Source of the DNA: Botryllus schlosseri
Lineage: Eukaryota
Assembly: GCA_051294905.1 (NCBI GenBank)
Contig: CM119375.1
Span: 3,410,001 to 3,474,000 of the forward strand
Direction: 5' to 3'
DNA: 64,000 nucleotides
Notes under the pieces: model-generated
Told to the model about the DNA's origin: nothing
Seen by the model: only the letters and a program-made list of their open reading frames with translations
The model's database searches: none
Translations under genes and position numbers: made by a program
In this document: positions 1 to 64,000 of the stretch, one piece after another
Layout of the letters: every line of letters begins with the position of its first letter
Numbering within the stretch: the stretch's first letter is position 1

Positions 1-1983
1 CCTTAAAGGTCACGAACATACATAGCTGGGTAGCTGGTTCGCGTCCCGGTGAGCGCTCTGTAATCGATTCATCTCTCTCCCAGGAACAAGCGCGAACGGT
101 CTTTCCTGATAGGCGTTAGCTCGTTACGACTTGTCCCTCAGAGCGGGATTCAAATACCCGCCGCTCAGCGCTCTCGTGGTCATATAATTTTTGTGATTTT
201 AGCATTTATTACCATCGTGAAATGCAATGCTTAAAATGACTGGAAAATGCAGAATTTTGTCGCCAGGTGTCCCAAGACTCACCACACTACCCGACACGGT
301 GTTACCTGGAACATTAAAACATGCATCACCCACATAAAGAATATATATGTGCGTTAGTGTTTGTCATAGTCGTTAATAATGTGGTTCATCCCTTATTCCT
401 TTCCATCCAGGGTGAATGCCTCTTATTTACATCGCCTATAGACCCCGGTTGGTGTCTGATTTCAAGAAATACTCAAAGTAGTTTCGACACCTTTCTATAT
501 TTTCATTGCATCTCTGTTCTGTAATGTTTTGAGATGATGAAATTATCAATGAAATGATACTGATATACATGCACACTAGCACGGCATATAATGGGGTCGA
601 TTTTACTTTGACCAGTTGCGTCCATCAAGATCTATTAAAATCGTACCGCGAGGCTGCGCTGTTGAGTAACAAAATAGCGGAACTGATTGGATTTCCTTTC
701 CGCTTTCTCACTTTTACACGGAACAAACCCGCGTAGTTCTTCCTTCAATGCAGTGTTCCTTCTTGTAATCAACTGCAAAATTATTCGAATAAGATCGATT
801 CAAAACGAATTATATTCCTTGGAATTCGCGTATGGAAACGGTGAGTTTCTTCGTGAACTGGAATCATAGCTGCTCTCACAATAAGCTGTATATATTCCAA
901 ATTAACGAAATACTGAACTTTACTTGAAATGTATACAAGATTAAAGCGACGTATTAAATAAATGCGCCCCATGAGCTAAACCTCGCCTGCTACACACTGA
1001 CAAGACAAAATTAATGTGATCGCTTCTTCTCAACAAGCTGATCCAGACAGATTGCAAATGAGTCGAATGACGTATATATGCATTCGATGAAGACATTTCT
1101 CATGTTAGAAAACATGACATCCAACGATTTGTGACAACTGTAATTTTACTTGAAAAGAAATGCATTTACGGGGCGCCACCTGCGTAGACTTGCTGTAGCA
1201 CAGAACCAGTGGAATACACCATTCTCCCATCGCATATTTTGTATTACTTTCCTAGCAATTCGCAAAGCAAACTTATCAACAACATTGATTTCTATCAAGC
1301 ATCGCCTTTGTGTTGGCTACACAGGATTACGACAGGCTTGAATCATCCCCATTACCGCGATAAAACGATGTCTAGTTCCAACTTACGAAGCTCAATTAGG
1401 GTCAAGAATCTCGACTGGCGATCGTTTATCGCCGTGCCTTTGTTTCTGTTCGCAACATTTTGTTGAAGAATTCCCGAGTTCAAACGTCTCCATTAGCAGA
1501 TAAGAATTGTTTGCAAATATAATAGTTCAGTGTAATATGCGGAGTAGCCGGTCTCAAATTGCAAGATTGTGTTCGCCCAATTAAGCAGCAGGCGCCTAAT
1601 ATTCTCGGATTAGGACGCGGAATACTTTACTCAGACGCCGATCGGGCCTTCCGTCAGTGGATTCGTCCGTATACTGCGAAGTTTCAGCTGATTTTGAAGC
1701 ATATATCACACCTCTAATCATAACTAAAGACATGATTAGAAAGACCTAATTCGCTCTTGGTTTAGTGCGAAACGACTCCGGCATAGTCGGACACAACCGA
1801 ATAATTGCCAGCTTTCCCAGAATAGAAAAGAAAAATAATCATAGATACACATTTTTTTCTAAATTAGGCTAAAATTATAATAAATCTACAAAGGTTGTTA
1901 CAAATTAGATTAGACTTATAATCACTGGTTTCGCGAAAAATTGGAAATTGAATCGCGCTCAGTTCAATGTCGCAGTCGCAAGC

Positions 1984-2150
1984 ACGAGAATAGCAAATGT
2001 CTGCACAGCAAGCTTGGCTCGTTACGTATTATACAGTTTTCCTGTTGCATTTTCAGGAAAACCAGGGATTATTAGATTAGAATTAGAATTATAGCAAATA
2101 GGCCTACATTTCACATTTAGATGTGAATTATATTACTTATAGTATAATTT
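1984..2150. repeat. Interspersed repeat with (ATTAG)n-type motifs; second copy at about 60101-60250 in dmrt2 copy B intron 2
   Basis: ACGAGAATAGCAAATGTCTGCACAGCAAGCTTGGC...TTTTCAGGAAAACC...ATTAGATTAGAATTA here aligns by eye with ACGAGAATGGCAAACGTCTGTACAGCAAGCTTGGC...TTTTCAGGAAAACCGGAAATTAGATTAGAATTA at 60101. Boundaries are approximate. Confidence 0.7.
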
Positions 2151-2643
2151 AGCAACTAGATAATTCTATCGCCTACAAATGAATCTTGGGACGCGATTAT
2201 CTAGCTGTCCAAGTCAGCCAAGCAGTCCTTGCACCTGCATACTTGGTTTCCAATAATTCATAGTAATTTGTATTCCTTTCAAACCATATCCGCGGTATAT
2301 AATGGGGTCTTCCGGTGTCTATGAAAACCATAGTACGGACGGCGCAGGAGTGTATCAACTTTCGTTATGACCTCACGGGGACCGGTTACGTGGCGACGAA
2401 ATTCGATACCTAAATTTCAACTAATGCTCGAGTAATTGATCAAAATGATCGTAACGTGATACAAAAATTGCACACTTTCGTAATGGTCCTCAGTGCCGTA
2501 TTTAGACTCGGCGCGTCTGTTCATACATTCTCTCGTCAAAGAGTGAAGGCACATCAAAGGAAGGCCGGATTGTTGTCTGCAAACACGGTTTAATATCATA
2601 AACGGCCCACTTCAGATGACGTAGTAGAACTGGTGATCAAATA

Positions 2644-3583
2644 AAGGCCTACCATATTTTCAGAACCCCAAAAGGGGACATTTCTTGCCAGCCAGTAATG
2701 CGAATGTCGAATCATTTGCTTTCAGTTTAATAATCTTTTACATTTCTCCTGTATTTGAAGAGCTTGTTGGCGGTACAAGAACTTCAATATACCATTAAAA
2801 TATATAATCATATTGAAATGAACCCGAATATTGCCGGCTGACATTCGTTAGGGGTAATCGTCAGCAACTAGTAAAGAACAATGATACGATTGTTGATATA
2901 CGGTTTTTTTCAATTCTCTAATAATTGCTGACGATTACCCTTGAAGAGTGTCAGCCGAAAATATTCGGGTTCATTTCAGTATGAATATACTATCCAATTT
3001 CCGAGGTATAGTTGCAGGCAAAGTTTTTAACAAAGAAGGAAAAGAAAAAGGTACAAACAGACGAAAAAGAACAAATCAAATTGATATTTTAGATTCAGCC
3101 CATTAATACTTTTAACTTTTGCCTATAAGAACCGATCACTTTAACGAGTTAGTGAAATTGTTTATACGAAATATCATGGAAATCATGTACAACCGTCAAG
3201 ATGCTCGAATCTGATCGAACTAATTGCTCTGTTAAGTTCGAGCTTTCGCCAGAAAAATTGCGACGGATCCTAGCATGTAAAAAGGACCGGATGTTACGGG
3301 TAACGTCGAACTATGTTTGCAGTTACATTGAAGAAGGTAGGACTGGTGTGACAATTTGTCGCAAGTCGTTTTTTAAAGCAGCAATTCGGAATGTTTCAAG
3401 GCTACTGTATTTGTTTGGAAATAGATACAACTTCTCGCCTAAGTCTTGGTATAGGTATAAGCGTCTAACTCGAAATGCAATAGAAGAGAACATTTGGGCA
3501 TTTATGAGAGTCCACGAAGGACCATACACTTTTTTTGGGAGAAGTGGACAAATCTCCCTAAAATAGGGCATATGGTAGGTCTA
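2644..3583. mobile_element. Decayed non-autonomous hAT-like element (TAGGCCTACCATAT-type TIRs, Blackjack-like) with a nested foldback element
   Basis: Left end AAGGCCTACCATATTTT...GGGGACATTT; right end GGGCATATGGTAGGTCTA. Related ends occur at 6904 and 51443-51916. The 121-aa ORF at 3201-3566 lies inside and is probably transposase debris. Confidence 0.55.
2757..2999. mobile_element. Foldback family A element (about 85-bp inverted arms plus a one-sided terminal hairpin)
   Basis: Left arm TCATATTGAAATGAACCCGAATATT...GGGTAATCGTCAGCAACTAGTAAAGAA is the reverse complement of right arm TTCTCTAATAATTGCTGACGATTACCC...AATATTCGGGTTCATTTCAGTATGA. About 10 copies occur in the window. Confidence 0.85.
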
Positions 3584-6500
3584 CGTAGTAGGACTGATGA
3601 TCAAACATGGCGCTTACGCCATATTCTCACCACCGGCAATCTTCACGCTGTATCTTAACTATAGTAGGCCTACCTCTCTGAATCATCTGATACGTAAGAT
3701 CAATGATTGCGAACACGAGGAAAGTTATTACTTCGCGTGTAATTACGTGTAAACCGATACAAATTCGTCCCCATGTCACAGAGTGCAGGCACTTGACACA
3801 AAATCTAATGTATCATTCAGCAATGCTTCCGCTTGTAGCACATTATTTACTATAGGGACATTGCGGATTATACCAAGTTCGGCATCGTATGTCAAGTCAA
3901 GTCGATTTTATCTGCCAATATTTCCATTACCACGATATCGTATAGCTGTAGACTGAGCACCTCGTTACTGTCGCCGTGATAACGAGATATCGCATATGTC
4001 TATATGAGGAAGACAGGGTTTTATTACGGTAGAAGGAATGTTCTCGCGAGCGGAATCTTGATCCACTGACCTTGAAGTCAAAATGCATCATATCTACGAT
4101 CATCCATAGACTGCAATTGATATCCTATTAGTGCGAACCGTTGGCGAACTTCTTTCAACCAGTGTATAGTTTTGTACCCTATGAGTTTTAGATGGCCTGC
4201 TTGAAACCCCGCAGGTATGCTTATTTCCATCCGTCCAATTATATTATAATACTTATTGCCAGGTAACTATGGTGCGATGGCCAATTTACCGACTCCCCGT
4301 AATGCTTAGACCAGGGATTCTCAACCGCGACTCTCATTGACCCCGAAAATACCCACAAAATATAATAGGGATTTGTTGGTAGTTTCCATTGATAGTTCTC
4401 GTCAATTTATGTATATCAATGCATATAGCGCATATTAGTTATGCCGAAGCAACTCAAAGCCGTTTCTGAAAACCAGACTAGCGTCAAACGCACGGAAGGC
4501 TATCCGTCGCATACGGGATATATCTTGCGTTCCACTGTATATATAGACACTTATAGATTGCTTCTGTGAAAAGCACATGGCCATACAATCTTGCTATCAT
4601 CTGAACAACGGCTTATGGCCATGCCTAAATCGCAACATGTCCTTTAGTACTCACTTCTATCACCCCGTAAACTTGTGCATATGTAGGCCTAGTATGTATG
4701 AGGAGCTATCGCATAACGACACCTATATCTTATACGTTGTAGCAATGGCATGTATTCGCAATTTATTTTATTGAAGAGCACTCTGTAATATGCGTCTGTC
4801 AATGCTAAAATAACTAGGGTCTATCGATTTCCATGCTCAATGTTCATATTATAAGTATACTTTAATATTTTCATGCGGCTTCATACATGTACTGAAGTTT
4901 GAATTGCGGCTCCGACATCCGAATAAGTTGGGAATGGGAACCACTGGCTTAGACGCTAACAGAGCATCCACAGTTCGACACCCGTCGTTATAGACAGTTT
5001 CACAGAAAATTGTAACACGTGTACAACGTATATGTATTTATAGCAACTGTACCATACCCGTACTTGGTGATGCAGTAGCGAAATCGCCAGGAAATTAGCT
5101 GAAGATGCATTTAATTTACAGGATGGGATGATGCGAATAATAGTCAAATCTTGCCTTTCAATGTATTAACACTTATGTTCTTGATTCGCCTCTCCTCCCA
5201 CGTACATGGAAATCGGTTAATATACAGTATTATCTGTTATTTGCAATCTGGCCTTTGACTTCTTAAAATGGCAGATTCTCTTTTATTAGTTATTGCCGCA
5301 ATCCCTAAGTCGTGGATCATTTGTTAGTTGATTGTCCTGCATATGATTATATTCGTAAATTTGCTATCGACATATGTGCCCCATTGAAAGTGAATTTTTG
5401 TATATCTATAATTTGCTCAGTGTCTTTCGTATAACTCCTGAGATTGTGGCTTTGTATTATCGTCTATAATCGCCATTTTATGACTAAGGCCGGAGACGGA
5501 GATCATTTAAAGTTGGATGATCAATAAAATCAATTATCGCGTTCATCAGAATTTCACAACCCGGGATTACCGAAACCGGTTGATCGCAGCTCATAAAGTT
5601 AGTATTAATCGCATGATTTAACAAAACAGAACAAATTATACATCACTAGATATCCATAAAAACTGCATGCACAGCGCACCATTCCTACGCGAAAATATTT
5701 CCGATAATGACCGTGACGATTGTCTCCACGGTAATGGCTTCACTGAACAACCAACGAATCATGTACCCACACCATTGTAGAGCGATATCAATATTCTATA
5801 TTCTGTTTCTTCACTGTACCATACTCATAACACGCGACTTTCATTTCGCAATGATGATAATTCTACCTATTACCGTCACAGTATCTTTATCAGCAGGCTG
5901 CCATTTCATTCAACAAATGGACAACTGACGGCCAATAACGCGTTTTCGCATTACGATGGAACAGATCACACCACTTGATTGAAAACTCGGGACACCTCGA
6001 GTAATCATCGTAACGTTTTCCAACTCTATCGCGCATAACGTTTTCCAACTCAGTTTTCAATCGCACGATTAGCATTCTTCCGGGTCAGCTAACTTTATGA
6101 TCTCCGCCTTAAAGTGTTTATGTTCAATTTTGATGATATTTGATCATTATTTCTTATGATATCATTCCGTGTTATACACAGTACAGTGTACCGTGCATTT
6201 TCATTGTAGTGCGAAAGGCTGTAAGGCGACAAGCACCAAATCCTTTTGTTAATCAAGGACGGTGTTGTGTCTTTCTTTATAAGATGCCATTGCAGTGAAT
6301 GGAGTTGAGGCCATCAAAACATTGAGACCGGAACGGAGACACGGAGTATAAACATTACGAATATCCTAGCGTCAATTCAAGTTTGTCGCCAATAATAGGG
6401 TGTGAACTGCTGCGCAGTTAAATATTTTTGTTTTGGGATAAGATGACGCAATACGGCACTGCTCTTTGAACTTTCAAGGTCGCATTCTTGAATGCAAGAT

Positions 6501-7034
6501 AATTTAATCCGAACTGTGTACCGTATGAAAGTGATTAAACGCTGTACGTTGCGCGCTTCCCACGGCCACACCGCCAACCAGCGCGCAACCCGATAGGTCA
6601 AGTTCGCCGAAAATGTTTTGATCGGGATTGTTTTGAGTCTTTCGGCAACAGTCCAGAAAAATCTTTGGCTTTTGAGATACATTCGTGTGCGCTGTGTGAT
6701 CTCACTCGCTGAATACCAAATTGAAAGCAATATCGGTGGGAGTCAAGAATCGCGGTTATAACGGTATATCGCTTATATATGTGACTAGAAACTGGCGACC
6801 ACCCATGCGTGAACGCGTAGTGTCTTACGAATCTCAAACAATTTTCTTTAGTATAATCCTCCAACTATGTGCGATACATATCTCATTGTTACTATTTGTA
6901 AATTAGGCCTACCATATTTTCTCAACCCTAAAATGAGCATTTTTGCCGACAGGTAAAACGAAAGTAAAATTGTTACGTTATACGATGACAACTGTGCTCT
7001 TATTTCGTGCAATTGATGGTTTATCAGTCAACAT

Positions 7035-7715
7035 CAGGTTGTAATGTGACTTGAGTCATTTTCATGTAAAAATGTCTCGACTCGACCTGATTACACATTG
7101 TGTATTGACTCGAATTGTATAGTCGAGTCATATTATTATTATTATTATTACAACACACAACAGTGGTGCTTATAGCCCGATTAGGGATTTGTGCTCCACG
7201 ACATCACATTTTATCACACAGTTCAATGCATTTCTTCATGTTTAATTGCTCGTGCGCTCTTTCAGCAGTCTCTGTATCTTCAAGGCTTTCATCGGTTCTT
7301 TCTTTATCGTCGACTTATAGCTCGACCCACTGTCATATCTAGGCTTTTCAAGTCACCGCAATTGCAGTGAGGTCGGCGATGAGGAGCCCGTATAACCTCC
7401 GACACATAGAAGTTAGTCCGAACCGGAATTCGAACCACTGCCATTGGTGTCGTGGCGCTGGTGCTTAACCAACTACGCCACTCGCTTCCCAGTCGAGTGT
7501 TGACTCCAGAGATTCAATGTGATTAGATTCAAGCGAAATATTTAGATATCATTTCTCGACTGTAGGATCTTTTACTTGTTTTTTTTTTTAACTTACTAAA
7601 AGTGAGAAAATTTATATATTATGCATGCGAGGCATTCAATATGATCAAAGAGTTGCGGAAAAGTGAGATTGAATTGTGACACGGAGACCGTGTGACTTGT
7701 TTACGGACAACCCTG
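7035..7715. mobile_element. hAT MITE family F (CAGGGTTGT-type TIRs, GACTCG subterminal repeats) carrying a nested SINE
   Basis: Ends CAGGTTGT / ACAACCCTG; 8-bp TSD GTCAACAT (7027-7034) / GTTAACAT (7716-7723), 7/8 match. Confidence 0.75.
7129..7490 (-). mobile_element. Full-length tRNA-derived SINE
   Basis: The minus-strand head GGGAAGCGAGTGGCGTAGTTGGTTAAGC...GGTTCGAATTCC has Pol III A and B boxes and a (TAA)n tail. It is flanked by the direct repeat AGTCGAGT (7121-7128, 7491-7498). Homologous bodies occur at 22.8, 27.9 and 55.9 kb. Confidence 0.85.
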
Positions 7716-8233
7716 GTTAACATCGTTGACTTAGCTTTGACAATATTCTGTCGAAAGTAAAATGGAAACCATATTCCACCGATAATTGTTTGGATTAACT
7801 GTTGTCTTTACCTAGTATGGTTTGGTACGACCATTTCGTCAATGATAGATCGCTCCCATTCCCTCGTTTTTGCCTTTTCGCAGCTTGCACGGATTTGTCA
7901 CGGTCGGCCTGGATTGTTTCAGTGTTTCGTCAATCATGTATTACATTAGGAGATTTGTGAGGAATCGTATTACGAGTCGGGATATCGAATGACATAACAG
8001 AGATTCGCATGCACCTATGACAACATAGATTGATTGACATGCTTGATGGACTGACATCGCATCTGGAAACGATTCTATCACATTTGACATTCTATTTTAT
8101 GACATCACACTATGCAATGACTTAACGACAATAAAACCATTTAGGTGTAGGATTTACGGTATGAATGATTGAAAAATATATGATATATATAATACGGGAT
8201 ATACGCCTGATGATATATTAAGTTCTTCCGACT

Positions 8234-8312
8234 TCTCTACTAGCTTCTGACGATTAACCCTGGCGAGTGTCAGCCGCAAGTATTCGCGTTGATTTCAATA
8301 TGAAAATATTAT
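8234..8312. mobile_element. Foldback family A, single arm
   Basis: TTCTCTACTAGCTTCTGACGATTAACCCTGGCGAGTGTCAGCCGCAAGTATTCGCGTTGATTTCAATATGAAAATA matches the family arm. Confidence 0.7.
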
Positions 8313-8654
8313 TTAATGCCATAGTAAAGTTCCGTATCTCCAAGAGTCTATTTCACTGATAATTGTTCGATTTGAGAACGTCGTCTGTGACTATGTTTCA
8401 TGGATGTGCTTCCACTTGCGATTTCGGGCATGCATGTTCTCGTGCTATACAATATAAAGTGTAATATGGCTCATCTTTAAGTGACCCTAATGCGTGTTCG
8501 TCATTACATCGATGAGAAGTTCATCAACGTCTGCACTCTACCTCACATATCCGAGATTGCTCCGAGTTATAACACGTGATAAAACAGACAGCTTAACCGC
8601 TTTTATAGCAACTGAAGGCAAAATATTGCATTTATCATCCATAAAGCCATATAG

Positions 8655-9165
8655 GGCTCTACTCGGAGATCGTTATCAACGTAGTACTTCTACTTTTCAT
8701 AAATACTAAAGGATATTTTGCCCACTTGTACCACTTGTTCAAGTATAGTTATCTTCCTAGACTACTACTACTTCTACGTATCAATCTTTAGGCAAAACTG
8801 CTTACTTTTTACAGTACGTATTTGTAAAGAAGAAAATACGTGGAAATATGTTTTCATCATTTTTATGATTGAAATTGTTCCAAAAATGTGCGAAATAACC
8901 CTTGTATCAGCGGAACTGAATATGGTTTTAGATATCGCTGTTCTTTGCATTGTTATTAGTCATTTCACATTAGTCGCCTGAATGAAACTTGCAATTTTGA
9001 AAGCAGTCACATCCGATTAACAGCTAGAATACTTTACAGATCCTAAATTTACATTCATTTCTACTTGAAGTAGTTTTGCTTGTCTTTAACATCACTACTT
9101 TCTCTTTTAAATGAGAAATATTCACGGCGTTACTTCTACTTGAGTAGAAACGCTGACTACTTTGA
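8655..9165. repeat. Degenerate family D (TACTTCTACTT-rich) hAT MITE remnants
   Basis: Repeated TACTTCTACTT(G) motifs like those in the intact element at 24225-25236; ends not resolved. Confidence 0.45.
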
Positions 9166-10480
9166 CCCGCTAGGTACATCCATGATTGTATTTGTACTAA
9201 ACTGCCAATGTAATGTACATTGTTTAGTTATATTGCTATTTAACCATGTGTTTTGTTATGACATCTTGGTCTAACCAGGAAATAGCTTCTGTATCAATTT
9301 CCAAAATATTCCCCCTCAAAGACCATGACTTTGCGGGGAACCGTAACAAAACTGATTCATTGCAAGGACGCTTGCTATATCATTTCAATTTAATGAGTTT
9401 TCAAACGAAATCGATGTATATACAGTTTGATGTGTCGGTGAGGATGAACCGTTACGGATATGCGTTTGAAAATGCGTTGTATACGGTAGCAAATATCTGC
9501 AAAGCATGAATAAGCAGGCATGGGGCAAAAGGCCTCCGTTTGCCGAGAATCACCCTTCCCCTAAATAGAAACATACATATACAAAGTTGATCAATAATTA
9601 TTATCCGTCCGTGAGCAAAAGTAACATCATTGCCAAGTGATCGAGTTACAATGGTAATATTGACCTGAATGTAGGGGTAAGGTAAATTTAGGGGTAAGGT
9701 AAGGCAAATGGTGTGTTGACGTATACATATAGAGAATATCCCTTAACAAGAAAAGCTGATTGATATACATCCACGCTGACCATCTAGCACCTGCCTCCCA
9801 TTACTTCTGTGAAAATCTGCCTGAAGCGGCGTAATCTGCAACAGAAAAGAATACAAAACAGTTCGTAATCGCATGTTGAAAGACAAAGCGTAGTAACGTA
9901 ACTAGATTAACATTCCTAAAAGTCAAATCATGTCACGGATCGCGTGGATCAGACCAACACTAGAGGAACGGCCGGGAAAGGATTCATCCCCGAAGAGCAC
10001 TCATGGTTTCGAATTTCAGGTCAATAACAAACTATAACATCTGGACTGATAAAGCTGGGGAATTTATGCGGTGCAGTCCATACATCATGACTGCTCCAGA
10101 TGCCTTGATTGAAGATTGGAATTCCGAATGTGATGTTGAAGCTTCCACCCAAGCTTTTTAACCTTGGTTATAAGAATGAATTCACGAAACATTGAGCTAG
10201 CTTTACTGCCTTATTCAAAAATCTAGTTTCTGAGCTATTCCAGATTGCAAATTAACTCATGTCAAAACGAATCACGGTACACCTGTAAGGCACTGACTTC
10301 AAAGCGCTATTGTAATCCCGAAGATTTCACTTCAAAACAAGTAAAAATTACTTGAAAGCTGCGAAGACATTTCTACTAATTTACTAAATCGATATATCAT
10401 CTTTGATAAAGGAACGATCGAATTATTCATAACGTGGTATTGCGCTTCGGGTTCGTCCACTCTGAAAACGGCGTTTTAAC

Positions 10481-11035
10481 TAGAGGTCGACCGATTATCG
10501 AGATGGCCGATTATCGAGGCCGATATTTTGAGCTTGCCCAATTATCGATATCGGTCTATGAAGGCCGATATCGCGGCCGATATTTTATATTTAAAAAAAA
10601 ATAAAAATATTGCAAATTCAATGCCCCGTGTTCTCAATCTCAAGATCTTTACGACGCAAGGGATAATATATGACAGATTTACCATTGTGGGACGGGTTTA
10701 ATTTGGTGAGCATGCAGAGAAACTTGGCTTCCTGCATTACAATCTACCTTTTCTGAACTGATCTGCAATTCTGTATCATGTTTTGATTTTCGGGTTATCC
10801 CAAATTTCAACGAATGTTCACAATTAAGCAATAAGTCTTTTCGATTTCAGTTTTCTCGTTTGTTGTCCACCTTTCTGTGGCATGAACATCTTGCCTAATA
10901 TATAATATTTTTGGCGAAATTGTTCTCTGCTCCTTCCATATTAATATCGGCCTATGATATCGGTTATCGGCCTTCTGAGTGTCGAAATATCGGTATCGGT
11001 ATCGGCCTGTAAAAATCAATATCGGTCGACCTCTA
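10481..11035. mobile_element. hAT MITE family B (ATCGG subterminal repeats)
   Basis: Perfect 15-bp TIRs TAGAGGTCGACCGAT / ATCGGTCGACCTCTA; perfect 8-bp TSD GTTTTAAC (10473-10480, 11036-11043). Confidence 0.92.
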
Positions 11036-11164
11036 GTTTTAACTGCCGTAAGAATCAAAATACTGTGTTAATTGTGTCGCGATTATCACTCGTAAATAGG
11101 CTTACTTGATATTTCGCTAGCAAAGAGAATGGTAATTTATGGTATGCAGTCTGAAGACTTTGAA

Positions 11165-11225
11165 AACTTATGAATATACTATTCAATTAAATATTGAAGT
11201 TCTGTACCTCCAGGAAGGCCTCCAA
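11165..11225. mobile_element. Foldback family A, terminal fragment with hairpin extension
   Basis: ATGAATATACTATTCAATTAAATATTGAAGTTCTGTACCTCCAGGAAGGCCTCC is the reverse complement of the hairpin-bearing end seen at 2757, 14327 and 58673. Confidence 0.65.
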
Positions 11226-12161
11226 CTTTGTGTGTGTGAGCGTGATAACCATAGGATTAACGAAGTTTTTCAAATACGAATATAGGATAAATGTGAATAA
11301 TGTCTGGACTATACGATTGAATTGCGATCAGCATAGCATAATAATGAATATATATTGTCCTAATTCGAGTCACACCCACTGTCATTTAAACAAAAACTCT
11401 TGAGTATTCGTGTTGCCCGAATGCTGACGACCAACAGCATTCTTCTAGAACTTGACTCTGGCAGGAGAAGTATAGATGTCCACGGTACTTATTCCCTGAA
11501 GGTAGCCTATATCCAACGTCATGAAATTTTCTTTTTAGTCGTGCTATATTTTGCTTCCAGGATAGGAGTATATGTATGAATGTAAATCAGATCATGACAA
11601 GCAAAATGTATGATTATGTCGGTTATTAAATTAACGTGACAGTGTTTACATATGCACAGTGCACACACCGTATAGTAATTATTTGCTATCCTTGATAAGA
11701 GACCATAAATGAGATTTCCCGTGATTAGTGACGTTCTATTTTCCTAATTCAGGCTCCATGTTTACTTAATTTGGTTTGCCTTAGTCTATTCGAAGATTAA
11801 TATATATGTCAATCATATGTATAATTTCAGCAAGGTACGTTTTCAAGGATGTCAGATAAATTGAGATACACGGGTTGCGGACGTTACTATTTTTAAATTC
11901 ATCCAATTCCAATACACGTCACGTTTCACGCTACTTTCGTTAAAAAATTTCCAATATCGTAAGAAAGCGGTAATAATCTCAGTAATTACCTATATCTTAT
12001 CCGATGGACAATCCATGGCATAATATTTCTGTTGCCGCCTGACTTTATCAATAAAATAGCATTTTGTTGCGAGGAGATAAAATTGTTGGTCTTGAACGGG
12101 TAATGGAAACTAACAAAATTGTATTCCAACATCCTCAAATATAAAAATCGCGGCTTTCGAA

Positions 12162-12198
12162 TATATAAGCGCCGGGTCCAGTGGAGCCAAATCATTCC
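12162..12198 (+). promoter_or_regulatory. Core promoter of the six-exon secreted-protein gene (TATA box + initiator)
   Basis: TATATAAG at 12162-12169 and TCATTCC (YYANWYY) at 12192-12198. The TATA sits at -32 to -25 relative to the Inr A (12194), which lies 38 nt before the ATG at 12232. Confidence 0.55.
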
Positions 12199-12231
12199 AT
12201 TCTTTCCTCATTGCTTTTCTACCATCATAAA

Positions 12232-14207
12232 ATGGACATTGCTTCGTTTATATGCCAATGTTTACTGTCTTGCTTCTTATTTCAAGAATTGACTCTTGCC
12301 AAGAGCTATTGCATCTCCCAATCGCGCAAACGTGCGATAAGTTATAATATTTATCAGAAGTTGGGACGATCATACCAGGTGAAAATTACTCTAGCTATTT
12401 TTGCGAATGTCTCCACGACGATTTCACTTAAGTAGGCTTATATGCTACATAATTCGGGCATCACAGACAGTAGATTCTTAAATATAAACATAGTACCGGC
12501 CACGAAGCGGTTCATAGATAATGTCATGTTTACTATAATGTATTTCAAACCTTGGTAACAAGTTCCAATATTAAATTTTATGACACAGACCCAATTTCAC
12601 CTTTAATCAATGAACGACATTAAAAAATACTCTATTTTGATGCATTATAGTCGGTTCGGGTAAAGTGTAGCTTTGTGTTTCAGATTCTAGACTGTTCAGC
12701 GGATACTGATGGTTACGATCCAACTTATGCGATGGGTTTGCTTTACTCCGGAAATGAGGTTTGTATCATTGTGCAGGGTGCATGTTAAGAAACGTGACTG
12801 TCCTAGTAAACCATCGTCATCATGAAACTACAATATAGCATTGTGAATAAGAACCGTCATATGTATAATTCTCCTAGTAAATCAGATAAAAGTTGAGACT
12901 ATATTTCATCTTTTCGCAGGTTCCGCAGTATTCCAGCCCCTTTCAGAATAGCCACCGATCTCCTGCCATCAAAAAGTTCCGGACTGCAGTCGCATTGATT
13001 GAAAAGCTCTCAGCAAAGGTAAGAATTCATTTTTATATTTCTCAACCCTGAAACGTGGATTATTGTGTGTTTCCATTTCTTGCAGCGACTTTCAGATATA
13101 AATAGATGCTTCACCTTCGGGGACCATTACATCACGAGTTTGATCAACAAATGTACAGTACGAAAATATCACCCCACAGTAAGTGACTCTTGAGTCCGGA
13201 ATTGTACTGCAACTTACAGCTGCAATAGAAATTCAATCCCCTTTCGATTCCGAAAGAAGTAATAGTGAATTTTTTCTCGGTGCATATGAGAGAATATACC
13301 CAACACTAGGGCTGGGCACAATGATTTGAGTACTCGAATTTGAATCGAGTATTAATTTTAATGATTCGAGTAGAGTAGTAAAAAACGATTTTTTCGAGTA
13401 TTAAATTATACGCTTCTCGCCACTGAAAGTTAATTTATCAATGAGAATTATAGTTTTGATACTAATTTTCTCTGTTGAAGCGTTGGAACCTTGATTAGCC
13501 GTATCGTAGCATGCGAAACATCTAGTACAAAGCTACGAAGGCTACTGGACGTAGCACATTTCCGAAATCATGATTATCCAACAACATTGTCATCAAGTGG
13601 AATGAATTCGGTATGGTCGAAAAATACCACCAGAGTATCATTTATGAGAAGGATAACAGGCATTATATTCTTTGTGGTGGCATAAAAGATACATATTTGC
13701 ACTTTGACGTATTGTATTATGGTATGACGTCATAATGAGTGATACTCGATTACTCGACTCGACTCGAAGCATATTACGTGATTCAGAATCGAATCACTCA
13801 GGTACTCGATTTTGCCCAGCCCGACCCAACACCTAACCCTCTCGAATACATACATATCGCAGTCAAAGACAACGTTAACTTATTGATCCCCTTTATTTTG
13901 CAGAGAAACGTATTTTCAGCAGACGTGACTGCACATGAAGATCCTATGCATGAATGCACCGAGGTACATATATGATTTGAGAATATTGATATACTCATTC
14001 ATTCATTCATTCATTCAATTCTAGAACGCCAAAACCGCGACACTCCATCGTCTCTACGCAGGACACTCAAAAGTGACGGCACTTACCGACGGATTCGTAC
14101 TGAATTCGAGAAATTTCTGCGGTTGCTTTCTGCTAGATCTTCTCACAGCTGTGAACGAAGTGAAAACGTGCCCAACTTTAAATCAGCACCAGGCGATGAA
14201 CATATAG
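12232..14207 (+). CDS. Novel secreted helical, cytokine-like protein, 218 aa; join(12232..12378,12684..12758,12920..13018,13086..13178,13904..13963,14025..14207)
   Basis: Six exons (147, 75, 99, 93, 60, 183 nt) joined by GT-AG introns (305, 161, 67, 725, 61 nt), all phase 0, give one uninterrupted ORF: MDIASFICQCLLSCFLFQELTLAKSYCISQSRKRAISYNIYQKLGRSYQ|ILDCSADTDGYDPTYAMGLLYSGNE|VPQYSSPFQNSHRSPAIKKFRTAVALIEKLSAK|RLSDINRCFTFGDHYITSLINKCTVRKYHPT|RNVFSADVTAHEDPMHECTE|NAKTATLHRLYAGHSKVTALTDGFVLNSRNFCGCFLLDLLTAVNEVKTCPTLNQHQAMNI*. It has a hydrophobic N-terminal signal-like segment (about aa 1-23) and strong splice sites (e.g. AAG/GTAAGA, ACA/GTAAGT, TTTTCGCAG, TTTATTTTGCAG). The confidence value is for the gene model; product identity is much less certain. 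Confidence 0.82.
13307..13824. mobile_element. hAT MITE family C inside intron 4 of the secreted-protein gene
   Basis: TIRs TAGGGCTGGGCA / TGCCCAGCCCGA; perfect 8-bp TSD CCCAACAC (13299-13306, 13825-13832); ACTCGA subterminal repeats. Confidence 0.9.
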
Positions 14208-14238
14208 ATCATTTCATTGATTCTTTGTCAATTGAATA

Positions 14239-14323
14239 ATTTATTTATTTGACATTTATTTATTTTATTCAATAATTTATTTAGTTTATTTATTATATAA
14301 CAATTTACTATCAGATATATTTA
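14239..14323 (+). promoter_or_regulatory. 3'UTR AU-rich element (class II-like ARE)
   Basis: Nine ATTTA pentamers in 85 nt (14239, 14243, 14254, 14258, 14275, 14279, 14288, 14303, 14319), including three TTATTTATT nonamers (14241, 14256, 14286), starting 32 nt after the stop codon. Confidence 0.7.
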
Positions 14324-14326
14324 TTT

Positions 14327-14545
14327 GAGGGGCTTCTTCGAGTTATAGAACTTCAAGATACCATTAAATAATATATTCATGTAGAAATAAACCCGGATAT
14401 TTTGGCTGACAATTGTCCAATAGTCGTCGGCAGCTACTAGTAATGACTTGGAAAGAACATATATACAATGTCGCTCTTTCCTATTCTCTACTAGTTCTTG
14501 ACGAGTGTCAGCCGAAAATATTCGTTTTTGTTTCAATATGACTAT
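14327..14545. mobile_element. Foldback family A element directly after the ARE
   Basis: Hairpin end GAGGGGCTTCTTCGAGTTATAGAACTTCAAGATA, then both inverted arms (right arm ...GACGAGTGTCAGCCGAAAATATTCG...TTTCAATATGA). Contains ATTAAA (14363) and AATAAA (14386). Confidence 0.75.
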
Positions 14546-16680
14546 CCTTCTTAGTTATATTTATTTGTAAGACGTTTTAATATTAATTGTGTGCTACGAG
14601 TGTCCACTATACACATGCCAATGCATGCTTGACCGTTAAATGTATTAATAAAACAGGATTACATGAATATGTTTGCACAATATATATTAATACAGAAAGG
14701 ATTTTACATCACGAATCACAGCTTGTAGTTAGCCGATTCAGCGCACAGATGTTAGTCACAGTTGTACCCATTCTCGGGTTATCTAAGCTTGATGACATCA
14801 AGGGAAGGCATTTCAGGCGAAGGTTATCTGCATCAATTTCCTCCGAGATAGCAATGTTGCTGATGACGGATCAAAGAGCGACCGCAAATTGTCCCAGCCA
14901 CGTGCAAGTCATTCACTCTGTTAACATTCATCATTCTTCAATTTCAAAAATTCCCGATGCTAATCCTATTCAGGGGAGTAGCAAAATTGAAGGACCCATT
15001 TATCTTTTTCATGTTTGCTAATAAGTAATGCCTCTCTCGTTAGTGGGTGGAGAAATTTTCTTTAATCAGCTACGTTACAACAACTTCATTAGCATCTTGA
15101 ACACTCTTTCGAATTCTCCCTGCGTGAGATATAAGTTCATAATGCACAGTCTCTAAGCGTGATTTTATTTATGTATACTGGTCGACTACACTGTTTGCGC
15201 TCATTAGTAACAAGCTTGTTTAGAGTTTAACCAATAACTATGCAAACATTTTAGCGATTTAGAAGAAGCTAATTATGAAAAGGTACGAGCTGTAAAACGA
15301 GGATTTCGTTGAGTCAGTCTCTGAAAGCAATTGTCCTACCCTCTAAAACCAAGGCATGATGTCATAAGTCACCCCATATATATATATATATATATATTCG
15401 TTTCCTGTTTACCAAACAATATATCTGATGTCGCTTTTATTGAGAATTTTGAAGCAACATCGTGTCGCTGTGAAATTTATGTCCATTGTACACATTTTGA
15501 GAAAACTACCTTTATGTAAATTTTTCACTTTGTTTCGTCCATATCTTGGTCATGATTAACTCTGAAACAATGTTAAAAGCTTAAACAATGTCAAAATACG
15601 GCCCAATGACTTGATTATGTATGAATTTGAAAAAATGGATCTTAAAATTTGAAAAATGGACATAAGCTACCCTTATTCCGCCGCCTCGAACTATATACGT
15701 AAAATGGTTACGAGGTATAAACTATTGACGCCACGTCAGATTTTTCATCAATGAAGTCTTGTCGACATAAATGATTTTAATCGAACAATTTCACTACGAT
15801 TACACCTGGATTTTATAAAAGCTTGAAATAAATAGCCTACAATACTCTCATAATTTACGGCAACTTCAACCAAGACTGTTCAAATGAACTGAACGTTCAT
15901 GTCATTTCAAATTTACACTTGTATGACCTCGGTTATGGCATACACACTCTGACACAAGTATATCTGGGTTTCCCGCGAGTTTACCCTAATCTTAAGGTAA
16001 TTAGGTTCACGTATTTCGACTTTTCTGCGTACTATGTCTTTTTCCGTTCAACATTGTGGTACACTTTCACTTGTTTAGCTTACGCAGACAATCCACCGTG
16101 TAAAAATTTGCTTCATAGTCGACACCGTTTATCCCTAGATTTCTTCACCCTGGTAATCGTTTCAGCACAGTTTTCCGCACCGCAAAGCCGGTAATTACAG
16201 GTTTGGTATTAGTCAACTCAGAAGCAATGGGCGTATTGAAATTTCAAATGGATTGGTAATGTTTCGATGCAACGGGAATCAGTCTTTAATCACGCTGTTA
16301 AATTGGCTTGTTGTGTGCGCGGTATTTCTTAATCATTAGTGTGCGGATTACAGACATCTAAATCAGCCATGAATCCAATCAACCACTGATTAGGCTTAAC
16401 CCATACGGAAATGAAACACGTGAACAAACACGCAAGCTGTTTTCATGGTCAAAAAATAATGAATTTTGCGAAATAACTGTTTGGTCAGTCAACGATATGA
16501 CTCCTCACGCATTGGCATTTCACACACGACATTGATATAGTGATTTTCTACGACACTGCTATATGTAGTGAGATACACTTCAGTAAGATTGGAGAAGAGA
16601 ACATTATAAATAGCCTTAACCCTGGATAGTGAATATATAAGCCAAGATAATTAACATAATGTATCACAAATGCTTTAGGC

Positions 16681-17842
16681 CAGGTGTGGGCAAACTACGG
16701 CCCGCAACGCCGTTCTGAGCGGCTCGCGAGAGTATAAAGAAACTTATTAAATATATTGATAAAAGGCGTACTAAAAATCGAATTAATGCAAGGACTTGAT
16801 AAAACTTTTTCTTAGTATATTTCACCATGATAATTCTAAGACAGTGTTTCTCAAACTGAGGGCGCGCCCCTTTAGGGGGTGAAAGGGGGGCGCCAAGCAG
16901 AGCTCAACTGAAAAATATTTTCGCGCTGGGCGCGATTTACATCCAGTTCACAACTATTGCTCCGTATTTAGTCTGAATTTCCTGTTTAAAAATCTTTCAT
17001 CCGCAGTCGTAACCTTCCATGCCATCAAACTATCCGTTTGGTTTGCTAGCATCCTGGTTGCGTTTTGTGATATGACCATAAGGGGGGAATCCTTCACCAC
17101 CGTAGGGTGGTGCGTGTCTTAAAAAAATTGAGAACCAGTGTTCTAAGGTAAATACTTCCTATATTATTTTTTATGTTCAATATCTGGCGCGACAGCGCGA
17201 TCTCAAGGCCCACGCAGTTTCAAAGGTTTCAACTGCTAAACATCACAGAAATCCTAAACGAGATTGACATAATTCGGATTCCGAGTACGATTTCAGATTG
17301 GTCACTGCAGTTTCAATAATTTCGGTGATATGCCTAAATAAAACGATTCGCACGTGTCTTAGGTACATTTGTTTCCTGTATGCGTAGAATAAGGGTATTT
17401 ATATTTTTTTATTACACATAGTAGAAGTGTATTTGAAGCTAACATGGTTATGATGCTGTCAGCATTCTCTGTCCTGGAAGTCTGGAACTGAACGAGAAGT
17501 GGAATTGGTAAATCTATGAACAGATGACTGCTCACAGATTTAAACTTCAATCCTGTTCTAAGAATCGGTACAACCGACTTTCATCGCTATAGTTTCAACA
17601 AATTGGTTATTGAGGTCGACCAGCCTATGAAATATCGCCACTGTGTCTGACGAGTGTACGATATCATCAAAGCAATGTTTGATTTGTTTTAAATAAGCAT
17701 ATATATTGTCTCCGTGTATTCACTATATCATCAAATACCAATAATGCGTTTTGGTTTATAATCCCAATTATATATAGTGCGGCCCGCGAATGAATTCAGA
17801 TATTGAATGTGGCCCACGAGCTCAAAATTTTGCCCACCCCTG
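16681..17842. mobile_element. hAT (Buster/Charlie-type) non-autonomous element with a nested second element
   Basis: TIRs CAGGTGTGGGCAAA / TTTGCCCACCCCTG, GGCCCGC subterminal motifs, TSD CTTTAGGC / CTTTAAGC (7/8). Confidence 0.85.
16842..17140. mobile_element. Nested hAT (Buster/Charlie-type) MITE
   Basis: TIRs CAGTGTTTCTCAA / TTGAGAACCAGTG; TSD TTCTAAGA / TTCTAAGG (7/8). Confidence 0.85.
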
Positions 17843-18213
17843 CTTTAAGCCCTGTTGGTATATAGGTGAACTTAATGCGGCACAACGAAAAGCATCATGC
17901 AGTTATTGACCGAAGTATATAGGCAATTAGGCATGCATTACATTGACGTAGCTTGTGACCCATCCCAATTCAGTATCCATTTTTATTTGATTCATCGCCT
18001 GTTTTTGGTATAAGACTACAAGCCTACGTGTCAATTGGTGACAAATATGCCTCAAAAACACGTTCGAAAGTTCTAATCTCCATCGGCAGGTGTTGTATGA
18101 AACATGGCGTTGATCGTTTAGTCAGTTATAAAATGAGTCCGTTGCTACGTTGCATTAATTTTCCATGTGAAACGTGAAGCTATGCCATTCACATTTGTTG
18201 CGACTTCGTTATT

Positions 18214-19020
18214 TTACAGAGACCTTCCGGGCGCAGCGCGTGGATCAGTTTTGTCTGTTCGTATATACTTCGATTCGTGTCCCTGAATAACTTCCTGCAT
18301 GATGTCCTTGAGTTCATGAAAGTTTGAGATTATAAATAGACCCCTTGGATCAGTTTGTGTCGCTTTTGATACGTAATACTTGTGTTCCTGATAAGTAATA
18401 GATTAGATAACACTTGAAAATAACCGCTGTTTCAAGTGCTGAAATAGCATCGATTGGGTGGCATTGTCACCTTCATGCAATAGCAATTTTGGGTGGTCCA
18501 CCTCGATAACTTCCTAATCGCAATCGCTCTTACTGCAACATGTGCTACAAGAGCATTGGTTTTCATTATCCTGTAATTACAACATCGTCGATATAGCATA
18601 CGTGGTTAAAATGACGTGAGCAAAAGGATTCAATAACATTCTTTATCGTTAGATTTATTTGATATAGTCCGGGTGTAGGCTGTACCCCGCCCAGAGGCTA
18701 ATGCTGAGTTGAATTTCGAGCGTTATGGATATGCGTTTAGGTTTTACGCGGTGTGCTCATAATCGCAAACTCAATTGACCAACTTGCATGTTGACTGGAA
18801 ATAAACTCGAATTACGCTTTACGACCAGTCGGGTTATACGAATTACGTGTCACATAGGCGCTGGAAGAACGAACTTATCCGTAATGGTGACGACGAGGAA
18901 GAAATTGGACAAAACTTATCCGTAATCATATTACCTGTATTTTGCATATCGGCCTGCAACACTTTTCAATAATGACTTCACTGTTGATCTATCAAGAAAG
19001 AACATTATGATATTACTACC
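18214..19020 (-). pseudogene. Decayed von Willebrand factor A (vWA) domain coding fragment
   Basis: The minus strand gives, in vWA order: NIIMFFLDRSTVKSLLKSVAGRY (like DIVFLLDGS...VKxFV), KTNALVAHV (like GTNTGxAL), GGPPKIAIA*R*QCHPIDAISALETAVI (like GVPKIAIVxTDGxS), and TDPRGLFIISNFHELKDIMQEVI (like SDPxxHVFxVxNFxELxxI). Stops and frameshifts interrupt it. Confidence 0.5.
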
Positions 19021-19126
19021 TAATACAAGTCAAATAACAACTAACTAGATATGATGGTCTATATTCTAATAAATCAAGCATATTCGCGTATACATGAGCT
19101 GTACGTACAGACACGCTGTACAACAG

Positions 19127-19572
19127 CAGTGTTTCCCAGCCCTTTACAGTCCGCAACTCACTTTTAATGCAAGTTGTTTGTGCGCCCCACAATGAGATAT
19201 GACCAAACGATTGAGAACCTATGTATGCACATGGAATTTAGTATTAATGTGAATGTTGAGCTTGTACATGAGGTATTATTAGATCAAGTCTAGGCTTCAT
19301 TGGCTTAATTTTCCTTCTAGGAAATATCCAGAAATACCTAAAATTGAGGAACAATTATTTTACACCAAACACCACATGTAAGACCGTCAGTATTTCAAAG
19401 GTATTTTATATCTACCTACAAAACTGCTGTCACATCAATTAGAGAATATTGCTGAAAGACCAGCATAAACCAGCCCTCGATGATATATTGAATAGAAAAC
19501 TGTGACATTTAGGAAGGCTTTGAGACCCACCTGAAATGGACTCGCGACCCGCTGCATGGTTGGGAAGTATTG
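19127..19572. mobile_element. hAT (Buster/Charlie-type) MITE
   Basis: Ends CAGTGTTTCCCAGCC / GGTTGGGAAGTATTG; TSD not clean. Confidence 0.6.
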
Positions 19573-22500
19573 CTGTATAAGACCACTCATGGCTGAGTAT
19601 ATTCATCACTTACTATTTGCCATAAACACAATTTATTGGTTTAAGATCGAACCATATCCGTTACGCTTAACAACAACAATAATAATAATATTAACCGATA
19701 CCAATAGTCATTGGCGGTTGGCGCTACAGGGGTCGTAAGCAAAAAAGTCATGACACATGTCCAAAAGATTCCGTGATACGTTCGATTCTACATGATCCAG
19801 ATCACTTTATTGGACACTGTGCATATATTCTCCGAAAGACCGCGAAAGCGTCACCAGACTAAACTACAATTGTGTACTATACTCGAAAATCACAGTACAA
19901 TTTCTGTAGTTTCGACCATTCATTTTCAATCATCTCTACCTCTGCAACCCGTTCCAACTCTTCATCTATACCGCAATTTGGTACTTTGACCTCTTCGTGC
20001 ATTGCATAGGAATTCAATTTGACCGTATACCTGAAATTTTAAGTTTACTTCAATCTAGACATTCTCCTGAGGAGGCAGGTTGCTCCCCGGATTATGTGTG
20101 TATTTACCAGTGCACTGAAAATAAGGAATATAATGATGAAACAACATCAATCAGTGTGCGTGAATCATTTTCCAATGCCCAGTAAAATCCCGCTGTTTTC
20201 CGAGTCACTCAGCGCGATTCCAACGAGGTATGAAATGACACCACTGCCATTGGATTATGTCAACCCAGATCGAATTTTCACAGGTGGACGCTAGAGATAA
20301 GGCGAGTTTCATCAGATGGACCACCGTGAAGAAGTGTCTATTTGTCGTTACACGGTGTTTCATTTCTCATGGCCTTAAGTACGAATCGCAACGGCCGATT
20401 GAAACACAACAATCCATTCAACGTATTACTCACGACTACGGGCATCGTGGTCCCAAGTCTTGAGAGCATTCTATCTGGGGTTGCGTTTAAAACAAAAGGG
20501 AATTTAAAACAAGGCCCTTGTTTAAAACATGTTTTTATTGTTTTTTCTTTAAGCCATGACGCCATGATTGATATAGTGTATTGATATTCACAAATGAAAA
20601 TATAGGGTAAATATAGCTCCTTTGGCGAAATAGGCTTCCAAACCCTGTCATATACGGACCAAAAATATTTTTGACCAGGGCTACATCGTCATGCAACATT
20701 TTTACGGTCGGCGGTCGTCATAATCAGAACACTCATTCCGTATCAATGATCTGTACTATAGCTGTTGAACCGACTATTCCGAGGGTTCAAAATGAGACAC
20801 ACGTTCGCCGAAATCTCTTCGATATTGACATAGTGGGCGCTTATCGTCACTACTATACGCTGTCTCCCGCGCAAAAAAAAATCAAGTGGCCCGCGCAATG
20901 GTTTGTAACTTTCATGTGGCCCTTTGGTCGAAAAGGTTGGCCACCCCTGATCTAAAGAGTGTTAAAAGAAGAAAGCCATCTATCTTTCACATAGAACGAA
21001 AATCTTGTAATAAATATTTTTTGCAAATCAGAGTGACTTCTGCTGTTTGCTTTCAGATACCAGACCAGAAATGCGAGGTTTCGACCCGAAAAGTGTCATC
21101 GTATTATTCGGTCGAAACGCAAAAGCGTGATCGCAATTGGTTGACTAAAAATGCGCTTATAAACATGGGAGATATAATTGGCATCTCAGAAGGACCGGGT
21201 TACGATTTCGCGGTCAAACCTCCCCTGCGTCATTGCACACGACGTACCACCACAGCAGAATTCGAGGGCCTATGTACCTGCAACCAATGATGGCCAAGAC
21301 GGGCGTATCATCACGTATCATAAGTATGAGTGGAGCGTGCGTCTTGACCTCCAGGAAACCGCTGAGACTGGCTCGGTGAACCCCTATAGAGTTCCAGTAG
21401 CAAAGGTTATGAACCACTGTTCTATAGAGTGTACAAAGAAGGACGCAATTCCAGAGCATGCAGGAGGATGAGGAATAATTGGCCGTGGTGTCATCACATT
21501 CAATGCAGTTCATTTTCGATACATGGTTGCTGTATTTTCTCCTCGGTATACATTTGTATACTTCATAGGCATGGTATCATTATAGAACTGCCCACACACC
21601 TGCTCCCTAGCATGGTGCAAAGTATGAATTTACTTTTGAATATTTTCAGAGTTCCATTGTGCAAATCGAATGGTTAGGTTCTTGCTGTCGTATGTGGGGT
21701 TAATGGTGCTTGACTACTAAGGTCCTGTGCACCATAACACTTCGAAAATAATATATCCGCATAAAGTAGATTGATTGGGTGACTATAATACGGATTCCAT
21801 AACAAGCTGAATTGTATATGGACTGGAATGGTTAAGTCTGATCATTAAAAAACAGGGCGTGCTCGCGCATACACGGATATCAAGTAAAATCAAAATCCCA
21901 CGGTACAACAACAATAAAATCGATGGGAGTCGAAAAGTTTTGAGTAAACATAATATTGAAATTTGACTTTGTTTGCTCGCCAGTAAATTGATAAACTGCG
22001 AACATCAGACGTTCCAGTTTCGATGTAATCGCAACGTGTGAGACCGCTTTTTCGCCCGTGTCGTGTTTGGACTGTACATAAGTCAAGTTCATTAAGTGTT
22101 TGATAACAGATATTCGATACTCGGGCGCGCAAGCAAAATCAAATTCCTAGCAACACTAGTTCTCTCACAGTTCGTGTGCATGTGTAATTGCTATTTCGCC
22201 AGCAGCGAGCGGCGCGCGTGGTAGGAATTAGATTTCGTTTCGTCTGCGCCTTGGGTTTAAGGGGCGCGTGTGATATATACGGTACCACTATATCCGTACA
22301 CAAATAATGTATAGTCGATATACAACACACACAGTTAAGCAACTAGAAGAATTTCAGATTTTCAAAATTAGATTAGGGAATTAGGATTACTGAATTCTCC
22401 AAAACTTTTAAATTGAATTAAATTACGAATTCAAATGAATGCAGCAAGGATTAAGTTCAGTTCATATCAAATCAGATATCATTCTAAGCGTGAGAATGCC

Positions 22501-22639
22501 AAATGTATGTACATTGTACACCAAGCTTGGCTTTTGCACGATGCAGCTGTCCGGTAGCATTTTCATTAGTACCAGATAATCAGACTAGAATTAAAAGTAG
22601 ATAATAGATATATTTCCATACATTAGGTTAGAATGATAT

Positions 22640-22931
22640 TCCCGGTATTTTACCAGGGCCGTAATATGGTTATTTGCGCCCAGCACATTAATTGCATTAA
22701 CACAATGTCTTTTGAGGTATTGCTTCGTTTTTCTGGTCTTTAGCGGCCATCTTTCCAGAGTTCGGCTCTCTCTTCTTCCGGATTTTTCCAGGCGCTGTAT
22801 TTACAGCGGGATCGGCGATGAGGAGCCCAGATAAACCTCCGACACATAGAAACATGGCAGAGCCGAGACTCGAACCACCAACCATTGGTTGGTGACGTGA
22901 CTGCAGTCGTGACTGCGCCACTCGCTTCCCC
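22640..22931 (-). mobile_element. tRNA-derived SINE copy
   Basis: Minus-strand head GGGGAAGCGAGTGGCGCAGTC...GGGTTCGAGTCTCGG; the body ATGTGTCGGAGGTTTATCTGGGCTCCTCATCGCCGA matches the 7129-7490 copy. The 3' boundary is approximate. Confidence 0.8.
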
Positions 22932-22939
22932 AACCAGAC

Positions 22940-23329
22940 CAAGTAAAATGACTCGAAACATTCTACGTGATTTGAATCAAGTCTCGTGTATCAGGACCGA
23001 TACTCCAACCATAGAAACTGTCATTTTTCTGTTTGAATAAACATGTTAAGAGTTAGAAAAGTGAGCATATTCTGAGTGCATGGTCTTCGATATCGCCCAA
23101 TATTAGGCAGAAGTGAGTTGAACCTAACTTAAACTCGATAATAAACGGTGAACATCATGACTCGGACTCAAGTCTCAACAATATGACTCGGACTCGACCC
23201 GTTTCTCCCTGATATGGACTCGGACTTTAGTCGGTGGTGAATTGATAGTGACTCGACCGGACTTGAGTCAAAACTATAGCTCGAAGCCTAGTCATTTAGC
23301 TCGAAGCGTAGTGATTTGCGATAACCCTG
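22940..23329. mobile_element. hAT MITE family F, 5'-truncated, abutting the SINE head
   Basis: GACTCG(G) arrays and terminal ATAACCCTG; internal segments (AAAAGTGAG...AAGTGAGTTGAA) match 7500-7700. Confidence 0.7.
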
Positions 23330-24224
23330 CATTTCACTCTAGTTAGGGAAGTATTATTATCTATAGTCCAAGTTTGTCATTACCACAAAAGTACGTTTGA
23401 ATGTAGATATTTCTATTCTCAATTACAAATCCTACAGAGCCTACATCACGGGTCCTAACAATAAACAAAATGTGATTTCCCTATGAACCATCCATGATTA
23501 AAGTTACGAACTGAACGCTATATATTTTTAGTGTGTGATCTGGAAAGAGTAGGCCTATATAACACCGGATAGAGCCGCATTGAGACCACCCAACATATTT
23601 AACTACAACGTATATAAAAGATAAGGATTTGTTATTGAGAAAATTCGTTCAGCTCACTTAGTGTCGGTCTATTTAAAATACGATAAATATGAGTATATAC
23701 GAGGCTGCCTCAGCGCCGGTCTTATAGAGCGATTTGTTGAGAAATCTTAGCACCGTCGTTTACAAGTGATTTCACCGGTTAAGACTGTTTGGAAAGCACC
23801 AGTACATTACCAGGTGTGGCACTCAATCAATACCTCGCGGAGACGGCAACATAGGAAGGTCGCCGACCGTTACGGAAGAAGAGGGAAAAGCTTTGTTTGG
23901 AAACACAGGATTAGTCCCAAAATACACGAATTAAACGCGGCATTTACGAACGCTTCAAAATGATATGAGTCGTGGTCAACGTAATCAATCGACGGTTCAT
24001 ATATTTAAGTTCCGTTATTCATTGAAGTTTTCTCTTAAGTTGTTATGCAAATATGATGTTTTCAAAAAGCAATATTGCTGGACAAATAAAACACTGTGAT
24101 CTAGTAATAATGATACAGTACCTACACACTAAATTCAAGGCGAGCAGTTAGACACCACATTTCAACAAAATGTAGGTGTTCGTCAATATTATGATTATGA
24201 TCCCAATGCATAATGTGGTGTTTA

Positions 24225-25236
24225 CAGAGGTGGTAAAAGTAGTCAAGGAAGCTACTCAAGTAGAAGTAGAAGTAGCGACGGGAAAATCTACTCAAGTACA
24301 AGTAGAAGTACTTCTTCCATAAGCAACCTGAAACTACTTGAAGTAGAAGTAGAATTGACCGAATTTAAATCTACTCAAGTAAGTAAGTAGTTTTGAAAAC
24401 AGTCTTAATTCGTTCGCATGGACTGTCAAAAGCTGCAAATTGAGCTATGCGGAACGTGCAGAGAGCTCAATTCGTATTGTTGCATCCCATGAGGTAACAA
24501 ATTTCGACAGAATAAGCATTCGTCCGCATCATGGGATGCAAATTATAGTATTGATATGAAAATGTGATACTAAGCTTTTGTTTAGTAGAATACTACGTTT
24601 AAGAGAACATCATGTCATGGCGCCCGACCCCATATGATAAGGCCCCAAGTTTAGGCGAAGAGCAGTACAGAGAAGTTGTATCGGATACGGTTTCAACTTT
24701 TTGCGCGATTAGTATACGTTAATAACAAATATTGTGGATCGTAAAACTTATACTTAGTGTAACTTTATTTTCGGAAAATAGAGGCATTACTACAGTTGCG
24801 TTTATGCTTCAATATATGTTCTGCAGACAAAAGAACTGAACGTAATTAGAACTCAAAGTATGATACTCGGAATTGAATGTGAAATACAAATGCCACTTCT
24901 AAAAAGCGGAAAATATATTTCATGTGTCACGCCATAACTACTGTGCGCGAAGCGCAACAAAATCTCTGGGCTTTACTTGACTTTTATGAACATTAAATGT
25001 TGGCACTTCGTGAAAACAGCCCCGAAATTTCTCAGGCTATCTTCCGTATTGGGGGATTAAACTACTTCTACTTGACAAACTGAAAATAGCGAAAAGTAAG
25101 TAAGTAGATCACAAAATATTACGAAGTAGAAGTAGAAGTAGAGAAAATCAGATCTACTTGAGTAAGTAGCAGAAGTAGAGGGAAACTACTTGAGTACTTC
25201 CAAAAAGTAGAAGTACTTCGTTACTGACCACCTCTG
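24225..25236. mobile_element. hAT non-autonomous element family D (AAGTAGAAGTAG subterminal arrays)
   Basis: TIRs CAGAGGTGGT / ACCACCTCTG; perfect 8-bp TSD GGTGTTTA (24217-24224, 25237-25244). Confidence 0.92.
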
Positions 25237-27752
25237 GGTGTTTAGTTGGGGTGCTAGGCGTTAAGTTAGATACCACATTGTGCATTCATTCAAACAATTT
25301 TAGCCATACTTAAAATATCTTGAAATACGTTGTCTAAATACACACCTCGAATTTAGAGTGTACAAGTTGTACAATTACCAGATTATCCGCTTTTTAAAAT
25401 TGGATTAGAATTAGAATATTCGAGCCACACCATTTTTTCAATTCTGATTAGAATTAGAATTTCTGAATTTCGCGATGATTTGGAAATTGATTTAAATTCC
25501 GAATCGGAAAGAAAGAAGTACAACAAAAATGAAGTTTACATCATATGTTTACTTAGTGTGATTTGATTATATACAACTAGAATCATCTGATCGCTAATGT
25601 GTCATGTAATTTCGTAGGTAACACACAATCGGTGGATATTAGCATACTATATGCCATTATGCATAAATTGTTTTTGAGTGACTACTATATATAAAGGCAA
25701 ATTCAAGATTCAATGACATACGAGTGCACGGGAAAATTACAAAATAATTACATGTTACCCACCAACCGAAACCAGAACACCTCACGCTTGCGCAAACGTT
25801 TGCGTCCCAAACAATGACCATGAAATATAAAACATGGTACCATATCGAATGTTGAAAAACCATATTAAATCACGATCTCATTAAAGTTGGTAGATCACTC
25901 AACGTGTACGTTATGAGGTACTGACCTTATGCTATTGTGGTACAATGTATACATGCCCTTTCACAGATTCAGAGTAACTGAAGCTGCCGGGGTCAGATAA
26001 GATATCACAAGACCACGGAAAAGACTTGCAACTCAAGACTTCGCTGCGATGACATGGGTTTAGTTCTCGGTGACTTTATTGACCGATGGCTTTCGGGTGA
26101 GTTTAGGGTATGAGAACGCGTAATTCGTTCGCCAAAATATTTTTCTTGCTTTTTCGAAACAGGCAGCCGTATCTAGCAGATCTTTTGCTGCGTGGCTCAC
26201 TGACTGATACAAATGACGTGGAATCATCAGAAAGAAGCGCTGCACCATCAGGAAAATATTTTGCATTAGTCTTTGTCACATATTTACGTCAGACGGTCGA
26301 GTCGTGATTGTAACCGATTCGCTCGATCGAACGTATCGTAAAGGCACCGTTGTAACTTGTTGTTATGACGGGTAACTACAAATTCTCATCAGCTCTCGAA
26401 TGATGACCGTCTGCATAATATTGCTGGGGGTAAACTCATGATTAGGAAATACACGTAAAGTAGCTGAGGGAATTTTGACTATGACTTTGAAATTACGTAT
26501 TATAGGGCACTTCATCTCCAATTTCGATCGATATGGTGTGCTTGATTGATCGGTAAACCAGCATTCTTTGAATACGAATTAGCCTATTTGAATATCGTAA
26601 CACGTAGGTACTCATCGCCAATCAAGTTTTACCGATCCCAGTCATCGCGCTTGGCCGGAAACATGATGAACATTAAACACTTTATGTTATAAACGAATAT
26701 GAATAGGAAAGGTGCACTTTTAACCATTCTCAAAGTAATCATGTTTGGTATACTCAGAAACTGAGGTTCCCAACCTTTTTGTATGTCGGCGACGCAAACA
26801 CTCGAGTAGGCTACGTATAACGAAAATTTAAAGGTAGCTAGCCTACATCTAGATCTCACCATCCAGCTAATTCAAAAGCATGCACATAGACTTCTATGGA
26901 TTCTATAGCGGCTATTTAGCATTTATAGACGCAGATTGGCGAGTGCTATACATTGAGATAAACTGACAATGCATATAATTACTACATCAGCGTACTATAT
27001 ATGTCGGTATGTGATCGCTCCTCAGTCCTCATACATTCCAGCACTTAATGCACAAGTTTGAAGGGGATTATGCGCTGAGCAATATTGGTAATAATGTAAT
27101 TTATACTTCACTATATGAGCCGTTATTTTGATGTCAGTAAAATTGCGTCGAAATCTACTATTCGCAGCGTCGATCTATATAGGTCTCTGACCAGCTGAAC
27201 TCAGGATATATGATTTTATGACGGGTATCTATTCATCCATGCGTTTGACGCTAGTCTGCAAGAATTCTCTTTCCCCGTTATCGGAAGCGGCTTTGGGTGG
27301 CTTTAAATATAACTAATATCCAAATTGACTATATCTTTATATCTTTATATCTTACAGCTGTCTGTAATATTTTTGTGGCATATTCAGATGTCAATCATAG
27401 CCGCAAGAAGGCTTGCTTGGAGCCGTGGTTGGGAATCACTGTTCAAGAAGAACTATATAGGTGTAGTAGTATATGCAATGCATATACATATTATGCATAG
27501 TACACTAAATTAAAAGAAGATGTAGCGATTTCCAGGGCATGTCAAAAATACTTTAAATAGAAATGAAGATAAAGACCTGAAAAGTACTAAAGTGTTAGTT
27601 TCGAAAAGTAGATTTGGTCGGTTTATTTCAATATCCAATGCTATATCTACTGACACACATCACAATACACATAGATTGAGGGGTAAATTTAGTTGCCAAT
27701 ATGTAAAAAGGGGTATGGAACCGCTGGTTGTTGTTTTTGTTTGTAGTATTCA

Positions 27753-28013
27753 TGGTGTTTGACGACTACTAAGGTATTTATACCAGGCCAATTTTCTTCA
27801 TTTTTATTCCGTATCTGCCGACTTGTAGCACTGCCTACTTCCAGACTTTTACAAGATGCAGTTTACACGGATGAGATGGCGAAGAGGAGCCTAGATAAAC
27901 CTCCAAAACTTTGGTAGGTATTCTGGAGTCGACCTCGGTCGGACTCGAACCCAAAATCCATTGGTATTGCAGCTGTGGTCCTGTGGATTATACCACTATG
28001 CTATCTCGCCACC
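27753..28013 (-). mobile_element. tRNA-derived SINE copy
   Basis: GAGGAGCCTAGATAAACCTCC...GGACTCGAACCC...CCATTGGT; its 3' part TTCCGTATCTGCCGACTTGTAG matches 55880. Confidence 0.75.
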
Positions 28014-30886
28014 GCTAGTATAGCGAATCATGTCTACTGCGGGACTTATATACAATCGCCGTAACTTTAGTAATGATGTCTCTATATTTCCAAATGCTTC
28101 CCTAATTGTTGGTAGAACTTGCAGATATAGATTTATGATGTGATTGGCCGCATGGGCTAGGTGTATTTACTAACGTGATCTATCAACTATCATTCTCCGG
28201 TTCGCCATTGCGTAGAGCTGTATTCCTGATTCAATGGCAACTATAGTAATGTAATCTGAAAAAGTTAGGGATGCGGACTCGTGAATAGGCTAACCATGCT
28301 TATTTCTCATAAGTATGAAGTTAACCACCATTCTATCCCATGTCTCGGTAATAATTTTCAGATGACGACAATTGTGTTCAGCATTCAACAAGTGCTGTTT
28401 CAGTTATAAATAACAGCGCTTTAGGCTTCCCATACTATACCAGTCTTTGACGTAACCAGCGTATGATCATACCACGGCTGCGGATCGTAGCATCACAACA
28501 TTCACGAGATATTCACGCGCACACTTTGTTTTCGTGTAGTGGGATCTGCATGAGCACAAACTAGTTTGCTAGTTCCCAGTCCATTAGAGTCGAATTACTC
28601 GCGCCACGAGACCTTTTTCGATTTCCATAATTAAATTCTCACTGGGATATCTTACGTCCAACGAAAACCTTTTGCAGTTAACAGACGCTTTCATGTCGAT
28701 TAATTTGCTCCCATAATTTAACACCTGTTTTGAGTTTGGGATATAATACTACTTCACGAATCGGACACTGTACAGAGCGTACTTCTGTAGAGAAATCATT
28801 TTTAGACATTCATCGTGGGAGTGCTCTAAGATTTCAATTCCGTGTCATTACCCCTGATAATCCCTATTGACAATTCGTGGATCTACAGACATGTGCATGT
28901 AATAATGCTGGACGTGACGGGCAATTCTAAATCGATTACTATAAATAAACTATACACCTAGTTTAAATATTTTATTTCTGTGGGCTATATACTGCGACTG
29001 GGTACGCCCCTTCCTCTTTCAGATATAATAACATGTCTTCACGTCTCGTCCATGGTCACAAAATCACAATATACGATATTGTTAACGTATATTGCATATC
29101 GCCGTCGTGTGAAAAGCCAATCGACATGCTGCATCTATCCAGCATTCTAATATTTTCATCTTGATGAACCGATAACTGTAATTCCTGAGATTAAACAGAA
29201 TTACATGTTCATGATCGCTTAACTTCGTTAAATATTTGTTTGAATAACGAGTTATTCTATTACTGTAGATAAAATCAGTGGATAGAGTGGCGCTTATCCC
29301 GTCTATAGGATTTTTGCCCAACGGATAATTTTACGCTACACATAGAGGACATTACTATAACGAAAATGGCATACTGCACATGTGCTGATAAACAGTATAA
29401 ATAGGTTGAGATTTCCATACAAAAGCATTTGATATGTTGCAACTAAATGGTCGACAGATACATTTTTGTATTTAATTGCATACATGTTCATTATACAATT
29501 GCATAATATCTCGGTATTGGTGTATAATATATGAATGAGTATCACGCAGTAAAATCAACTTGTGTACATCCTTCAATTACTACTAATTCATTCACGACCA
29601 AGCAACGAGGGACAACATAATCTTAACAATCGCCTATTTGTAAATTTATTAGCGTCGACATTGCTGCTTTGTTGTCAGGGGCAATATACTTTACTGCTCA
29701 ACGGAGTAAGAATCAGTGCGCGCGAGTGATAAGCGTTTTATACCCGCGGCGAAAGACACAGTGTGTCGAAGTCACACCGGCCATTTTCCACTGGAACGAG
29801 TGACGTCGAAGACGCTTGTGAAAATATCACTTTACCGACACGAAATCCCTCTAAAATCGCAGGTTCGAGCAGAGCTATCAAGCGCAAGCTATATTCTCGA
29901 AGTTAAACCCGTGCCAGTGTGTGACTATTCTTTGGCGTACCGGAGAGATCATATAATACAGCGTTATGATGTTTTGGAAACTGGATCGGAAGTAATCCCA
30001 ACCGATCAAGCTACACCTTGGAATATTATAAATGCTGGATCACCGAGACCACACATGACGGGTAAACGTCACGGCCGGGACTCTTTGGCGGTAGATCCAA
30101 ATCTTTAGTGGAAATGCTTTAACGAAGTATAAAAGGCAAACGAAGCTTTCATGTCAATGTAATCTAGCTTATCCAGGAGTTGCGTCAACGTGTCGTGACT
30201 TTGTGTCGCAGCCCGCGATAATAATATGCCAACTCGGCACGAAGGATTCTATGCAAATGCACATAGACATCAACGGTATATTCGGAGCGCAGTATTTCGA
30301 ACATTTGGTTATCTGAGGAACTGATGACAAATATGTAATGATTGTATAATGCATTGCTAGTAGACTTGTACAAACTGCTGGATTTTCAAAGTGCACAAAG
30401 AGAACTAGAACTAGGCCTACTCATTTTCACAACTTGCATTTAGAGCTAGAACTATACAACTTAAGACCTTTGAAAATCCGCAACTACTTGAGAGACAGCG
30501 GAGTATAGGTTCAATTCCGAAACAACTTATTAATTTTTAGTATATCGGAATAGGATCAGTTTTGCACATAACGGGATTTCGTTTTTGAGGTGAGGGCGGG
30601 GGTACTAACATCAAAACCAACCCCTGGCTAAGCCACTGTTAGCAGTGATGAGTGATGACCCTGAGCTAGCAATGGCTGCGAGAACATCACTCAACAGAAC
30701 ACCGACCTTTCCGATTGTTCCGCAACTATTTTTGCTATATGCGGATCTAGAACTGTGACTTGAAGAGCTTCTTGAAGGTTCTTTAATATACAATTCAACT
30801 TCAACTTCAATCCAATTCAATTCAACTTCAGTATACAATTCGAAATTGCATGCCGGTGACGTCATATTTTGTGATACGATCGTTGA

Positions 30887-31384
30887 AAAAGGTCGACCGA
30901 TTTATCGACCTGGCCGATTATCGAGGCCGATATTTTATATATATATAAAATTCAAAATTATTGTAAATCTAATGATCCGTGTTCTCAATCTCATGAAATC
31001 GACTACGCAAAGGGCGACACGTGACTGATTTACCCTTGCAGGAAGAGTTTATGGGCAGACATGCATAACGAATAACTATGCTTCCTGCAATACAATCTAC
31101 CTCTACTGGCCTGATCTGCAATTCTGTATCCCATTTTGCTTTTTGGGTTGTCCCAAATTTCACAAATAAGCAATAATTCTTTTTAATTTCAGTTTTCTCC
31201 TTTGTTGTTTAGCTTTCAGTGGCATGTACAAGTGCCATCTTGGCTAACATATAATATTTTGGCGAAATGGTTCTCTGCTTCTTCCATATTGATATCAGCC
31301 GATGATATCGGTTATCGGCCTTGTGAGTGTGTCGATAATCGGTATCGGTATCGGCCTGCAAAAAGCAATATCGGTCGACCTCCA
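30887..31384. mobile_element. hAT MITE family B, second copy
   Basis: GGTCGACCGAT...ATCGGTATCGGTATCGGCC...ATCGGTCGACCTCC; the internal sequence is collinear with 10481-11035. Left TIR and TSD are degenerate. Confidence 0.85.
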
Positions 31385-31404
31385 TAATGTTGATATGCAA
31401 TATT

Positions 31405-31500
31405 CTTTCCCATTCTCTACTATAGTTGTTGACGATTACCCATGACGAGTGTCAGCCGAAAATATTCGGATTCATTTCAATGTGAATATACCATTCAATA
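31405..31500. mobile_element. Foldback family A, single arm
   Basis: TTCTCTACTATAGTTGTTGACGATTACCCATGACGAGTGTCAGCCGAAAATATTCGGATTCATTTCAATGTGAATATA. Confidence 0.75.
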
Positions 31501-32508
31501 GAACTGGAACTACGTACCTTTAATAATCTGAGACTAGGACGAATACTACTCAAAAGCAGTAGTAAAAATCTGACTGTTACTGAGTATAGTTTGCAGGTTT
31601 CAGTTTTCAAAGCAGCAAAATACATAGTCGAATAGAAGTCTTGTTGATATATTATTTATCATTCAAGGTATTTCGACATCGTTGGTCATTTTGGGCCGAT
31701 ATGGTTTGCTATACGTTTCCGCAGCTGTCGGGTTGGAGAAATCTTCGTAAGACATGAACACTGAACAGACATAAGAACCCCCAACAATGGCAAGAACGGA
31801 ATCTGGAGTTCACCTCTGCATATGGGTTCGTGAACTCAAAATATCGCATACGCTATGGCAGCGGTTTTGCCTCTTCATTTTTCCTTACGACTCAGCCCGA
31901 ACGCTTACAAATTAACAGAATCTGGTCTTGTTCTTTCATACCCGGAACCGCAGACATCTGTCTCGGCCGGCGTTCAATTGCGCACGAATACAATATTAGC
32001 TGGAAATACCCGCCCAAACAACGAAGGAGCGTGTTTGTGGTTTCTTTCATGTATATCCATAGGTATGAGACTTGCCCTATATTAACAATAACTAAGACCG
32101 TGATTACGCTTTTAAATGGTTAGGTGGATGTTTGTGTATAACCTATGGATATAGCACATATTTTACCTTCCGACTTCACGGGTGTATATTATAGTCGACA
32201 ACAAACAGTCATGTAGGGATTTATGGGTTATTTCGAGTCATGAGATAATTGAAGTCATCCGGTACGCTTTCTTGCAGTAATATTATTCGCAGACCTTCGG
32301 GTAAATTGGCATTGCAAACAATACGCCCGATCAATTTTTATACACCTTGTTCCGGAAATAGTCATCTTCACTAGTCTCATTTGTATATTAACCTGATTGT
32401 TTTACTATTGAGCAGAGGGGGGCAGTACCGAAATTCTTCTACTTATCCTTACACTTCAAGTAGATTTTGCTTACTTGCGCTGCGCCCTCAAGAGGGTATG
32501 TTTTAAAG

Positions 32509-33193
32509 CAAGGGTCACCAAAACGCGGCCGAGAGTTCATATTTTGTGGCCCGCGACCTGATTTCAGATTTCGGAAGAATGATATGTATAGCATTTTGAG
32601 TTTCTGCAATTGTTTCAGTTTTAAAATATTGTTTTTGTTCAAAGTAAGCCCTTTTCCTGCGCCCAAGATCACTATTCCTTACTGTAGCTGATACGGCTTC
32701 AGCGACTGTAATAGCATTCCATGGAGGAAGAATTAACTGGCATGAATGGTTATATTGCATTGTCGTGCTATGGCCCAGAAACTGCCAAGACCTAAACGCC
32801 TAGAAAATGACTAGGGGCTTCCCCATAACATCAAGCTTTGCGAGGAGGTAGTTTTCAAGCAAGTACCGTGTCTAGATAGCCCCAATATCGATTCTTTAGT
32901 CTGTGAAAAGTGTTGTCATGTATCGTGAGCAGCTCAGTTAAAAATAGAATAATAGTTATGATCCTGATATTTTTTAATGTATTTGTTATTTGTTTAATAT
33001 ACAATTATTTCATTTGTGGTGACTACGCATGTTGCCCATGTTAGAGAGCACTGCGTAGTACTGACCTAAAGTTATAAAAACGTGGTTGTTAAACTTTGTG
33101 ACCTATTTGTTTTCGATATTGAATTCATGCGGCCCGTGTTATATACTAAATTTGATCAGTAGACCGCGACCTGTTTTGAGTTGGCGACCCCTG
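32509..33193. mobile_element. hAT (Buster/Charlie-type) MITE
   Basis: Ends CAAGGGTCACCAA / TTGGCGACCCCTG with GGCCCG motifs; TSD TTTTAAAG / TTTTAGAG (7/8). Confidence 0.8.
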
Positions 33194-33199
33194 TTTTAG

Positions 33200-33371
33200 A
33201 GACTATACGTCTACTTCGATTTAGCAGTGTACAGTTTTTCGGGAAAGCTAAGCTTACAATACATACTTTTCGACTCATCTACCTCTACTTGTAGGCCTAC
33301 ATGAGTAGAATTTTACGACGTCATCTTTACTTTTATTTGAGTACCAATGATAGCTTATTTTTCCACCTCTG
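33200..33371. mobile_element. Family D remnant (reverse orientation)
   Basis: CTACCTCTACTTG...TTGAGTACC...TTCCACCTCTG terminus matches the family D TIR. Confidence 0.6.
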
Positions 33372-33718
33372 ATGTTAGATAACACCATGAACCCCGGACT
33401 TTTAGGCTCAGTATGACACTGCCCGCGTGGTGTACGTCTCTAAGAGGGGTCTAGAGATCAGCTTCCAGCACTTTGATCCGAGTCAATACAATCGTGCAAG
33501 ATGCGTAGATTCACTATATTAAAAAGCCGTTTGTGGTAATCCTTGCAATATTTAGGCGGCAAGTTATCATTGAAGTCACATATTGAAGCATTGGTTTTCC
33601 AAGGCACTTTAGACTCCGCCATGCAGCGTAATTTCTTCTACCAGATGACATGTAATAGAGCCACGATTCCTATTTGAGCGCGATTCTGGTGTATGGAGAA
33701 GAAGTTCATTAGCGCCGC

Positions 33719-33910
33719 CCCTGTTTTAATGACTTGAGTCGCAATTTGTCGTTGACTCGACGTGACTCGAGTAATTTTCTTTAAAATGGTGAATGACCCG
33801 AATCGACTTCAGCGACTTTGTGCATTGACTCGACTTGTACTCGAGCCCTGTGCTAACTTATACTAGGACTTGACTCGGTCATAAATTGCAAATGATTCGA
33901 CTTGACTGTA
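33719..33910. mobile_element. Family F remnant
   Basis: TGACTTGAGTC...GACTCGACGTGACTCGAGT...GACTCGACTTGTACTCGA matches 62144-62270. Confidence 0.6.
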
Positions 33911-34714
33911 GTGAAAACTATAAAAGTTGACTTGCGATTCGGAAACCTGTGGCTTGGTTACAGCATGGTGAAATGTGGCTAACGCTGCAATGTCTTACGT
34001 GTATGTAATCGCCATCCAAAGCTCTTTCGAGTGACTGACAAGCCGGGCGAGATAACTGTGAGCACACACTTAAGCCGTCCACTTGCACAGGGACGATTTT
34101 CACATGGTAGATTAAATAACCTCTCGACCCTGTTACTACAACTGGACATGATACATAGCTGCTTTATGTCACACAATACATCTTGACTGAATTATTCAGC
34201 GATGGATATTTGCCGACACGGGTGATTTGAAAGCAAATTGGTACAAACATCTCAGCCACACACACCGTGTATGTATCACATTGTGGGAGAAAGTAACCGG
34301 CGAACGTATGACCCCGGGTTCGTATGGTGTTCATAAATACGAATTAATGATAAACAGTTCAGTTATGGTATCGGTATGATATTTAGGTGCGGCTCTCTCG
34401 ATGTGGATGACGTTCTCATACGAAAATCCAAGTGGATGACAACTCAAAGAAAGACAAGGGGGATCACGAAACAGTCGAATGCATACTGCGATCCCCCATA
34501 AAAATGATGATAACAGTAACAGCAATAAAACATGATCGTTGTTGCTTGATGTTCATTGCATTTAGACCGTACCCCCTGGTCATTTACATCGGCCTATATA
34601 GCCTACCTTATTGCGATTCCTGATCTGCCGTCTTGTAGGACGGACCACTTTCGTTCAAGTTGCTGCAGAGACCGCTTATACGCGCGTACCACATGACACG
34701 ATGAATAAAATATA

Positions 34715-34955
34715 CAATTGAATAGTAAATTCATATAGGTAAATACCGCCAAATATCTGAGGTAACGCTCGACAGGGGTAATTGTCCATTTATTCCATTA
34801 CGTATATACTATTCAATGGCTTCTTGGGGGTACAGAACGTCAATACATAATTGAATAGTATATTCATATTGAAAAGAAGACGGGCATTTTAGTTAACGCT
34901 CGTTAGGGGTAATCGTCGGTTTATTTCAATTTCTGCACCTCCAAGAAGCTATTTG
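34715..34955. mobile_element. Two adjacent foldback family A arms (other single arms at 36091-36175 and 44630-44760)
   Basis: CAATTGAATAGTA(A/T)ATTCATAT...AGGGGTAAT(T/C)GTC occurs twice; hairpin extension GGCTTCTTGGGGGTACAGAACGTCAATA before the second arm. Confidence 0.6.
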
Positions 34956-37575
34956 AGTAAAATTGGTAAACGAGAGACCCTAGTGAATTACAAGTTTCTT
35001 TAGCGCCAGTTTTACTAAATTAATTGCTATCATCCACCTTTAGTCACTTGTTGGGCCTAATTTTATCACTATGCTAATACATAACCGAATTTTTACAAGG
35101 TAGCTGGTTTGTATTTGAGAAACATACAAATGTCAAAAATAATTCGCGAGATCAATACAAATGACGAAATCCTTATGAAATTGGTTTCAGTTATCTCACG
35201 GAGATCGCCGCTTCGTTCCCATAATTCCACAACAATCCGTCAGTCTTCGTGTAGTAATACCAAGGTTTTGTTTGATCTGCCTTATCGATATGAAAATATT
35301 GCTATCGGTGTTCACGGTACATGGCGTATCGGTTTTCAGAGCGAGTATAACGGTATAACTCGGCTATCATTGGCAATCAACTAGTTCCTATTTCTAATCA
35401 AGAATTACTAACAGTGGTTAAAAACCCATTCGTATACTGGGCAAATGGCAATATAACATGTCTCGATTGGTAACAGGTATTTTGGTTCTAAGCACACAAT
35501 TCAAAGGCTACATATTATAGATTGCATGGTATCATTCAGGATTCCTTGCTGCTATAGTGTGACGTAAGTTGGATGTGATGCCGAAGTGTAGGTGAAGTTG
35601 GTGAATGGTATAGTATCACCCATAAATATCACACTAAGTATCACATATACATCACATCATGTTGAATTCGAAACGATTCTACGACGTGCTTGTGATCTAC
35701 AACAAAATTCGAATTAACAGCAACGTCCACAATAAGATAAAAATGTACTTCTTATCAGCTTATACTGAATTTGAAGGCGAGCAAAACATCCACCAAACGC
35801 AATCACGAAAGCCCAAAGTAGTAACTCCCTTTGATCGAAATTTCCTGACGTTCAAATTCCGGTAATAGAGACGAATGAACGTGTACTGGTCTTTGAATAA
35901 TTCCTGAAGCTAATTATCTTTGATGTTGCAGAGATAACGGAGGGGCGCGTCATGCGTTAAATTACACAAGTGAAATTAACAGAGAACAGGGGGAATTTTT
36001 GCTGGAGTAGGTAATTATTTGTGTTCATGAGAATATCCAAAGTCTTTTATTGAACTGGACCAATATGACAGTCGTTGTTGACGATGTTTACAATTGAATA
36101 ATATATTCATATTGTAGTAAACTGGAGTATTTTCGGCTGGTCCTGGATAATCGTCAACGACTTAGAGAATTCAAAAGAACTTTGTATACGTCAACGTCGC
36201 ATCACCAATGTGAGTGTTATAATTTGGTATAAAACCTCATTACAAACCGTTTTGTCGAATATTTGTTGTGCCATAACACAGATTTTAATCGTGTGACCAT
36301 AACCAGGCCAATCAGAGTCTAATTTAATTCGTTTTCGGCAAGACGGGCGGTTACGGACGCCCAGTTGTGGTTGGCGGCTTTAGAGTTTCGATTGTGAGTT
36401 TCCATATACGTTTATACACGATATAGGCCACCTAACCCTAGCTTATTCGATTACACTGAATCTTCACTAGAAAACTCGGATATCATCATATTTTTGAACT
36501 CGATAAAAGTTTCAAGGTTAGGTAAGGAACTGTGTGGCAAGCTGATAACCTCGAATACCCTTGGCGCACAGTATTGCATGGGTAAACAAATCGAATCGAG
36601 CATAAGATCTTATTGGTATCATTTACCTCTGTAACGTTATTATGTCGCAGAAAATGGTACTATTACAAAAGCGATACAAAACATTAGTAGCGATATAGAG
36701 TAGAGACAAATTCCAATCACTTGAACGTATTTTATTTGTGATGTGATGGAATGAGCAGGTTATTAAAACTATTTCAGTACACTGCGACTCTAATGCAGCA
36801 CTGTGAGTAGCATAAAAAGGCTACTCAACCTTGGTTAAGTCGTGTCGTTATATATCAAATCACGTGCAATTGTGCATTCTATCTGTTGCTTGCAACGTTT
36901 CAATCTTTGATGTTGATAGTAGCCTACATCGCTAGTAACATGGACTTGCATACATAACCATGACTATGATTGCATAACTTATAAATGCGCGAGAATATTT
37001 TTGACAATACAGTCATCTATCAGACTATCACTCATCCGATGCGTATTCTCTCGATTTTATTGCGAAAGAAAAAGGAGTTTTCATTTTTATTACGCGGTCT
37101 GTTGGTATCAGGCTCAATCGTATCGATGGATTTCCAATGAAACGTCTCTCGCTTTTGCGTTCTGCATGAAACTGCGGGTACATATAAATAAGATGATGTT
37201 TGTCTAGCTGTTTCAGACAGATTGCCGTGTAACAAGACGAGGGATTCTGTAGATATAGGTTGGCCATTCTTCTTATGTAATATACATAGTCTAGTTAATT
37301 TAATATAAACAGTACAACGTATAGTAAATGAGATCGATAATAACAACCCTATTGTGCCTTCGAAATGAAAGTCCAAGTTGAGAAATTATTGCTATAATAG
37401 GTGTAAGGTAATGTGATATATTACACCAAATGCATAATTTTATAACTAAACATCGTACATTAGGCAGAAGATTCAGTATTCACTACATTGACTATAGCTT
37501 ATCGCAGCAAAAACCCAAATGAAATTCAAGTATTTGCTTTGCGCATTCAGATATTACTCTTGCATAAATTGTAAC

Positions 37576-39926
37576 ATGCCAACAATGGAAGGAGAAGTCG
37601 AAGTCAAAGTCGCCGATGACGAAGTCGACCCATGCGCGAGGCAATCGCCTCGTAAGCTGCTGCGTACGCCGAAGTGCGCCCGGTGTCGAAACCACGGCGT
37701 TGTCAGCATTTTGAAGGGACACAAGCGACACTGCAGATGGAGGGACTGCCAGTGTTCGAACTGTCTCCTGGTAGTCGAAAGGCAGCGCATTATGGCTGCG
37801 CAGGTGAGATGGAATGTTCCGTATGTTTTGAATGGTTATTGGCTGAATCTCAACCGATATACAACGTATACTATAACACTTTGTCCTTACAATATTTTGC
37901 TCTTAGAGTATAGTACTCACAAATGCACAAGTCCTACGAAGCAGCCGGTGCGTTTTGTATTGTAATGGCACAGCCATTTGTAGTCGGTAATGAAGGAATC
38001 CGACTTATTCTGAGCATTCACGTAGGTTTTACCCATACCTGCACTCATTACGCGAGTGGTTACGTTTTTTGACTACTTCGTTTTGATACTTTGAGCTTTT
38101 TCTAAAGTGGTAAGTAGTTTTGGGAGAGGTTTCCGTCACGTTTGTAACCGAAATTGTAATCACCGTTGAGTAAAATAGAGAGAAAGAGAGAGAGAGTGAC
38201 CAGTTGTCTTCCGTCCACTACTAATATGCTACCTTTTGAAACTACCTACGCTAGTACATTTTTAAATCCATAATTTCTACTTCCACTTGAACTAGCTTTT
38301 ATAGATGCTTTAAATCGCTACTTCTACTTGTAATTAAATAGATATTTATTCAGATAATTGTACTTATACTTGAGTACCAACGATGACTATACTTCGATTA
38401 CATCTGGTTACATCACTAACAAAATGGCGTCGGCTGACATTCTATTTTGAAGTATGAAGCAAATCGGATTAGGATTCTACACTATCCCATTGAAGCAATA
38501 TCGAGTATCATGCACCTTGAATTCCACGTAACGCAATTTCAGGTCGCTTTGCGAAGGCAACAGGCAGCCGAGCACAAGAACGGGTCAAAGTTGATGACAT
38601 CAAGCGACGGGGTTGGCCAATCGCAAGAAAGGCTGGACGCAAATAGAGCAGCGTCGGAATCGCTCAAGCTACGCTCCAGAGCGCTGAAAACAGCGCGGAT
38701 GACGTCAAGGAATTTTACAGAAGGTGAATAACATCTATCGGAAAGTACAGAACACTAATTGTAGTGTACACACAAACTATGTATCACTGATGGATTAGTA
38801 TGGAGTAAAGAGAGTTTAAGGATATCATGCAATGCAATCTACTTCGTCCATCTACTATTCAAAGCAGCACTGGTGTAGGTTACTATCAGATGTGGTCAAA
38901 GTAGACCGCTTTGCTCCTCAAGTAGAAGAAATAGACGTAGTACCGTACTCAATTTTAAGTAGATATAAAAATGTAAAAATTTAGTAGTTTTGCCAGAAAA
39001 ACTGTACAAGTGGACGTAGTTTGAAAACATTACACGTTGAGTAAGACGTGAAAGTAGGTCAAATCTATGTAATTACTCCCAAAAAGTAGAAGCGCTTACT
39101 TACTGACCACCTCTGATCACCATGCGACATTTCCGTCGCCAACCTTCAATACCAGGAATCGCTCACGAATTATAACTTTACAGCTACAAGGACTTCTGCA
39201 ATGCCTCCCTTCACCTCGCCACTGACGGAGCGCATCCGCAAAAGACGCGCATTCGCTGACAAAAGCCTCGAAGATATATACTACAGATCTGCCGATCATT
39301 CGGCGAGCAGGGCCAGAGACTACAGGCCTGTGACAACGTCACATGACCTCAATGTTACATCACGGTCGAATGACGATATCATAGAACCGAAAAAACCGAG
39401 ACCGGCATGTCCCGAAAACATATATCAACAACCGATATCTCGGGTCGCATCCAGCGAAGCAGTACCGCGTTTGGAGGTTCAGTATCCAAGAGTTATCAAT
39501 GGCGGTGTTACATTGAACGAAAATTACAGAAACTACCTCCTAAAACTTATGTATCTTCAACATAATTTGTTTCCTGATATCAGCAATGCACACTGCCACA
39601 ACGCACAGACAATGACCAACTTGCGAGTCCCTCAAAACATCGATTACGTCAGTAAATATTGGCAAATGCTAGCTGGCGACCACATTTCAAATTATTCAAT
39701 GCCAAGACGTTCTCCGTTGGGACGAAATTCACCCGTTGACGTACAGGCAAGGTACTTCGATTGGCTGAACAGTTTACATTCGATTCGACAGCAATCGACC
39801 CCGAGCCCTCGTTCGATGTCGGACTGCTCCTCTCCTGAGTCGATAGGTGTTACGCCAAAACTCCCTGCGGATAGATGCGGAAAACCTCACGATTTTTCCG
39901 TTGCGTCTATCATCGGAAAATCGTAG
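37576..39926 (+). CDS. dmrt2: Doublesex/Mab-3 related transcription factor, DMRT2/Dmrt11E type, copy A, 383 aa; join(37576..37803,38543..38723,39184..39926)
   Basis: DM domain [47 protein letters not shown]|VALRRQQA has all eight zinc ligands. It also has the DMRT2-diagnostic [15 protein letters not shown] and C-terminal FSVASIIG. Splice sites CAG/GTGAGA, TTTCAG/, AAG/GTGAAT and TTTACAG/ keep frame (phases 0, 1); total 1152 nt. Start could be ATG 37585. Confidence 0.95.
38051..38406. mobile_element. Degenerate family D element in dmrt2 copy A intron 1 (reverse orientation)
   Basis: CTACTTCTACTTG and TACTTGAGTAC motifs, terminus GATTACATCTG; left boundary approximate. Confidence 0.55.
38887..39115. 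mobile_element. Family D element in dmrt2 copy A intron 2
   Basis: TIRs CAGATGTGGTCA / TGACCACCTCTG, AAGTAG motifs; TSD degenerate (GTTACTAT / ATCACCAT). Confidence 0.75.
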
Positions 39927-40387
39927 TTGCACGGTGCTCGCCTCACCAACATATCGCAGCATTCCCGGAGATGATTTTGATGAAGTATATTTTCAGCAAT
40001 ATTTTAAAAATGATGCTTAAGGTCTCCAAATGCTCAGCGGCAATACGCATGACTTCTTCAAGCAACTGCATACCGCCACCAAGTTTCTTTACTAATTATA
40101 AACATGTTAGTTAGGGCGCACTTGTAACTGTACCCAAACGCATCTGTTGGTAATCGAAAAGTGTGGAGTTCGATTATAATTTTTAACGTTTTGCATTCGT
40201 TCCTTATTATTTATTTCCACTGTCCTTATATTGAGACGAAAATTCCAATGCTTCCATGGCTGTTTGTATAAGTTACAAGCGCCTGTTATTATGAATAGTC
40301 ATAAAAATTGTTGGAACAAGGAGCATTATTTACCGCGATGTCATTTCACTATTACAATTTGTTCCAGTTGAAATTATAAACGTTTGA

Positions 40388-40393
40388 AATAAA
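40388..40393 (+). terminator. Candidate polyadenylation signal of dmrt2 copy A
   Basis: First AATAAA I found after the stop at 39926. Confidence 0.4.
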
Positions 40394-41845
40394 CTTTTCC
40401 GTTTAACATATTTGTATAGATTTGCATATCAAGTGGAATAGGGTTACATATTCTCTCATTAGAATTATGGAGGTAATTGCTGTATTGAGTTTTATCCACA
40501 ACAGTCTTGACTCAAATCATATCAATTATGTACAATTGAGCAATGGGCATGGCTAGTAAGCTGACTACATAGGCGATTTTATGTACGTATACAGGAATAT
40601 ATCTTATGTTGAGGGTAAGTTATTTCTATATCCTTACTCAATCTAGGACGTTATTTAATAACATGGTGGAGCTTTCAACACAGATTTGTCGCCATTTTTA
40701 AGTTTGCTCTCTCATACTCATGAATTCGTTCGCAGCAAAGGGCGGTAAAAGTCGGACGTGGAAGAACATCTCATTACGAATGCGTTGTAATAACTAAATA
40801 CACTGATAAAAGTAAATTAGTTTACATATTTTATTTTCGACTTAAAACGCGTAACTGCGGAACTAATTTGTTATCGTCTCAAATTGTACGCATTTCGCGA
40901 GAAACGCAGACAGGAAGTAACACATTTGACGATCTAATCACTGCTGTAAAACCATACCATAGTTGACATGACTAGATATCGCGATATATGTTATTTTTAA
41001 TGCATTTAATATATTCAACCTAAATATAGACATTTTGTTCCTTCAACATCCCTAAGAGTGGGCAATTGAAGTCACAGGTGAACCCTATAATAAAATGCAT
41101 AGCCGTGGCGCACATTTGATATCACGTTTTTTTTACCAATAATGATTATTATTATCAATAATATCGCGAATAACAGCTAGTAGTTTTACCTGTTCATACA
41201 CGTGATCATAGATCACAAAAGAATATCATAATTTTAATGCAATTCAGGACTTCACAAGTTCTTAATTCATATTCCATGAAGAATCAGAAGGAGAATAATA
41301 ATATCCATTAATCAATTGATGATATGTACATTGTACCTGTGCCTTGGACCACTAGAATCTATGCAGGAACGTGTAACTTGGAAGTTGAAAGTTGAAATTG
41401 AGGAAAGCTTAGAGTTGGGCTCAATGCTTGGGGCATACTCTAATGAGAATCAGGTAATAATTCTAATGATTCGAGTCCAGCTGTGACAATATTTTCGAAT
41501 ACTGACATTATCCGCTCTTTGCCACTTATATGCGTTAATTTATATTTGAGAATCATAGTTAGTTACGATACTATTTTCCACCGTGGAGGGCTTTAAACCT
41601 CGATTGGTCGTATTGCAGCATATGAAGCATGCAGTGCAACAATATACAAGTTACTTGAAATAACCGATCTCTGTGTCGACAAAATACCAACTATGATGTA
41701 AAATAGGCTTTTTATTATTTGTGATTGCATATTAGCACATATCTGAACTTTTCAAATCATTCATGCTGTTGTGACGTTATACTTAGAGATACTCGAGTAA
41801 TTGACTCAACTTAAAGCAGCCTAATACTCGATTTTTAGTTGAATC

Positions 41846-42103
41846 TCAGTCTCTGGTACATCTGCCCAATCCAGGACAAGAGTTGCGGCTGAATTGATCT
41901 CCTGCCAAAGAATTGCAGATGGTGCATAATCCCTGTTCCTTGTTTAAATTATTGGGATTACCTGGTATCAGCATCATGAAAGTCGGCGATTCAATTTGGT
42001 AATCTACTATTATCCAAGCGCGCCCCTCTCTGATAAATCCACCAACTTGTATTGACGTCTACGGGGGCAAGTCGGTAACCTGATATGGATACACCCATCC
42101 ATT
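41846..42103 (-). pseudogene. Possible decayed C-type lectin-like coding fragment
   Basis: The minus frame NGWVYPYQVTDLPP*TSIQVGGFIREGRAWIIVDYQIESPTFMMLIPGNPNNLNKEQGLCTICNSLAGDQFSRNSCPG resembles the CTL pattern WIGL.D...EG.F...W.PGEPNN...E.C...W.D..C. It has one internal stop and several core residues are missing. Confidence 0.3.
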
Positions 42104-45100
42104 GCTTTTGCATTTTAGTCAGTACTCATGTACGGGGATTTGTAGTGAGCAATTAGGATGATGAGGCAAACATTGACTTTTAAGAAGAACTATCGTGTTG
42201 CGTATATTTAGCTCAATGTGCATGATACTGAATCCGTCCGGTAAACATATTTATGCCAGACCTCAACGAATTATTTCTCTCAAACATATTCTACTAGTTG
42301 TTGAAGCTTGATCGAAGTATTTTAATGAGATGTGGATTCTTTCAGCTGCAGTTTGACAAGGGTTGCTTGACAATTAGGATGCGTATGCAGCGCTACAATC
42401 AATCGCATGTAAGTGATATTGTACGTTCGCTAAAGCATATAAATCAAGTATGTCCATTATCAAAGTTTAGCATAAAGGTATATGTAATTTTATCTTCAGA
42501 TATGTTAGTTGTGGAAACGCATTGATACATGACACTTCAGAACTTTTCAAGATAAGTACAGATCCATACTGTTACCGAGATGTAATGAAAATAGTTTACT
42601 TGGATGGATGTCAGTAGCAATAAATTTTAAATGAGATAACTGACTGTAGTCACGTTCAGTGGAAGATTTCTCAACGCTGCCCACACTTGCATTAGTAATT
42701 TTGAATTCCAATACTACGGATGGGGAGGCAAGTCGGAATAATATGCAAATAATACGGCTGGGAACGTTTCGGTGCAAAGTGATCTGAAAACGAACAATGG
42801 ACATAGACCATAGATGTGCAGGATATAATCCGCCACAGTTGACTCAATAACAACGGCCAGTTGAACCAGAAACATACTCCATAGTTTCGTCACATTCCGC
42901 AAGTCTCGTTTCGAGTATCAGGTTGAGGCATCTCCCCAGCCCCACCGAAAACAAACAACGGTTACAGGAATATGACCGGCGCTTTTCAAACAAATCCACT
43001 ATATCTGTGCAATGGCTAAGTTGTTCCCACGGAGTCAGGTCGCCTTTCACGAGCTGTGGATGGCTAAATTTTCCAATGATTGAAAATATCTAGTTCCTCC
43101 ATAGGTTTTGTGAGTGAACTATATTATGTCGACTTGATCCGAACAATGAATCGAATGCATGACGACAAATTTCACAGCACACATGCAGTTTCAATTGTAG
43201 AATTGCGTTCTACTTTGTAACGACAAGTACCCATTGTATGCGCCTACATCCGAAACCTCGTGCGTATATGCAAAATACACAGCCTATCGCACGTTGCACA
43301 TCAATTTACACATCAACTATCAGGTTAATCAGAAGACATCTGATTGGAAACATTGATGAGAGCTATTTAGAGCTTTACAAAATCATCGCACTTCATTTGA
43401 TCAAAAGTTACTATCGGCATTCAACCGGGATATAGACCTATACACCGACAGTACCAACTGATTTTTTCTAGACGTTGTAGAGACATGGCAACGTCGAAAT
43501 TCAAACCAGCTTGCTCACATTTCTGTCGATCACAAAAATGCCGCAAACATGCCTGTTGCCTATATTTCGTATTTCTCGCAGCTGTAATAAAAATTATGTT
43601 GCACACCATTCATGTATGTAGTATGGATCAGGAAATCCCTAAATCGCTTTTATTACTTCATAAATGTATGCATTTCGATACATTTCAGGCATTAAAAAAT
43701 TCAATTTAGCCAAATCCTGCAACCACCGATATTGTAAGAACATTTGTGATTCAAAAACAATTATATTCCATCAAAACTCTATCGACACCTGTGATGGGGC
43801 GTGGATATACAACACAGACCATAAATGGACTTCCTGGATCATTGCAACAGCAGTTATTAAGGATTAAGGGAAATATACACAACGTTGATAAAAGCCTAAT
43901 CACATTTCCTGTATGGGTCCATTTGCACGTTGTTCTTGATGTCGGCTCTTTGATTTAGCGAAGGGGTAATATTTTTCCTTTGATGATATCATGTTTTTGA
44001 CCCAAATAAACAGACAATGACACTATTTTACAAAAAACCTGTGAAAGTTTGTGTAATTAGCAACTTTTCTCAAAATGAGAGATAAGACACTTAACCGTGT
44101 TTCACACACCTGTTTAAAAAATGATGATTGTTCAGCATGTGGGAAGAGGGTTCCGAACGTGAGGTTAATTTAACAAAATCTACGTCCGTCATATTTATGT
44201 AATCTCTTGGTTTTTTTCGAGTATGTGACACTAAGTCGGCATATGTTTGAAGTTACCCGTTATGGTATGAAATATGATTGATATTAAGACCAGTCCTGGA
44301 TATCAATTACATTAAGTGTTTGACTCATATACACCAAAATTACATACCACTTAATGCAATAAAGTATTAATTTGGCGACAGGATATATTTTGGAGGAAGT
44401 GCATCAATCCTATATAACGGTGAACAGTGAAAACTTGAATTTAATGAATTCATAGAATTATAAAGAAACTGCGCATTCATGTTTTCTCAATGCCAAATAC
44501 CGCTTACACTCAGGCCCATGTACCTAGAGTACGTGATATTTGTGCTCGCACAGAGATTGTTTCCAATACGCGCAAATTTACTAAGTTCTAATAATTGAAG
44601 GTAATCTTGGCACTTAACTTCAATATAGACAATTGAATAGTATTTTCATATTGTAATAAACCCGAATATTTTTGACTGATAGTTGTCAGTGGTATTCACC
44701 AGAAACGTATTTGGTGATACGATTGTTGATATACAAATCTCATTCCAATTCTCTACTAGTATATATTGTTCAATTGGAAATTGGTTCTAATAGTTTATCA
44801 CCAAAGCCAAGCCAAGGTAGGTCTTGGTTTCATAAAGAGTATTGGTTTTCATAAAAGTTATTTCAAACAAATTAGGAAAACCTGTACGAAAAGTATTACC
44901 CTTCTCAAGCGAGCACCAGATTAATGAGTAGAACATGCATATGTAATAATGTATATAATAATGAACGGTTTTCAATGTCTCCCATTCTGCCTGATATCCA
45001 TATTAATTACAGTATAAAATAGCTTCACTGAAAATAGTTATCAGAGCGATTCTGTTACGGAAGTATCCAGCCTCTTTTGCAAATGAACTTCATTCAAGTC

Positions 45101-46040
45101 CAGGCACTACACTATAGTATTGCTATTATAGTTTCGAATTACCGAAACACAATCCCTAAGTTCGCAGAAACCACCCAAAGTCATTGCCGTCTAATGTTAA
45201 CTTCACATGTAAGATCGCAACTTTGTTCCCACACATCTTACAAAGAGCGGGTCAAGTCTATGGTCATTGCGTCTTGTGAGATCGCGGCTTCGGAATGCAT
45301 TTGCAGCAAAAAGCGGTGTTCAGTTTCAAGCAAATCCATGCCTGCCGGTGGAAAACTCTTCAAGGAATTGCGATGCGAAGCAACACGAGAGAGGATGTGG
45401 CAAAGATCTGATATCTGGCGCCAAATGCGTATGTATAGCTTACCTTCGTCGATATACCTATGCGAAACGAATGCTTTTCGTGTCCTATTATAATCGTATG
45501 GCATTGGCGCGAGTATTGTTAGTCAAGGAAGGTTACAAAAGCTTCAATTAGTCTCTCATACAGGGATTAGTAAATATATTAATTAAAGCATGGAATGAAT
45601 TTCTAATGGTCGCAATTCTCAGGTCTGATTTTATCGCGTCTGTGTTACGAACGACCATCAACGAGGGGAGATTACTGCATCGACAAATTTCATTGCGATT
45701 ACGATTGCTTCTGAAACACACGATTACGATTACGATTACAGTGAACTCTCGAAGTGTTCGTTTACGAATACCATCACATGGAAAATTGATCACGATTTTC
45801 ACGGCAACTTTCCTTTTGCTTCCATGAACTTGAGCACATATTCGAGGGTATACTATATACTGCGGATGTATCACCACAGATTATTGTTTTGATTGGCTGA
45901 ATGCCGACTGGTGCTCGCTTTAAGTAGGGCCCGACGAGAATGAGACGAAATGAACACTAGATTATACCGCAGCAAATATTGCTTGTCGTAGATAGGGAGC
46001 CTACATATCCTACTATATGTTCCTGTACTGTTCTATGTAC

Positions 46041-46521
46041 CAGAGATGAGCATGGATTAGGATTAGGTTTTGAAAAAACAGGATTTGTGAAATTTTGTCG
46101 GATTTGGATTGGATTAGGATTACAGATTTTTTTCTGAACGGATTAGGCTTTGGATTGGATTTACCTATTTTCTGGGAGCTTAATATTTCGTGTGGCGAAT
46201 GGCGACAAACTTTATTCAGATCAGTTATTGATGTACTTATAGGACACTACACTATGGTTCACTCGGTGCAAATGAACATGAGAGGTGCAGCCCTATGCTA
46301 AGTTATCTCAAATCAAGAGAATCGTTGGTTGTGAAAGTAAATTTTCCAAACCCCCCCCCTTGCATAAAGTAGCATTTTTTCTGAATTTCAAATTGGAATC
46401 GGATTAGGATTGGACATGGACTATAAAATGAAAAAGTTATGGATTAGGTTTTGGATTTGGATTTGAAGTTTCGGATTTGGATTGGATTAGGACATAGAAA
46501 TTCCAAATCCGCTCATCTCTG
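46041..46521. mobile_element. hAT MITE family H (GGATT subterminal arrays)
   Basis: Perfect TIRs CAGAGATGAGC / GCTCATCTCTG; TSD CTATGTAC / CTATGTGC (7/8). Confidence 0.9.
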
Positions 46522-46706
46522 CTATGTGCACTGTACAGTACAGTTGATGTCATATAGTTCTTCTAACAAGTCTAGTTGTATTTCGTTCCGGTTCAAGCGT
46601 AAGGTCACACATCGTATATTGTGACTTCTTAGTAGTAAATACTTGACTGTTTAGGTATAGAATTCGATTAACTGCAAACCCTAAGAGTTGCATACACTGA
46701 GTAGAG

Positions 46707-46880
46707 CAGGGCCGGCCAACCCGTGGCCCGCGCAACCCGTGACCCGCGGGCCACATATCGCCCGCGAGAAGGTTTCGAGTGGCCCGCGAGGTAATTACCG
46801 AAATTTCTAATGTTATCAAAAATGGATTGCACAGATTGTGAACTTCTGAGGCCAACCAAAAATTTGATTAGTCTGGCCGC
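46707..46880. mobile_element. Left end of a Buster/Charlie-type hAT MITE
   Basis: CAGGGCCGGCCAACC followed by repeated GGCCCGCG motifs; no matching right end found. Confidence 0.55.
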
Positions 46881-49800
46881 AACACTTGAGATGTGATGAC
46901 TAAAATATCAGTTCCGACGCATTGGCAGATCCATGAGCCAGTCACATATTGGTAGATCTTCGTAGATTACAATAAAGCAGAATAATTTGCGATAGATTTA
47001 TCAAAAGTTAAAATTTTCTACACGCTTCGCGCAACATGTTTTCACTCGATTTGTTGCTTTTAATATTGTTGCCCCGTTGGGAAAATGAAAGAACGCCTAA
47101 TGTATCAGAGTGAATCTAACTATATTCGCGATTACGGGACAGAGTGTTCAACAACGTTCAACATATGCGACTTTGCGTTGCACTCGCAGAGAGACCGTCG
47201 ACTATGAAACTTAGGCACAAAATGATTGACGCATGTTGGTCGAAACTCTCGATATCGATATGTCCAGACGCCAATAGCCCAGTCCATCCGAAATGAGACA
47301 TACTATTTTCAGTTTCATTGTGATACAATAATTCTTCAGTTCCGAAACTTGTAAGCCAGGCAGCATGAAGTTTTTTTTTGAACTATGGCCTTGGGGTGAC
47401 ATTGCAATCCCGTTCCAATCCAATTCTCCAAACTGAATGTCACTGAAGTCAGTGTATATTTGAGGCGAAATTAATGTCATTGAGTTTAACGTTCTATGGA
47501 TATTGACTTTATGTTTAGATCATTCACAAGACGTGGTAAATTTCATAGACATTGCTGCTGCTCCTGTTGCATTATCTTTCATGTTGGGGTGAGATATCAC
47601 GGTGCGACCTGAGTAATGTAGAAATATACACGTCACACCGATCAGGCCAATATTATGAATAAGTTGAATAACAAGTCGCGATTTGGTGAGAGTTAAGAGT
47701 GGAGGAATTCAATTTTTTCGAAAGATCTTCCATGCGATACGTTCAACCTCTACAATTTACTTTGTAGCAAGCTGCTAGAAGTCGCCCACGAAGAAAATAG
47801 GGACGAACACAACTATACAAGAAACTTATACGGCGTCAAGTGCCACACCATCATTTTTACCATTGTAAAACACTGCCAATATCAATTATATAGAACGCAG
47901 GTATTGCGATCTGTCAATATTCATGTATCGTGTTAACTGTCAGACAACTCTTGTCGCCAATTTAAGACCTGGATGAAAATTCGTTGGCCTCAGCATCCAT
48001 ATTGTGATCCTATAACAAATCCCGAAGCTACGTACGTTGCGTATATGAATACAACTCTCCGAAGTAACTGGGATCAGAAGTTAAGGGTGTACGAAACAAC
48101 AGTCTTTCAATGTCGTTTCCGCTTTTATAAGACATCTTTGTTGCGGTACAGAATATCCATACCGACAATACCCATAATCTCTGTTCCTTACATAAAGATG
48201 TCTGTGGGTGGTCTTTATATAAGGACAATCATGTGTCAAACATAGCTGGTAACTCCGCGATTATCTCAAAAGCCTTTAGAGTCATCAAACATATCCTGTT
48301 GACCACGGCAAGGCGACAGCGTTGGGGTGGAGTTTATACATCTGGATTATGTCAATACGGCGAGACTGATATCGTTACTAAATAAAACCGCGTCATGGGT
48401 GGGATTGTCCTGAATCATGCAGTCCTAAGTGATATTAAACGGTTGTTGGACATACGTAAATAATCCTTTGATATTATTCATTCGTAGGGGAGAATGTAGA
48501 CTTTACCAGGAACGGCCAATTCAAGGTTTCAATTCACCTTGCGAAATTTGGAAAATAGATGCTTCGCCCAAGTCTCGGTTTCAGCCGGCGTGGCTTGCAT
48601 ATACGGGGAATCAACATGCTGTATCATTGTACATTTCTTTATGAGTTACCCATAAATGATTAAGCTGTAAAGAAACGAACGAAAAGCTTACCCTAAATGT
48701 GCACTCGTCACTACCTTCAACACATAGTGAGTTGGTGCAAAAGTCTCTGTCAAAATGTACATTAGTCATGCGTGACGACATTAGCCATATAACCATACGG
48801 ATGCTACAAATAGGTGGTCTTATGCGAGGGGAAGTAATATAAATGTGAATTCATAAGGTATTTAGCAATTTCGATGAAGATCTTCATCAATATTTCTGTC
48901 TTGGCGAAATGTACTTCGTAATTTCACATACAATGGTAAGTATAGAACGATCAATTTTAGAGTATAGGCTTATATTCATTACGTCACATATGGGTCAATA
49001 ATATCACTGTGATATCACTAGAGCGGATTCATGTTTATGTGTTAAAATAATAAAGCGCATAAAATACATCTAACGATAACTCGGTAATCTACCAATACAC
49101 ATTACAAATAGCACAGTGAGAGCTTCGGTATTTGACTGACAACCCTTCCAGTCATCATTCGACACACCAAGAGCTGTGAATTGAGCTGCCTGCGCGGTTG
49201 AAACCGTTAATTGACTTCCAAAGTGCAGTCCTGTTCGTATAGCAATCTGGTGATGCCAAAATATGAATGAAGTTTCAGATGAGGCAACACATTACCGATT
49301 TTAAAGCAACAGATTAGCACCGGAGATACGCATCGCATTAACAGCTACGAATCATTTTCTAACACAAATTCGAGCGAATTCTCCGAGCGAAAGTTGTTAC
49401 TGCTAATTAAATTAGCTCGCGCTAGCTGCTAAAAGTCCCACTTGAGGAAGAATTTGGAATTCGATGTACCATTTCTCAGATCTTCAACCAACCAGAAATC
49501 TACTAGTGACGTAATAGAGGTGCGTGTTATGACTGACGCGATGAGTTTTCAAGGACGGATGATTAACCAAAAAAATACTTCCTACGAAAATGGTGATAAG
49601 CATACATGTTGTAGAAAATAAAAATGTATATAGGTTATGATGCATGTAATATATGTTGACATGCCACCTATATGGCATGCTATAAATCAGCGACATCCAA
49701 AGTCACACAGTGACTTCTAGAAGATATACCAGTCGACTCAGCTTAATTCGGACAGTTTGATTCCGCTCACTATTGGCCTAATTACGCGTTTTTTTACGAG

Positions 49801-51442
49801 CTAAGCAGACAATACCAGCATATCATAAGTGTGCCGCCACAAATTCTCGGACGTGCCACGAATATTTTTGCGATTTTGTAAAAGAACATATTCAAAAAGG
49901 CTTGAAGATTAGCACATGCGACTTAAAGGAGCTCGAACTTCTTCAACATCTGATAAATAAGCAGAGGTGACGATGAAAGCGATTACGACATCGTAATAAT
50001 AAAGCGATCTTTCAGCAGAGGACAGCTAGAAAGCCTTTTTCCACAAATGAAATTATATGAGTTTTGGCTGTCTGCTTCCGATTCCTATTACATGATCGGT
50101 GCAAAATCAATCAAAATTGTATTAACATTTGCATCGTAATGGCTAGGTGAACATGACTTTTTCGACTGAAATTGAAAGCCGTGAACGATATAGACACTAC
50201 TTGGAATTAATGACGAGATGCGGGTATGTTTGTGAACAATGCAACCTCATCTCTGATGCATAAAATGTTCTGTTAATATAAACAAGCACATCCATCAATT
50301 TAAAGCAACTTTTGTCGGCCTAACTGTGCCACGAGAGCTTTATAATTTTGCTGATTTATAAGCTGAAAAGGTTTTGGAAACCACAGTTCTATGTTAGGTG
50401 AACCCAGTCACAACTAGCAGAGATACAAGTAGGTCTATTCTAGATCTCGAACTTCCAATAATGAAGTTAGGCTACTTCCGAATCATGACATTAGTACGAT
50501 ACAGATATGTACTCATGTCATTTTGTTGTAAAAAATCCTGGGTTCCAGGCATATACATTTGTCAATACCACATGCCCATTGCGATACAGATAAAATGTGC
50601 GTAAAACGCGCAGTAACTCACGCATCCGTTGTAAAAAGTGCCAAAAGTTTCCACATCAACAAACGCGCAGCTCCAGGTTTGTGACACATGTTGGGATAGC
50701 ATCACACAAGCGCAAGTTAAAGTAGACAATAAAGTCATAGCGTCACGCTTTTGCAATGTGTAATCCACAAATTCACGAAAAGGATTAAAAATATGTTTTC
50801 CTTGAAGGTTGCAGAATGAATCCATCGTTGGTCGAGAGCCGGTGCGAATTTTCCCAATCACTATTTACGTCTGGTGTTAATTTTCGTGGGTTGCGATGAT
50901 TCATGTGTAGATGGACGTCTAATCCGTGAAAGTGTCAAACATGGTCCAGTGATAATCTGAGTTATGGCAATACAGTTAGTACGCTTCGAAAGAATACAGT
51001 CACCAATGACCTACACGTTTTAAATGAGGTAAAAGGTAAAACTATACCCTTATCCAACAGGGCGTGATGTATTTACTGATTACGTCAGCGAAGAAAACAT
51101 GCCGCGACAACATACGTAAACCTGATACCAATGCGACTGTCTTCAAATGATAAGAGATGGAGAGTTGGGGAGATTCGCAATGCGTTCACGCGTAACGTAC
51201 TTTTAAGTGACAGTAGCAGTAAAGGTGGGATCTCTTCGAAGTTGAAATTATACATAGGTTGCCATTGCTTCGTCAGTCCAGTGGTAATGGATATGTAACG
51301 TACGATATGTAACTCTTATGCAAAAAAATAATAACGATTGTCGCGTAGATAAGTAACTCACCCGTAAGTTTGCATTTGCATGTATAGCCTACCTATAGTG
51401 TAGAGATTTTTGCAAAGTTTTGCCATTCAAACGGTGTCACAT

Positions 51443-51916
51443 ATGGTCTACCTTTGTCCTCTTTTCTCAAGAAAAGTGAATTGTCCACCAAGGACATCCA
51501 AATGTCCTCTTTTTTGCATTTAATATTAGTTTCTTATATTTTCAATAAGACTTTTAGTCAATACGTATTAATTTCCAAAACATTACAGCATACCCAGCCT
51601 ATAGCTGGATAAGTTTCGAGAATATTGACGGTTGTATATTATTTCAATGATACTTCGCTTAAACAATTTCACAATTTCGTTATAAATGACCATTCCATAT
51701 TGGCAAATGTTGAGGAAACCACAAAGTATTCATGAATTGAATATATAAAAGAAATATGATTGTTTTTTTGGTATCTGCTTTTGTAACTTTTTTTGCCTGC
51801 AACTGCCAAGAAAATGTAAAATATCATATAGCTCAAGCGTCACAACAACTACTTTCGTTTTACTTTCCGGCAAAAAATGTCGTCTTTTTGGATTCTGAAA
51901 ATATAGTGTAGGCCAA
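51443..51916. mobile_element. TAGGCCTACC-type hAT MITE (same family as 2644-3583)
   Basis: The right end AAAATGTCGTCTTTTTGGATTCTGAAAATATAGTGTAGGCC is the reverse complement of the 2644 left end; left end ATGGTCTACCTTTGTCCTCTTTT. Confidence 0.6.
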
Positions 51917-51998
51917 AGCAGAAGACACTTTATAAATGTTTACGCACATGGGTATTGCCTGTTACGTGTAAGAGGTACATAGCTTAAATATAGGCCTG

Positions 51999-52340
51999 CA
52001 ATTGAACAGTATATTCATATTGAGATGAACCCGAATATTTTTCGCGGCACTTATCACGGCTAATCGACAGCAACTAGTAGATAATTGGAAAGAACTTTGA
52101 ATATCAACAATGGCATCGCCAAATACAAGGTCACCGGCATAATTTCAGAGTTTTCTTTTATTTGTGTGTCGTGGAGTCGATTTTTATCAAAATACACCTC
52201 GTTTGTGCTGTACTTACCAAATCTCTACTAGTTGCTGACGAATAGCCTTGACGAATGTCAGCCGAAAATACTCGGGTCTATTTCAATGTCAATATGCTAA
52301 CCAATCGTCATGTATAATTTCTTACCTGCACAATTCCAGT
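51999..52340. mobile_element. Foldback family A element with a longer spacer
   Basis: Both arms are present (CAATTGAACAGTATATTCATATTGAGATGAACCCGAATA... / ...CTCTACTAGTTGCTGACGA...GTCAGCCGAAAATACTCGGG); degenerate extension on the right. Confidence 0.75.
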
Positions 52341-55300
52341 AACAATGTTCTCTGAATTAACGCATATTTTGAACCGAGATATCTGAGTGTGAGGTATAGG
52401 TAGTGACCGTCAAAGCTGTCTTATTTGTGCAGTAAACAAGTTCATCAAGTCACAAATTGACGCGTTACGGAAAGTGTCCAATTACCCAAGGTCGCCGCGT
52501 TCAAACAAGACATCCATTCGGCGATCTTTGACGTGTTTATACTGTAAGCTCGGGTAAACAAGACCGGAAGGGGCTGTCTCTGTCGACGATATTTTGACCG
52601 GAATCGAATGTAACTATCAGAGTTGACTTTGCCACAGTTGCCGCGTGGGAAACCAGTTGGATTTTTAATCATCGTGTGAAGTGGATGGAGTGATTTGTCT
52701 TGCAGTTTTGGGTTATTGCAAAATGGTGGCTTTTATCCTACGTAAATAGCTAAAAACTTCGCATATGTTAATATTTCCCAATCGCTAGCCGTCATATAAT
52801 TAGATCTTCTTAACAGTAGGGCAAATCGGTCTAGCGATAAGTGAGAATAATCTTGGAATGTCAATAGGATACAGGGTGGAAACTTCATTAGAAACCTTAC
52901 CTTTCCTATATGCTAGTATACGTTAATCCTTTTTTCTCTTCAATTCCGCGACAATCATATTGTATAGGATATGTCCTCAAAATGCAATGGATATCCAGCT
53001 CCCACTTCATGGTTCACGTATATAAAGCGATATTGGCGTGATGTTTAGCAATTTTTAAGGTCAAGTTCTCGTTCGAAAGGGCAAAAGTTGAGACATCGTA
53101 TTTCGATGTATTTAAGGTACTTTTTAAACCGGCGATAGAAAAAGATGTGAGCTTTTTATTGAGCAAACAAGGCCGAACACAAAATAACGAAAATTCTGTC
53201 TGGTAATAAGTGGAAATAGTGTTTTCACTATATTAGATATCCATCACATTAGTTCGGTCGGGAGATGCTTAAGACAGAACTGCTGCACCATTTCAAAGAG
53301 AGGTTGTTACTGTTAATTCGATTATATTGTTACGCCCGACGAAGGGGTCTCGTTAGCGGCTTTTTCGCTGCCCTAATTCGCTGACGATGAGGCGTATACG
53401 TAGGCAAACAACATAGAGCGCTCTGGTTTGCGATAAACCAGCAATCTTATATTACGTACTACGTAGGCTTGATGCAGGTGCTCAGATACCTAGTAAGAAT
53501 GTTATGACTACGAGCCTTAAATCTATGGAAATCAACCGATCTACGAAGTGAAGTTAGACAGACTATATGCAGAAGTAACATTCCACGATACTTTTAATAT
53601 GATTTAATGTCTGTACCGGACCATACAATCGCATGAAGTCTCATGCATTAGTGAACCTTTTATTGAGAATGGGATAGTTGGAGCGTCTATTTTATTGTCA
53701 TTATTTCCGTGAAAAGGTGTGTAGTGTGCACCTACGCATCGCAATGTGTGTGGAATATTTCCACTGTTGTTGAAAAATTCTCATAATGGAAGGCAGATAT
53801 CTTGTTTCTACATCCTTATAAAATTAGGATAGGACATGTTTGATAAATTTGGGGCGTTTAGTAGAAATGGGCCATTTGAAGTCTCTAAAGCCGTTTTTAA
53901 CAGTCACAATTCGAATAGATATTATTTCCGCCACTCAAAGAAAATCGTCATCTTCAAAGCGGGTTCTATCAAACGCATATTTACTTGTGCTAGAAATTTG
54001 CGCGTTGAAAATGAAATATAGTTTGGGAAATTGCTGAATTATCAGTCTATTAGGGATAGTAACGAATATTTCGTGACGATTTTACTTTGATATGAATACC
54101 ATTTATTCCGTACACGCTGGACTTCAGGGGTATCGATGCTGAGAGATGTCATGGGACATTATATATTAATCAAAGTCATTTATGCACAATTTCATACGGG
54201 CGAACTGTAGGGCGTACGACGTGTGAACGCACGTACAATGTACATAGAACGAAACAAATATTACATTATCAATAATAATGTGACTCCTGAGTGATAACAT
54301 AACTCATAAGAATGCGGTCAGATGTTACGATGATTCACAGCAGCAGTATATGCAGTATGCGCAATACTAGTCTACGCTATTATTATTCCGCAATTTGACA
54401 TCATATTATGCAGTGCATGCGGGCTAAGGAGACTTTATGTGTGCAACTTTTTCCGTGTAACATATTGTTTTAGCATCAGCTAGTGTTGTATCAAGTCGCT
54501 CAAGTGCTGGTGTTTTGATGATGTCATTCATGACCGGCACTCTGCGATTGTAAATTTTAGTATTTGTTCATGTTTTTATTTATCTGTTCGAATATTAATA
54601 TTCGTGAGCAATTCGAACGCTAGTTAAATATGTGATTCGGGCAATGACATTCTCGGTAGCCTACTATAGCAGTATTTGTTGGGATATACACGGAACAAGG
54701 GGTTCATAGCTCATATTCTGCAATCAAAATATTTTTTGGTGATTTCTGAAATATTCTATCCATATAACTGCGTGACATATCAATCGCCACACTCATGAGT
54801 CGATTGCAGCTAGTTTCCAAAGTATAGTACCCATTGGTCATCGAACTTCGAGCGTATGGTCTCTGAATTTATTAGTTATCATCACAAATAAGGCTTAATC
54901 TCTCTCAATTGATTTGAGCCCCAAAATAGTACACACTATTTCATACCGTTAATTAGACGCGTGGTCATTCGGCGAAATTCAAGTCTGAATATTTTCAATA
55001 ATCATCATGTCGGAACCCGTGAATCCCGTAGACTTTCCTAAGTCCCTTAATTTCGTGTGGGCGACAGACCATGAACATGTCTGAAATTAGAGTTGGTTTG
55101 ATAAAAGGTTAAGGGCCCATTGTGTTTTAGTGTATGTTACTAAATAGGGAACTGAATTATTTTCTAAACACACTTTTTCAAGTTCTCGATAATATTCATT
55201 GTGTGTGGTGCACCAAACCTGTCCCGTGGTGGGAACCGCACATGTCCTTTTCAATTAAAGATTCTTACCAATAATAACAAAACCTTTTGGATTGAATGCT

Positions 55301-55831
55301 TTTGCGATTTCATTTGGGGGACATGTGTACATCACATTTCAAACTTCACCTAACTCAGTGTTTCTTGGACCGGGATGCAAAATCATCTGTGACCAAAAAT
55401 TAAACATTCATTCTGAAACTATGGGAATGAGTTTTAGTATAGTGCTGGAACACGAAACTGAAATATAGATTTTAATGAGATTCCGAGAGCCAATAATGCG
55501 TCGTACAATACATATGCATGTGCAATATGCATGTACATACCGATGATCCATTCCGACTTACATCGGAGTTCAGGCCGATCAGCAAACATCTCTGATATAA
55601 ATGTGACAGGTTGCAGCTTTTCATTCGTCTTGACAGTATGTATGGAAATAGTTCCAGGTGATTTAAAATAACAATCGAGTCTTGCATATAGAAATACGTT
55701 ATATCAACTGTATTAATTATTACCAAGTGACGTGTCGATCAGTTTACTGTAGCATGTTGACCAAAGGGACTCATGCTCACCTTCCATGTTTGAACGATAG
55801 TTGACTCCGAGATTATTTTATGTGTTATTCA

Positions 55832-56030
55832 TGGTGTTTGTCGACTACAATGGTCATTTACACCAGGCCGATTGTCTTTATTTTGATTCCGTATCCGCCG
55901 ACTCGTAGTACGGTACACTTCTGGGCTTTTTAAGACACCGCTTGCGCGGATCTGGTGGCGAGGAGGAGCCGAGATAAACCTCCGATACCTCGGCCGGTCA
56001 CGAACCCACAACCCATTGGTGTTGCTGCAG
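55832..56030 (-). mobile_element. tRNA-derived SINE copy (5'-truncated)
   Basis: GAGGAGCCGAGATAAACCTCCGA...CACGAACCCACAACCCATTGGT plus the family 3' end TGGTGTTTGTCGACTACAATGGTCATTTACACCA. Confidence 0.75.
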
Positions 56031-58175
56031 TAGATTCGAAGTACAGGGATATCTAAAACATGTCGAAGTCATCAAAATAACGGCATGCTGGAAGCCAAGT
56101 ATAATCACGTGGTCAAGGTCCCTCATTTCTCCCGAGTTTTCCGGTTCACTTGCTAAGGCGAATTAGCAGTAATGTTTTCTCAGCGCTGTGCATTTTGTAA
56201 TGCAATATCCTTAAGCCGTAATATTCGACTGAACAACTACGGTTCCGCAAACTCGATCAAAGCCTCGTCCACCAGTAATGTGACACTAACTGCTGCTACC
56301 AAATCCGTTATCATCTTTACGGGAATGTCCATTATGGGATGGAGTCGCCTAAACAAAGCCGTGATTAGCCATTGAAGAGTAACAAATAACGAGATTGGAT
56401 AGGGTTTGAAAAAATACTTATTCAAATGCGAGGTGTGGGAATTTTCTGCCTGTTTTAAGTATACCATTGGTTAAATTAAAGTTTACAGTAGCGCGATATG
56501 CGTGGAAATAAACATTTATTGAGGAACCTGGACATTTGCTTAAACCGCAAATCCAGATTTGATCTGACCGTACACACCTGAAAATATATACAAAGGAAAA
56601 ATATAAATAGAACCAACCTGATGCACAAGGCCACAGCTGTAAACACCAATATCTCATACCAACAACAACATATTCGTAGTTTTCTCAACATGTTATCATT
56701 CTTTCAATCTAAAGATAACATATCCAATTGAAGAGGCAGCTTTTACTACCAGGGAATGATGCAGAATCTATGTATTGGAGATAATGGACCATAGTGTGGC
56801 TGAAGTAGGCTATAAATGAATATCATTTGACCATTACGACAATTTCAATTCTACTATATAAAATTAATTTAGCAGGCATAAAACGTTATCATTATTGATC
56901 ACTTCAAATTCTTCGATTACATTACCAAAGAAAAGTATCTGAAAAAAGAGTTAAGAGTCACACATATCTAGCTGAATCGCAAACACATAATTGGATTGCT
57001 CAAGAAATGATAAATACACGTTTTAACGATGACCTCGAAATTATTACGTTATAAAATTGTGAATCTGAAGTCTTGTATAATAACTTATGTCCCAAGTTAA
57101 CAATGTAATATAACCAGGGATTCATTAGCGGATAATCAATTCAAACCAAAATATAAAATTATCATTGGTATGCCGACTGCGGTAACACGTCATAATGAAA
57201 TATAGCCAAGGACAACAATGATAGGAAATTGCGCTTTTTACCAAGCGCTTTTCGGAACTAGCTGTTTCTCTCGCATTTTAGCCGAAAAGAAAGTGTTGCA
57301 TCATTGTCCGATAATCCACACCGTATTTTAAGATGGTTTGCCAAGATTTTGATCGTCATTCAGATAGCGATGGCTTACTAAGGCAGTTAGTAAAAGGCGT
57401 TACGAAAGTTTAAATTCAGACAAAATGTCTGAAGACAGGCGCATGACATAGTTATTTACGAGGACGTAGAATTCAGAATATGTTTGGGTTATTCGGTTAT
57501 TTTGCTATTGAAATTAATCTACCCCAGTATATCTCAAAATTAAAATTCGTAGTACTAAAAATGTTCCGAAAACAGTTGAAAACTATATAATGTTCCGACT
57601 TTCAGCAAATTGAAACGCCATTTTCATATAATTCTTAACAAGTAATTTGGGGTACCATGGCCTACTAAAGACAGTAGGCGCAAAGCAAAAAAATCATATA
57701 TTCATGCTGATGAGAGTCAGCTGGAAAGCTTTTAGTAAATAAATTAACAATATGAAGTCATTGTTTCGCGTCATGTAATTCTGGAAAACGGTCTGAACCG
57801 TCCCCGTAAATGTTTTCGGAGCTTATAAAATACAAAAGTCGAAATGTTGATCCGTAACTGGGTAGGACGGATTTCAGCCGCAAAATGAACGTTACCTATA
57901 GATATAACTACATGTATGTGTGTGTATCCCCGCATGAACGTGGAGCAACATGCGTATCGGCAAAATTCTTAGCATGTTACTATGGAATTATAGCGTCTAG
58001 GTAGCATAGTAGCTTGGATATATGCAACCATATATATCATAGCGTTGTGTATTAAATATTATGTGCTGATTTTAACTTCAACGAGTGTGATATATGTCAT
58101 AGTGTACTGTGTAATTCAATATAACATCATATAGCATACATTTTTCAGCGTATACTACAATTAAAGTCTGAGTCT

Positions 58176-61160
58176 ATGAGTATGGACATAACATCAGCGG
58201 ATAATGACTGCGATCCGAAAGAGATCGACTCTCTACCTTCGGACTCCCGCAAACCCCTCAGAACTCCGAAATGCGCGCGGTGCCGAAACCACGGTGTGGT
58301 CAGCATCTTAAAAGGGCACAAACGACACTGCAGGTGGCGCGATTGTCAATGTTCAAACTGCTTGCTGGTGGTGGAGAGGCAGCGCATAATGGCGGCGCAG
58401 GTAATATGTGACCCTGAACTTTGAGTCAATGTGAAAATGGCGGATGAAACCAGGCGCGATATGCGCAACTCGGCCGCGTGTAATGGCGATATATTCGGCC
58501 GTGCTCATCGTTATTTGCCGGTGTTCAATCAAGTCAGTTTATGAGGTATCACGCTGATCATATAATGATAATCTAATATATATATATATTGGAACTCGCT
58601 TTGAAGGAAGTTAACTCCAATCTACTAGTGTAATATAGTGTTCACGAAAATTATTTTCTGATTTCATTGTTTGAGAGCTTCTCGGAGATACAGAACCTCC
58701 ATATACAATTGGATAGTGTATTCATATTGAAATAAACACCAACATTTTCGGCTAACATTCTTCAAGGGTAATCGTCAGCAACTAGTAGAGAATATATACA
58801 TTTACTATTCACAATTCTCTACTAATTGTTGACGATTACCCTTGACGAGTGTCAGCCTAAAATATTTGGGTTCATTTCAATATGAATATATTATTCAATT
58901 GATCTCATATTATTTCACTATGTAATTAATGAGAACTACAATATACTAAAATAGAGTGTTATGTAACAATCAATTATAATTTTTGACGATGTTAAGGTCG
59001 CATTGCGTCGACAACAAGCCGCCGAAGTGAAACGCGGTAAGAGCCTCATGCGTGATCCTATGGAGTCGGTCGATACAGAGGAGAAGTTGCAGGCCAATAA
59101 AGTCGCCGCTGAATCTCTGAGACTACGCAGCCGGGCACTCCGGAACGCGAGGATATCTTCCAAAAGCATGTTGGATGGTGGGTAGAAATTTTATGATTAT
59201 TCTATTTTGGCTGAGCGTATATGTAACAAAATAAATACTCAGTTGCATCCTTGATAGGTATCGCACCCGATACATTTTCATCTTGCTTTTTGCTGGTTGA
59301 ATCATACACAAAACATTAAAGATGACATGCGTTGTTTGAAGAATTGGCATTGTATAATGTATATGCGTTTTCTGTAGAATCATATTCCTCCATATCCATA
59401 TATAAGTGTAACTCTTCTGACATATCTAAAATCAGTATTTCCTTTCGAAAAAATTATACCGCCCACACATACGACGTGATATATGTTTGACTTTCAACTC
59501 GTAGTAAAATAGTCGTGAGATATATAGCGAGAATCTGTTACATATAATCGAGTTTTGGTAAGTTGCAATGAGTCAAGGATTGTCCGATTCGTTTTTCTGT
59601 CATTGTTTTTACGATTTACCATGTGATCATCGGTACAAAAGACTACTTGGTCAGAGTCACACTAGAAAACAATATAGGTATCAACTGCACGACTGGGAAG
59701 ATTTTTCTCACTACCAAGGCAGCGTCGGCCAACTCAAACTTTCGCGGCTACGTGACTGCCGTAACTTGGTGTTGTAATGTCGTCATAACGTAACAGTAAT
59801 GTCATGTGGGTAAGGACTATGTCTCGGTTTTCCGGTAGTCTGTATTCTTCTATTTCTATCATGTCATCCATTACTTCATTCATCATTATTCATTTATTCA
59901 TGATACGTTCTCCACACCAGAGTTGACAACTAGTATATTTCAGCTTTTCCAAATGACATCAGAATTTGAATTACATCTGCACGTTTTTTTAAATTACATT
60001 AAAACTTGAATTAAATGATTCGCAACAAACTTGGAGATTTAGAGAAATACAACTATAATCAAGTTCATTTCATAACAAATCTGAGTTAATTATCATAAGA
60101 ACGAGAATGGCAAACGTCTGTACAGCAAGCTTGGCACGTCTCACACTATATAGTTCTCTTGTAGCGTTTTCAGGAAAACCGGAAATTAGATTAGAATTAA
60201 TATTAGAGCATATAGAAACATTTCAATACTTAGATTAAAAATTTATTACCGGCATTTTCTCTAATCTAATTCGACATCAAGAAGTATCCAGTTTTTCATG
60301 TCTGATACACATACGTTATCACCCGACATAATATTTCTCTTCTATTGACAGCATCGAGATTTTCTGTGATTCAACCGCATATATCCCCGCTCACCGAGAG
60401 AATCCGAAAAAGACGAGCGTTCGCCGACGAGAGTTTGGAGGACATGTTCGTATCACAATCCAGAGCATTACCCCCGTCTTCTGAATCGATTATCCCGTCT
60501 CCAACGATGGTAGCAAGCCGTCCCATATTCAGTACATTACCGGAGGTAAAGATGACTCCTCATCATGAATTACCAGAGAAAAGAGCTCGCTGTGAACAAC
60601 AGACTTGGTTGAGAAGAGAATGCATCACACCACCACGACCAGATGAGTTCACCGCTAACATTTTGCGAATGCAAAGAGAAGCCTTCTCAAGCTGCGCGGG
60701 TCCGTTCATAGGAAGCAGTAACTCTCCTGACATGACAAATCCTTTTATGTCATTCCCATCATTCGGTGTGCAAAAGAATAGCATCCCGCAAAACCCATTT
60801 CTTGCGCGTTTGTACGCTGAGAATTTGATGAAAGTGAGGAACCTATTGCCAAGCTCTATTAGAAATGTACCCCAACTTCCTGCGAATTTTTTAAGCAGTA
60901 TTTATCAAAGCCCAACGTTTATTCCGCCTTCCTTTATGGCATCGACTTCGCGGCCTAACGTAGCATCGGTGGAGTCTGCGTTCCGCGCGCCGGACTGGTT
61001 TCGGCATCTGTACGCGTCGCGGTCAGGTCGGGACTTTTTGACAACTGTGTCCGACTGCTCCTCGCCGGAAAATAGCTGTCGCCTCAATTCGCCGTCGGAG
61101 GAGTCCGTTACGAGTCCAATTCCGAGTAAATTTTCAGTTGCCTCTATCGTAGGGAGCTGA
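58176..61160 (+). CDS. dmrt2: Doublesex/Mab-3 related transcription factor, DMRT2/Dmrt11E type, copy B, 404 aa; join(58176..58400,58997..59177,60352..61160)
   Basis: DM core identical to copy A, with [15 protein letters not shown] and C-terminal FSVASIVG. Intron positions and phases match copy A, and exon 2 has the same length (181 nt). Total 1215 nt, open throughout. The exon 2 acceptor is AAG. Confidence 0.95.
58673..58901. mobile_element. Foldback family A element in dmrt2 copy B intron 1
   Basis: Near-perfect inverted arms CAATTGGATAGTGTATTCATATTGAAAT...CAACTAGTAGAGAA / TTCTCTACTAATTG...ATTTCAATATGAATATATTATTCAATTG, with a hairpin on the left only. Confidence 0.88.
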
Positions 61161-61455
61161 AATTTGCGCAGCGTTGGCCGGAGTGCAATTTCGACACAAA
61201 ATCATAAGAGATAGAAGTATAAAATCATATTAAAGACTGTTAGTTTTAGATAGATTCGCCAGCGAGTATACCGACTTGGAATATAGTGATATCCACTAGC
61301 CAATGTATGATTAGTTGGTAACTGATTAGTCTATATTGCATACCTCTAATGTACGAATCTTTAGTGACACCAAGTGACTTTTATTGCTAGTGAAATCTAT
61401 ATATTAAAACATTCCTGTTCACTCGACATTCCATATGTTTTGCATCTCTTTGCTG

Positions 61456-61461
61456 AATAAA
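61456..61461 (+). terminator. Candidate polyadenylation signal of dmrt2 copy B
   Basis: First AATAAA I found after the stop at 61160, followed by T-rich sequence. Confidence 0.45.
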
Positions 61462-62143
61462 GATTTCAGTTATTATTTTATTCGCATTTGAATGTTTAAA
61501 CATTACATACTAAGACAAGACTAGCCTGTGTTATAAGAGTATATTGTTGCCAACTCTCGAATTGAGGTAAAATTTTGGAAAATAGCGAGGTAGATATGTC
61601 TATCAAGCGCGTCATCTGTTTCCTGTATACCGATGCTTGCTTTTGTGGAATTGGCACACATGCTTCTTAGGGTATACAGGTGCAAGTGCAACAGGAAAAT
61701 TACAGGTAGGGTGCGACAATCGGCATACGACAGTTCAAGCCAATCGGGTCAGCGATGCCTTCTATCGTAGTTTGGTTGCAATCTCATTATAATAGAAACC
61801 CCTCAATTATTGTCAAGATGACGGTCATATATTCGATGCATTGGTGTTGATGGGCGGGTGGCGTAATGCATAACTGAAACTATTAATGGATATAAATCTT
61901 CATCATTGTTTAACAAGTGCTATACGTGTTAGCACTAACCAGTACCATTGTTTTGACACTATCTCAGAATTCACATGACACACTAACCTCTCCAAAAACC
62001 TCTTTCTACCTTCCTAATCAGAATTGCTGTCGTCTATAAGCGTAGTTTGGGCGATTAGCAATCGCGCTCCCGTTCTGATTTTTATTATTTACGAATCCTA
62101 ATCAGAATGCGAGTGTTGTTATCTAGTCTTTGTGAGTAATTGC

Positions 62144-62586
62144 CAGGGTTGTATTGACTCGAGTCATTTTTTCAAAGGCGTAAAATGACTCGACTCGAGT
62201 CCATTTGTGTATTGACTTGACTTGTACTCGATTCATTGTGCATCACTCGAAACGAGTCATATGACTCGAGACTAGGACGGCCATGACGGACATATCACTG
62301 TAACTTCGGAGAATAGTAAAGTTACCACATTATTGGTATTTCGTCCATCAGTCCTGATACTTGAAAAATAGGACCAGAAACCGTTAAGACTGAGGAAGAT
62401 TACTATATTATGAATGCGAGCTATTCTATATCGCTCAAGCAGAGTTGAAAACAGTTTGCTGAACGTAACTGAACTGAAATTTGAATAGTGAACATAATGA
62501 ATCGGACTCGAGTCAAAACATTATGACTCAACCGCGAGCCTACACTAGCTGACTTGGACTCGGACTTGACTTCTGCGAGAATCGTG
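62144..62586. mobile_element. hAT MITE family F
   Basis: CAGGGTTGTATTGACTCGAGTC start, GACTCG/GACTTG arrays at both ends; right TIR degenerate. Confidence 0.7.
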
Positions 62587-64000
62587 AAACGTAGCCTTAA
62601 CGCGAGTTCGGGTAGGACGACGCAGCCCACATATGCACGAAATAGAATTAACAGAGACCATGACACTAGTTGACAATGTTGAACAACCTCAAAGATATGA
62701 TCTGTACTCGTAATCATGCACTGAGCTGATTCACAAGGCACACTGCTTCAAAACTAAATGACGGCGTTCGGTTCACGTTCGCCTTTCGGTATTTACAAGT
62801 GGAGAGGGCCCCGTTCGCAAACATGGTTTATTAGGTTCTATGTTTGAATACTGTAGTTACTACCATAATTTTACAGTGATCAAAATTCTCTGGAATTCGA
62901 CAGGGTGACATCGGGAGCAGCCTTTCCGGGAATTCAACGCAAAACTAAAGAACTTTATGACGTTAACAGAAATTCTGCTTGAGAAATCACGCCATTCTGA
63001 GTGTAAATAATAGAATGTCTATGAATATATGTAAGATGAGACCGGAAATAATGACATATAGGCTACTTGCATTAGCGCTGCTCCTGGGCATCCCGGCAAT
63101 ACCTAGATGCAAATGCTGGGCTCTCGCGCGCACAAAGTGACCTCAAATATATTTGACTTTACAAAGGAGTTGTAATAACATCCCATGATTGATAAGGCAA
63201 TTCGTTAAAGTGAGGTAGCGGAATTAGCAATGTCAGTTCATGTGGCGTTATATGGTCGTGTTCACGTTTATGTTCACAGAGAAGCTTTTACAAAAGTTCA
63301 TGTCCACACGAAGCAGAACCTTTTAATGGGCTCTTACAATTCCTAATGTATATATACATATCTTCATGTACCTCTATAATTAACATTTGTTAACATAAGC
63401 ATTGGCTAATATTACAACTTGATACTGAGGCTTGCTATAATAGACCTCTACATGAATGCCATACAGTATAGTACATTATGCCGAGAATTAATAGAACCTT
63501 ATAGTCGTTCCATATAGCCACTCGACGAATTAAGGCTATGTGAGATGAAATACGGGAATACCGAGTGATTTCCACAAAAATCAAAGCATGTATTGCCGAA
63601 AATCAGTTTCATTGGCTTATATGCGCGGCAATTATCTCCATGTACGCCATCCTAATATCAAATTTCGCCGCGCCTCAATCGCCGCGACATGGAAGAAGTT
63701 TGAAATTTCAATCTGGTTCAAGATGAAAGTGGAAACGACATTTCTCATCAGCAGATTCTCGTACGAATATATGCAAGCGTTTCCTTCCTTTGATCCGGTG
63801 TGCGTTACTTCCATATTTGAGATGCAATATCAGTAGCGCGCTCATTACGGAGGGTGTAATTTTCGTTTCCTATTGCGCCGAATGATGCCATCAGAGAAAA
63901 AAGGTGGTATCGCGTTTCAGCGGTGAAAGTCATGTATGTATTTATATGTATATGCGTTTTCTAGTATACGTAATATGTAGGACTTTCAATGAGCATGGAT

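Follow-up and report, generated by a model that had tools for sequence, protein, structure and literature searches.

A putative six-exon gene that escaped annotation was identified in a 64,000-nt stretch of the Botryllus schlosseri genome (contig CM119375.1, positions 3,410,001 to 3,474,000; hereafter the window). It is very likely a real gene under constraint, given the independent signals at its boundaries taken together, and it probably stands alone as a tunicate gene for an extracellular signalling protein that is expressed transiently and under tight control, cytokine-like in the functional sense. This reading is favoured because the TATA promoter, the AU-rich element (ARE) and the silence of bulk RNA all agree with it. 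According to this explanation, a TATA/initiator core promoter would drive an mRNA of ~0.9 kb assembled from six short exons, and a 23-residue signal peptide would direct the product into the secretory pathway, releasing a basic mature protein of ~195 aa whose eight cysteines probably form four disulfides. A dense class-II-type ARE in the 3'UTR would render the mRNA short-lived, and the product itself is presumed to be inducible and to serve in signalling.

The exon chain was rebuilt from the window on the + strand, where five GT-AG introns separate six exons that join into an ORF of 218 aa plus a stop codon. Each of the six exons has a length divisible by 3, and thus all five introns are in phase 0. 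The same six exons, canonical splice dinucleotides, phase-0 introns and product length had been proposed by a sequence-only reading of this DNA, and all of them were reproduced. Every GT and AG dinucleotide of the window was scored by a generic metazoan splice matrix, which provides the ranks given below. Exon 1 (12232..12378, 49 aa) begins with an ATG in an AAAATGG context and ends at 12378 in the donor CAG/GTGAAA (7.4 bits, top 1.6%). Exon 2 (12684..12758, 25 aa), in phase 0 at both ends, combines an acceptor of 7.4 bits (top 1.8%) with the weak donor GAG/GTTTGT (4.5 bits, top 7.5%). The sites of exon 3 (12920..13018, 33 aa) are an acceptor of 11.9 bits (top 0.1%) and the donor AAG/GTAAGA of 10.2 bits (top 0.2%). 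Exon 4 occupies 13086..13178 (31 aa), and exon 5 (13904..13963, 20 aa) has an acceptor of 10.3 bits (top 0.2%) and a weak donor, GAG/GTACAT, of 4.8 bits. Exon 6 (14025..14207, 60 aa plus the stop codon TAG at 14205-14207) is entered through an acceptor at 14025 that, at 4.0 bits, is the weakest splice site of the model. In the plain ORF list the gene is scattered: exon 1 falls within an 84-aa ORF and exon 5 within a 78-aa ORF, the two fragments already pointed out, and exons 2, 3, 4 and 6 are represented only by shorter pieces of 37-52 aa.

Judged by the generic matrix, seven of the ten sites are among the window's top 3%; the three weak ones are the donors of exons 2 and 5 (12758 and 13963) and the acceptor of exon 6 (14025). 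An independent exon-chaining search over both strands of the window returned this chain as its longest phase-0 model. When the sequence was shuffled block-wise with dinucleotides preserved, 657 nt was reached by 4 of 100 shuffles under the phase-0-only rule and by 47 of 100 when any phase was allowed. On a combined splice-plus-length score, the locus came second in the window, behind a DMRT gene, at ~1.5-2 SD over the null maximum. An unconstrained chaining score was discarded, as it produced window-long chains. Taken by themselves, ORF length and splice scores are borderline against shuffles (p ~0.05-0.1); they support the gene only weakly and do not prove it. Base composition provides a separate line of evidence: GC content is 44.1% in the exons and 34.8% in the introns, a contrast matched in just 1 of 5000 trials in which this exon/intron layout was placed at random.

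Both ends of the model carry the motifs of a transcription unit. A motif scan located a TATA box, TATATAAG, at 12162..12169 (+), followed at 12192..12198 (+) by the initiator-like TCATTCC, read directly from the sequence. Transcription would thus start at A12194, 32 nt past the first T of the TATA box, and the putative 5'UTR (12194-12231) contains no upstream ATG and leads to the start codon 38 nt past A12194. The window, both strands considered, contains a single instance of TATAWAAR followed by a correctly spaced initiator and, within 120 nt, a Kozak ATG, and it is the one described here. At the opposite end, an AU-rich element begins 32 nt past the stop codon and extends over 14239..14323 (+), with 9 ATTTA pentamers, three of them within TTATTTATT nonamers. 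It is the sole place on either window strand with at least five ATTTA per 100 nt. The poly(A) signals ATTAAA at 14363 and AATAAA at 14386 (14363..14391, +) follow, beyond which the transcript would be cleaved. Tandem repeat analysis (TRF) describes the AU-rich tract as a degenerate (ATTT)n repeat, and it could be a decayed ATTT microsatellite. Whatever its origin, such a tract in a 3'UTR would still read as an AU-rich element.

Exon 1 also shows a footprint of constraint. Among 5.8 billion protein clusters, a single relative, P0127, was found for the ORF that runs from the 5'UTR through exon 1 into the beginning of intron 1; this divergent copy was predicted on a Logan contig from SRR25569784 that is unspliced and 1146 nt long. 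In this comparison, which covers one exon and one sequence at the amino-acid level, none of the 26 residues of the mature exon-1 segment has changed, against 10-11 of 35 codons in the non-coding read-through of 5'UTR and intron (Fisher p ~0.001). The signal peptide differs at 5 of 23 residues, every change being a swap between hydrophobic residues, and identity stops shortly beyond the donor GTGAAA. Conservation of the mature segment while the signal peptide drifts suits a folded ligand and an effector alike and does not discriminate between them. A second unspliced contig, itself divergent and from run X2, covers 13026-13204 and therewith exon 4 with 8 mismatches; of the three listed, C>G at 13172 (His136Gln) lies in exon 4 and two lie in intron 3. 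Additionally, no coverage of the exons is seen in X10, a run rich in repeats, which indicates that they are not repeats.

Transcription of the exons was not seen in the data examined. Mapping of RNA-seq reads, proposed by the sequence-only reading as a check on the junctions, covered no exon, and the RNA matches proved to be those of a MITE-type transposon in intron 4. This element (13305..13822), with the terminal inverted repeats GGGCTGGGCA(C/A)AAT, lies outside the coding model. It is extremely abundant in all runs, and whatever RNA and DNA runs match at the locus stacks on it at huge depth. An alternative in-frame acceptor for exon 5 is located at 13820, within the end of the MITE, and was judged less likely than the one adopted. 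No exon reads were found in a sample of ~1.9 Gb of a bulk RNA-seq run from 2026, and the exons were likewise uncovered in three contig sets, and exon 6 with the UTR occurred in no listed RNA run in a search of the kind 'any', which is not dedicated to RNA. Such silence fits a silent inducible gene and a dead gene equally well. Together with the chain score attainable by shuffled sequence and the three weak splice sites, the lack of RNA from the exons is what speaks for the locus being no functional gene, but either a fortuitous string of open frames and splice-like sites or a gene that is dead or dying. Nevertheless, this is improbable, given that five independent signals match the predicted boundaries, namely the promoter, the signal peptide, the GC contrast, the ARE with its poly(A) signals and the conservation within exon 1. 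The coincidence of promoter, 3' end, GC contrast and exon-1 conservation at these positions is far beyond chance.

The encoded protein has the features expected of a secreted product. Its N-terminus, which had been described as signal-peptide-like, satisfies a simple rule that 12 of the 299 ATG-ORFs of the window pass, with an uncharged h-region of 15 residues, Thr at -3 and Ala at -1, followed by Lys24. The predicted signal peptide therefore comprises 23 aa (12232-12300, +), with the cut at TLA/KS, and the mature part of exon 1 extends over 12301-12378. The eight mature cysteines reported earlier are all found at residues 27, 53, 115, 130, 156, 190, 192 and 207; further cysteines occur in the leader at positions 8, 10 and 14. 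The mature protein is basic, with a net charge of +7, and contains no N-glycosylation sequon.

Dibasic sites are present at RKR 32-34, KK 92-93, KR 107-108 and RK 133-134; among these are the RKR and the KR across the exon 3/4 junction that had raised the idea of a peptide-hormone or neuropeptide precursor cleaved at such sites. The predicted signal peptide would also suit a prohormone. However, the protein has no amidation site of the Gly-Lys-Arg type (GKR/GRR) and no repeated peptide units, the KR and RK sites lie inside segments modelled as continuous helices, and eight cysteines along its whole length suggest a single disulfide-bonded globular domain. A precursor of this kind is accordingly a highly improbable identity for the product.

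Evidence for a helical fold was sought in the protein itself. The amphipathic helix-like segments that the sequence-only reading had described were not borne out: hydrophobic alpha-periodicity was 0.10, compared with 0.09 for shuffled sequences, and 391 of 1000 shuffles reach the observed value. Chou-Fasman analysis of the protein gave a mixed secondary-structure picture. When AlphaFold2 was applied to single exon pieces, the exon 4 piece was modelled as a helix over residues 2-28 (pLDDT 80) and the exon 6 piece as a helix over residues 2-47 (mean pLDDT 71). Short isolated peptides often come out as helices in modelling, which is our own judgement and was uncalibrated here, and these lone helices are weak evidence for a helical fold.

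Homologue searches returned no relatives from which a function might be read. A phmmer search with exon 6 among 1.84 billion representatives found no homologue, and the self-match was also missing, which implies that the gene is missing from that protein collection. Two phmmer matches to exon 6 were rejected as chance matches to repeat motifs such as SVTALNDGFVV. Pfam gave no match to any of the six exon pieces at E up to 10. A PDB sequence search with four exon pieces returned unrelated proteins at chance level only (E ~1) and no cytokine; an ESM Atlas search with exon 6 yielded nothing usable. Furthermore, tblastn of the model revealed no paralogues in the window. Since exon 6 has no homologue and the exon pieces have no Pfam or PDB match, no function is supported at the level of a protein family.

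Secreted proteins that evolve fast and are confined to one lineage are common, and the orphan status of exon 6 would be expected of one. The product might accordingly be a secreted cysteine-containing protein other than a cytokine, such as an immune effector or antimicrobial, a component of the tunic or matrix, or a gamete or larval factor. Its basic mature chain is in keeping with this proposal, as is an upstream region free of immune transcription-factor motifs: the 600 bp upstream contain no ISRE, NF-kB, GAS or AP-1 motif in a motif scan, and a scan for ISRE, IRF, NF-kB, GAS, AP-1, CRE, C/EBP and ETS showed no enrichment. The repeat-like ARE tract would then be a chance AT-rich microsatellite in the UTR. 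Against this stands the position of the ATTTA cluster, which has no counterpart in the 128 kb of strand sequence and falls exactly in the 3'UTR. We consider a non-cytokine product of this type rather unlikely.

The narrower proposal, that the gene encodes a class II helical cytokine, is likewise doubtful. The product would be a four- to six-helix bundle of the IL-10/interferon type, acting via a cytokine receptor and JAK-STAT, and homologous or analogous to vertebrate IFN-lambda and IL-10 and to the amphioxus IFN-like genes. Published screens recognize class II cytokine genes by a signal peptide, multiple helices and a coding sequence divided over five exons with phase-0 introns (PMC8863823, PMC2654155, PMC12652433). 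Of four published screening features, the present gene shares three, namely a signal peptide, a length of ~200 aa and introns exclusively in phase 0 (PMC8863823, PMC2654155, bioRxiv 10.64898/2026.05.30.728932). In terms of these features, its 218 aa compare with ~170-210 aa, but it has six coding exons and not the canonical five with conserved intron positions. The cytokine-style ARE in the 3'UTR and the helices of exons 4 and 6 also favour the proposal, although helices were modelled only for these two pieces, each in isolation. Type IV IFN was likewise discovered as an unannotated, low-expressed gene (PMC8863823).

Other observations weigh against a class II helical cytokine. The exon pieces lack any profile or sequence match, hydrophobic alpha-periodicity stays within the shuffle range with mixed Chou-Fasman results, isolated peptides are often modelled as helices, and IRF/ISRE and NF-kB sites are missing upstream. 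Class II cytokine family members often fail sequence and profile searches. As for the hidden secreted helical cytokine that the sequence-only reading had envisaged, the hidden secreted-protein gene, the gene organisation and the ARE speak for it, whereas a family or profile match and amphipathic periodicity were not obtained. In a lamprey screen, the combination of phase-0 introns, a signal peptide and fewer than 300 aa was found in 14 genes, only one of which was IFN-like (bioRxiv 10.64898/2026.05.30.728932). Gene features by themselves therefore carry a low prior. The same preprint describes IFN-like genes in lampreys and amphioxus and none in other invertebrates, including the tunicate Styela clava, whose annotated proteins were screened by structure (bioRxiv 10.64898/2026.05.30.728932). 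The negative Styela clava result also counts against a class II cytokine here, though that screen is blind to unannotated genes. A synteny argument was considered and rejected: a DMRT2-like gene at ~37.5-41 kb of the window, whose exons match their best hits at only 45-65% identity, recalls the DMRT genes near human IFN loci, but the human type I IFN locus is a product of retroposition, and no other neighbour was identified.

The question is of interest because of the position of tunicates. To our knowledge, tunicates, which form the sister group of vertebrates, have yielded essentially no helical cytokine ligands, and we know of no ligand for the gp130-like and CLF-3-like receptors of Ciona. 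Ciona possesses these receptors, the gp130-like one of class I and the CLF-3-like one an orphan, together with JAK-STAT components (PMC1963337, PMC3296744), and their presence speaks for the class II proposal. According to two preprints of 2026, IFN-like ligands reach back to amphioxus and lampreys; in one of these studies, a tunicate proteome yielded none. Proteome screens miss unannotated genes, since the annotation they draw on lacks them. If the class II reading were true, this locus would be the missing tunicate IFN/IL-10-like cytokine, overlooked because it is unannotated and silent; the amphioxus IFN-like genes would be linked to the vertebrate interferons, and the tunicate receptors would gain a candidate ligand. 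That a class II helical cytokine provides this link is rather unlikely. Even if the protein belongs elsewhere, the locus represents a well-supported case of an orphan gene that is silent, bears an ARE, codes for a secreted product and has no entry in a protein collection of ~15 billion sequences. As a candidate it can be cloned, since its promoter, exons and UTR are all defined.

Comparison with known systems places these features in context. At the mRNA level, the resemblance is to transcripts bearing class II AREs, of the GM-CSF, TNF-alpha and IL-3 type. Both have clustered, overlapping AUUUA motifs, UUAUUUAUU nonamers and a U-rich 3'UTR near the stop codon, the features by which the class is recognized, whereas the present tract can also be described as a degenerate (ATTT)n microsatellite. 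With the IL-17 cystine-knot cytokines, the protein shares C190-G-C192; however, the pieces have no Pfam IL17 match and the segment is modelled as a helix, so that the C-terminal IL-17 domain with its beta strands and C...C...CxC pattern was not recovered. The known tunicate cytokines (TNF-alpha, IL-17s, MIF and the TGF-beta family), which act as immune mediators in ascidians, are likewise secreted, but their gene structure differs, and the C-x-C pieces here are modelled as helix and not as beta strands.

The closest parallels in gene organisation are found among the class II cytokine genes, namely the IL-10 family and the intron-containing type I, III and IV interferons. Shared with them are a length of ~200 aa, a signal peptide of ~23 aa, short coding exons, introns in phase 0 only and low or undetectable basal expression; the present gene differs in its six coding exons, the lack of similarity in any piece, the lack of ISRE/NF-kB motifs and a fold predicted only in pieces. 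Class II cytokine genes are typically overlooked by annotation and BLAST (PMC8863823, PMC2654155). The IFN-like genes of amphioxus and lampreys described in the 2026 preprints (BfIFN1/2, BjIFN1/2 and Pma/LcIFN) were found via gene structure and fold, and have predicted helical folds and functional data. Likened to the present locus by gene-level features and not by sequence, they too encode chordate secreted proteins, and the same screening logic applies to both.

Intron 4 of the six-exon gene, on the forward strand, harbours a MITE-type element (13305-13822) that is bounded by 14-nt terminal inverted repeats (GGGCTGGGCACAAT / ATTTTGCCCAGCCC), with a 22-nt inverted pair lying inside them. Enormous depth was observed over this element in all RNA and DNA runs compared with the locus, and many internal-deletion variants of it were present among the run matches. 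One more copy resembling the MITE terminus was found in the window at 17827-17840. Directly after the second poly(A) signal of the gene, an 18-nt inverted repeat (TTTTGGCTGACAATTGTC / GACGAGTGTCAGCCGAAA) spans 14400-14517, a region that is probably a second small transposon; positions 14482-14588 are highly repeated in the public sequencing run X10.

A low-depth contig from a further public run, X2, which is labelled as RNA, matches 13026-13204 with 8 mismatches to the window. This contig is unspliced, extending from intron 3 through exon 4 and into intron 4; its source could be nascent RNA, a divergent haplotype or contaminating genomic DNA. When it is considered alongside P0127, a divergent copy of the exon 1 region called on an unspliced Logan contig, it suggests that public data contain a copy diverged by approximately 5-10%.

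When unconstrained exon-chaining with equal penalty was applied to the whole window, the splice-chain score of the forward strand was about twice that of the reverse strand (484 vs 243), an excess that may reflect strand-biased T-rich tracts or a larger number of forward-strand genes. On the forward strand, an exon-chaining search linked 59568-59751 to an open frame of 271 aa at 60345-61160. A Pfam search of this ORF returned no match, and its sequence may represent a gene or a transposon ORF. Also on the forward strand, a DMRT2-like gene occupies 37519-40966; its first ORF carries the DM domain (Pfam PF00751, E 1.4e-24), and a downstream exon of 241 aa lies at 39201-39926. Its closest relatives, all from Logan contigs, share just 37-45% identity with it.
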